64,000 bases of DNA. Origin: Felis catus. Its lineage: Eukaryota. The stretch lies in contig NC_058368.1 of NCBI RefSeq assembly GCF_018350175.1, forward strand, positions 33,420,001 through 33,484,000, in the 5' to 3' direction. Each line of letters starts with the position of its first letter. Position 1 is the first letter of the stretch. Under the pieces are notes generated by a model. It did not search any database, had not been told where the DNA came from, and was given only the letters and a program-made list of their open reading frames with translations. Below, piece by piece: positions 1-64,000 of the stretch. The position numbers were made by a program, and so were the translations under genes.

Positions 1-807
1 TTTATAAATAAAAGATATGGTTTCGGTCATAATATAACAGGAATTGAGAGACATTCTTAATAGATTTAGTAAAAGATGAATTAATTTATTAACTACCTAA
101 CATGGGTAAGACACAATTTTAGGTCACTGTTTTTTTAGAAGAAGAAATTTGAGTTCACTCTGTTTTCCTAATTCTGTATACTAGAATTATCTGTGCAGAC
201 ACATCTCCTTTTGTAAAACAAACAAACAAAAAACTCTTCTCAGGCTTGTATTTTCTTACCAAGGCTCACCGTGTCATATAGTCTTGGTTTCTTATACATA
301 CAGGTCAATCACAATTAAGTGTTTCAATTTCACTCCAAGTGAACTATGACAGAATCACTGTTCAATTCATTATTCGGATAATCATCAAGTTTTTGCTATT
401 GTAGTTATCACAATAAAACTTCTAACTAAATGAAAATGACTCATACATTCATTACTTTGAGAATTATTATTAATTGCAGTCTACATCCACCAGGTCAGCT
501 GACGATCAGGCTTGTTCTACTTTTAGGCAAGCCTGACAACTACTGAATTGTATGATTTCTTTAAACAGTACTTACTGAGTAATTGCCAAGTCATTTGATA
601 GATCTTGAGCATCCATAGACGTATAATCATAGACCCTAGTATCATGAGTGTAACGTGCTAAGGGAAAAGAAATATCTTTCAGTTAATCTCACTCCAATCT
701 ATATATTAACTGTTTAAAAAACTGTAGGAGAATTGATACATAAGTGCATACAAGGATTTCCTAAACCACAGTGAGGTCATTGTATACTACAATAGAAAGA
801 TTGCTTT

Positions 808-971
808 GCGGGTACCTGGGTGGCTCAGTCGGTTACCATCTGACTCTATTTTGACTCTCGTTATGATCTCATGGTTCATGAGATCGAGCCCCACATCACC
901 TCTGCGCTGACAGCTTGGAGCCTGCTGGGATTCTCTCCCTCCCTCTCTCTCTCTGCCCCTCCCCCACCCCT

Positions 972-1023
<52 letters not shown>

Positions 1024-1058
1024 ACTCTCTCTCTCTAAGTGAATAAAATAAACAAAAA
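808..1058 (+). mobile_element. Can-SINE (SINEC, tRNA-derived), older copy
   Basis: Head GGTACCTGGGTGGCTCAGTCGGTT, B-box-like GATCGAGCCC, (CT)n tract, A-rich tail. Confidence 0.9.
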
Positions 1059-1440
1059 GAGATTTCTTTAAAAAATTATTGACTGAAATTCACAGTTCAC
1101 GATATTTTATATAAATTTCATGCATGCATATTGTTTTTTGAATACAATAATAGTAAAACATAAGAGCTAATTCTGCAAAGTTATTTTGACAATTAAGGAA
1201 TTATTATAATTGACAAGAGCCTTGTGAGACAGGATGGGGTTGTAAATGGGACTTGATATTTGCTGTGAAATGTACTAAAGTTTGATAGCTGTGTGTCTAA
1301 TTTGGCAAAACTATGAAGTAACTCAAAGCCTTATTTTCAACGAAATATTTGAATATTTGTGTATATATACACATGTGTGACAAACATTAAATTGTTTGTG
1401 TAAAGTGTCTATCACATAGGAGGGACTAAAGAAAGAAATA

Positions 1441-1621
1441 TGGGTTGTTCAGTCTGTTGAGCGTCCAAATCTTGATTTTGGCTCAAGCCATCGTTGTGGT
1501 GTCATAGGATCAGGTTTTGCACTGAATGCGGAGCCTGCTTGGAATTCTCTCTCTCCCTCTACCCTCTCCCCCTCTCGCATGTGTGCTCTCTCTCTCTCAA
1601 AAATAAACAAATATAAATAAG
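1441..1621 (+). mobile_element. Can-SINE, diverged and 5'-eroded
   Basis: TGGGTTGTTCAGTCTGTTGAGCGTCC...GAGCCTGCTTGGAATTCTCTC, CT tract, AAAATAAACAAA tail. Confidence 0.85.
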
Positions 1622-3564
1622 AAAGGCCTTCTAAACTGTGATATTTGTCCATAATTGCTTTCTACTTTCACCACATCTGTGATATGCCTAACTGCTATTT
1701 TGTGTTACTTCTATCTCTTCAGTTGCTCTCTTAATTCATTTATCATTTCTGTTTTCTTAAGCTCTCAAAAGACACAAACATAAAGAAAAGGCGTCTAATG
1801 CACACATTCCAGAAAAATTTCCAAGTTACTTTTTCTAACCTACTTGTCTAATAATTTCCAATATACGAACAAATTTCCATGAGAACAGTTTCTCAATTCG
1901 TGAAAAGCTAATGAATGGTATCATTCTAACTTACTAAGGTATTTTCCCAGCGAAGTGCTTTAAGGGCATAAAATGGATGATATCTGATGCTATAATTGTA
2001 AATCATTAACAATCAGATTAGAAAGATGTTAATGGATTTTCCCTCTGCATAAATTTAATCATGGTTTTCTGTCATATTTTGTTTGTTTGTTTTTGCCTTT
2101 ATTTTTACTAATCATCACATGAGACTTAAGTTTTGATGAACTTGTCACTAATAAAATAAAAATTCTTATAATGGAATATCATTTAAATGTAGTGATCCAT
2201 AACCAACCATTATGCAAAATTATCTGAATAGAATAAACAGAGATATTTTCCCTAGCCATAGAGCTGCATTTGGTATTTGGGTTGCTATATATTTATCTTT
2301 GTTTCAACAAAAACTTAACATATCATGGACTATTGAGTGGATTTTATGATTTATATATACACACATACACATGTACAAAAGTTATATATACATATATAAT
2401 ATACACAGTTGTGTATATAACACCCTATAAGTTAAAATTATATGAATTTGTTATATATAGTCTATCATGTGATATTCTATTTTTATGATGGAATTTCATA
2501 TGCACTCTTAATTCCATCACTAAAGTTATCTCTATGACTTTGGTGAGGAAAAATGGGGACAATATCTACACTGTATCCAGACCTGGTTTAAAAAAAAAGA
2601 GACAACTCACAATTCAATTCTCCATATAACACAGTTGTTAGCTTTCTGACTGGTCATGTAGCATAAATCAGAAAGGACTCAAATACTCTTTTAAGCTATA
2701 ATGCAAATACATTGAATGTAATTGATGAGTGGATGACTGAGCATATATATCTCTAAAAGCAATTTAAGTGTTGAAACAGATTTCTTGGAATCCCTTTGAA
2801 CACAAAATTATTTTCCGGATATTTTGGAAATTACCTTTGAAGCAAATGATGTGATAGAAAACAACAACAAAAATAATGCAGCTTATAAATGAGTTTCCTC
2901 GGTGCAAGTATTTGGACGATATTTTTGAAATGCATAAAGTTATATTTTATATGCTCTGTTCACATGATGTTTATGGGCTCACAGTATGAGAATGAATATG
3001 CATTCCAATCCATCTACCTATTATCTGTATCTGTCTGCATATAATCTCTCTGTATTTATATATACATGTGCATAAATACATATAAATTTCTTTATTAGAA
3101 GAGAAAAATTAAATATCTATATACAGTCTACACATAGACATATAGACACAGGCACACACACAAAACAAGAACAACAGCAAGAAAGAGGGAATTTTGGGGT
3201 ATCATATTTGAGAAGGAATAGAAATATTGTTGTATTTGTTATAATATAACAATATACTTATATAACAAATATAATTTGTTAATTGAAATGTTCCCAGAAT
3301 GCACAATGCCATCGAAGCCAGTGAATATGAGGACCCGTAAACCAATAGTTGCAATATATACTATAGATACTAAATATAGTGAAAGTATATGTACTTCCAT
3401 ATTTTTGGTCTGGGATTTTCTTGGTTTTGTCACAAATAAAATGTACATATTGTTTATTTGATTTTTAACTAAGGGGGTTTCACATTTTACATGTAGGGAA
3501 AATGTAGATAGCAAAGCTTTATATGCTTACTTGGTGCCTTCTGATATCACCGACAGTTCATTTA

Positions 3565-3772
3565 TTTTTTTTTAATTCTTTTTAATGTTTATTTATTTTT
3601 GAGAGAGGGAGAGAGACAGAGCATGAGTGGGGAGGGACAGAGAAAGAGGGAGACACAGAATCCAAAGCAGGCTCCAGGCTCACCACTGTCAGCGCAGAGC
3701 CGGAACTCGGACAGTGAGATCATGACCTGACCTGAAGTCAGAGGCTTAACCAACGGAGCCACCCAGGCGCCG
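3565..3772 (-). mobile_element. Can-SINE with small internal deletion
   Basis: Reverse-strand SINEC body; TSD ACAGTTCATTTA at 3553-3564 and 3787-3798. Confidence 0.92.
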
Positions 3773-5054
3773 CCTCCCCACCCCTCACAGTTCATTTACA
3801 TCCCACATCTGAATCCTTTTCTCTCAGGATTTGGATTTTGGCCTAACTATGACCTTTTCCCTATTTTCCAAATTCTGTCTTGTTATGTAGTTTCAAAATT
3901 TTGGAGTAGATTTAAATGTATAAAATTAGGCAGTGCTATTAATATACTGAAAGATGAATTTCTAGAACAATGATTGTTTCAAAGGGCAGTTAGCGGATAT
4001 GAACTAAATATATCACGAGACTGATGAGTCTCTATCTTTGTAGTTTTGGGGTATCATTAACATAAGATCAGTATCTCATAAGAACTGGCTTGATTTGTCC
4101 TGCATTCTAGAGCTCATTGATAGCCTGATGCCAATGTATTACAGTAGTTTACAGATAGCACAAGTATTGTATATTAAGATCAAAGATAAACTTGTAAAAT
4201 AACCATATGCTCTTAGAGCTGTTAGACTAACATTTGTTTAAGGGAGTAATTTTAGAAAGAAGTAAAATCACTATTGATTAGAAATTCTGTAGAAAGTATC
4301 CTTAGAAAAATTATTTCACTTATTTAGATTTAATTAATTTTCATCAAGTGACGCTTATTGATGATTTAATTCAGTGGTGAGACTTCTCATATATTTTTCT
4401 GTCACAATTAGATGTTATCAAGAGAAAACTAATAATATAAAATGTTGATTTACATATTATCTGAAACTCTGTGACACTATAATAAGAAATACCTCTCTCT
4501 TTCCAGAAAGAAGTAAGAATTATCTCTAAAAATACATAAACATAAACATGTAAAATTGGAAATACCCTAGTGAAAATCAAATAAACAACATTTTTGCAAA
4601 GTAAAGGGCAGTGAAACAATCAACTTTTCAATCTAGGTATTTGATTTGAATAAATACAGCTGAAGATTAAGTTGCTTCATGTATCAACTACATATTGATA
4701 TTGCCAGTCTTTCACTCTACACTATGATGCAAAGTCATACTTTCCTGTCACGTGCTTCTTGTAGAACTTTATATGTTCTCTTATTAAAATGCATCTTATT
4801 CATATTGATTTATCACTTCAGGCTCTAAAATTTTGGACCCAAATTCTGCCATCCAATGTTCCTGACATTTCATCTCAAACTTGGACCTTATTAAATGTGA
4901 CTTTGCCAAATAAAGTAATGAGACATTGGGGGGCATTTTAGTATAAGAGAGTACCACAACCGTGAATGGGCAGAAGTGAAATTGTATTGGATGGGTGCCT
5001 CATTGAGCACAAGCTGGAAGGATAGATGCGTGGTGATGTTAGTGTTGATGGTAC

Positions 5055-5534
5055 TACTGGGAGACAGCTCTCTCTGGGTCTCTTGTGTTTCTACCTGTCT
5101 TTTGACAGCTTATTTTTTCCAGAGTGTCTTTTCAAGGATTTTTGTACAGTAGACAGCCTTGGAAGATGGAGAGGGCATCTCTCTCCTCGGCAAAGGTACA
5201 CTTATTTGCTGTTCAGGAAAAGGATAATGTTCCCCTAATGGGGCACGTGGTGAGCAGTTTTGCTAGTAGCTTCCTTAAAAGTGTGAAGCTTTCTTAGCTA
5301 GGATTTTTCAGCTGTCATACAAACCTAATGATTGCATAGCATCCGTCTCTCACACCTTTGCATCACCAGAGAAATTAGTGAAAACATGAAGTTCTATCTG
5401 CTGGCTATACTGAATTAAGAGTGCACTGTCTCTAACACAGGAGGCTCATTCCTTCTGGCAACATCCTCGAAGTTTTGGCAAGCCAAGTGGTTAGTTGCAA
5501 GTAGGATAAATATTAGATAATTCAGTTATTGACA
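5055..5534 (+). mobile_element. Solo LTR, LTR40-like (ERVL)
   Basis: Collinear motifs recalled from the LTR40 consensus: TGGGAGACA start, TCTTTTCAAGGAT, ACAGCCTTGGAAGAT, TTGCAAGTAGG, end CAGTTATTGACA. Confidence 0.75.
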
Positions 5535-5789
5535 TCATCTAGCATTCTACCCTCTTCATGCCATGAAGGAAAACAACTTCTACAAAAGCAGTGTTGGGTA
5601 TATCCACCCAGACTAAGCTTCCAACTGAAGAGTGATTTGGCCATCTCCATGTTTAAAAGCTTTTTCCTGTTGAGTATTCCGTTGAAAAACACTTCAGCAG
5701 ATCCTTAGTGCATGGTGAAGCAATCAACACCTTGCCAACCATTTTTCAGACTCCAGTACAGAATATTCTCTGATGGCTTCTTAGATGTT

Positions 5790-5985
5790 TTAATAGGTAG
5801 TTACCACTAAGTGAAGAAATTAAGAGAATGATGTCATGTAAAGTAGATATCACCAAGTGGTGTACTTTTTGAGTTCCAAAGAGATACTCTGAAACCTGTT
5901 TTTCTAGCATCTCTCAGTAATATATTCCATGTTTTCCCTCAAGTTTGTTTGAATTATGTTTTTGCAAATTGCAAACCAGAAAATA
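5790..5985 (+). mobile_element. MLT1-like (ERVL-MaLR) LTR 3' remnant
   Basis: TCAAGTTTGTTTGAATTATGTTTTTGCAAATTGCAAACCAGAAAA resembles the MLT1 3' end; highly diverged. Confidence 0.35.
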
Positions 5986-7039
5986 TTTATAAAGAATAGA
6001 AGCTCGAATTGATATTCAGGCTTTGTGGGGGAAATTGGCAGAGGGTTCTTCACTATCTCTTTCATATCGATCATTCAGGCCAACACAGTTAGCTCTTATT
6101 AGGTTATTAACAAAAATGATGCATTGACCTATAGAAATATAAAACATACTATTACTGTTTGATTGCTTCCAAGTGATTTTTGTGTAATATTGTGTGCTGA
6201 TCTATCGTTGAGTTTTTCCTATGTATTCAGGATGCATCTACTGAAAGGCATGAGCTAAAGAATTATTTACTCTGATAAAGTAACAATCTCTCCTGCATTC
6301 TTGAATTTGAGATTGCTATTCATTAAATTAATAGATTAGTATATTTGAAATACAGTTTTACCATTTGGAAAGTACCTATAATGGCACATGACAATAGTTT
6401 AGGTGATTCCATAGGAAATACTCAATACTATTAAAAATATAGAAGGAGATAGAGGAAAACACGAAAATGTGAACTAGGAGGGAGAGAAAAAAAAGACAAT
6501 AAGAGGAAGAATAAGAAAAGAAAGGGAAGGGGAAGTGAAAGATAAGGAAAAGGAAGGAGACAAAGTTAACAATTTTGTGAAAAGGCAGATATGAATGTGC
6601 TTGTAGTTGGAGATACTACTATTTGAAACTAAAAAAAAAGCTACAAAAACATAGACTAAATAATAAAAGTGAATCTAGGAAATCTTTGAAAAGCTTGCAG
6701 TATTATCAATATGTAGATACATGTTCAAATATATATTCATATGTATGAATACATATTCAGTATGTATTCCATATATACATGTATATACCTACTTACATAA
6801 ACACACGTATACACCCATACAGAGAAATATTACATCAAGTCATATTGAAATATTACATCAAAGAGAGAACAACCACAACAACAATATACTGAGTCTCTTA
6901 AGAATCAGCACAGATTTCACCCATTTTATCACAATGTCCTTGAAATTCTGGTGTATTTAAGGTTATGTCCTCTATATTTTATGTGCTTTACATATGTTAC
7001 TCTTCTTTGTCTTTCAGATGAGTTTACTAGAGTATCTGT

Positions 7040-7420
7040 CTCCTTTGTTAGAGCGTAAGCAGGATGGAGTCTTTTTCAACTTGAATCATCAGCACATAAG
7101 ATAAGCATCATGCCTAGGTTATAGTAGTGACTCAACAAATATTTGTGGAATTAATCACATACATGCCTTCACAAATACTTTTGAGTCACTTCTGTGTGCT
7201 TACTAATGTGCTAGATACTTCTGTACTTTCCCATCTAAAAAGCAAACAGACAAGTAGCAACCATGCAGTGTGTTAAGCGAACAACAGGGTAAAGGGTCAG
7301 TTTCTTTGGGAGCCTATAACAAGGTGTTTTACTCTGGGGGTATCTTGATTAAATGACAGTAAGCCAGCTTGAAAAATAAGAAAGAGCTAGGCATAATTTG
7401 GGTTAAATAGCATTCCATAA
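7040..7420. mobile_element. L2 3'-end relics (two, tail-to-tail)
   Basis: ATAGTAGTGACTCAACAAATATTTGTGGAATTAAT (+) followed by CAAATACTTTTGAGTCACTTCTGTGTGC (-). Confidence 0.5.
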
Positions 7421-7684
7421 AGAGAAATCAGACTTCAACTTTTCCCCAAAGTCTCGCCTTAAATTCTGTAGATGTACACAGGAAATAATATTATAAACCT
7501 TGTAGTAAAGGGCCCTTGTACAAATTTGATTTGTAGCACGTCAAAAAAGGTAAAATTACATCTTTCCTTTAATGTCACCTCTATGTTACATTTTCAATGT
7601 TTACTTAAAGTAAAGCACATAGGCATTAAATTGAATGTATATTCAAAACATTGGAGTTCAATATCGTTAAATTAATACTATGGG

Positions 7685-7907
7685 TTTTTTTTTTAATTTT
7701 TTTTTCAACGTTTATTTATTTTTGGGACAGAGAGAGACAGAGCATGAATGGGGGAGGGGCAGAGAGAGAGGGAGACACAGAATCTGAAACAGGCTCCAGG
7801 CTCTGAGCCATCAGCCCAGAGCCGACGCAGGGCTCGAACTCACGGACCGCGAGATCGTGACCTGGCTGAAGTCGGACGCTTAACTGACTGCGCCACCCAG
7901 GCGCCCC
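7685..7907 (-). mobile_element. Young felid SINE (SINEC_Fc-type)
   Basis: Near-consensus, CpG-rich body; TSD AATACTATG at 7674-7682 and 7908-7916. Confidence 0.97.
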
Positions 7908-7939
7908 AATACTATGTATTTATAGTCACTCCTGATTAC

Positions 7940-8798
7940 TTTCTATTTCATCATCAAATTCAACTCATTTGTAATTCTTGCCTGCTTTGTCTTTAAAATA
8001 CATCCTGGAATCTGGTCACTTCGTCCCAAATCTACTGGCACGGCCTCAGTCCAGTCCACCATTGTCACTCTTTGGATTGACAAGGGCTGTTCCTAAATGG
8101 TTTCTAGGTTTCCAGCCCTAACTCTCTGCAGTCTTTTTTCAGTAAAGCAATCAGAGGAATCTTTAAAGACTGAGATGCTCCTTCCAAAGTGTTCCTATCT
8201 CACTCAGAGCGAAAGCAGAAGTGTTTCTTATGGTATGCTAAATCCCACGCTACATCTCATACTAGACTCCTACTACTCTTAAACTAACCCCATAACTCCA
8301 CTACTAAATTTCTAGTTCACCCTATTTTAGCCACAATACTCTACTTGTTGTTATTCAAACACATTAAACAATGTTTCCGCCACAGAATCTTTGTATTTTT
8401 TTGACCCCTGTCTTCAATGCTCTTAATCCAGATTTCCATAAATTTCACTCAATCATTTCCTTGAGATTTGGAGGTCTTCACTGAGATTCTTTTGTTTTGT
8501 TGTTTTTTTTTTCCACTGACATTTTCTATGTAAAATTTCAACCCTTCTGTTTGCCTTCACTCAAACATTCCTTATTTCTTTTATGCTGCTTTAAGTTTTT
8601 CAACCGCACGTATCACCATATGAAATACTATATACTTTATTCTATACACACACATGTGCACAAATACACATTAGTTTGTTGTCCTTCGTCTAGTTACAAA
8701 GGTACAATCGTTGAGGCCACAGATTAATTTTTTTCTAAACTATATCAGCACCAAGAACATTATCTGGTACAAAAATAAAAGACTATTGAATGAATGAA
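7940..8798 (+). mobile_element. L2 (L2a-like) 3' fragment
   Basis: Typical L2 3' motifs (GTCCACCATTGTCACTC, CAATCAGAGGAATCTTTAAA) ending in TATTGAATGAATGAAT. Confidence 0.75.
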
Positions 8799-9261
8799 TA
8801 TTCATTGAGAACTTGAAATATAAATGATACTATTTTCCCCTATCACTTTTTCAAACTAGACAGTAGTATCTGTGTCCTTAAGTTGAAGACATTCAGCCAT
8901 ATTCTGAGGTAACAGAAAATCAAATATGGTTAAAAATAAAATAATACAAGATTTCTATTATTTTTCTATCTGAGCATTAATTTATTCTTTTTTTTTGGTT
9001 TACATAAGTGATTTCCTTTTTTTTTCTATTTTTTCTTTTTTTCAATATATGAAATTTATTGTCAAATTGGTTTCCATACAACACCCAGTGCTCATCCCAA
9101 CAGGTGCCCTCCTCAATACCCATCACCCACCCTCCCCTTCCTCCAATCCCCCATCAACCCTCAGTTTGTTCTCAGTTTTTAAGAGTCTCTTATGCTTTGG
9201 CTCTCTTCCACTCTAACCTCTTTTTTTCCTTCCCCTCCCCCATGGGTTTCTGTTAAGTTTC

Positions 9262-12200
9262 TCAGGATCCACATAAGAGTGAAAATATATGGTATCTGTC
9301 TTTCTCTGTATGGCTTATTTCACTTAGCACAACACTCTCCAGTTCCATCCACGTTGCTACAAAGGGCCATATTTCATTCTTTCTCATTGCCATGTAGTAC
9401 TCCATTGTGTATATAAACCACAATTTTTTTTCCATTCATCAGTTAATGGACATTTAGACTTTTTCCACAATTTGGCTATTGTTGAGAGTGCTGCTATAAG
9501 CATTGGGGTACAAGTGCCCCTATGCATCAGTACTCCTGTATCCCTTGGGTAAATTCCTAGCAGTGCTATTGCTGGGTCATAGGTTAGGTCTATTTTTAAT
9601 TTTCTGAGGAACCTCCACACTGTTTTCCAGAGTGGCTACACCAGTTTGCATTCCCACCAAAAGTGCAAGAGGGTTCCCGTTTCTCCACATCCTCGCCAGC
9701 ATCTATAGTCTCCTGATTTGTTCATTTTGGCCACTCTGACTGGAGTGAGGTGATATCTGAGTGTGGTTTTGATTTGTATTTCCCTGATGAGAAGCGACGT
9801 TGAGCATCTTTTCATGTGCCTGTTGGCCATCCGGATGTCTTCTTTAGAGAAGTGTCTATTCATGTTTTCTGTCCATTTCTTCACTGGGTTATTTGTTTTT
9901 CGGGTGTGGAGTTTGGTGAGCTCTTTATAGATTTTGGATACTAGCCCTTTGTCCGATATGTCATTTGCAAATATCTTTTCTCATTCCGTTGGTTGCCTTT
10001 TAGTTTTGTTGGTTGTTTCCTTTGCTGTGCAGAAGCTTTTTATCTTTATAAGGTCCCGGTAGTTCATTTTTGCTTTTAATTCCCTTGACTTTGGGGATGT
10101 GTCAAGTAAGAAATTGCTGCGGCTGAGGTCAGAGAGGTCTTTTCCTGCTTTCTCCTCTAGGGTTTTGATGGTTTCCTGTCTCACATTCAGATCCTTTATC
10201 TATTTTGAGTTTACTTTTGTGAATGGTGTGAGAAAGTGATCTAGTTTCAATCTTCTGCATGATGCTGTCCAGTTCTCCCAGCACCATTTGTTAAAGAACT
10301 GTCTTTTTTCCATTGGATGTTCTTTCCTGCTTTGTTAAAGATGAGTTGGCGATACGTTTGTGGGTCTAGTTCTAGGGTTTCTATTCTATTCCATTGGTCT
10401 ATGTGTCTGTTTTTGTGCCAATACCATGCTGTCTTGATGATGACACCTTTGTAGTAGAGGCTAAAGTCTAGGATTGTGATGCCTCCTGCTTTGGTCTTCT
10501 TCTTCAAAATTACTTTGGCTATTCGGGCCTTTTGTGGTTCCATATGAATTTTAGGATTGCTTGTTCTAGTTTCGAGAAGAATGCTGGTGCAATTTTAATT
10601 GGGATTGCATTGAATGTGTAGATAGCTTTGGGTAGTATTGACATTTTGACAATATTTATTCTTCCAATCCATGAGCAGGGAATGTTTTTCCATTTCTTTA
10701 AATCTTCTTCAATTTCCTTCATACGCTTTCTATAGTTTTCAGCATACAGATCTTTTACATCTTTGGTTAGATTTATTCCTAGGTATTTTATGCTTCTTGG
10801 TGCAATTGTGAATGGGATCAGTTTCTCTATTTGCCTTTCTGTTGCTTCATTATTAGTGTATAAGAATGCAACTGATTTCTGTACATTGATTTTGTATCCT
10901 GCAACTTTGCTAAATTCATGTATGAGTTCTAGCAGACTTTTGGTGGAGTCTATAGGATTTTTCACGTATAATATCATGTCATCTGCAAAAAGTGAAAGGT
11001 TAACTTCATCTTTGCCAATTTTGATGCCTTTGATTTCCTTTTGTTGTCTGATTGCTGATGCTAGCACTTCCAACACTATGTTAAACAACAACAGTGAGAG
11101 TGGACATCCCTGTCATGTTCCTGATCTCAGGGCAAAAGCTCTCAGTTTTTCCCCGTTGAGGATGATGTTAGCTGTGGGCTTTTCATAAATGGCTTTTATG
11201 ATGTTTAAGTATGTTCCTTCTATCCCGACTTTCCTGAGGGTTTTTATTAAGAAAGGATGCTGAATTTTGTCAAAGGCCTTTTCTGCATTGATTGACAGGA
11301 TCATATGGTTCTTCTCTTTTCTTTTATTAATGCGATGTATCACGTTGATTGATTTGCGAATGTTGAACCAGCCCTGCATCCCAGGAATGAATCCCACTTG
11401 ATCATGGTGAATAATTCTTTTTATATGCCGTTGAATTCGATTTGCTAGTATCTTATTGAGAATTTTTGCATCCATATTCATCAGGGATATTGGCCTGTAG
11501 TTCTCTTTTTTTACTGGGTCTCTGGTTTAGGAATCAAAGTAATACTGGCTTCATAGAATGAGTCTGGAAGTTTTCCTTTCCTTTCTATTTTTTGGAATAG
11601 CTTGAGAAGGATAGGTATTGTGTCTACTTTAAACATCTGGTAGAACTCCCCTGGGAAGCCATCTGGTCCTGGACTCTTATTTGTTGGGAGATTTTTGATG
11701 ACTCATTCAATTTCTTCGCTGGTTATGGGTCTGTTCAAGCTTTCTATTTCCTCCTGATTGAGTTTTGGAAGCGTGTGGGTGTTTAGGAATTTGTCCATTT
11801 CTTCCAGGTTGTCCAGTTTGTTGGCATATAATTTTTCATAGTATTCCCTGATAATTGCTTGTATCTCTGAGGGATTGGTTGAAATAATTCCATTTTCATT
11901 CATGATTTTATCTATTTGGGTCATCTCCCTTTTCTTTTTAAGAAGCCTGGCTAGAGGTTTATCAATTTTGTTTATTGTTTTCAAAAAACCAACTCTTGGT
12001 TTCGTTGATCTGCTCTACAGTTTTTTTAGATTCTATATTGTTTATTTCTGCTCTGATCTTTATTATTTCTCTTCTTCTGCTGGGGTTAGGCTGTCTTTGC
12101 TGCTCTGCTTCTATTTCCTTTAGGTGTGCTGTTAGATTTTGTATTTGGGATTTTTCTTGTTTCTTGAGATAGGCCTGGATTGCAATGTATTTTCCTGTCA

Positions 12201-13334
12201 GGACTGCGTTCGCTGCATCCCAAAGCGTTTGGATTGTTGTATTTTCATTTTCGTTTGTTTCCATATATTTTTAATTTCTTCTCTAATTGCCTGGTTGACC
12301 CATTCATTCTTTAGTAGGGTGTTCTTTAACCTCCATGCTTTTGGAGGTTTTCCAGACTTTTTTCCTGTGGTTGATTTTAGGCTTCATAGCACTGTGGTCT
12401 GAAAGTATGCATGGTATGATTTCAATTCTTGTATATACTTATGAAGGGCTGTTTTGTGACCCAGTATGTGCTCTATCTTGGAGAATGTTCCATGCGCACT
12501 CGAGAAGAAAGTATATTCTGTTGCTTTGGGATGCGAGTTCAAATATATCTGTCAAGGGGCGCCTGGGTGGCGCAGTCGGTTAAGTGTCCGACTTCAGCCA
12601 GGTCACGATCTCGCGGTCCGTGAGTTTGAGCCCCACGTCAGGCTCTGGGCTGATGGCTCGGAGCCTGGAGCCTGTTTCTGATTCTGTGTCTCCCTCTCTC
12701 TCTGCCCCTCCCCCGTTCATGCTCTGTCTCTCTCTGTCCCAAAAATAAACAAACGTTGAAAAAAAAAATTTTTTAAAAAAATAAAAAAAAAAACAAATAT
12801 ATCTGTCAAGTCCATCTGATCCAATGTATCATTCAGGGCCCTTGTGTCTTTATTGACCGTGTGTCTAGATGATCTATCCATTTCTGTAAGTGGAGTGTTA
12901 AAGTCCCCTGCAATTACCACATTCTTATCAATAAGGTTGCTTATGTTTGTGAGTAATTGTTTTATATATTTTGGGGATCCTGTATTCGGCACATAGACAT
13001 TTATAATTGTTAGCTCTTCCTGATGGATAGACCCTGTGATTATTATATAATGCCCTTCTTCATCTCTTGTTACAGCCTTTAATTGAAAGTCTAGTTTGTC
13101 TGGTATAAGTATGGCTACTCCAGTTTTCTTTTGACTTCCAGTGGCATGATAAATAGTTCTTCATCCCCTCACTTTCAATCTGAAGGTGTCCTCAGGTCTA
13201 AAATGAGTCTCTTTTAGACAGCAAATAGATGGGTCTTGTTTTTTTATCCATTCTGATACCCTATGTCTTTTGGTTGGTGCATTTAGTCCATTTACATTCA
13301 GTGTTATTATAGAAAGATATGGGTTTAGAATCAT
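9262..13334 (-). pseudogene. L1 ORF2 (endonuclease/reverse transcriptase), disrupted by frameshifts, stops and a SINE
   Basis: ORF-track fragments contain LNVNGLN, GDFNTPL, LFADD and CWRGC..HFWWEC motifs. Confidence 0.95.
12556..12794 (+). mobile_element. Young felid SINE inserted in the L1 EN domain
   Basis: Near-consensus body; TSD AAATATATCTGTCAA at 12541-12555 and 12795-12809. Confidence 0.97.
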
Positions 13335-13384
13335 CGTAATGTCCGTAGTTTTTATGCTTGTAGGGATGTCTCTGGTACTTTGTC

Positions 13385-14270
13385 TCACAGGATCCCCCTT
13401 AGGATCTCTTGTAGGGTTGGTTTAGTGGTGATGAATTCCTTCAGTTTTTGTTTGTTTGGGAAGACCTTTATCTCTCCTTCTATTCTAAATGACAGACTTG
13501 CTGGGTAGAGGATTCTCGGCTGCATATTTTTTCTGTTCATCACATTGAAGATTTCCTGCCATTCCTTTCTGGCCTGCCAAGTTTCACTAGAGAGATCCGT
13601 CACGAGTCTTATCAGTCTCCCTTTATATGTTAGAGCATGTTTATCCCTAGCTGCTTTCAGAATTTTCTCTTTATCCTTGTATTTTGCCAGTTCCACTATG
13701 ATGTGCAGAAGATCGATTCAAGTTACATCTAAAGGGAGTTCTCTGTGCCTCTTGGATTTCAATGTCTTTTTCCTTCCCTAGATCCGGGAAGTTCTCAGCT
13801 ATTATTTCCTCAAGTACACCTTCAGCACCTTTCCCTCTCTCTTCCTCCCCTGGAATACCAATTATGCGTAGATTATTTCTCTTTAGTGCATCACTTAGTT
13901 CTCTAATTTTCCCCTCATCCTCCTGGATTTATCTCTCTTTTTCTCAGCTTCCTCTTTTTCCATAATTTTATCTTCTAGTTCACCTATTCTCTCCTCTGCC
14001 TCTTCAATCCGAGCTGTGGTTGTCTCCATTTTCTTTTGCAGTTCATTGATAGCATTTTTTTAGCTCCTCCTGACTGTTCCTTAGTCCCTTGATCTCTGTA
14101 GCAATAGATTCTCTGCTGTCCTCTATACTGTTTTCAAGCCCAAGGATTAATTTTATGACTATTATTCTAAATTCACTTTCTGTTATATTGTTTAAATCAT
14201 TTTCAATCATTTCATTAGCTGTTGTTATTTCCTGGAGATTCTTCTGAGGGGAATTCTTCCGCTTGGTCAT
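13385..14270 (-). pseudogene. L1 ORF1 (RNA-binding protein), frameshifted
   Basis: MTKRKNSPQKNLQE N-terminus and PRILYPASLSF...LQEILRGIL C-terminus lie in separate fragments. Confidence 0.93.
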
Positions 14271-16576
14271 TTTGGATAGTCCCTGGTGTGGTGAGAACCT
14301 GCAGGGCACTTCCCCTGTGCTGTGGTGTATAACTGGAGTTGGTGGGCGGGGCCGCAGTCAGACCTGATGTCTGCCCCCAGCCCACCGCTGGGGCCACAGT
14401 CAGACTGGTTTGTGCCTTCTCTTCCCCTCTCCTAGGGGTGGGGTTCACTGTGGGGTGGCGTGGCCCGTGTGGGCTACTTGCACACTGCCAGACTTGTGGT
14501 GCTGCAGATCTGGCGCATTACCTGGGGTGGATTGGCAACGTGCATGGGGGCGGGAGAGGCAGGCTCAGGTCTCTTATCCTTCGGGGATCTGCTTCAGTGA
14601 TAAGCTTTGGGAGGGGCCCTGTGGCACTAGGAGGGAGTCAGACCCGAGGCTGGAGGGATGGGTCTGCAGAAGCACAGCATTGGGTGTTTGCGCAGAGCGA
14701 GCAAGTTCCCTGGCAGGAACTGGTTCCCTTTGGGATTTTGGCTGGGGGATGGGTGAGGGAGATGGCTCTGGCGAGCGCCTTTGTTCCCCCTCCAAACTGA
14801 GCTCTGTCGACCCGGGGCTCAGCAACTCTCCCTCCCTTAGTCCTCCAGCCTTCTTGCTTTCTGAGCAGAGCTGTTAACTTATGACCTCCCAGATGCTAAG
14901 TCCCACTTGCTGTCGGAACACACTCCGTCTGGCCCCTCCACTTTTGCAAGCCAGACTCGGGGGCTCTGCTTGGCCGGTGGGCCGCCCCTCCGCCCCAGCT
15001 CCCTCCTGCCTGTCCAGGCAGCGCGCACCGCCTCTCTGCCCTTCCTACCCTCTTCCGTGGGCCTCTGGTCTGTGCTTGGCTCCGGAGACTCCATTCTGCT
15101 AGTCTTCTGGTGGTTTTTGGGGTTATTTAGGCTGGTGTAGGTGGAATCAAAGTGATCAGCAGGAAGTGCAGTGAGCCCAGCCTCCCCTACACTGCTGTCT
15201 TCCCAGGATACTCTTAATTTATTCTTTCATCACCTACTGTTGCTAGACAACTTGTTTGAGGAACACATGACAGACATTAAACAAATATAAACAGGAAATA
15301 ATATGTATCCTTACTTTGGTAGAATTTAGAATTCAATTTTAGACATAAATAAGTGAATTAAAAATTGGAAATACAGTACAGTCTACCAGAATTATTTTGT
15401 AGGTTAGAATAGATGGAATAGGTTACATTTGGATGGAATACAAAACAAAAATTACAGATAATATTATTAACTAAATCTTGAAGAATAAATAGAAGTTTCT
15501 CACATCAATAAGAAAGACAGGTAGAAATGTTCAAGTTCTGAAAGACAAAGAAAAGAGAAAAACTATTTTATATGAGTACAATATGTGAGATCAGAGGTAT
15601 AGGATACTAAGTATAAAATGAGATGAGAAGTGAAATCTATCAGAGTGTTTTAAATTCGTTAAATGGCAGTCTTTTCATGTTTTTGTCTCATGTCTCAAGA
15701 TATTCCTTGTAAAGTTATAATCTTAAAACTTTGGATAAGAAACCTATTTGGGGATCTTCTCAATTTCCAGTTTGTTGGATATTTTTCTGAGGAAAATAGC
15801 AATAGAAATTGCAAGACATGAAAGGCCCTTTACTGGGTTAGCTTAGACTACACCTACTGTATAAAGTTCACATGAAAAAGTTTTGTCCATTCATTTATTT
15901 AATCCAAATTTTTTGAGTTTACTGAGAACTAGTATAGGTAAGTGAATCTTCACCCTTACTACAGATAACATAGAAGAGTTAGACAAAATAACCGATACTG
16001 CCCATTTGTGATATAGAGAAGGAAAAGGAACTAAGACATATTGGGATTTTTATATGCACTGATTTTGCATTTTGCATAGAATAGTGCATAGAATGTACTG
16101 GGTAACTCTTAGGAAGAGCATCATTTTTATCTCCATTTATTTGCAAGGAAAACAATGTCATGGAAGTTTTGCAGTATTTGTCTTTGTTTTTACATATCTA
16201 ATTCGCTTTATACTAATTGTTTTTGCTTTTCACCAGGGATTTAAAATATGAGAAATAATTAGCAAGATTTAGTATATAAAATTAGTACAACACAGATGCA
16301 GCTAATGCCCTTTACAACATTAAAGCTTAGTGGGAAAACAAATATGTAAGTTTTATAAAATACAAAAAGTAAACTTTAAAAATAGCAAAGAGAAGAACCA
16401 CCTATCTCTGCCCCTTCGATCATGGAAAGATGCCCACAGGGAACCAGTCTTGTGCTGAGCTCTAAAGATGAATAGATGTTTCAATTCCAAACAAAAATCA
16501 GAGAAAGCACAGGAAACAGAAGGTTCAAAAACATGAACACTTGGAAACACATGGCATAATGTAAGAGGAACACGCA

Positions 16577-16770
16577 GGGGCACCTGGGTGGCTCAGTAGG
16601 TTAAGCGTCTGACCCTTGATTTTGGCTCAGTTCATGATCTCATGGTTCATGGGAATGAGTCCCTCATCAGTCTCACACTGACAATGCAGAGCTACTTGGA
16701 ATTTTCTCCCTTCTTATCTCTCTACCCCTCCCCCATTTCTCTCTCTCAAAGTAAATAAATAAACTTAAAA
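16577..16770 (+). mobile_element. Can-SINE
   Basis: GGGGCACCTGGGTGGCTCAG head; TSD TAAGAGGAACA at 16562-16572 and 16771-16781. Confidence 0.93.
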
Positions 16771-18292
16771 TAAGAGGAACATGGATATAGAAGTTGCTGG
16801 GAGATAAGGTACAATTGAGAGCATGGTGGGCGTAAGGCAAAAGAGATGGGTGGGACCATAATTGCAGCTCCATGACTAATAAAGTAAGATGAGGGCTATT
16901 TCAGAAATAAGAAAGGGGCACTTGTTATTGAAATACCTGGTGGGGGGAGACTGGGTAATATCGCTAAAAGTTATTAGAGAGGGAACCTTGAACTGGGCTA
17001 GAGGAGAATTGTAATCTTTTTGATCCCTGGCAATCCCTTATATACTCTGAGGGGTGAGAAGCTGGGTCTTCCTGCTGGTAGGGAAATGAGCTTGAATGGA
17101 AAGGATAGGGGGGAATGCAGTGTTAAAAATACCTTATAAATTTTTTAGGATTTTGGTTACTGACCTCTTTTATTGATTGAAAAGTATATTAAAATCAGTG
17201 GAGAGGGTTGCTAGGTTTAAGCATATTAATTTCCTCTACTATATTCAAAAGTCATATTAATGCAGTTTGAGACTGGTTGCCAAATACATTCTACCACATT
17301 TTGAATTATGTAGTGTAAATTTGTATAAAAATGTGTTAAAACATTCTCATTCTTACTTCATTAAAATACTTGTGAAGAGGTTATAACTTAGTCCATTTTC
17401 ACATTAGTTTGCATGCCAGTGTTTTACATCAGATAGAACATATTTTGATTTTGCATTAGTTAGAATCATTTTTAAATACTGCATATTCTAGATGAATAAA
17501 TGTATCATGTTGATTCTTTTTAATATCAGTGAATAGAAAAACACATTATATATTAGCATATTTATTGATTCAATAAAACATTTATAAAATATGTTTTAAA
17601 TTCAAGCTGTTCTATAATCTTAATTAAAATAATCAAATTCTATTTTAAACTATTTAATGCTCTCAATTTCCTAATAGAAACTGTACTACTTCATGTAATG
17701 ACAAGAATATTTCACAAGGAATGTTTTTCCAGCAATTTTTTAATATTTCCTTTTTCCAATTCTAGGGAAATTACAAGGAGTATTTGAACACCTTCAATAT
17801 ACTTATTTTTCCTATGTTTTCTCAAATGGCTTCATACAGAATTAAATATGATATAGAACACATCCTAAAACACCAAATGATCCCATTCAGCCTGTGAAAA
17901 AAATAATTTGAAAATCCAAAGTCACTGTTACATTGTAAATATAAAAGAAAACAAAAAATGGTACTAAGGTACTAAGAGAAAAAAAATAAATATTAAGCCA
18001 TGTACACTATTGCAAAATGAAGCAAACCATTAAGCAAAATAAAGGGGGAATTTTTTTCCTTTTATTTTAATTAGAGAGCTTAAAAATATAACTGCATATT
18101 GGTCATTTGGGGTTTTAAATTTTTTTTTTTTGTAGCTGAAATTGGAATTATATAAAAACTATAGTAATCTATGAAGCAGTTTCATTTTTTGCCAAACATC
18201 CCGCTGAATTGTTAAGGCTATTGGCTTCATTAACACAGTAGGTTCAAAAATTTTCCGCACTTTCAGAGAGCCCATAAAGAAAGGATGCTGTT

Positions 18293-18514
18293 GGGGCGCC
18301 TGGGTGGCGCAGTCGGTTAAGCGTCCGACTTCAGCCAGGTCACGATCTCGCGGTCTGGGAGTTTGAGCCCCGCATCGGGCTCTGGGCTGATGGCTCGGAG
18401 CCTGGAGCCTGTTTCCGATTCTGTGTCTCCCTCTCTCTCTGCCCCTCCCCCGTTCATGCTCTGTCTCTCTCTGTCCCCAAAATAAATAAATGTTGAAAAA
18501 AAATTTAAAAAAAA
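18293..18514 (+). mobile_element. Young felid SINE (SINEC_Fc-type)
   Basis: Near-consensus body; perfect 17-bp TSD AAAGAAAGGATGCTGTT at 18276-18292 and 18515-18531. Confidence 0.98.
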
Positions 18515-18752
18515 AAAGAAAGGATGCTGTTTACATTATAGTCCATAGTCCAAAATTCACACATGTGGCATATCACCTCTTGAATGAATATTATTTTAAA
18601 AAATGGTATTTCTTAATTCATGAATTTTGATGAGATTGGAGGCTAGGATTTAATTAAATTGAATAGCTCTTTTGGCCTCAAAAAAGGCCAAAAGATTATG
18701 TCTAGTAACAATATATTAAGAATCATAATCAATATGCTACAAGGGGTATTTC

Positions 18753-19252
18753 TACAGTAGACAAACCCTATGCTACTCTTCTTAGGATACTCACTTCATA
18801 GGATTCATGTCTTTGCATAATCTCCTCCATTTGGGGGTGAGCAGTTCCTATGACTTGCATGTCACCAAAGCATATGACAAAATTATGTTACATTACATAG
18901 GTTTCTGTCCTACTAATGGACTCAAGACACTTTTGTCTGCCTTTGAAGAAGTGGCCATGTTGCGAGGCTCATAGGGCAAGATGGTAGTTGTCTCTAAAAC
19001 TGACAGTGGCCTCAAGCTGACAGCAAAGAGTTGGTACCTTCAGCCCTAGAACCACAAGATAATGAGTTCTGCTCACAAGACTCAATGGATTTTTCAGCTG
19101 AGAATACAATCCAGTTGAACATTGATTATTGCCATGATCAGAGAGCTCATTCAGTCTGAGTCTGGTTCCTAATCTACAAAAATTATAATAAATGTCTGCC
19201 CTTTTAAGATACTATAGTTTTGAAATCTGTTACACAGTAATAGATAATGCAA
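18753..19252 (+). mobile_element. MLT1 (MLT1E/F-like) solo LTR, ERVL-MaLR
   Basis: GCCTTTGAAGAAGTGGCCATGTTG, AGCTGACAGC, AATAAATGTCTG, end TGTTACACAGTAATAGATAA. Confidence 0.75.
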
Positions 19253-19429
19253 CCCTCAAATCTTTTTTGAAAAGGAGGATGCACAGTGACCATTGCATGC
19301 ACAGTTCTAGTGGTACATGTGAGTATTGTGACAGAAGAAAGAGCAAAACCATCAGCACTTAGGAGGCTTCAATCTTTACCATAAGGTATCTTTCAAAATA
19401 TGAGAGTCATATTAATCTCTGAATTTAAG

Positions 19430-21160
19430 TTTTCTGGGTTTTTTATTGATATAATTGACATATAACATTATATTAGCTTCAGGTGTACAACATAATGACT
19501 CAATATATGTAAATATTGCAAAATGATCACCAAGTAAGTCTAGTTAACATCCACCACCACACGTATTTACAGTTTTTCCCTTATGATAGTAACTTTTAAG
19601 ATTTACTCTCTTAGAAGCTTTCAGACACATAATTTCAAATACACAACTATAGTTGCCATCTGTATGTTACCTCCCCAGGACTTACTCATTTTATAGTAGA
19701 GTTTGTACCCCTTGAGTACTTTCACCTACTCCACCTACCCCCCGCCCCCCACCCCCAACCTCTGGCAACCACCAGTCAGTTCTCTGTATCTATAATTTTT
19801 CACTTTTTTTAAAAGATGATACATCTAAGTGAGATGATGTGGTATTTGTCGTTCTCTCTGTGACTTATTTCACATAGCATGTTGCCCTCAGGTTCAGTGC
19901 ATGTTGTCACAAATCACAAGATTTCCTTGTTGTTGTTGTTATTTTATGGTTGAATCATATTCACTGTATGTACATACCTTTTCTCTATCTGCTCCTTGGT
20001 CCACGGATACTAAGGTTGCTTCCATGCCTGGGCTTTTGTAAGTAACGCTTCAATGAGCATAAAGGTGCAAATATCTTTTTGAGGTAGTGTTTTCATTTCC
20101 TTCAGATAAATGCACAGAAGTGGAATTGTGGGGTCACACAGTAGTTCTATTTTTAATTGTTGAGGAATCTCCATACATTTTGCAGAGTGGCTGCACCAAT
20201 TTGTATCCCCACCAACAGTGCTTAAGCGTTCGTTTTTTCTCCTTATCCTTGCCACACTTGTTATCTTTTGATAATAGCCCTTCTCACAGGTGTGAGGTGG
20301 TTATCTCATGAAGGTTTTGATTTGCATTTTCCTGATGATTAGTAATGCTGAACATCTTTGCATGTATCTGTTCTTTAACTGTATGTATTCTTTGAACAAA
20401 TGTTCAACTCCTTTGACCATTTTTTAATTGGGTTGTTTTTTGCTACTGAATTATATGAGTTCTTTGTATATTTGAGATATTAATTCCTTATGAAATATAT
20501 ATTTTTGGCATACATTTTTCTACCATTCCATAGGTTGCCTTTTCCTTTTTCTAGCTGTTTCCTTTGCCATATGGATGTTTTTTAGTTTGGTGTTATCCCA
20601 TTTGTTTATTGTGGTTTTTGTTTCCTTTGCTGTTGGTAGGAATCCAAAAAAAAAAAAAAAATCATTGCCAAAACTGATGTCAAAGACGTTACTTCCTATT
20701 TCCTAAAATTCTAGGAATTTTATGATTTAATATCTTATGGTTAAGTCTTTAATAAGTTGTAAGTTAATTTTTGTGTCTAGCATAAGATAATGGTCCAATG
20801 TCACCCTTTTGCAGGTGGCTGTCCAGTTTTTCCAACACTATTTATTGAAGAGACCATCCTTTCTCTATTGTATGTTCTTGACATCTTTGTTGTAAATTAA
20901 TTGGCCATGTATATATGGATTTATTTCTGGCTCTCTTTACTATTCCAATGATCTATGGGACTGTTTTTATGCCAGTACCATACTGTTTTTTAACACAATA
21001 ACTTTGTAATACAGATTGTAATCAGATGGTGTGGTGTCTCCAGCTTTGATTATCTTTCTCAAGATTGTTTTGGTTCCTTGGGTCTTGTGTAGTTCCGTGC
21101 AAATTTTAGAATTACTTGTTTTATTTCTGTAGAAAAATCCCCTTGGAATTTTCATAGTTA
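19430..21160 (-). mobile_element. 5'-truncated older L1 (L1MA-like 3' end)
   Basis: 3'UTR (TATAATTGACATATAACATTATATTAG) plus degraded ORF2 C-terminal peptides (ORFs 20010-20255 and 20967-21182). Confidence 0.9.
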
Positions 21161-21804
21161 TTAGATGGGGATAAAAATACATACAGGTACTTGAGAAGAG
21201 TCGAGTCTTTCTGTGTCTATGCTATAAACTTTTTCCATAATGTTCTTCTATATCATGCATTCCTAATCAACCTCTGGGAGGTAAGATTTTAATTATATTT
21301 CATAGCTCAAACTTTTCAAAAACTTTCATTAATATACTCTGAATGCCATGATCTCACTTAGGAATATCAATCGCATTTATATACTGCCTGTATGATGCAT
21401 ATTCATATTACCATTATTGATAACTTTATCTCATTTATTATACTATTAGGGCCTTGAGGTCCTATATATATACATACATATGTATATATATCTTTTTATG
21501 AATTGATGCATGAATAATTTCTGTGATAACAGATGTAAAAATAACTTTGCTTTGTAAACACTCAAAGATTGTCCTTTGAATTGAAGCACCTACTGCATGA
21601 GGACAGCATAGCTTTGCTAATGAAATAGTCTATTGGAAGAACATTACAATGATACTATATGCCAGTTCTGCTTTTGTCATCTCAAAGTAGTTGAAAGAAA
21701 TATTGTTCTTCTCTGATATTCCAAATTTAATTAACATTAACAGATTATAGTAAATTACAGAGTTGTCCCCTTTTAGTTACTCTTGTCATTTCAAAAACAC
21801 CTCA

Positions 21805-22018
21805 GGGCACCTGGGTGGTTCAGTCGGTTGAGCATCTGACTCTTAATTTTGGCTCAGGTCATGATCCCAGGGTCATGGGATCAAGCCCCCATGGAGCTGA
21901 GCATGGAGCCCACTTAAGATTCTCTCTGTCTCCCTTTGCCCCTCACTACCCCCCTGCTTGCTCTCTCTCTCGCTCTCTCTCTCCCCCTCTCTCAAATAAA
22001 ATAAATAATATTTTTAAA
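21805..22018 (+). mobile_element. Can-SINE, older
   Basis: GGGCACCTGGGTGGTTCAGTCGGTTGAGC head, CT tract, AAATAAAATAAA tail. Confidence 0.9.
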
Positions 22019-22109
22019 AGGGAAAACAATAATAACAGCTTCTAAGGTAGAGATATGTATCTTTTGGCAAAGAAACTTCAAGTGTTATGTCTTATAGCTA
22101 AAAACATGA

Positions 22110-22545
22110 ATGAAAGAGCTGATAGGAGACCTAAAGAAATAGGAGCATGCCAACATGAGAATAAAAATGATTTTTACCTAAAATATATAATGGAGTATAG
22201 GTAAACAGAAGTGAGTTTATTCGAGAATAAGAAAAAAGGCTTGGAGAAAGTCATCATTAGTTTGGGGTTATATGAAAAAGGTCTTGTACAGTAAAAGTGA
22301 ATAGTTTTTCTCTCTATTCCCTGAATACAAGACAGTAGGGAATAGGCTTAAATTGCAGAAAAAGGAAACACTTGCTTATTGTGAGTGTCCTAAGCTACTA
22401 GAATGTGTTATAAGGGGGAGGTTCCATCACTAAAAGTGTCTGGAAAAATCCCATATGAAGAGCATCCTCCAATAATTGAGGTACTATCCAAATTAAAGTC
22501 AGGGAAAGAAATTTGCGGTAACTTAAGGTCTCTTTCAATCCAGTC
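22110..22545 (+). mobile_element. L3/CR1 3' fragment
   Basis: GGGAATAGGCTTAAATTGCAG, TTCCATCACTAAAAGTGT and AAGGTCTCTTTCAATCC resemble the CR1/L3 3' end. Confidence 0.6.
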
Positions 22546-23664
22546 CCAAAAGTGAATTTATAAATTGAAAAATATATTTCAAAAATGTATTTTTTTCAAA
22601 GCATAAGGATATATAAAAAATTTTATTCAAAAATGGCTATATTTGAAAATTCTAAAAAATAATAATTTCACTTGAGATTCTTTGCCTGGTTGAAGTAAGG
22701 ATTTCATGAAGGACAAAAAAAAAAAAATAGAGAATCTTGCCATTCAGTCGACTGCTATGGAACACCATATAGTGAAATGCCATTTTAAAAATAAAATTAA
22801 ATGCATTTATAGCCACCTATATCATTATGCCTTTTAATATGGGGATAGTCATATCTCATACTTTAGGGCAAAAAATAATTGTTGTAAGGATGAGAGGGGG
22901 CATTTTTTATTTTAAATACAAATATTCTAACATTTTTATTTGACACTTGTGGATTCTACTCCCTATTTGTTTATGTTATTTATTTTTTATAACACTACAC
23001 TAGCCTGTGGTACTGACTGTATCTCATAGATGCTATGTAAACAGTCTAATGAGGTAACATTTATATACTCTGTTGAAATAGAGTAAGAGGTCATAAAATA
23101 ATAACTATTTTGCCTTTAAGAAAGATGAAACCAGATACGTGAACTAAACATTATGCTCTGATAAAAATATTTAAAAACATAATACCACAGTGACTTTTAT
23201 GCAAAATAAAATGTCATTAAATCACCTTATTTTAAGAGACAATAGAAAAATTCTGGAGGCATATAGAGTGTTGCCGTTATTAAATTAATGTGTTCATGTT
23301 GTGAATTAGAATAATGGGAAGTCTTTTTGTAGCTTGAAGGAGTAAGTGTTCCTAGCACAAAGGGCGTAAAAGAAAAGAGTTTTGAGCAGAGTAAGATCAC
23401 TGAAGGAAGTCAAACAATGTTTCAAAGTCTCTTGTTTTAGTTGGCTTGAGAGATAGGAATCAGAAAACTAAAGCAAGATATCAATTAAATTTAAAGAAAA
23501 AAGATATGTGTAATAGGAATAATTGCATGTGTTATTTTTACCTTCAGAAGACTTTAGAGCTATAAATAAAATAATAGACAGTAAAAAGTCAATTGTTCTA
23601 AATCCCTAGCAGAGGTTTAAATAAAATTATTTCTCAACATTCCTCCCCCCATCTCTGTCATTTT

Positions 23665-23826
23665 TCTTTTTTTTTTCTTTAAAAAATTTCCCCAGCTTCA
23701 TTTAGTTATAATGGCAAATAAAGGTTGCATACATTTATGATGTAAAACATGATGTTTTGATATATGTTTATAATGTGAAATGATTACCACAACCAAGCTA
23801 ATTAACACATCCATCACTTTACAGTT

Positions 23827-23875
<49 letters not shown>

Positions 23876-25420
23876 AGAACAATTCAGATTACTCTCTTCG
23901 CAAATTTCATGTATGCAACACAGCAGTAGTATGATCTCCAGAATTTATTAATCCTGCATAACTGAGACATTGTATCCTTTGACCAACATCTTCCTTTTTC
24001 CTCCACGTCCCTACCCACCCCAGCCCCTGGCAATCACCATTTTATTGTCTACTTATATGAGTTATAATTTTCTAGATTTCATATAAAATCATGTGATCTT
24101 TGTCTTTCTGTTCTGGCTTATTGCACCTAAGATAACATCCTCCAAATTCACTCATGTTTCAGAAATTATAGTATTTCCATTTTTAAGGGTGAATAATATA
24201 CCTCCCCCCATATATAGACATATTCAGTTTTCTCAGTGCCATTTAATGAAGACATTGTCCTTTGTCATGGCATATTCTTGGCATCTTAACTGAAGATTAG
24301 TTGAATATAAATATGTAGATTTGTTTATGGGCCCTCTACTCTGTTCTATGGTTCTATATGCCTGTTTTTATGGCAATACCATGCTGTTTGGATTATTATT
24401 ATAGCTTTACAGTATATTTTGAAATCAAGTAGTGTGGTGCCTCCAGCTTTGTTCTTAAGGCACAAGATTGATTTCACTATTCTAGTTTTTTTTTTTTTTA
24501 TGATGTCCTACAAATTTTAGACTTTTTTTCTATTTCTGTAAAATATAACATGGAATATTGATAGGGATTGCTTACATCCGTGGATCATTTTAGACAATAT
24601 GGACATTTTAATAGTATTCTTCCAATCCTTGAACACAGGCTATCTTTCCTTTTATTGTTTCTTTCTTAATTTCATCAATACATTATAGTTTTAGGTGGGC
24701 AAATCTTTCTCCTCCTTGGTGAAATGTATCCCTGTCTTTTTTGCTTAATGTTATTGTAAAAGAAATGTTTTACTAATTTTGTTTTGGGGTAGTTCATTGT
24801 TACTGTATAGAAATACAACTGACTTTTATATGTTGATTTCGCATCCTGCAACTTTACTGAACTCATCTTTTGGTGAGATCTTTACAGTCATTTCATATGC
24901 AAAAAGAGACATTTTATTTTTATTTTATTTTATTTTATTTTATTTTACTTTATTTTATTTCATCCTTTCTGATTTGGATGCCTTTAATTTATTTTCCCTG
25001 GCAAACTGCTCCAGCAATATAGGACTTTAGTACTATATTGAATAGAAGTGGTAAGAGTGGTTTTCTTATCTGCTTTCGAAAGTTAGAAAAAAAGCTTTCA
25101 GATTTTCATCATTGAGTATGATATTAGCTGTGGGATTGTCACATAGGACCTTTATTATACTGGGATACATCCCATCTATACATAACTTGTTAAGTTTTTA
25201 ATCATGAAAATATGTTGAACTCTGTCAGATGGTTTTTCTGCATCTATTGATATGTTCGTATGATTTTTATCTCTTGTTCTGTTAATGTGGTGTATCACAT
25301 TTATTGATTTTTGTATGTTTATCCAACCTTGTATCCAGGGATAAATGCCACTTGATTAAGGTATAAGGTCCTTTTAACTGAAACTTCTAAATGCAGTTTG
25401 CTAGTATTTTGTTAGGGTTC
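23665..25420 (-). mobile_element. 5'-truncated older L1 (L1MA-like) with internal deletion
   Basis: 3'UTR 23665-24210 joins directly to mid-ORF2 sequence; degraded ORF2 peptides. Confidence 0.88.
23833..23872 (+). repeat. (TG)n microsatellite, about 20 units
   Basis: Direct read. Confidence 0.98.
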
Positions 25421-26088
25421 TGTTATTTTTAAAGATACAAACTCATGTGTCTTCTTTTTATGGTATTTTTAGAGTATGTTTTTTTTTATTTTAAAACAAA
25501 TACATGATAAGTATTAAAAGTGAGACATTTTTGAAATACATTAACAGGGGAAGAAAATGTACCCCACAAACCTACATCTGCAGAGGATAGGAATTCAGTG
25601 TTTTTATTTGGCTTTTTTTTTTTAAACAGACACACAAAGAGCCCTCTAAATGTTATTTGTACATATATGTAGATATTTAAGACAAAATTTTGATATTACA
25701 CATTCTTTTGCTGCTTGCTTTTTTCCAGTTACTATAGTGACCTATAGATCAATCTCATTCACTTTATCAGCTTTCAAATTTTCATTTTAAGTTTATGATT
25801 TTATTTAACCAGTATAATTTCAAAACAAACTTAGGGCAAGTTATTTGAATGATTTGGCGGTGAAATAAAATCACCGTAAAAGTTTCTGGCTAGGTAAGAT
25901 AACTGTTTTCAAAATCTAGGTATGTGGTTATGGAAATAGTAGGCATGAATGACCATAAACCAAGAATCCACCCAAAAAGAGAAAAAGCCATGAACAGACA
26001 AATCATTTGCACAATTTTACTTCCAATTTCTAATCCTGGAAATTATTCACAGTTGCAAAATACTAACATCTTTTAAAGTATAAATCCT

Positions 26089-26333
26089 GGGGCACCTGGT
26101 GGCTCAGTTGGTTAAGCCTATGACTCTTGAGTTTGGCTCAATTAGGTCTCACAGTTGATGAGATATAGCTCTGTGTTGGGTTCTGCACTGACCGTACAGA
26201 GACTTCTTGGGATTCTCTCTCTCCCTCTCTCTCTCTGCCCCTCCCCTGTTCATGTGTGCCTATGTGCTCGCTTGCTCTCTCTCTCAAAATAAACATTTAT
26301 AAATAAATGAACGAATGAATGAATGAGTGAATG
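26089..26333 (+). mobile_element. Can-SINE with (GAAT)n-like tail
   Basis: SINEC body; near-TSD AAGTATAAATCCTGG / AAGTAAAAATCCTGG. Confidence 0.92.
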
Positions 26334-27166
26334 AAGTAAAAATCCTGGCTCTCCATGTTTCTATAAGAAATTCAGTCCTATGTATTCCAGAAACTAGAAA
26401 TTGAACAAAATCTATAAGGAAAGAAGCTAATATCCAGTGCCACAGTCCTCATGGCATGAAGCAGTGAGAACAGGCACGGTCCTTGACCCGCAACACTATT
26501 CTTTCGCAGATGCCAGATGTTCCTGCCCTGGGCACTGGACGGGGTGTCAGCAGTGTCTCTCTCCTTGCATGTAACATATAAAGTAGAGAAACCAAGACCT
26601 ATTGCTTCCAGGTGCCATAATTCTGCAACTCACACAAAAAAGTTCCTCTCTTTTTCCCTCCCCAACTTCCCTCACTTCATAAGCAATGGAGCGGGTCTGT
26701 ATCTTCCTTTTCCTAAGTCACTGTTGGGTTCTGCTTCCCCATACACATTAGTCTGGATCCAATTCTAAATTGGCATGTATGACTAGCAGAGGTTGACATG
26801 GTAGCTTTTGAATCACTGGAGCCAAGGGTCAACATGAAAGAAGAAATGAGTATGTCCATTCTCAACCAAACATGTTTCAGTCTTTGTAGACCATATAAAG
26901 TGCTATCTGGTGTTTTAATAAGAGCGAAACACAATAGGGCAATGTTTTATGAACATGTTTGGGAAATAGCAATATGAATTTATGTAGCCTTAAAATATTT
27001 ACTTCTTCAACCAACAAGTGAATTTTAAGGGTGGTTCAAAATTAATGACGCCTAAATGTATTAAAGCTCTGTGTTAATTGAAGATAACAGAACAAAAAGT
27101 CACACAGAAGGAGAAGGAAAGGAAACTTCCAAGAGTGGATAGAATGGTTTTGAATAAGATGATTTA

Positions 27167-27380
27167 GGGGGCGCCTGGGTGATTCAGTCGGTTGAGCATC
27201 TGACTTTAGTTCAGGTCATGATCTTGCAGTCTGTGAGTTCGAGCCCCGCACTGGGCTCTGTGCTGGCAGCTCAGAGCCTGGATCCTGCCTGGGATTCTCT
27301 GTCTGTCTGTCTCTCTCTCTCTGCCCCTTGCCTGCTCACACTCTGTGTCTCAAAAATAAATAAACATTAATTTTTTTTAA
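27167..27380 (+). mobile_element. Can-SINE
   Basis: GGGGGCGCCTGGGTGATTCAGTCGG head; ATGATTTAG duplicated at both flanks. Confidence 0.95.
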
Positions 27381-27685
27381 ATGATTTAGGTAGTCAGTTC
27401 TTTTCTTCATTTTCATATTAGAAATATGATATGAAGAATTAAGTAGCTTCTTGGAGGTGATATAAGAATAATATAAGATTCTAATAATCATGGTTTGTTG
27501 CAATAGTTAATTTTACTAAGGGGATTAATAAAGGGAAGGGTATTTTGAATGTCATCAGCAGACATCAATAGTAACATAAAAATGCTAATATTATAGTTTA
27601 TGTACCTAAATACACACTGATAATTTCCTTAAAAAAAAAGAAAAGTATTGTTTTACCAACATGTCCTTTTAATATAGAATTAATC

Positions 27686-27909
27686 TTTTTAAGTTTATTT
27701 ATATTGAGAGAGAGTGAGAGAGAGAGAGACAGAGAGAGACAGAGAGAACCAGCAGGGGAGGAACAGAGAGAAGGAGAGACAGAATCCCAAGCAGGCTCCA
27801 TGCTATCAGTGCAAAGCCCAACGTGGGACTTGAACTCAGGAACCATGAGGTCATGACCTAAGCTGAAGTCGAGTTGGACACTTAACCGACCGAGCCACCC
27901 AGGCACCCC
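27686..27909 (-). mobile_element. Can-SINE
   Basis: Reverse SINEC body ending CCCAGGCACCCC; TAGAATT at both flanks. Confidence 0.95.
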
Positions 27910-28149
27910 TAGAATTTGTATTTTTAATGTAGAATAAGATTAGATAATTCCTCTCCCTAAAGTAAAGTATGTGAGTGTGAGTATACATGAGCATATGTGT
28001 ATGTGCATATGTACACATATACACACCCTAACATTTCATTTCAAATCAATGTACTCAAGTACATTATCCTATAGTATATCTATAACAAACACTACTAAGG
28101 AAACCCAAATTTACCAGAATCAGTCTTAATTTTTTTTTAATTAAACAGC

Positions 28150-28360
28150 AACAACAGTAAAAAAATGGACTTTGGAACCATCTAGAACCATGTTCACATC
28201 CTGGCTTCACCATTTAAAGTTCAGAAGACAAATGACTGACTACTCTAAGGCATGGTTTCCTCCACTAAGGAAAGCTACTCCTCATGGGGTTGTAATATGA
28301 ATAGTGAAGTAAGGAAACCTAAAATCTAGCAGACAAATCCTGGACATTCAGTAAATTTGT
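28150..28360 (+). mobile_element. MIR relic
   Basis: GGACTTTGGAACCA...TTCACATCCTGGCTTCACCATTTA...TCTAAGGCATGGTTTCCTC core. Confidence 0.65.
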
Positions 28361-30207
28361 TTGCCTTCCCTTTAATTCAAACATGAGTGATTTATGCAAA
28401 AATGCTTCTGAGCTATACATAGTACTGTTAATAAACAAATGATTATAGTTAATAATGCCAAAAATCATAATTTAAATATTTTTGGCTAATATTTCTCTTA
28501 TGAGACCATTGCTCTGAGTTAAGTGTATAGCCACTTAGCCTTAAATTGGCTTTTATCCACCAAGAGAATTTAAACAGAAAGAGATTTGATGTCCTAACTA
28601 TAATATTTCAAGCTAGTGACCAAAGGAGCACTGTATTTTGTCAAATGCTTTTTCTGCATCTATTGAAAGGATCATATGGTTCTTATCCTTTCTTTTGTTA
28701 ACGTGGTATATCACGTTGATTGATTTTTGAATATTGAACCACCCCTTCTGCCCAGAAATAAATGCCATTTGATCATGATGAATAATTATTTTAAGGTACT
28801 GTTGAATTTGACTTCCTAGTATTTTGTTGAGAAATTTTGCATCCTTGTTCATCAGGGATATTGGCCTGTAACTCTCCTTTTTAGTGGGTCTTTGTCTGGT
28901 TTTAGAATCAAGGTAATGCTGCCTTCATAGAATGAGTTTGGAAATCTTCCTTCCATTTCTATTTTTTGGAACAATTTGAGAAGAATAGGTATTAACTTTT
29001 CTTTAAATGTCTGGTAGAATTCCCTTGGGAAACCATCTGGCCCTGGCGTTTTATTTTTTGGGAGATTTTTATTGCTGATTCAGTTTCTTTGCTGCTTTTC
29101 AAATGATCTATTTCTTCTAGTTTCAGTTTTGGGAGTTTGTATGTTTCTAGGATTTTGCCCATTCCTTTCAGATTACCCAGTTTGTTGGCATATAATTTTT
29201 CATAATATTCTCTTGCAGTTGTTTGTTTTTCTGTGGTGTGGTTATGATCTCTCCTCTTTCATTTCTTATTTATTTGGGTCCTTTTTTTCTTTTTGGTAAA
29301 AAAGATCTTTTTTACTTCTTTTGGTCTTCTTTTTGATCAATTTTATTAATTCCAGCTCTTATTTTCATTGATATGTTCTACCATGTTTTTGTTTGTTTGT
29401 TTGTTTCTATATCATTTATTTCTGCTCTAATATTTATTATTTCCCTTCTTCTGCTTCTTTAGGCTTTATTTGCTATTCCTTCTCTAACTCCTTTAGATGT
29501 AAGGTTAGGCTGTGTATTTGAGACTTTTCTTGCTTCTTGAGGTAAACCTGTATTGCAATATACTTCCCTCTTAGGACTGCCTTTGCTGCATCCCAAAGGT
29601 TTTGATCTGTTTTCATTTTCATTTCCTTCCGTCTACCATTTTTTATTTCTTCTTTAATTTGCTGGCTAACCTACTCATTCTTTAGTAAGATGTTCTTTAA
29701 CCTCCACATATTTGTGGTCTTTCCAATATTTTTTCTTGTGGTTGACTCCCAGTTTCATAGTATTGTGGTCTGAAAATACGCATGGTATGATCTCAGTCTT
29801 TTTGTATCTGTTGAGGGCTGATATGTGACCGAGTATGTGATCTATTCTGAAGAATATTTCCTGTGCACTCAAGAAGAATGTGTATTCTGTCACTTTAGGA
29901 TGAAATGTTCTGATTATATCTGTTAAGTCCATCTGGTCCAGTGTGTCATTCAAAGCCATCATTTTCTTGTTGATTTTCTACTTATATGATCTGCCCATTG
30001 TTGTAAGTGGTGTTAAAGTCCCCTACTATTATTGTGTTATTGTCAATGAGTTTCTTTATGCTATTATTTATATATTAGGGTGTTTTCAAGTTGGGGGCAT
30101 AAATATTTCCAGTGTTTAGATGTTTTTACTGGACAGACACCTTTATTATGGTATAATGCCCTTCTTCATCTCTTGTTACAGACTTTGGTTTAAATTCTAG
30201 TTTGTCT

Positions 30208-30444
30208 GGGGGCGCCTGGGTGGCGCAGTCGGTTAAGCGTCCGACTTTAGCCAGGTCACGATCTCACGGTCCGTGAGTTCGAGCCCCGCGTCAGGCTCTG
30301 GGCTGATGGCTCGGAGCCTGGAGCCTGTTTCTGATTCCGTGTCTCTCTCTCTCTCTGCCCCTCCCCCGTTCATGCTCTGTCTCTCTGTGTCCCCCCAAAA
30401 ATAAATAAACGTTGAAAAAAAAATTAAAAAAAAATAAAAAAAAA
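30208..30444 (+). mobile_element. Young felid SINE inserted in the L1 EN domain
   Basis: Near-consensus body; TSD TAAATTCTAGTTTGTCT at 30191-30207 and 30445-30461. Confidence 0.97.
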
Positions 30445-31757
30445 TAAATTCTAGTTTGTCTGATATAAGTATGGCTACTCTGGCTATTTTTTTTTAATGT
30501 CCATTAGCATGATAGATGGTTCTCCATCCCTTCACTTTCAATATGGATATATCTTTAGGTCTAAAATACATCTCTTGTAGTAAACATATAGATGCATATT
30601 GCTTTTTTTTATTATTATCCATTCTGATACCTTATGTCTTTTGATTGGAGCATTTAGTCCATTTATATTCAGAGTAATTATTGACAGATATGAATTAAGG
30701 CCTTCATGTTACCTGAAAAGCTGTTGTTTCCGGTGATGTTCTCTGCTCCTTTCTAGTCTTTGTTGCTTTGGTACTTTTTCTACCCATCTCCCCACTCAAA
30801 GAGTCCCCTTTGATATTTCTTGCAGGGCTGGTTTAGTGGTCACAAACTCCTTTTGTTTTTGTTTGTCTAGGAAACTCCTTATCTCTCCTTCTATTCTGAA
30901 TGACAGCCATGCTAGATAAAGTATTCTTGGCTGCATTTTTTTCCCATTAAGCTCTTTGAATATAACTTGTCACTCTTTTACCACCTGCCAAGTTTCTGTG
31001 GACAGACCTGCTGTGAACCTGATCTGTCTTCCCTTGTAGGTTAAGGACTTTTTTTTCCCTTTGCTGCTTTCAGGATTCTTTCCTTGTCTATGTATTTTGT
31101 GAATTTGACTATGATAAGTCTTGGTGATGGCCAGCTTTTGTTGAATTTAATGAAAGTTCTCTGGGCTTCTTGGATTTCAATGTCTGTGCCCTTCCCCAGG
31201 TTAGGGAAATTTTCAGCTATAATTTGCTCAAATAAACCATCTATCACTTTTTTCTCTTCATTTTCTGAGACTCCTGTGATATGAATGGTATTACAATTTA
31301 AGGAGTCTCTAAGATCCCTAAGTCTATATTTGTGATCCAATACCCTTCTTTTCCTCTTTTTACCTTCATTATTTCCATGCTTTTATCTTCTCTATCACTA
31401 ATTCATTCTTCTGATCATCCATCCTCATTGTCATGGCATCTATTCGGGTTTGCATCTTGGTTATAGCATTTTTAATTCTGGCCTGTGTAGCTTTTAGTTC
31501 TTTTATCTCTGCAGAAAGGGATTCTGTAGTGCTTTCTATGCCTTTTCCAAATCCAGGTAGTATCCTTATAATTGTTTTAAATTCTAGTTCAGACATCTTA
31601 CTTATATCTGTATTGATTAAATCCCTGGCTGTTACTTCTTTCTATTCTTTCTTTTGGGGTGAATTTCTCCATTTTGTCGTATCGTGAAGGTAAAAAAAAA
31701 AGCAATAAGAAGCTAGATCCTAAGTGTGTTTTGGTCTGCTTATTAAAAAAAAAAAGC

Positions 31758-31789
31758 TATATATACGTATGTATGTGTGTGTGTATATA

Positions 31790-31830
<41 letters not shown>
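31758..31830 (+). repeat. (TA)n/(TG)n compound microsatellite in L1 5'UTR
   Basis: Direct read. Confidence 0.95.
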
Positions 31831-31836
<6 letters not shown>

Positions 31837-33198
31837 TAAAAATTATAAAATCAAAAAAAATTGCTTTTCTGTATCCGAAGGAAAAACAAAACAAACAAAG
31901 GAAGGTAGATTCTATTTCCTCTAGAGCTGAAGCTTTGTAGCACTCTATGGTCAGGCAACAATGTGTGCCAGGGGTTTGTGCTGGTCATCTGGGACTGGGG
32001 CCTGTTGCAAGGATTCTCAGACCCATTTGTTCTAGTGAAGATGGACCTACAAGGTACTGGGAGGGGGAGCTTGGTATAAGCAGCTCTGGCCTCCACTTGG
32101 TGGCACTGTTTTACTCACAAGTCGGTCAGTGCTGATGGATGCAGTGAAAATGGCATCTTTCCTCCCTGGAGAAGGGAGCTCGGGCCCACCACTCTTCAGG
32201 AAGTCCTCACAGAAGAGCCAGTAATCACCTCTCTTGTATCCCTGGCTTCCACCAGATCCCTGCCTTTATCCTGCCTGTATCTGAGCTGTCTGCCTACCAG
32301 GTGGCACAGCATTCCTGTTTTACTTCAGGCACATGGCTGGGTTTCAAAAGTAAAAAGTTTAGAAATCTACATGGTGCAGACCCAGGCTGATCCTCGGGGG
32401 TGGGGGGAGGGAGGTCTCACTGTGCTGTGGCTGGTGCTGGCTTGTTCCAGAAATTGGTTGCAAAAAACGTGCAGCAGTTCAGAGTTTATGGTAAATTGCA
32501 GCAGAAAGCCGACACCAAGGCTCATCGCCCTCAGCCAATGTCCCTGTTGCTGTTAGTGAACAGGGAAGCTCAAGGGTGCCCACTGGGTCTTTTGACCCCT
32601 GGAGAGGCCATACCACCTCTCCCAAATGCACTTCAAGCACTGAAACTGCTTCTCCCCATGTGACCCAGGAGATGTTCAGACCATGCTCCGCACTACTAAG
32701 TCTCCATCTTCCTTCTCTACCAGAGGGCCACCAAGCCTGCCAGACATGACCCTAGCAATGGCACAGACCTCTAAAAAATCAGACTCTGTGCTTCACTGTT
32801 TATAAAAACTTGGGGGTACTCAGCCCCTCTTCTTTTCTCCATCAGTGCTTTTGGGGAACGGTGTTTCTTGTGCAATTCCCTGTGTGCGCTTTTACTCTTT
32901 CTAACTTTCTCTTTCATTCTTCTCATGACCAGGGCTCCCTCCCCATTGTGACATCCACAGCTCTTCTCCCCGCCCCCCCCCCCCCCCCCCGATCATTTCT
33001 CCACAGCTCCTACCTTCCATGATGTGGTGGCTTTTTCACCTCTAGTTGTGCATTTTTGCTCTTAGTCCTCAGATCAATTTCTTGGGTGTTCAAAATGATT
33101 TTATATTTATCTAGCTGTGTTAAAGGGAAAGGCCAGCCTAGGGTCTCCCTCTTCCTCCACCATCTTATTTCCTCCTCAAGTCAATCTCCATATGACTT

Positions 33199-33365
33199 TT
33201 TTTTTTACTGTGGAAGGTTTTTATTTTATTTTTTTAATATGATTTATTGACGAATTGGTTTCCATACAACACCCAGTGTTCATCCTAACAAGTGCTCTCC
33301 TCCTCAATGCCCATCACCCGCTTTCCCCCTCCCCCTACCCCCCATCAACCCTCAGTTTGTTCTCA
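33199..33365 (-). mobile_element. Very short 5'-truncated L1_Fc-type 3' end
   Basis: Matches the 3'UTR of the full-length copies; TSD TCCAT(A/G)TGACTT at 33187-33198 and 33366-33377. Confidence 0.93.
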
Positions 33366-33689
33366 TCCATGTGACTTCTTGACACCAAATAAAACCTTTT
33401 TGTAGCAGAGTAAATTCTTCCCATTTCATTCAGGTAAGATTGCTTAGAGACAGCACCTATAGATCCTGCGTCTGCTGACCTTAGATTAAAATCTATGTTT
33501 ACAGTTCTGGCTGTTCCATCATCAACGTCAATCTCCATACTAGTATCACTCCTTAATTTGTACTTCTTGCCAGATTTGAGGCTGCAGCAATGTATATGAT
33601 GATAGATTGGTAGGATACAGGAGACAAGGGCCAGAGATAGTGTTTTTTTGTTTTTTTTTTCCCCAGCATAAACCAATAGCATGCCTGTG

Positions 33690-33910
33690 AACTATTCATG
33701 TCCTGTATATTTCCATTTCATTCCTTATACTCTTTATTTCACTTGTTAGTTGTATATGTGTACCATTCCTACTAGGCCCTAAACTGCCTAGGGGAAGATC
33801 ACACCTCAAAGATTTAAGTATTCCCAGGCTTGAGCAGAGCAAATAGAACACAGCAAACACTGAATAATATGTTTGTGGAGTAAGCATGAATTAATGAACA
33901 TGTTTGGATG
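33690..33910 (+). mobile_element. L2 3' relic
   Basis: CTACTAGGCCCTAAACTGCCTAGGGG...AATAATATGTTTGTGGAGTAAGCATGAATTAATGAA. Confidence 0.55.
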
Positions 33911-35260
33911 AATTTCATACTTAGATCTCCATCCCCAAAATATGACTACTCTCCCCTTAGAGCAAATCTCTTTCTAAGTCCAGTAAAACATTTACTAGTT
34001 AATGCTACCTAATCATTTCCACCTGATTGGTTGTTACCTTGACTTCCTGCTTTGCATTAAAAAAAAAATGAAATGTATTATCAACCTATAAAATTTGTTT
34101 CCAACTCCCATACAGTAAGAAAAACAAGCTTTAAAGCAGACAAGGAGGTCTGGGAGTCTTTGAGTCACCACAGTTCAGGGGAGCTTTGAACCTTTGTATC
34201 AAAACTAGAATAAGAAAATATCATTCTTTTATGGGGAAAAAATCCTCGGTTTTAGAAAAATGGACTCAATTACTATAGTGTAGTGTATTTAAAAAGTAAT
34301 GAGCCTGGAGGGTTATTCAAAAAGAGCAACAAAGGCAAACAGTGTCAGTATTCTAGCACTTAGGAAATTTATTCAGCTAAGTAGGTTTTAAATCAATATT
34401 TTTCACAAATAATCTCTCATGCTACGTAATCCAAATTAATACTCTTACGTATGATGTTACATTGTGTTATGAGTAATTTGAGAACGTGCTCACTGACTTA
34501 TATTTAAAACTTCAACTCAGAACTTTTTGGAGTTTTATCTTAATAGTTAATATGGTGGTATTTTTTTAATTCCAATATTAAAAACTAATATTTTTTTACT
34601 TCACCTTTATTGATATATAATTGACCAATAAAATTGTCAAGATATTTAAAGTGTACATCATGGTAATTTGTATATGTAAACATAGTGAAAGAATTCCCCT
34701 CATCTAGTAAATTAACATATCCACACATCCATCACCATGCATATCCATCTATTTTTTTCTGAGAACATTTAGGTTCTGTATTACAATATTTTAATTATAC
34801 ATTAATACAGTGTTATCAACTATAGTCATTATGCTTTACATTAGATCCTCATACTTTACTCATCTTTTAGCTGAAAGTTTATACCCTTTATCAACCTCTC
34901 CCACCCCCCAGACCCTGACAACTGCTTTTGTATCTCTGTTTCTATGAGGTTGAGGGTTTTGGGTTTTTTTTTTCTTTTTAAGATTTTACATACAAGTGGT
35001 AGCATATAACATTTGTCTTTTCTATCTACCTTATTTCGCTTCATATAATTCTTTCAAGGTCCATCGATGTGGTCATAAAAAGCAGGATTTCCTTCTTTTT
35101 CATAGCTGAATAATATTCCATTGTGTGTATATATGTCATATCTTCTTAGTTCATCCACCCATTGATTGAAACTTAGGTTGTTTCCATATCTCAGCTATTG
35201 TGAATAATGAACATGGAATGAAGCTATCTCTTCAATATCCTGTTTTATTTTACTTTGGGG

Positions 35261-35293
<33 letters not shown>

Positions 35294-35689
35294 TATACAT
35301 ATATATACACATATACATACACAAGCACAGAGGTGGGAGAGTGTTGGAACAAATGCTCGTTCTATTTTTAATTTTTTGAGGAGCGTCCATACTGTTTCCA
35401 TAGTGGCTCCATAATTTGCATTCCCACAAACAGTGCTCAGGGGTTCCCTTTTCTTCACATCCTCACTCACACTTGTTAATATTTGTGTTTTGATAATATA
35501 CATTCTAGCAGGTGTGAAGTGATACCTCATTGTGCTTGTAATTTTAGTTTCTCTCATGAGTAACAATGTAGAGTAGCTTATCATGTACTTGTTGACAATC
35601 TGTATGTCTACTTTGGAAAAATGTCTATTCCGTTCCTCTGCCATTTATAAATTACATTTCTTCTTTCCTCCCCTTCTCCCACCACCACC

Positions 35690-35737
35690 CTCCTCCTCCT
35701 CCTCCTCCTCCTCCTCCTCCTCCTCCTCCTCCTCCTC
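35690..35737 (+). repeat. (TCC)n trinucleotide repeat
   Basis: Direct read. Confidence 0.95.
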
Positions 35738-35960
35738 TCCCTTCTTTTTTATCAAGTTGTAAGTTTCTTGTTTATTTTGGATATTATTCTCTTATCAGAT
35801 GTATGGTTTGAAAATATTATCACCCATTCAACAGATTGCCTTTTCATTTTATTGATAGTTTTCTTTGCCGTGCAAAAGCTTTTAGTTTGATTTAATCCTA
35901 TTTGTCTATTTTTGCTTTCGTTGCCTTTCTTTAGGTGTCAAATTAGAATAAAAACAATCA

Positions 35961-36093
35961 GGGCACGGGGGTGGCTCAGTTAAGCATCCAATTTTTGATT
36001 TCAGCTCAGGTCATGATCTCACAGTTTCTGGGTTCTAGCCCTGAGTCAGAGTCTGTGCTGACAGTGCAGAGCCTGCTTGGGATTCTCTCTCTT

Positions 36094-36136
<43 letters not shown>

Positions 36137-36200
36137 CCTACCCACTCCCCAAATAAGTAAGTAAACTTAAAAATAAGCTAAAATAAAATAAAATAAAATA
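35961..36200 (+). mobile_element. Can-SINE nested in L1
   Basis: GGGCACGGGGGTGGCTCAG head, CT tract, (TAAAA)n tail. Confidence 0.92.
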
Positions 36201-38389
36201 ATTATTCCAAGACAGTGTGGGAGTAATTTACTGCCTATGTTTTCTTCTATAAATTTTATTGTTTCAGGTCTTACTTTCAAGTACATTTTAAGTTGATTTT
36301 TGTGTGTGTTACAATATAGGGGCCCAGTTTCATTGTTTCACATGTGGCTGTCCAGTTTTCCCAATGCCATTTTTTTGAAAGACTGTACTTTCCCCATTGT
36401 ATATTCTTGACCCTTTTGTTATAAATTAATTGACCATATGTACATGGATTTATTTCTGGGCTCTCTATTTTGTTCCCTTGATATATCCATCCATTTTTAT
36501 GTCAGTTCAATATTGTGTCAATACAATATTATAGCAGTACAATATGATAGCAATATTATAGCATCCATTTTTATGTCAGTACAATATTATAGCTTTGTAA
36601 TATAACTTGAAATCAGAAAGTGATACCTCCAGCTTTGTTTCTCTTTCTTAAGGTTGATTTGGCAATTTGAGGTCTTTTGTGGCTCCATGCAAATTTGGGG
36701 ATTGTTTGTTCTATTTATGTGAAAAATGTCATTTGAATTCAGGTAGGGGTTGCATTCAATCTGTAGATTATTTTGGCTAGGAGGTACATTTAATGATATT
36801 AGTTCTTCTAATAACTCTTACTCAGTCTTTTATTTCTTCAGTATCAGTGAATTTACCTATCAGAGATAAAAGTGCCAAAATATTTTTCCAAATGTAAAAT
36901 GTGCACATGCTCCTCAGAAATCATCATTTTTATGCTAATAAATAGAGATGATTTGTAGGTTGATCAACATTTTTAAAATACACTTTTTAAATATATTGCT
37001 CTTTGGCACAATGATATTAAACGTAGATGTATGGAAATGCAGTCATGAATGATTGGTGAAATTTTTGTAAGAAACAATTTGGCAATAACACAGGATATAC
37101 ACCTCTTCTTATTTTGCCTACCTAGCTCTCTGCCTTATAGTAACTAGCATAATTTATTTTCATTCTAATAAATGCCACATACATAGGAACATGTCCTACA
37201 ATATGTTGTGAAATCATTTTAACAGTTTTCTGCTATCCTGTTAGACTCCTAACTTCCCTATTTGAATTTTGAACTTATTCTGTAATTCCTATGGAATAAA
37301 ATGGTAATTGTAAAATCAGAGTACATGTCCAATAAGGAAATATAAAGATGTCTTAGCCCAGGATAGAAGGGAAATGGCTTTAGACGATTTAGAAAATGTA
37401 AATTTTATTTCCATCAGAGCCCTTATTTTCATTGTTAAGTGGTTTTATACCAAGTGGGGACTCTGAAGTATTTCTGTAGGACCTCAAGATTTGGTGAATA
37501 CAACATAAACTAAAACCATACCATTTTATTATCCTTCTTTCTCTTAAAACCAAAAGTGTAAGCTGTGGTCATCAAAGACCCAGTGTGTTAATAGAGTATA
37601 CCTACTAGCATTGTAAAAGGCATATGTCAGATGAGATGTCTGGCATGGTGTAGATAAGCTTTGATGTAAAGAGAACTACCAAGGACAAACCAGTTAACAT
37701 TTAAAATGTATAAAGTCAATTTTGAATAAAGAAAGAGAGAAAAGATAATAAAAGTATCAAAAAAAGGCAAAATTAATTCATACAGTGAAATCAAGCAAAG
37801 GAAGAATGATGTGTAACCCATATTTGAAAGGCTGTTTAACCAAAGGAACACTATTTTATATCTTTGAGTATTGCATAAAAGAAAATGAGAATAGATTAAG
37901 GAGCGCACACAGAGTATATCAAAGTGGCAGAAATCTTCAAACACTTTGCCTTATTTTTCTTCAAATGAAAAGTTATGCATTATTATATTTTAACTACCTT
38001 GTTGCAACGTATTTAGCAATGGCATGGACCATACCATTGAAAAAGCTTCCTGTAATGCAGGGATGACAGATCCTGTCAATAACAAATAGTACTGGAATAT
38101 CCAGTCAAGGTCTAACAATGCAAAATGGATGGATAATTGTTTTCAGCATTGTGCACTTTTTATATTGCTGTGCTTCTGATCCCCTTCAAGCCAGTTCATC
38201 TCACTGCTAATGTCAGTAGACACTTGAATGGCCTATCTAGCTTAATGAAGTTTTGACAAGTGATGGTTCACTTATATGAAAGAATCTACCAAAGTGTCTA
38301 GTGAGGCATTTCATTTGCCCAAATCTCTGTGAAATAGATACAAATCTTCAAGGTAGAGTGATTAGTACACGTAAGCTTACATTGCCAAA

Positions 38390-38560
38390 GTCATAGAGAT
38401 TTTAGGAACTGCCATAAATATCTACTAGTCCCGTCTTTGCTCCTTAGATTCAGAGGAAGCTGATAGAGGTTAAATTATTTGACAAGTTTCGATACCTGTT
38501 AAGGACAAAGCAAAAATAAGTCCAAGTATTTCTTGCCATAAAACTTGGTCCTTTCCCAGC
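38390..38560 (-). mobile_element. MIR/MIR3 relic
   Basis: CAGAGGAAGCTGATAGAGGTTAAATTATTTGACAAG core. Confidence 0.5.
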
Positions 38561-39278
38561 ATATCATAGTGTCTTGACATGTATATCAATCAATTTTAAT
38601 TTTCCTAATGCCTTTCTTATTCTTTTCAAGTATTCCAAACAGAATAGAGTTTCATAATTTCTTTTCTTTTCATTTGAAAGGAAACATTTTAATTTCTAAA
38701 AAAATTTATACAAAATTTACAAATTTCAGAGTTGTCTTCATGGTAGTTGATCAGAATAAACATTTTTATAATGAAGAAAATAACCATTATTCTCATTCCA
38801 ACTTTTACTTATGCAGGGGTTTGAATAAATGTTCTAAACATTAATAAAATGGTTTCCAGAAAAACAACAATTAAGAGGCAGAGGAAGAAAATATACTTTT
38901 ATTAATAATTTGCCAAATAAGACATTTATTTAGATAGCATTTAATGGATGCTCTCAAATTAAATACAACTAAAGAGAAAAAAAATGAGAGGATATATATT
39001 TGACAAACTTAAATATAAAGGGACTAGACACATTAAAGAGGAAAATATATATAGACTAATATTACTCCAGCAGAAATGAAATAAAATAACCATAAGTAAA
39101 GAACCAAATTAAGACAGTAAAAACTAAAGTGAATATTATAGGCTGAAAAATTGTAAAAGGTGATGATAATAATAGACTTTCTTCAATAATATGTCATAAT
39201 TATAACAACCATAATGAATATTTTTGTTATTTAGTAAATATTATTTTACCTCTTTTATATCTTCAAAGTGAATTTATA

Positions 39279-39532
39279 TTTTTTAACATTTTTTAATGTT
39301 TATTTATTATTGAGAGAGAAAGAGACAGAGAGAGAGGGAGGGAAGGAGGGAGGGAAAGAGAGAGGGAGAGTGAGCAGTGGAGAAGAAGACAGAGGGAGAC
39401 ACAGAATCCGAAGCAGGCTCCAGGCTCTGAGCTGTCAGCACAGAGCCTGACTTGGGTCTCGAACTCATGAACTGTGAGATCATGACCTGAGCTAAAGTTG
39501 GACTCTTAGCCAACTGAGCCACACAGATGCCC
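39279..39532 (-). mobile_element. Can-SINE
   Basis: Reverse SINEC body with expanded purine tract. Confidence 0.94.
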
Positions 39533-40014
39533 TATGAACTTTTATTAAAAAAATAATAATAACCAAAATAATGTGATCCTCCCAAGTGGTTCTTTCTCTC
39601 ATTTTTTTTCTTTTAATTTCATTTTCTCCTAATAATATCGTATTTCTGAAGACTGCTTGGTATTATCCATCCTTCTACTTTTGACTCATGTGCTCATTTG
39701 AAGCCCACAATTCCAAAAGATTAACTTTCAGAAATGAAATTGTACGAAAATAACGATGTATGATCATATTTAAATATCATAAACATAAAAAAACTAGTCA
39801 TATTTAAATAAATGAATGAAAGATGTTCACCATACATTAAGTTTGTGAAGCACATTGCAAAACAGTAAGAACGATATGCTTGCACTTTTTCATACACACA
39901 CATATTCATATTGATACTCCTTGCTATTTCTAGATAGAGGAATCAACTGTTTTTATGTATTATTCCAACTATTCCCACAAATAATACAATCTTTATTATC
40001 ATTATAAATAAGTG

Positions 40015-40305
40015 CTATGAAAATAAGTGAAGACAGAAAGAAACTTGAAATAATAGCAGATGGAAAATTGGAAAATTCACAAATTATGTGAAAATTTAAA
40101 AATATATTCCTGAACTACTAGCTCAAAGAAGAAATTGAAAAGGAAATTAGAAAATATCTTGAGACAGTGAAAATGAATCACAGTATAACAAAACCTATGG
40201 GCTGCAGCAAAAACATTACTAAGAGGGAAGTTTATAGTGATACCAGTCCTTCTCAAACTCTTCCAAAAATTGAAAAAGGAGCACCTCCAAATTCATTTTT
40301 GAAGA
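40015..40305 (+). mobile_element. Old L1 ORF2 fragment (probably the 5' part of the element resuming at 45283)
   Basis: Degenerate EIRKYLE...LWAAAKTLLRGKFI, then [10 protein letters not shown]...PNSF. Confidence 0.75.
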
Positions 40306-40531
40306 CATTAAAACATTTCTTAAAACAGTGTCTGTAAGCTCAAAACATTAAGCAGAACATTGGAAAATATATAAAAGACTTTAAGAGATGCAAACTACAC
40401 TGTCTGAAAGGATGGACTGTGAATGATTGACAGCAATTCGAAAATGTAGAAGAAATACATTTGGGTAATACTTCCACTTTCACTTCATGAAATCTTCCCA
40501 CCTATGCACAGAGGATGGATTTCCAGTCATT

Positions 40532-43500
40532 ATTTTTTTAATTCCAGTATAATTAACATACAGTGTTATATGAGTTTTAGGTGTACACGAGAGTGATTCA
40601 ACAATTCTACACATTACTCAGTGCTCATCATTCGAAGTGTACTCTTCACCCTTCACCTTTGTCACCAATCTCCCACCCACCTCCCCTCTGGTAACTGCCA
40701 GTTCTCAATATTTCAGTCTGCCTTTTTGTCTTTTTTTTTTCTTTCTTCATTTGTTTGGTTCTTAAATTCTTCGTATAAGTGAAACCATAAGGCTTTTGTT
40801 TTTGTTTATTGTTGTTTTTGAATGACTGACTGACTTATTTCACTTAGCATCATACCCTTTATATCCATCCATGTTGTTGCAAATGGCAAGACTTCCTTCT
40901 TTTTATGGCTGAGTAATATTCTATTGTGTGTATCTCACCTATTCTTTGTCCATTATTCTATCAGTGGGCACTTGAGTTGGTTCCATAATTTGGCTATTAT
41001 AAATAATGGTGCATAAACATAGGTGTGCATATATCTTTTTGAGTTAGGATTTTTGTATTCTTTGGGTAAATACCCAGTAGTGTGGTTACTAGATCATATA
41101 GTAATTCTATTTTTAATCCTTTGAGGAACCCCCATATTATTTTCCACAGTGGCTGCACCTGTTGGCATTCTCACCAACAATGCACAAGGGTTCCTTTTTC
41201 TCCACATCCTCACCAACACTTGTTTCTTATGTTTTTGATTCTAGCCATTCTGACAGGTGTAGGGTGATATTTCATTGTAGTTTAATTTGCATTTCCTAGA
41301 TGATTAGTGATACTGAGCCTCTTTTTGTGTGTTTCTGTTGGCCATCTGTATGTCTTCTTTGGAGAAATGTCTGTTCATGGATTCTGCACATTTTTAATTG
41401 GATCATTTGGTGCATGGTTTTGTTTTGTTTTGTTTTGGGTTTTGGTGTTGGGTTGTATAAGTCCTTTATATGTTTTGGATACTAACTCCTTACCAGATAT
41501 ATCATTTTCAAACATTTTCACCATTTCAGTAGGTTGTCTTGTTTTGTGTTTCCTTTGCTATACAGGGCTTTTTAAATTTTTATTTATTTATATTTAGAGA
41601 AAGAAAGAAAGAGTGAGTTGGGGAGGGGCAGAGGGAGAGGGAGAGAGAAAATCCCAACCAGGCTCTGCACTATGAGAATGAAGCACAACACAGGGCTCAA
41701 TCTCATGAACTGTGAGATCATGACCTGAGCTGAAATCAAGGGTCAGATGCTTAACAGACTGAGCCACCCTGGTGTCCCAAAGCTTTTTATTTTGATGTAG
41801 TGCAAATAGTTTATTTCTTTTCCTTCCCTTACTTTGAAAATCTAGGAAAATGTTACTATGGCTGATGTCATAGAAATCATCGCCTATGCTCTCTTCTAGG
41901 ATTTTTATGGTTTCAGATGTCACATTTAGATCCATCTTGAGTTTATATTTGTATTTGGCATAAGAAAAAAAGTGGTCTAGTTTCATTCTTTTGCACGTAG
42001 CTGTCCAGTTTTGCCAATTTGTTGACGAGACTTTTTCCGATTACATAGTCTTGCTTCCTTTGTCATAGAGTAATTGGCCATAAAATTGTGGGTTTATTTC
42101 TTTTCTGGGTTTTCTATTCTATTTCATTCGATCTATGTGCCTAGTTTTTGCAGTATCCTACAGTTTTGATTTCTACAGCCTTGTAGTATACCTTGAAATC
42201 TGGGATTGTGATACCTCTAGTTTTGTTCTTGCCAAGAGTCCTTTAGCTCTTTGGGACCTTTTGTGGTTCCATAAAAATTTTAGGATTATTTGTTCTATTT
42301 CTGTGAAAAATGCTGTTGATATTTTGATAGGAATTGCATTCAATCTGTTGATTGGTTTGGGTAGTATGGACATTTAACAATATTTGTTCTTCCACTCCAT
42401 GAACATGCAATAATGTTCATTTGCTTGTGTCGTCTTCAGTTTCTTATGTCAATGTTTTGCACAGGTCTTTCACCAACTTGGTTAGGTTTATTTCTGGAAA
42501 TTTATGATTTTTGGTGCAATTGTAAATGGGATTCTTTTCTTAATTTCTCTTTCTGCTATTTCATTATTAGTGTATAGAAATGCAGCAGGTTTCTGTATAT
42601 TGATTTTGTATACAAAACTGAATTATCAGTTGTAATAGTTTTTTGGTAGCACTTTTAAGCTTTTCTATATATATATATATATAGTATCATGTCACCTACA
42701 AATAGTGAAAGCCTTATTTTTTCCTTACCAATTCAGATGTTTTTATTTCTTGTCTGATCTCTGTGGTTAAAACTTCTAGTATTATGTTGAATAAAAGTGG
42801 TTAGCATGGACATCCTTGTTTTGCTCCTGATCTTTGGGGAAAAGCTGTCAGTTTTTCCCCATTGAGTGTGATGTTAGCTGTGAGTTTTTCATAAATAGCT
42901 TTTATGATGTTGAGGTATGTTACCTCTAACCCTCCTTTTTTGAGGGTTTTTATCATGAATCGATGCTGTACTTTTTCGTCAAATTCTTTTTCTGTATCTA
43001 TCGAAATGATCATACAATTTTTATCATTTCTCTTATTGATGTGATGTATCACACTGATTTATTTACAAATATTGAACCACTCTTGTATGCCAGGTTTAAA
43101 TCCCACTTGATCATAGTGAATGATTTTTGTAAATGTATTCTTGGATTTGGCTTGCTAATATTTTGTTAAGGGTTTTTCCATTATGTGCATCAGGGATATT
43201 AGCCTGTAGTTATCTTTATTTTGTAATGTCTTCACCTGGTTTTGACACTGGGTAAGCTGGCCTCATAGAATGAATTTGGAAGCTTTCTTCCTCTTCTACT
43301 TTTTGGAATAGTTGGAGAAGAAAAGGTATTAGATCGTCTTTAAGTATTTGGTAGAATTCACCTGTGAAGCCACCTGATATGGACTTGTGTTTGTTGGGAG
43401 TTTTTTGATTACTGAATCGATTTCATTTTTGGTAATCGGTCTGTTCAAATGATCTATTTCTTCATGATTCAATTTTGGTAGATATATGTTTCTAGAAATG

Positions 43501-45277
43501 TATCCATTTCTTCTAGGTTGTACAATTTGTTGGCATTTAATTTTTCATAGTATTCTCTTATACTATCCTTTGCATTCCTGTGGTGTCGCGTAGTATTTCT
43601 CCACTGTCATTTCTGAATTTGATTATTTGAGTCCTCTCTTCTTTTTTTAATGAGCTTAATGGTTTATGAATTTTGTTGATCTTTTTAAAGAACCAGCTCC
43701 TGTTTTCATTGATCTGTTCTATTGGTTTTTTAGTTTCTATTTCATTTATTTCTGCTCTAATCTTTATTGTTTTCTTTCTTTTAGTGGTTTGGGGTTTTGT
43801 TTGTTCTTTTTCTAGCTCCTTTACATATAAGGTTTATTTTTTTTATTTGAGATTTTTCTTGCTTTTTGAGGTAGGCATGTATGACTATAAATTTCCCTGT
43901 TACAACAGCTTTTGCTTCATCCCAAAGATTTTGGACTGGTGTGTTTTCATTTTAATTTGCCTCTATGTAATTTTTTTTTATTTCTTCTTTGATTTCTTGT
44001 CGACCCATTTATTGTTTAGTAGCATGTTTTAATCTCTATTTACTTGTGTTCTTTTCAGGTTTTTTTCTTTGGTTGATTTCTAGTTTCATAGTATTGTGGT
44101 CAGAAAAGATGCATGTTATGACTTCAATCTTTTTAAATCTGTTGAGACTTATTTTTTGGCCCAAAATGTGATCTATTCTAGAGAATGTTCCATGTGTATT
44201 TGAAAAGAATGTATATTCTGCTGTTTGGGGATGGAATGTTTTGAATATATCTGATAGATCCATCTGGTCCAATGTGTCATTCAAAGTCGCTGTTTCCTTA
44301 TTGATTTTCTGTTTGGATGATCTATCCATTGATGTAAGTGGGGTGTTAAAGTCTGATGTTATTAACATATTACTATTGATTGTTTCTTTTATGTTTATTA
44401 GTAGCTGTTTTATGTATTTGGATGCTTTGTTGTTTGGTGCATAAATATTTACAGTCGTTTACCTTCTTGTCGGATTGTTCCCCTTATGATTACATAGTGG
44501 CCTTGTCTCGTTATAACCTTTGTTCTAAAATTTATTTTATTCAGTATTAAGTATTGTAACCCCAGCTTTCCTTGCACTTATGTTGCATGATGAAGTTTTT
44601 CTATCCCTTCACTTTCAATCTGCATGTGTCTTTAGGTCTCAAATGAGTCTCTTGAAGACAGTATATAGATGGGTCTTGCTTTTGCTTTTTTATCCACTTT
44701 GTCACCTTAAGTCTTTTTATTGGAGCATTCACATAATTCAGTTCATTTACATTCAAATAATTATGGATAGGTATGTACTTATTGCCATTATGTTACCTGT
44801 TTTACAGTTGCTTTTGCATTTCTTTTCTGCTCCTTACTTCTCTTGCTCTCTTCGATATAGCTTGATGGCTTTCTTTAGTGATATACCTAGATTCCTTATC
44901 TTTATTTTTTGTATATCTATTACTGAGTTTGATTTGTGATTACCATTAGGTGTATATGTAGCATCTTATCCATATCCCCATTCTCTATTCGGTTTTTGGT
45001 GCGTTAAGTTTGAATCTATTCTAAAAGCACTAACTTTTTATTCCTCTCCCAACCCATATTTTACGTATATGGTGTCATTTCTTACATCGTGAATCCCTTA
45101 ACTGATGTTTACAGATATACTTAATTTCCCCTACATTTTTCTGTGGAGAGTCTGTTCTACATATTTTGGGTTGTTTTCTAGGTTATTTATTCTGCTGTAG
45201 GAGTTACCTAGATACACTTACATGTGAAGAGGTGATCTTAGGATCCTCCTACTCTGTCATCTTCCCCAAAAGTCTCT
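40532..45277 (-). mobile_element. Carnivore L1 with complete but degraded ORF2, inter-ORF spacer and 5' tip; ORF1 absent
   Basis: 3'UTR at 40532; ORF2 peptides (42173-42373, 42801-43052, 44036-44368); 5' tip GGGGAAGATGACAGAGTAGGAGGATCC near 45268. Confidence 0.88.
41575..41778 (-). mobile_element. Can-SINE nested in L1
   Basis: Reverse SINEC body; GCTTTTTA at both flanks. Confidence 0.92.
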
Positions 45278-45282
45278 AAACT

Positions 45283-48005
45283 AAATTTTTTCAAAGCCAG
45301 CATTACGCTGATACTAAAGCAAGACAAAAACACTACTAAAAACAAACAAACAAACAAACAAACAAACAAAACACCCTGAAAATCCTGGATGAACACAGAT
45401 GCAAAAAATAGTCATCAAAATACTAGCAGGCCAATCCAATACCACAATAAAGTCATCATAAACATGACTAGTAGTATTTATCCCTGCAAAACAGGACTGG
45501 TTCAACGTACAAAGGTAATGTTATGTTCCACATTAACAAAGTGAAGGAAAAATAATTACAAGATTGTCTCAATAGAGCAAAAACAATAAAATTCCACATC
45601 CTTTCATGATAAAAACTCTCAGCGAGCTAGTAATAGAAGAAAGTCACTACAACATAATAATGGCCATAAATGAGAAGTCCAAAGATAACAGATTTCTCAT
45701 CAGTGAACAACTGAAAGCTTTTCCTCAAAGATCAAGAAAAAGTAAGAATGATTATTCTTGCTACTTCTATTCAACATAGTAGTGAAAATCCTACCCACAA
45801 CAATTAGATAAGAATAAAATAAAATGCATTCAAATCAGAATAGAGGAAGTAAAATTATTTTCATTTTTAGATGTCATGATCTTATATGCGGAAAACCCTA
45901 AAGATTACACATTAAAAAAATACATAGCTAATAAACTCAGTAAAATTTCAGATACAATGTCATCATACAAAAATCAACTTTGTTACTAACCACTAAAAAT
46001 GAACTACCTAGAAAAAAATTTAGATCAATCCCATTTACAACAGCATCAAAAATAATAACATACTTAGGAATAAACTTAACTGAAGGTGAAAGATCTGTAC
46101 ACTGAAAACCATTAAACTAATTTGATAGAAATGAAGGAAGGCATAAATAAATGGAAATGCATTCCATATTCATGGATTGGAGAAATTAATCCTATTAAAT
46201 TGTCCACACTACCTAAAGGAATCTATGATTCAATGGAATCCCTATGAAAATTCCAAGAGCATGTGTTATATATAAAAATAGACAAAGAAATTCTAATATT
46301 CATATAGATCCACAAAAGACCCCAAATAGCCAAAACAATCTTGAGGGAAAAAACAAAAAACAGAGGTGGAGGCACTATACTTCCTGATTTTGAGATATCT
46401 TCCATAGTTACAGAAATTAGTAATTAAACCATTATGGTACTTAGTATAAAGACATATATGCACCAATGGAACAGAACAGAGATCCCAGGAATAAACCTAT
46501 ACAGATACAGTCAACTGATCTTTGACAAGGGTGCTAAGAATACACAATGGAAAAAGGATAGTCTCAACAAAAGGTGTTAGAAAAACTGGTTCTTCTTGGG
46601 CAAAACAATGAAATTGTACCTTTATCTTCCACCAGACACAAAAGACAATTCAACAAGTCCTGAAACTATAAAACTTCTAGGTGAAAATCTAGAGGGAAAT
46701 ATTTATGACCATTGGCCTTGGCAAGTAATTCTTATATATAACACCAATAGCATGCAGCCAATGAAAGCAAAATTAAACAAATGGAACTACATCAAACTAA
46801 AAAAGCTTTTGCACAGCAAAGGACAAAAGAGCGAAAAGGCAATCTATGGAATGCAAGAAAATATTTGAAAACTATATATCTGTTAAGGAGTTAATATCCA
46901 AATTTACAAGGAATTGCTTAAGTTATAACAATTATAAGTTGTTAAAAACAGATTAACATGATTCAACAAAAGGGGAGGAGGCAAAGGAATTGAATAGGTA
47001 TTTCTTTTTTTTAATGTTTATATTTATTTTTGAGACAGAAAGAGACAGAGCATGAGCAGGGGAGGAGCAGAGAGAGAGAGAGAGGGAGACACAGAATCCG
47101 AAGCAGGCTCTAGGCTCTGAGCTATCAGCACAGAGCCTGATGCAGGGCTTGCACCCACAAACCATGAGATCATGACGTGAGCTGAAGTTGGATGCTCAAC
47201 TGACTGAGCCACCCAGGTGCCCCTGAATAGATATTTCTTAAAAGAAGACTAAGAAGTAGCCATAAAAAACATATGAAAAGATGTTCAGTATCATGGATAT
47301 GCAAATCAAAACCACAATAAGATATTACTTCACCTCTTTTAGGATGGTTGTTATTTGCATAACTGAAGATGACAAGTGTTGGTCAGAATGTGGATAAATT
47401 GGAACTCTTGTGCACTATCGGTAAATATGTAAAATGGTACAGCCCATAGGTAAAACAGTATGGAGAGTGCCTCAAAAAATTAAAAAATAGAACCACTATA
47501 GGATCTAGAAATCCCACTTACAGGTTTTTATCCAAAATAATGGAAATCAAAATCTCAAAGAGATACCTTTTCTTCCGTGTTCCTTGCAACATTATTCACA
47601 GAAGCCAAGAGGTGAAAATGACTTAAATGTCCATAAATAGATGAATGGAACGTTAAATGTAGCAAAAACATACAATGGAATATTATTCAGCCGTAAAAGG
47701 GAAATAAACCCTGCAATACAGCAACACATATGAACGCGAAGCCCAGGGTGCTAAGTTAAACAAGCGTGTCATAGAAGGACAAATATTGTGTCATTCCACT
47801 TATGTGAGTTATCTCAAATAGCCAAACTCATAAAAGCAGAGATTAAGACATTGGTTGCCAGGGGCTGAGGAGGATAGGGAAATGGACAGTTGTTTTTCAA
47901 CAGATATAAAATTTCATTTATACAGATGAATAAGTTCTAGAGATCTGCTGTTCAACATTATGATTATAACTAATAATACTGTATTGTATACTCCAAAGTG
48001 TTAAA
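45283..48005 (+). mobile_element. Old L1 (L1MA/L1MB-like): ORF2 3' two-thirds plus 3'UTR
   Basis: Degenerate ASITLI.K.DK, YLGINL and CTAK motifs; 3'UTR ATGAATAAGTTCTAGAGATCTGCTG. Confidence 0.88.
47007..47223 (-). mobile_element. Can-SINE nested in L1
   Basis: TSD TGAATAG(G/A)TATTTCTT at 46991-47006 and 47224-47239. Confidence 0.95.
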
Positions 48006-48021
48006 TGTTCTTTCTAGTTAA

Positions 48022-48086
<65 letters not shown>

Positions 48087-48169
48087 TACATATATATGTG
48101 TATATATATGTATGTGTGTATATATATATGTATATATACATATATATATACACACACACATACACACAC
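48022..48169 (+). repeat. Compound (TA)n/(CA)n/(TG)n microsatellite
   Basis: Direct read. Confidence 0.97.
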
Positions 48170-48203
48170 GGGAAATAAAGGAACTACTGAATTGAGTCAC
48201 TTA

Positions 48204-48295
48204 TTTTTTTATAATCTAGACTTTTTATTTTTTATTTTTTGAAGTTTATTTTTGAGAGAGCATATGCATAGAGGAGGGGTAGAGAAAGAGAGAGT

Positions 48296-48336
<41 letters not shown>

Positions 48337-48470
48337 AGAGAGAATTCCAAGCAGGCTTCACGCAGTCAGTGCAAAACCCAACGCGAGGCTCAGTCCCATA
48401 AACTGAGATATCATGACCTGGGCTGATATCAAGAGTCAAATGCTTAACTGACTGAGCCATCCAGGCACCC
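48204..48470 (-). mobile_element. Can-SINE
   Basis: Reverse SINEC body ending CCAGGCACCC, (GA)n tract. Confidence 0.93.
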
Positions 48471-48809
48471 GTAGAGTTACCTTTATTTATTTATTTTTTG
48501 GTAGACTTACTATTTAAATGACTTATGAACTGATGAGCTTATTTTACTAGCATTTAATTAAGGAATTTAGATTTCTTTGGTCAGTAGAACAAAGTGAAAT
48601 ACCTGTAGCAGAAGATGTTCAAAAGTCTATGTCTCCTTTAGAAGATTAAAATAGCTGCAAATACATAAAATTTTAGTGGGGAGAGACTAATAAGAAAGAG
48701 GTTAACCTATGAGAATTGCTGTAGTCTAACTGAGAGCTAATGAACCATATAGGAGCAACAGCGCTCAAAGGAAGTAATCAATTTGGCAGAATTTGCAAAA
48801 GGAAAATCA

Positions 48810-49030
48810 TAGTAATAATCAGAGTAAAGAGTTTTTGAGCATCTGCCTTTTTGCAAGGTATTATACTAAGCATTTTACAAGCATTTAGTCATCTCAATTC
48901 TATGAAATACATTTTAGTATTCTTCCCATTTTGCAGATGATGAGACAGGTTAATGAAAGGAAAAAAAAAAACCACAAATATTCTCTGGCAAGGCACAGAC
49001 CTAGAATGGAAGTTAGAACTGATATTGAGT
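48810..49030 (-). mobile_element. MIR relic
   Basis: TTTTTGAGCATCTGC...CCCATTTTGCAGATGATGAGAC core. Confidence 0.65.
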
Positions 49031-49033
49031 AGT

Positions 49034-49037
<4 letters not shown>

Positions 49038-49089
<52 letters not shown>

Positions 49090-49283
49090 TATTTGTTTGT
49101 TTGTTTACTTATTTATTTTGAGAGAGAGAGATCACAAGCAGGGGAGGGGCAGAAAGAGGGGGGGAGGGAATCCCAAGCAGGCTCCATGCTGTCAGCACAG
49201 AGTCCAATGGCGGGGCTCAATCTCACAAAGTGGGAAATGATGACCTGAGCTGAAATCAAGAAACTGAGCCATCCAGGAGCCCC
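49038..49283 (-). mobile_element. Can-SINE with a (TC)n microsatellite (49038-49084) at its tail
   Basis: Reverse SINEC body 49085-49283; pure TC run abutting the tail. Confidence 0.9.
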
Positions 49284-49289
49284 TCAAGT

Positions 49290-50700
49290 AATAGTCTTAA
49301 ATTCTATCCTATCCTGTCTCCCTAGATATCCCTAATGTTTTCATATTTCAGTATCCCTCAGTTTATCAGTTCCTATACTGCAATCCTCTTGCCTAGATCT
49401 CTAGATCAAAATTATACTAAAACCAAACCCCTAATTCTCTTATACCCCTGTCCTTTCATGTTGCTCACCTGAGATACACCAGCCTTTTATCTCTGCTATA
49501 TTTTACTTCTACTACACATGCATCAAGTACTGTGAGAAAATAATATACATATTCAGACAGGTCACTATTACCTGATTTTGAATCTTGGCTACCTTTACAA
49601 ACTTTTTCAAATAGAAAAGGATCCAGTTCCACAAACGCTTCCCCACTTTTTCTCATTCTGCCTCTTAGTCTTGAAGCCTGCTTAATTGCAGAACCAGAGC
49701 TAATTTTATCTGATCTCCTAAAACTTCTTGACACACTTCTTACTACCAAGATATCCACCTTAATTTCTCCTGCCTAGTTTTGGAGGAAAAGGTATCTCTT
49801 ATTTTAAATATTTATATTTTTTGCCTTTGCAAGTACTCATTCTTGTCTTCTCTTGGATCTTTCTCTATCAGCCATCTCCTTCCTGTAATGGTTTTTCATA
49901 CCTTTAACCAATACATTTTTGTCCTTGCAATTATAATAAACACTCTTCTCAGATTGTCTCTACCCTTTGTTAATATCTGCTGTTTCTCCTTCCTTTTCTA
50001 TTTACTCGTACCTTTTATTCATTAATGAACTGACAGAAGTTGAGTCTTTATCTAATGTTTATGTTATATAATTGCTTTTACTAAGGTCTCCAAGAATTAT
50101 CTGGTTTTCCAAAAACAGTAAAGGTGCATCGAGTCTTACGTTTGGCATGCCTTCTGAGTGTGGTACTATTAGTCCCAACTTCATTACCATCAAACTCTTT
50201 TCTTGGGCTTCTTCTGTGATACCCATCTTCTTGAGTCTCCATGAAATCTGTGAATAAGTTTTTCTAGTCTTATATCTGGACTGCTCTTCATCTCTGTGAC
50301 CTTTAAATTATTGTTGTTCCCTCAAAGTTCAGCCTTTTGCATACAACTCATTAATCTTGCAAAATCATCTTAACTGATTTTATACATCCTCATAGTTGGC
50401 CAAGTCCATAGACTTAGGGGTCTCAAATCTGTCTCTACTCTCTTAATTATTATGGAGATTGTTCCCATAAACTACTATATTGATATCCCACAAGAATTTC
50501 AATGCCACTGTTTCAAAATGTACCATCTTCTATCCCTTAGGAATTTTTCTTCCTGTAGTATTCTCTGCATCGGTTGACAGTACTATGATCCATCTAGTTA
50601 CCAATATTTGAAAACTGGAAGCTATTGCTTATGACCAAATGTCTTTCAAACCAATGGCTTACTTATTAAATCTTCTTACATTGCTATATTCTCTGTCCTA
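49290..50700 (+). mobile_element. Long L2 relic
   Basis: Pyrimidine-rich with L2-like motifs (CTCTTTTCTTGGGCTTC, TTGTTCCCTCAAAGTTCAGCC, ATCCATCTAGTTACCAA). Confidence 0.6.
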
Positions 50701-51798
50701 CATGTGTGAAAATCAGGCTATTATCTATGGTATCAAAGGTGATTGATGAAAACTTCTATCACCCTTAACCTTAAAAAAAAGGCATTTTGATACTGCATAC
50801 ATTTTTACTACATAGTGAAATAAACTATTAATTATTTTTATTAATAACAAAAGTATTTGTACTGAAGGAGAATATCAGGGTCTACAAGTATGGTCACAGA
50901 AGGATATGGACTGACGCAAATTTTTCTGCTGCAAATAATATAATATCATGAATATAACAGTTATAAAGACAAAATCTAAAAACTCACATAGAATATTTTC
51001 TAACTATACCTAGTACATTTATAGGAGAAAGTGAATTGGAGACAAGAGAAAGATGAGCTACAAAGGACTTAAGCAGAGCAGTGTTAGACTAAGGCAATAA
51101 CGGCAAAATAGTATCTGCGTATAGCTATATCTTATTCTCTGGATATTTAGCCCCGTGTGCACATATGGAATACCTTCTATACATATCCTGTTATCTAAAT
51201 TTCCAGGTAGCAGATCCCACTGTCCTGCTTCAAAATTTGAACCTTCTCATTTCCTCCAGTTTGGCCTGGCATCCAAGGTTTTAAACTTGCTTCATCCTCT
51301 AAAAATATGGTGAACTGTCTCTATTTCTTTATTTACTAATTAAAATTAGTTACCTGTATCATCAGGATCTACTAATAATAGACTCCTCTATTTGAGCCAC
51401 GTTATTCCAATGTTGTGATGAAACTAGAATAATATAAAATTTATAAATAAAATTTCACAGTAACAAATGCTTCATGGATCTGTTACTCCTGGACTCAGAA
51501 AGACTAGAACAAATAGTGGATTACTGGGACTCCGACGAAAGAATGGTGACAATACGAAGTTTTTCTGAAGGCATAGTCCTCTGGAGGTACTCTTGGTGTG
51601 AACATTTACCTTTCTTAAATCATTTATTCCCCAAGAAACATTGGAAATACTGATCAACTTTGGATCCAAAAGTTATGTTCTTGTGTGTTGTGAAACAAAA
51701 ATGGAAAAGTTGACATTTTATCAGGTATTAGTGGTTTGATAAAGAAATATCTCTTACAATTTCTTGTCTAAAAGAAAAGTGACAGACTATGTCTCATT

Positions 51799-52113
51799 AA
51801 TGTGGATGGAACTGGAGAGTGTTATGCTAAGTGAAATAAGTCATACAGAGGAAGACAGATACCATATGTTTTCACTCTTATATGGATCCTGAGAAACTTA
51901 ACAGAAGACCATGGGGGAGGGGAAGGAAAAACAAGTTAGAGAGGGAGGGAGCCAAACCATAAGAGACTCTTAAAAACTGAGAACAAACTGAGGGTTGATG
52001 GGGGGTGGGAGGGAGGGGAGGGTGGATGATGGGTATTGAGGAGGGCACCTGTTGAGATGAGCACTGGGTGTTGTATGGAAACCAATTTGACAATAAATTT
52101 CATATAAAAAATA
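51799..52113 (+). mobile_element. 5'-truncated L1_Fc-type 3' end
   Basis: Closely matches 63390-63710 (TGGATGGAACTGGAGAGTG...AATAAATTTCATATAAAAA). Confidence 0.95.
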
Positions 52114-52877
52114 ACAGTATGACAGACGACTCATATCTAAGTTATTAGAACTAAAAATGAAGAATTCTTCTTTGACTATTTGATGCCATATGCAGTACAG
52201 ATCCCAGGTATTAAAACTATTCCCCTTCCCCAATCAATTCTGACTTTTCCAAGCCAAAGTCGAAATTGACAGGTGGGTTTCAAACAAAAGTGACCTTGCC
52301 ACTCAGGAACAAAAGGGGTGAATGAAAAAACCAAAAGCTTATTTCTCCTAAGAGCAAAGCAACTGGATCTTGCGTGTTCTTAGTTACTGTAGGAAGTCCC
52401 ACCTACACTGTAGTTTCTCAGACTGAAACACATATTTAGCTTAGATGTCCATAGAACATAAAACCACAGATTTTACAAGAAAAATTACATTAATAAAAAG
52501 AGTATCCCTGTTGATTTTGGAAAGGACATTAGTAAGATCATGATTTTGGCTGTTGGTTATTTTTCTTTTGTAAAGGAATAACTAATTTCATTCCAGAGAT
52601 AATTGATTTTATACAAGTTATTGTACATTCATGTAAATATTTTGGGAAAAATAAAACAGTGCCATCTGGCAAGTAGGAAAATGCCAAATGTAGGGGAGTG
52701 TTTTAAGGTCAACGTGATTCATAAAGTACATTAAGGTGAAAAAATAATACCATGAAAATATTGGGAAAAATAACAAAAGTTATTGAAACCAACATCTGGA
52801 ATTAATTTGATAAAGCTTATATAAGCACATAGCATAGCCACCAATTTATAACAAAGACATATTAAGAGACAATCTGA

Positions 52878-53070
52878 GGGGCACCTGGGAGGCTCAGCCA
52901 GTTGAGCATCCAACTCTTGAAACCACGGTCATTAGATCGAGCCCCACCTCAGGCAGGCTATGTGCTGGCAATGTAGAGCCTGCTTGAGATTCTCTCTCTC
53001 TTCTCTACACCTCTTCCCTCACGTTTTCTCTCTCTTTCTCAAAATAAATAAGTAAACATTAAAAAAATAA
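52878..53070 (+). mobile_element. Can-SINE, older
   Basis: GGGGCACCTGGGAGGCTCAG head, CT tract, A tail. Confidence 0.9.
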
Positions 53071-54580
53071 GCAATAAGAAATAAAACCCAATCAAGCCTA
53101 GAAAAAAAATGAGACCCTACATATACATATGTTTAAAAATGATCTGTTTCATGGAGGCGTGTGGTGTATGTTTCTATGTGTTTGTGTGGTGAGTTTTATT
53201 TTGGTAATATTGATTTGTTTGCTTGCCGATGCTTTGCTTGCTTCCCGATGCTTTGCTTGCTTGCCAAATACTCACTGTTAGAGATTATTGAATATTTTTA
53301 AAGTCTCTGAAATATTAATTTATGTTAGAAACCTGGATGATTTTGAATAATTCCTACAAAGTTATTAATGACAAACGAAAATAGATCTGGGGAGACTGTT
53401 CACATTGTTGCCCAATACCCTAGGCTCTCATGACTACGGGCTTTTATTAAAGGCTAGAAACTTACTTGGGCTGTTCATCAAAACAGTTGAGCTGAAAGAT
53501 GGGCAAAATTGTGGAGGTTCAGCATATTTTCTAAGTGGCACCAGCAAGCAGTCCATTCTGAGGCTATCTGATTTAATTATACTCTAAAGACTAAGGGAAA
53601 GGCTTGATTAATTAAACTGGGGAGATAGTGCTTGTTTAAGTAATTCTTTCCTGTTGGCACATGCTCTTTAGAAAACATTAGTATTTTTTTTTTAAGTTGC
53701 AAATTGGTCACATGATAAATCCAATGACACAATTTAGTTAGGAAACTCTGGAATACTAACAACCTAACCAAAAGAACACTTTGATAGAGAAAAGAAGAAT
53801 TCCTCTGCAATTTCGAAAGTTATAAGAAAGACATTATTTCCGTCTATATCACCGTTGTTTGTATCATCTTCTAGGTCTTCAGATTTTTCAACCACTTCAT
53901 TCAAGGTTCTTTTAAATTTCACTTAATGTGTAATAAGCCGATTACATTGTAACAAATCTATTCTTCTCATATTTTATCGGTAGTCTTCTAATAGCTTAAA
54001 AAACATAGTATTCACTTTTTAATAAAGTGAGAGGCATGTATCACATATTATATCTCAAAAATACCTTCCCTAATGAAGTTCTAGAAATCTTCATTTGCAA
54101 TTATGAGTTTTCCTTTTGTGTGGTCTGTAATTCAAATGTTTATAAAATTCTGCATTATGATGTGATACAAATGATTCTTCTACAAGAAAGACTGTGAATC
54201 CTTAATGAAAGGCATCTTGTTAAAAACAATGAGTGCTAAATATAATGCATACCAGTTGGAAAGTACAAAATAAATACATTAAACTCATTTAACTCAACAA
54301 TAAAACATAATTTATGTTAAGTTTAGTACATACAAAATATATTACATGAGATATCCCATGTAATCCCCCCCAAACTGATGTAAAATAGCCTGAAATTGTT
54401 ACTATTTTTTCAGATAAAAATTCTGATACAACACTTTAGGATCCATAATGCTACTGTTCTGTGGAATTTCAAAGGTGCAAGCAAAAAATGACTTTTTTTT
54501 AACCCATTATGTATATACGGTCTTAGGCATCTTTAATGATTTCTAGTTGCTTTCATGTAAAAAAAATCTGATCACTTGAA

Positions 54581-54692
54581 GTATATTAGTTTCTTAATGC
54601 TGCTGTAACTAATTATTATAAGGTTAGTAGCTTAAAACAACACAAATTTATTTTCTTTCACTTCTTGAGGTCAGATGTCTGAAATGGGCCTC
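54581..54692 (-). mobile_element. MLT1 LTR end fragment
   Basis: GTATATTAGTTTC...GCTGCTGTAAC...GCTTAAAACAACACAAATTTATT. Confidence 0.7.
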
Positions 54693-54711
54693 CACAAAAA
54701 GGTTAATCCCA

Positions 54712-54920
54712 GGGGCACCTGGGTGGCTCAGTGGGTTAAGCGTCTGACCTCCATTCAGATCATGATCTCAGTTGGCAAGTTCGAGCCTTGTGTCAGACTC
54801 TGCTGACAGCTCCGAGCCTGGAGCCTTCTTCAGATTCTGTCTCCCTCTCTCTCTTCCCCTCCCCACTCGTTCTCTCTCTCTCTCAAAAAGAAATAAATAG
54901 TAAAAAAAAATAAAAATAAA
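54712..54920 (+). mobile_element. Can-SINE
   Basis: SINEC body; near-TSD AAAAAGGTTAATCCCA / AAAAAGTTCATCCCA. Confidence 0.94.
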
Positions 54921-54934
54921 AAAAAGTTCATCCC

Positions 54935-55350
54935 AATACTTCCATGGTAAAACCAAAATGCAAGCAACCTAATATCTCTCATAAAATAGATATATAAATT
55001 ATGAGCTATTCGTGCAATCAGATGTCATATTACAATGAAAAAAAAAACTATATACAAAGCAATATGATGACTTTCACACATACACAAAATGTAGCACAGA
55101 GGCAACCACACATAAAAAATTAGACCCTGTAAGATTCTATATGCGTAATGTTTAAAAAAAGCAAACTATGTGAAATAGTGGCAGTAGAAATCATAATGGT
55201 AGTGACTATTGGGAGTCTGGAAAGACTGGAAGGGGATACAAGGTTGCTTCTGTGGTTCTGCTAAGGTTCTTTTTCCTCATCTATGTGCTAGTAAAATTGA
55301 TCTGTAAACTTTATGACTTGTGCATATTTCTGTTCATAGTTCTATTTCTA
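54935..55350 (+). mobile_element. Old L1 (L1ME-like) 3'UTR relic
   Basis: Degenerate AAGCAACCTAATATC...GTAGAAATCATAATGGTAGTGACTATTGGG...TATGACTTGTGCATATTTCTG. Confidence 0.55.
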
Positions 55351-55990
55351 TCTAAGATATACAGCAAGGATTTTAGTCACTATGCAATTTATAAGCTCAA
55401 CTTCAGCATTCACTTTTCCTCGCTGGATTTTTTTTTTCCTTTCTTCTTACCATTTTCTTTCTATAATCAAATGACTGCCTCTATCCAGCACTTGTTTCTA
55501 CAATCTAATAATGAAGTAGAAGGCATTTCAGTAGAATTACAAATTTGCATACATTTTTTTTTTTCTGATTGAAGAGACAGTTAAACACCATCTCGAGTAT
55601 CATTGATTAGCTGAATGGTTAAACAGGATGTTCCAATCTATGCAAATAGTGAGTATTGAGGTTTAGAGGCAAAAGGAAGTGCAGAAATTTTTGAAAGTTC
55701 TGGAAATTTCACTGTCATTGTAATACAGATATCAAGGTTAAAGAAAGAGTGGTAACAGCAAATTTTGATAGTAATGCCAGGAAAAAAAACAGGCAAGAGA
55801 TGGAACACATACTAAGGCATTTCATATATTTTAAGGGTAATAAAGGGCTACGAAATACCAAAAAGAACTAAAAATTCCTATTTACATCTGTTGTTAATTA
55901 TTGTTTAAATATATTTTACTACATCTTCTTGTGTATCTTGTAGTGTCCTAGTTTGCATTTCTATTTTATCTTGTTAAAAATGTAATTTCT

Positions 55991-56200
55991 GGGGGTGTCT
56001 GGATGGCTCAGTCGGTTAAGTGTCCTACTTTGGCTCAGGTCATGATCTCGCGGTACCTGGGTTCAAGCCACACTGGGCTGTGTGCTGACAGCTCAGAACC
56101 TGGAGCCTGCTTTGCATTCTCTGTCTCCCTTTCTCTCTGCCCTTTCTCCATTCCCTCTCTCTCTCTCTCTCTCTCTCTCTCAAAAATAAATAAACATTTA
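55991..56200 (+). mobile_element. Can-SINE
   Basis: TSD AAAAATGT(A/G)ATTTCT at both flanks. Confidence 0.95.
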
Positions 56201-56989
56201 AAAAATGTGATTTCTGAGTGGAAGTTGTAAGAACCATTGCTTACTTTGTCACAGTTTCTCTTCCAGACCGTAACTGTTCAGTCAGTCTATCAGAGTAAGG
56301 GCAACAATTCAGTTGCAGAGCCCCCAGCAGACTGGAAGAAGTCCTAACAATGCGAAGACATTTTAGCATTTATGGGATGCCTAATGAACATCTATATATA
56401 AAGACAGGCATTTGCAATCCATATACCACTTGGAAAAGTTTGTGCTTCTTTTTTGAGTTAGGCCCTGGGATTTAGTAAACTCAGCCATAAACAATGGGAT
56501 TAGCATGGCCAAAGTTCATTGTAGAGCAAAGGGAGATCTGCTTCAAACAAGCAAAGGCTCATTACATGTAGTTGTTAGGCATTGGCAGCTATACCTTTTT
56601 GTTGTTGTTGTTTGTAAATTTTTTATCATAGTTGCCTCCTGCCCCCAAAACTGCATTTCCTGTCTCCAAGCCAGTACCATAAGCCAGAAATTTAAATAAC
56701 AAAACTTGACCAAACTCCAAATTTAGTACTGAGTACTATTGTGTGGGGTTTGTCTTTGTTTATTGGGTTTTTGTGTTGCTTGGTTGCCCAAATTTTCTTG
56801 GATCAGTGCTGACCCACGATCTCTGAACTTCTCTCCCCACTCCTCATATTCAGTCTCTGTCTCACGATAAATTGATCTAAGGTCAGAGTGGAAATGAGCA
56901 AGTAATTCTTGGTACTTGTAGATAATTTAAATCTATAAGCTCTATCATCTTTCCAAAATAAAACTGGTGTTGGTTGTAACATAATCTCT

Positions 56990-57420
56990 GCATGAGGGTT
57001 CTCCGGAGAAACAGAACCCATAGGGTAACTAGATACATATATGAAGAGATTTATTATAACTGGCTCATGCAGTTATGGAGTCAAGTAAATCCCCAAATCT
57101 GCTGTCTGAAAGCTGGAGAACAAAGGAGGCTGAAGGAGAATTCAGTGCAAGTCTAAAAGCCTGAGAACCAGGGGCCCCTGGTGTTAAATCTTAGATTCTA
57201 CAGACCTAAGAACCAGGAGCTCTGATGTTCAAGGACGGGAGAAGATGTCTCAGTTTAGGAAAGGAAAGAACTTGTGCTTCCTGTGTCTTTTTGTTCTACT
57301 CAGGTCTTCCACAGATTAAATGATGCCCACTCACACTGATGAGGGCAGGTTTTACTCAGTGGGCTAATCCATCCAAATGTTAATATCTATGGAAACACCC
57401 TCACAGACACATCCAGAAAT
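56990..57420 (-). mobile_element. MLT2 (MLT2B-like) ERVL LTR
   Basis: GGGTTCTCCGGAGAAACAGAACC, CCTGAGAACCAGG, GATGCCCACTCACA, AAACACCCTCACAGACACA. Confidence 0.85.
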
Positions 57421-57636
57421 CCCATTTGATCAGTTCTCTGTTCCGGCTCTGGAAGTAATTCGTTATCTACGAAAGATAGGAGGAGTGGTTAAAAAAAACA
57501 TCCTGTGAGAAGGAAGTCAGATTTGATTCTGAAGGAAAAATTGCAACATTATAGGGTTTCACATAGCAGAGTGGTAAGTTAAGAAAGAACTTTCAGCTAC
57601 CTGGCTGAGTCTGTTCAGGCTGCTTTAACAAAATAC

Positions 57637-57786
57637 TGATGAGGTTTTGGGGTGGTGGTGGGGTTTCAGAGCCGATGGCCGAGAAAGAATTCCTGAAGAC
57701 GTCTTTGGTACAAAAAGGTCATTTTATTAAAGCATGGAGACATGGGCAGAAAGAGCTGCGCTGAGCTTGTTAAGAATAACTGGTTA
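57637..57786 (-). mobile_element. Carnivore ERV LTR (CarLTR-like), left piece; continues from 63784
   Basis: TGATGAGG..., GAGAAAGAATTCCTGAAGACGTCTTTGG, TTTTATTAAAGC (polyA signal on the minus strand); split by the L1. Confidence 0.6.
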
Positions 57787-58714
57787 GGGAGAAGCGGCAA
57801 GATGGCGGCTTAGGAGGACGCTGGGCTCACCGCGCGTCCTGCTGATCACTTAGATTCCACCTACACCTGCCTAAATAACCCAGAAAACCGCCAGAGGATT
57901 AGCAGAACGGAGTCGCCGGAGCCAAACGCAGACGAGAGGCCCACAGAAGAGGGTAGGAAGGGCTGCGAGGCGGTGCGCGCTCCACGGACTGGCGGGAGGG
58001 AGCCGGGGCGGAGGGGCGGCTCGCCAGCCAAGCAGAGACCCCGAGTCTGGCTTGCAAAAGCGAAGGGGCCTGACGGACTGTGTTCCCACAACAAGCGCGA
58101 CTTAGTGTCTGGGAGGTCATAAGTTAACAGCTCTGCTCGGAAAGCGGGAAGGCTGGAGGACAAAGGGAGGGAGAGCTGCTGAGCCCCTGACGACAGAGCT
58201 CAGCTTGGTGGGGAACAAAGGCGCTCGCCAGCGCCATCTCTCCCGCCCATCCCCCAGCCAAAATCCCAAAGAGAACCAGTTCCTGCCAGGGAACTTGCTC
58301 GCTCCTCCCAAACACCCAACTCTGTGCTTCTGCGGAGCCAAACCTCCGGCAGCGGATCTGACTCCCTCCCGCTGCCACAGGGCCCCTCCTGAAGAGGATC
58401 ACCTAAGGAGAAGCGATTTAAGCCTGCCCCTCCTGCCCCCATGCACCTTGCCTACCCACCCCAGCTAATACGCCAGATCCCCAGCATCACAAGCCTGGCA
58501 GTGTGCAAGTAGCCCAGACGGGCCACACCACCCCACAGTGAATCCCGCCCCTAGGAGAGGGGAAGAGAAGGCACACACCAGTCTGACTGTGGCCCAGCGG
58601 TGGGCTGGGGGCAGACATCAGGTCTGACTGCGGCCCCGCCCACCAACTCCAGTTATACACCACAACACAGGGGAAGGGCCCTGCAGGTCCTCACCACGCC
58701 AGGGACTATCCAAA
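57787..58714 (+). promoter_or_regulatory. L1 internal promoter / CpG-rich 5'UTR with YY1 motif CAAGATGGCGGC (57798-57809)
   Basis: High CpG density and a perfect YY1 consensus near the 5' tip, as is typical of mammalian L1 promoters. Confidence 0.8.
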
Positions 58715-59604
58715 ATGACCAAGCGGAAGAATTCCCCTCAGAAGAATCTCCAGGAAATAACAACAGCTAATGAGCTGATCAAAAAGGATTTAAATAATAT
58801 AACAGAAAGTGAATTTAGAATAATAGTCATAAAATTAATCGCTGGGCTTGAAAACAGTATACAGGACAGCAGAGAATCTCTTGCTACAGAGATCAAGGGA
58901 CTAAGGAACAGTCACGAGGAGCTGAAAAACGCTTTAAACGAAATGCATAACAAAATGGAAACCACCACAGCTCGGCTTGAAGAGGCAGAGGAGAGAATAG
59001 GTGAACTAGAGGATAAAGTTATGGAAAAAGAGGAAGCTGAGAAAAAGAGAGATAAAAAAATCCAGGAGTATGAGGGGAAAATTAGAGGACTAAGTGATAC
59101 ACTAAAAAGAAATAATATACGCATAATTGGTATCCCAGAGGAGGAAGAGAGAGGGAAAGGTGCTGAAGAGGTACTTGAAGAAATAATAGCTGAGAACTTC
59201 CCTGAACTGGGGAAGGAAAAAGGCATTGAAATCCAAGAGGCACAGAGAACTCCCTTCAGACGTAACTTGAATCGATCTTCTGCACGACATATCATAGTCA
59301 AACTGGCAAAATACAAGGATAAAGAGAAAATTCTGAAAGCAGCAAGGGGTAAACGTGCCCTCACATATAAAGGGAGACCTATAAGACTCGTGACTGATCT
59401 CTCTTTTGAAACTTGGCAGGCCAGAAAGAATTGGCACGAGATTTTCAGGGTGCTAGACAGAAAAAATATGCAGCCGAGAATCCTTTATCCAGCAAGTCTG
59501 TCATTTAGAATAGAAGGAGAGATAAAGGTCTTCCCAAACAAAAACTGAAGGAATTTGTCACCACTAAACCAGCCCTACAAGAGATCCTAAGGGGGACCCT
59601 GTGA
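58715..59604 (+). pseudogene. L1 ORF1p (coiled coil/RRM/CTD); a 4-bp deletion near 59538 truncates it at 277 aa
   Basis: CCCAAACAAAAACTG versus CCCAAACAAACAAAAACTG in the minus copy; the natural C-terminus KEFVTTKPALQEILRGTL* ends at 59604 in another frame. Confidence 0.93.
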
Positions 59605-59654
59605 GACAAAGTCCCAGAGACATCACTACAAGCATAAAACATACAGACATCACA

Positions 59655-62600
59655 ATGACTCTCAACCCGTATCTTTCTATAATAAAACTGAATGTAAATG
59701 GATTAAATGCACCAACCAAAAGACATAGGGTATCAGAATGGATAAAAAAACAAGACCCATCTATTTGCTGTCTACAAGAGACTCATTTTAGACCTGAGGA
59801 CACCTTTAGATTGAGAGTGAGGGGATGGGGAACTATTTATCATGCCACTGGGTGTCAAAAGAAAGCTGGAGTAGCCATACTTATATCAGACAAACTAGAC
59901 TTTAAATTAAAGGCTGTAACAAGAGATGAAGAAGGATATTATATAATAGTTACAGGGTCTATCCATCAGGAAGAGCTAACAATTATAAATGTCTATGCGC
60001 CGAATACCGGAGCCCCCAAATATATAAAACAATTACTCATAAACATAAGCAACCTTATTGATAAGAATGTGGTAATTGCAGGGGACTTTAACACCCCACT
60101 TACAGAAATGGACAGATCATCTAGACACACGGTCAATAAAGAAACAAGGACCCTGAATGACACATTGGATCAGATGGACTTGACAGATATATTTAGAACG
60201 CTGCATCCCAAAGCAACAGAATATACTTTCTTCTCGAGTGCTCACGGAACATTCTCCAAGATAGATCACATACTGGGTCACAAAACAGCCCTTCATAAGT
60301 TGACAAGAATTGAAATTATACCATGCATACTTTCAGACCACAATGCTATGAAGCTTGAAATCAACCACAGAAAAAAGTCTGGAAAACCTCCAAAGGCATG
60401 GAGGTTAAAGAACACCCTACTAACGAATGAGTGGGTCAACCAGGCAATTAGAGAAGAAATTAAAAAATATATGGAAACAAATGAAAATGAAAATACAACA
60501 ATCCAAACGCTTTGGGACGCAGCGAAGGCAGTCCTGAGAGGAAAATACATTGCAATCCAGGCCTATCTCAAGAAACAAGAAAAATCCCAAATACAAAATC
60601 TAACAGCACACCTAAAGGAACTAGAAGCAGAACAGCAAAGGCAGCCTAAACCCAGCAGAAGAAGAGAAATAATAAAGATCAGAGCAGAAATAAACAATAT
60701 AGAATCTAAAAAAAACTGTAGAGCAGATCAACGAAACCAAGAGTTGGTTTTTTGAAAACAATAAACAAAATTGACAAACCTCTAGCCAGGCTTCTCAAAA
60801 AGAAAAGGGAAATGACCCAAATAGATAAAATCATGAATGAAAATGGAATTATTACAACCAATCCCTCAGAGATACAAACAATTATCAGGGAATACTATGA
60901 AAAATTATATGCCAACAAACTGGACAACCTGGAAGAAATGGACAAATTCCTGAACACCCACACTCTTCCAAAACTCAATCAGGAGGAAATAGAAAGCTTG
61001 AACAGACCCATAACCAGCGAAGAAATTGAATCGGTTATCAAAAATCTCCCAACAAATAAGAGTCCAGGACCAGATGGCTTCCCAGGGGAGTTCTACCAGA
61101 CGTTTAAAGCAGAGATAATACCTATCCTTCTCAAGCTATTCCAAGAAATAGAAAGGGAAGGAAAACTTCCAGACTCATTCTATGAAGCCAGTATTACTTT
61201 GATTCCTAAACCAGACAGAGACCCAGTAAAAAAAGAGAACTACAGGCCAATATCCCTGATGAATATGGATGCAAAAATTCTCAATAAGATACTAGCAAAT
61301 CGAATTCAACGGCATATAAAAAGAATTATTCACCATGATCAAGTGGGATTCATTCCTGGGATGCAGGGCTGGTTCAACATTCGCAAATCAATCAACGTGA
61401 TACATCACATTAACAAAAAAAAAGAGAAGAACCATATGATCCTGTCAATCGATGCAGAAAAGGCCTTTGACAAAATCCAGCACCCTTTCTTAATAAAAAC
61501 CCTTGAGAAAGTCGGGATAGAAGGAACATACTTAAAGATCATAAAAGCCATTTATGAAAAGCCCACACCTAACATCATCCTCAACGGGGAAAAACTGAGA
61601 GCTTTTTCCCTGAGATCAGGAACACGACAAGGATGCCCACTCTCACCGCTGCTGTTTAACATAGTGCTGGAAGTTCTAGCATCAGCAATCAGACAACAAA
61701 AGGAAATCAAAGGCATCAAAATTGGCAAAGACGAAGTCAAGCTTTCGCTTTTTGCAGATGACATGATATTATACATGGAAAATCCAAAAGACTCCACCAA
61801 AAGTCTACTAGAACTGATACATGAATTCAGCAAAGTTGCAGGATACAAAATCAATGTACAGAACTCAGTTGCATTCTTCTACACTAAGAATGAAGCAACA
61901 GAAAGACAAATAAAGAAACTGATCCCATTCACAATTGCACCAAGAAGCATAAAATACCTAGGAATAAATCTAACCAAAGATGTAAAGGATCTGTATGCTG
62001 AAAACTATAGAAAGCTTATGAAGGAAATTGAAGAAGATTTAAAGAAATGGAAAGACATTCCCTACTCATGGATTGGAAAAATAAACATTGTCAAAATGTC
62101 AATACTACCCAAAGCTATCTACACATTCAATGCAATCCCAATCAAAATTGCACCAGCATTCTTCTTGAAACTAGAACAAGCAATCCTAAAATTCATATGG
62201 AACCACAAAAGGCCCCGAATAGCCAAAGGAATTCTGACGAAGAAGACCAAAGCAGGAGGCATCACAATCCCAGACTTTAGCCTCTACTACAAAGCTGTCA
62301 TCATCAAGACAGCATGGTATTGGCACAGAAACAGACACATAGACCAATGGAATAGAATAGAAACCCCAGAACTAGACCCACAAACATATGGCCAACTCAT
62401 CTTTGACAAAGCAGGAAAGAACATCCAATGGAAAAAAGACAGCCTCTTTAACAAATGGTGCTGGGAGAACTGGACAGCAACATGCAGAAGGTTGACACTA
62501 GACCACTTTCTCACACCATTCACAAAAATAAACTCCAAATGGATAAAGGACCTAAATGTGAGACAGGAAACCATCAAAACCTTAGAGGAGAAAGCAGGAA

Positions 62601-63481
62601 AAGACCTCTCTGACCTCAGCCGTAGCAATCTCTTACTCGACACATCCCCAAAGGCAAGGGAATTAAAAGCAAAAGTGAATATCTGGGACCTTATGAAGAT
62701 AAAAAGCTTCTGCACAGCAAAGGAAACAACCAACAAAACGAAAAGGCAACCAACGGAATGGGAAAAGATATTCGCAAATGACATATCAGACAAAGGGCTA
62801 GTATCCAAAATCTATAAAGAGCTCACCAAACTCCACACCCGAAAAACAAATAACCCAGTGAAGAAATGGGCAGAAAACATGAATAGACACTTCTCTAAAG
62901 AAGACATCCGGATGGCCAACAGGCACATGAAAAGATGTTCAGCGTCGCTCCTTATCAGGGAAATACAAATCAAAACCACACTCAGGTATCACCTCACGCC
63001 AGTCAGAGTGGCCAAAATGAACAAATCAGGAGACTCTAGATGCTGGAGAGGATGTGGAGAAACGGGAACCCTCTTGCACTGTTGGTGGGAATGCAAATTG
63101 GTGCAGCCGCTCTGGAAAGCAGTGTGGAGGTTCCTCAGAAAATTAAAAATAGACCTACCCTATGACCCAGCAATAGCACTGCTAGGAATTTATCCAAGGG
63201 ATACAGGAGTACTGATGCATAGGGCCACTTGTACCCCAATGTTCATAGCAGCACTCTCAACAATAGCCAAATTATGGAAAGAGCCTAAATGTCCATCCAC
63301 TGATGAATGGATAAAGAAATTGTGGTTTATATACACAATGGAATATTACGTGGCAATGAGAAAAAATGAAATATGGCCTTTTGTAGCAACGTGGATGGAA
63401 CTGGAGAGTGTGATGCTAAGTGAAATAAGCCATACAGAGAAAGACAGATACCATATGGTTTCACTCTTATGTGGACCCTGA
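59655..63481 (+). pseudogene. L1 ORF2p (EN-RT-CCHC); two +1 frameshifts (A8 at 60708-60715, C at 60759), otherwise open
   Basis: EN motifs LNVNGLN, QETH, GDFNTPL and SDHN; RT FADD at 61751-61762; CWRGC...HCWWEC; 909-aa uninterrupted downstream frame. Confidence 0.95.
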
Positions 63482-63783
63482 GAAATTAACAGGAACCCAT
63501 GGGGGAGGGGAAGGAAAAAAAAAAAAAAACAGGTTAGCGTGGGAGAGAGCCAAAGCATAAGAGACTCTTAAAAACTGAGAACAAACTGAGGGTTGATGGG
63601 GGGTGGGAGGGAGGAGAGGGTGGGTGATGGGTATTGAGGAGGGCACCTTTTGGGATGAGCACTGGGTGTTGTATGGAAACTAATTTGTCAATAAATTTCA
63701 TATAAAAAAAATAAAAAATAAAAAAAATAAACAATAAAAAATAAAAATTAAAAAAAAAAGAAAAAAAAAAGAATGACTGGTTA

Positions 63784-63890
63784 TATATTATGGAGTTGGG
63801 GGAGCTAAAGTCAAGGGGCAGTTTCCTAATGGAATTTCCATATGCTAAAAAGACTCATAGATTATTGGAGGCCTAGCTAGTTTGGGTCTT
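63784..63890 (-). mobile_element. Carnivore ERV LTR, right piece
   Basis: Reads continuously with 57637-57786 once the L1 and one TSD copy are removed. Confidence 0.55.
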
Positions 63891-64000
63891 AGCAGCTACC
63901 AATGAAGAGCATAGATTAGAATGAGACACCTCTCCAGAAGAGAATGTCAGATGTCTTCTATATAGTGGTACTGGAGAAGAATGATGAAAGACTAAACTCT

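What the first reader, a model, noticed from the sequence alone, without database searches (positions are those of the whole stretch)
60736..60814. Identical ORF2-splitting +1 insertion in two independent full-length L1s: a candidate tricistronic (ORF1 / EN / RT) L1 lineage
Seen: the plus copy reads AGT TGG TTT TTT GAA AAC AAT AAA CAA AAT TGA (extra C at 60759, stop 60772-60774). The minus copy reads the same (extra base at 11977, stop 11964-11962). The two copies have different TSDs and clearly different levels of decay. The older L1 at 43660-43698 is in frame here (SWFFKKINKIHKP), like the canonical SWFFEKINKIDKP. In both copies an in-frame ATG for the RT part lies 37 nt after the new stop (60812; 11924), similar to the 50-nt ORF1-stop-to-ORF2-ATG spacer. 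Ignoring the private A8 slip, this gives a ~372-aa EN-containing ORF and an 889-aa RT/CCHC ORF. Known: L1 ORF2 is translated by termination-reinitiation and acts with cis preference, so shared ORF2 frameshifts are not expected; split human ORF2 fragments have been reported to support Alu mobilisation in trans. Inference: the cause could be a propagating split-ORF2 subfamily (reinitiation, or recoding at UUU UUU GAA AAC), a trans-mobilised defective master, gene conversion between the two copies, or an assembly/polishing artefact.
Basis: partly seen in the sequence, partly recalled or inferred. Interest (0 to 1): 0.72.

Follow-up and report, generated by a model that had tools for sequence, protein, structure and literature searches.

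The report
Shared frameshift in two neighbouring L1s
Two dead L1 retrotransposon copies lying 49 kb apart carry the same rare one-base insertion, but it marks no new L1 lineage and was most likely copied from one neighbour to the other or arose twice.

Summary
Both full-length L1 copies read GGTTTTTTGAAAACAATAAACAAAATTGA, with the extra C at 60759 (+) and 11977 (-). They have different target-site duplications and clearly different decay.

Genome-wide, the in-frame 28-mer occurs 2647 times and the C-bearing 29-mer 3 times. A fourth copy has C with a shortened T run.

The four carriers are not a clade. The tree needs 4 changes, and the AU test rejects one clade at p 3e-5. It rejects the two window copies as a clade at p 0.024. 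The plus copy sits in a young clade (98.65% to in-frame relatives). The minus copy is older and is interrupted by a SINE.

The plus copy is dead in other ways: an A8 slip, and a 4-bp deletion at the ORF1 end. The "reinitiation ATG" is an ordinary internal Met codon.

What remains non-random is proximity: two of 3-4 carriers lie within 48.8 kb (p about 2-4e-4). My best explanation is a short non-allelic gene conversion under 134 bp between the two head-to-head copies (about 55%). Independent recurrence is about 27%. Read-level validation could not be done. Interest is low.

The parts
57787..63768 (+). Young full-length L1 copy (the 'plus copy'), including its A-rich tail. It is flanked by a 15-nt TSD at 57772-57786 and 63769-63783 (one mismatch).
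   Evidence: Pfam finds Transposase_22 and Tnp_22_dsRBD, Exo_endo_phos, and RVT_1 on its three ORFs. It is 98.65% identical to in-frame relatives and has an end branch of 0.0094.
58628..59548 (+). ORF1 of the plus copy (306 codons stop to stop). A private 4-bp deletion at 59538 cuts its C-terminal end.
   Evidence: In one search the dsRBD profile is matched only over positions 2-46 of 65.
59568..60755 (+). EN-containing reading frame of the plus copy (ATG at 59655). It ends at TGA 60753-60755 because of the A8 slip.
   Evidence: (Exo_endo_phos, E 3.7e-22).
60708..60715 (+). A8 run, a private +1 slip of the plus copy; all 12 young relatives have A7. The run is a slippage-prone tract, A6 to A11 among the sampled copies.
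60759..60759 (+). The extra C in the plus copy (GAAAA-C-AATAAAC).
60642..60774 (+). The largest stretch that could have been exchanged with the minus copy. It is bounded by subfamily-diagnostic sites 60641 and 60775, where each copy keeps its own allele. It narrows to 60651-60774 if the minus-private C at 60650 counts.
60722..63481 (+). RT/Cys reading frame of the plus copy (919 codons stop to stop). The first ATG at 60812 is an ordinary internal Met codon of ORF2.
   Evidence: (RVT_1, E 1.8e-46).
8991..15213 (-). Older, decayed full-length L1 copy (the 'minus copy'). It is flanked by a perfect 14-nt TSD at 15227-15214 and 8990-8977.
   Evidence: End branch 0.026; best identity 95.9%.
11977..11977 (-). 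The extra C in the minus copy, followed by TGA at 11964-11962 and ATG at 11924.
12541..12794 (.). SINE-like insertion with a T-rich or A-rich end inside the minus copy's ORF2. It is absent from all 60 other aligned copies.
   Evidence: It matches other short repeats of the window, for example 55992-56205 at 78%.
43660..43698 (-). The homologous site in a much older L1, in frame (SWFFKKINKIHKP).

Best explanation
These are two independently inserted, dead L1 copies of different ages. They lie head to head, with their 5' ends 42.6 kb apart and the two C sites 48.8 kb apart.

The +1 C in the EN-RT linker of ORF2 is not inherited from a common C-bearing master. It is a rare variant that arose once in one copy. 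It was then most likely copied into the other by a short non-allelic (ectopic) gene conversion, or by heteroduplex repair that transferred only the one-base loop. The tract is shorter than 134 bp.

Neither copy needs to express a split ORF2, and nothing here propagates.

Shown: rarity, absence of a clade, different subfamilies, independent insertions, significant proximity, and the bound on the tract.

Inferred: that conversion, rather than a second independent mutation, put the C in the second copy. The direction of transfer is also inferred.
For: Rarity:
- The C-bearing 29-mer occurs 3 times and the in-frame 28-mer 2647 times.
- The in-frame 32-mer occurs 2456 times.
- Relaxed 19-mers add only one more true carrier, on C13, which also has T5. 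The other 4 of 8 hits are unrelated contexts.

Not a clade:
- In a 61-row tree (4 C, 27 A7, 30 in-frame; 3003 columns, site columns removed) the C label needs 4 changes.
- Starred branches force at least 3 changes.
- AU tests reject the two window copies as one clade (dlnL 78.4, p 0.024). They reject all four carriers as one clade (dlnL 330.5, p 3.4e-5).

Different subfamilies:
- The plus copy has the young allele at 51 of 57 diagnostic sites.
- The minus copy has the old allele at most of those it covers.
- This includes 60621, 60641, 60775 and 60878, which flank the C.

Independent insertions: the TSDs differ and the flanks do not match.

Proximity: two of 3-4 carriers lie within 48.8 kb, p 1.2e-4 to 4.2e-4. 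Only a local process explains this.

Literature: two reviews state that non-allelic conversion between retroelement copies rises with proximity and identity (passages read in PMC8230782 and PMC6598467).
Against: - The C is the only marker. In the 3-kb alignment it is the only rare variant the two copies share.
- In the remaining 5' and 3' parts, compared with only 6 relatives, the only other shared rare states are a CpG G>A at 58441 and a poly-A length difference.
- The tract must stop within 16 bp downstream (60775) and 118 bp upstream (60641). That is short for typical tracts.
- The reviews put the main range of Alu-Alu conversion at about 10 kb or less; here the distance is 48.8 kb.
- C18 and C13 carry the same C in unrelated copies, so the mutation can recur.
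- No outgroup or orthologous locus and no reads could be examined.
Confidence: 0.55

Rival explanations
1. Independent recurrence. The same C arose twice, once in each copy (or in the plus copy's source), and the closeness of the two copies is coincidence. This could happen through A6>A7 slippage followed by A>C, or through a direct, possibly hairpin-templated, insertion at TTTTTTGAAAAAA.
For: - The tree forces at least 3 origins for 4 carriers, so the change does recur.
- The +1 A7 slip at the same run is common: 93 copies in the 27-mer context.
- Sister variants with C at run positions 6 and 7 exist once each.
- No second marker supports a conversion tract.
Against: - The per-copy frequency outside the window is about 2 in roughly 2750.
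- The young plus copy has only about 1% private change, so a second hit in a neighbour is very unlikely.
- Two of 3-4 carriers within 48.8 kb has p 1.2e-4 to 4.2e-4.
- At run position 5 no G or T variants occur, so this is not generic decay of A7.
Confidence: 0.27
2. Assembly or polishing artefact. The C in one or both copies is not in the real DNA.
For: - No read-level check could be made.
- The adjacent A8 versus A7 difference is the kind of homopolymer call that assemblers get wrong.
Against: - A non-homopolymer C inside an A run is not a typical consensus error.
- A context-driven systematic error should hit many of the roughly 2650 identical contexts, but only 3 carry it.
- The two copies differ at 4.5% of positions, so cross-mapping specifically between them is not expected.
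Confidence: 0.05
3. A C-bearing split-ORF2 source, tricistronic or trans-mobilised, produced these copies, with RT made by reinitiation or recoding.
For: - Both copies are full length with their own TSDs and share the split.
- Separate EN and RT fragments of human ORF2p, split at residues 347/348, can drive Alu retrotransposition in an assay (PMC4889948: abstract and section 32).
- ORF2 constructs with premature stops supported low Alu mobilisation (PMC4176336: abstract).
Against: - 3-4 carriers against about 2650 in-frame copies.
- The carriers are not a clade.
- The two window copies carry different subfamily alleles on both sides of the C. One persisting C lineage would therefore have had to acquire all young changes in parallel.
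- No sibling of the young copy exists.
- A7 carriers are not clustered either: 17 changes against a shuffled mean of 20.2, as low in 45 of 500 shuffles.
- The ATG is an ordinary ORF2 Met codon.
- Retrotransposition does not explain the proximity.
Confidence: 0.03
4. Inverted segmental duplication. The two copies are duplicates of a single insertion.
For: Three other nearby inverted pairs that share the A7 slip are mutual best matches at about 95%, which fits old inverted duplications.
Against: - The window pair rank only 18th and 22nd of 65 to each other.
- They have different TSDs.
- Their flanks do not match.
- They lie on opposite sides of a 99* branch.
Confidence: 0.01

Closest known systems
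Full-length, non-intact L1 copies (the 'FLnI-L1' class of L1Base 2)
   Same: - ORF1 (Transposase_22), EN (Exo_endo_phos) and RT (RVT_1), an A-rich tail and TSDs are present.
- Several private frameshifts make both copies incompetent.
- L1Base 2's table row for cat, as I read the passage, lists 1 fully intact, 0 ORF2-intact and 8075 full-length non-intact L1s (PMC5210629).
   Different: Nothing essential. The only unusual point is that two neighbours share one rare lesion.
Non-allelic (ectopic) gene conversion between dispersed retroelement copies, as described for neighbouring Alus
   Same: - A derived variant is shared by two physically close copies.
- The sharing disagrees with their phylogeny and is limited to a short stretch.
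- Reviews report a rate that depends on distance and identity (PMC8230782 and PMC6598467, passages).
   Different: - A single marker only.
- 48.8 kb apart, against the roughly 10 kb or less range quoted for Alus.
- About 95% identity.
- Inverted orientation.
- No pre-conversion state observed.
Experimentally split ORF2p (the BAR assay) and natural premature-stop ORF2 loci in human
   Same: The break lies in the EN-RT linker. It is close to the 347/348 split used in the assay. It leaves an EN-containing ORF and an RT/Cys ORF.
   Different: Those are overexpression assays for Alu mobilisation in trans. Here there is no evidence of expression, of RT translation, or of any progeny.

Membership tests
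LINE-1 (L1) retrotransposon, full-length copy | ORF1 with an L1 ORF1p domain | tested here: met
   Plus copy: Transposase_22 (E 1e-25) and Tnp_22_dsRBD (E 1.5e-14).
LINE-1 (L1) retrotransposon, full-length copy | ORF2 with an APE-type endonuclease and a reverse transcriptase | tested here: met
   Exo_endo_phos (E 3.7e-22) on 59568-60752 and RVT_1 (E 1.8e-46) on 60722-63478. They lie on two frames because of the A8 slip and the C.
LINE-1 (L1) retrotransposon, full-length copy | A-rich 3' tail and target-site duplication | tested here: met
   a 15-nt TSD with 1 mismatch (plus) and a perfect 14-nt TSD (minus).
Propagating split-ORF2 (tricistronic) L1 subfamily | Many insertions carry the split | tested here: not met
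   3 C-bearing 29-mers and 4 C-bearing 22-mers, against 2647 in-frame 28-mers and 2456 in-frame 32-mers. Counts cover only copies whose 22-33-nt context is otherwise intact.
Propagating split-ORF2 (tricistronic) L1 subfamily | The carriers form one clade of related, preferably young, insertions | tested here: not met
   4 changes for 4 carriers, with at least 3 forced by starred branches. AU p 0.024 for the window pair and 3.4e-5 for all four.
Propagating split-ORF2 (tricistronic) L1 subfamily | Features adapted to translating the downstream RT ORF (a new start or a recoding signal) | tested here: not met
   The ATG at 60812 is the Met of [11 protein letters not shown] and is present in in-frame copies as well. 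In the plus copy a TAG at 60719-60721 closes the RT frame just after the A8 run.
Propagating split-ORF2 (tricistronic) L1 subfamily | Purifying selection on both halves within the lineage (dN/dS) | not tested
   There is no lineage on which to measure it.
Non-allelic gene conversion tract | Derived state shared by paralogues against their phylogeny, within a contiguous stretch bounded by unconverted markers | tested here: inconclusive
   One shared marker only, the C. The bounds are 60641 and 60775.
Non-allelic gene conversion tract | Physical proximity of donor and acceptor beyond chance | tested here: met
   p 1.2e-4 to 4.2e-4.
Non-allelic gene conversion tract | Pre-conversion state seen at the orthologous locus or as a polymorphism | not testable with these tools
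   No related genome is held for this assembly (header).

The most novel reading that the evidence does not exclude
The young plus copy was born with the C. That is, a young C-bearing source with a split ORF2 was retrotransposed at least once, by trans-complementation or by reinitiation at the Met 37 nt downstream. Its landing 49 kb from an older carrier would then be coincidence.
Probability: 0.03. Interest if true: 0.45.

Novelty: already known. Interest (0 to 1): 0.12.

Why it matters
The value is mainly as a caution. An identical frameshift in two independently inserted L1 copies looks like a lineage marker. Here a simple genome-wide count and a tree show that it is not. Close copies can share rare lesions through local exchange or recurrence. 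Subfamily calls, source-element inference and claims of 'unusual coding architecture' should therefore not rest on one shared indel. If the conversion reading is right, this is an example of a very short exchange between inverted L1s nearly 50 kb apart. That is ordinary in kind.

Tried and rejected
1. Read support. The look-up of sequencing runs listed 24 runs. Two hold 20 of 20 sampled words: X1, which may be the source sample, and X15. The word shares were never laid and are not used as evidence.

2. Independent assemblies. A scan of metagenome contigs for the C-bearing 27-mer gave 0 matches.

3. Earlier notes of this scan. Nothing by place or by words.

4. More conversion markers in the outer 5' and 3' parts of the elements. 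Only a CpG G>A at 58441 and a poly-A length difference were shared.

5. Young alleles in the minus copy as a sign of plus-to-minus conversion.
- 61311 and 61585 are CpG sites.
- 61426 (G, shared by none of 11 near relatives) is a lone non-CpG candidate, with a plus/minus difference at 61451 close by.
- This is too weak to count.

6. A7 carriers as a hidden +1 lineage. They are not clustered (17 changes against 20.2; as low in 45 of 500 shuffles). After rough correction for sampling (27 of 76 A7, 30 of 2456 in-frame), A7 is about three times commoner on the older side of the tree. That fits slippage accumulating with time.

7. -1 frameshifting at the A8 run to join EN and RT in the plus copy. 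It is excluded, because TAG at 60719-60721 closes the RT frame right after the run.

8. A hairpin-templated hotspot for the C (GG-TTTT-TTG-AAAA, next templated base C). This is only an idea. C occurs at run position 5 three times and at positions 6 and 7 once each, so site specificity is weak once the window pair counts as one event.

9. A link through the shared A8 in the plus and C18 copies. It is rejected: three substitutions separate them between the A run and the C, and the A run varies from A6 to A11.

Full report
**What is there**

The window holds two full-length L1 copies of one family in inverted, head-to-head orientation.

The plus copy runs from 57787 to 63768. Its 15-nt TSD is AAGAATAACTGGTTA / AAGAATGACTGGTTA.

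The minus copy runs from 15213 to 8991. Its perfect 14-nt TSD is AAAGAATAAATTAA.

BLAST of the plus region against the window aligns the two at 94.3% over 3596 bp (3' part) and 90.3% over 2405 bp (5' part). The minus copy holds an extra ~250-bp SINE-like insert. The flanks match only through short repeats. They are therefore independent insertions, not a duplication.

Pfam finds Transposase_22 and Tnp_22_dsRBD on ORF1, Exo_endo_phos on 59568-60752, and RVT_1 on 60722-63478 of the plus copy.

**The observation**

- Both copies read AGTTGGTTTTTTGAAAACAATAAACAAAATTGA, with the extra C at 60759 and 11977.
- The in-frame form has GAAAAAATAAAC at this place.
- The old L1 on the minus strand at 43660-43698 is in frame, SWFFKKINKIHKP.
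- The ATG 37 nt after the new stop exists in both copies. In the plus copy it opens an 889-codon RT frame.

Two corrections apply.
- The plus copy's A8 run is at 60708-60715. Because of it the EN frame stops at 60753-60755, and the EN and RT frames differ by two bases.
- The plus copy also has a private 4-bp deletion at the end of ORF1 and a 3-bp insertion at 59242-59244. These are among about 30 private differences in 3 kb.

So the plus copy is a young but dead copy, not an otherwise intact element. The ATG is the Met of [11 protein letters not shown], an ordinary ORF2 codon that in-frame copies also have.

**Is there a C-bearing lineage? Counts**

The window's own 2.43-Gb assembly could be searched by exact pattern.

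| Pattern | Hits |
|---|---|
| C-bearing 29-mer | 3 (two in the window, one on contig C18) |
| C-bearing 22-mer | 4 (adds a C13 copy) |
| In-frame 28-mer | 2647 |
| In-frame 32-mer | 2456 |
| Relaxed 19-mers | 3, and 8 of which 4 are unrelated contexts |

- The true carriers therefore number four.
- The C13 copy also has T5 in place of T6, so it is net in frame.
- These counts see only copies whose local context is otherwise unchanged.

**Is there a C-bearing lineage? Tree**

I aligned 3-kb loci around the site: the 4 carriers, 27 of the 76 exact A7-slip copies, and the first 30 in-frame copies on contig C1. I removed the site's own columns.

- The C label needs 4 changes for 4 rows, and well-supported branches force at least 3.
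- The plus copy lies in a 99*-supported young clade of 23 rows. It is 98.65% identical to three in-frame copies and has an end branch of 0.0094.
- The other three carriers lie on the other side, with end branches of 0.026-0.033.
- AU tests reject the two window copies as one clade (dlnL 78.4, p 0.024). They reject all four as one clade (dlnL 330.5, p 3.4e-5).
- At 57 young-versus-old diagnostic sites the plus copy is 'young' at 51.
- The minus copy is 'old' at most of the sites it covers, including 60621, 60641, 60775 and 60878 on both sides of the C.

One C-bearing master persisting from the older to the younger subfamily is therefore excluded. The young copy has no sibling: C followed by GAC is unique to it.

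**The commoner +1 change at this site**

A6 to A7 slippage is the common +1 change here.

- It occurs in 93 copies in the 27-mer context.
- It accounts for 76 of the 100 listed hits of the 33-mer search, which returned 247 hits in all at up to 3 mismatches.
- A7 carriers are scattered on the tree: 17 changes against a shuffled mean of 20.2, as low in 45 of 500 shuffles.
- They are relatively commoner among older copies. That fits decay with time, not a split-ORF2 subfamily.

Among seven-letter A/C runs, 98 copies were found: 93 are A7, 3 have C at position 5, and one each has C at position 6 and at position 7. At position 5 no G or T variant exists.

**What still needs explaining**

Two of only 3-4 carriers lie 48.8 kb apart.

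From the 100 listed in-frame positions on C1, pairs within 48.8 kb are 1.72 times commoner than under a uniform spread. With that factor, the chance that any two of 3 or 4 randomly placed carriers lie this close is 2.1e-4 to 4.2e-4.

Retrotransposition scatters copies, so a shared source does not explain proximity. A local process does.

- Duplication is excluded (see above).
- Three other nearby inverted pairs that share A7 are mutual best matches at about 95%, so they look like old inverted duplications.
- The window pair ranks only 18th and 22nd of 65 to each other.

**Conversion versus recurrence**

The remaining local process is non-allelic gene conversion.

Its tract must lie between 60641 and 60775, or 60651-60774 if the minus-private C at 60650 counts. 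It contains no other informative site, so the sequence cannot confirm it.

The C is the only rare variant shared in 3 kb. In the outer parts, compared with six relatives, only a CpG transition at 58441 and a poly-A length difference are shared.

Two reviews state that conversion between Alu copies is concentrated within about 10 kb and depends on identity (passages of PMC8230782 and PMC6598467). A 49-kb exchange between copies that are 95% identical is therefore plausible but not favoured a priori.

A second independent hit in the young copy would be expected at only a few in ten thousand. This follows from 2 carriers elsewhere among about 2750 copies, scaled by the plus copy's short branch. 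Weighing the two, I put conversion at about 0.55 and coincidence at about 0.27. This weighing is inference, not a computed likelihood.

**Artefact**

A context-driven consensus error should recur in many of the roughly 2650 identical contexts, and it does not.

I could not check reads. The 20-of-20 word shares of two runs were never laid, so they are not evidence.

**Comparison with what is known**

The copies are ordinary full-length, non-intact L1s.

The break lies in the EN-RT linker, near the 347/348 split that the BAR assay uses to show that separate EN and RT fragments of human ORF2p can drive Alu retrotransposition (PMC4889948: abstract and section 32). Human ORF2 constructs with premature stops gave low Alu mobilisation (PMC4176336: abstract).

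Nothing here shows that these two loci are expressed or that the RT half is translated.

**Verdict**

The tricistronic-lineage reading is refuted by its own proposed test. What is left is a rare lesion shared by two neighbouring dead L1s, most likely through a very short ectopic conversion. This is of a known kind and of low interest.

Noticed in passing
G000:C1:84565949(+)/84593330(-); C17:35526115(+)/35553963(-); C21:77120932(+)/77139581(-) (loci L016/L017, L072/L073, L074/L075): Three pairs of L1 copies lie 19-28 kb apart in inverted orientation and share the A7 slip. Each pair is the other's best match among 65 copies (94.7-95.1% identity). They look like old inverted duplications (palindrome-like structures), not independent insertions. 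About 0.1-0.2 such close A7 pairs are expected by chance.
   Followed up: partly
G000:C13:127315652(+)/127329414(-) (L037/L076): A fourth nearby inverted A7 pair, 13.8 kb apart, is not sister (ranks 33 and 43 of 65; 92.5% identity): one young copy and one old copy. It resembles the window pair but involves the common A7 slip, so chance sharing is plausible.
   Followed up: partly
G000:C13:74159241 (L010): This copy carries the same C together with a T5 run in place of T6, so the local frame is restored ([11 protein letters not shown]). It is an old, decayed copy, so this is probably two unrelated slips.
   Followed up: partly
window 60708-60715 and the homologous run in other copies: The A run 45 nt upstream of the C is a strong slippage site. 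Lengths from A6 to A11 occur among the 44 copies of 66 where it could be parsed. The plus copy and the C18 carrier both have A8.
   Followed up: yes
window 12541-12794: A SINE-like element with a long T/A-rich end is inserted in the ORF2 of the minus L1. Related short repeats occur at many places in the window, for example 55992-56205, 7700-7907 and 47006-47216.
   Followed up: no
window 59344-59456 (plus coordinates): The minus copy has no aligned bases at 15 consecutive young/old diagnostic sites in this stretch at the ORF1 end. This suggests a deletion, or a poorly alignable segment, in the older copy.
   Followed up: no
G000:C31:32.77-35.17 Mb and contig C47: Five A7 carriers lie within 2.4 Mb on C31, and 17 of the 93 A7 carriers lie on C47. 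This may reflect L1-rich or ampliconic regions.
   Followed up: no
window 61426: The minus copy has the 'young' G at a non-CpG diagnostic site where all 11 of its nearest relatives have T. It is a lone candidate for a second small exchange with the plus copy, or a parallel change.
   Followed up: partly
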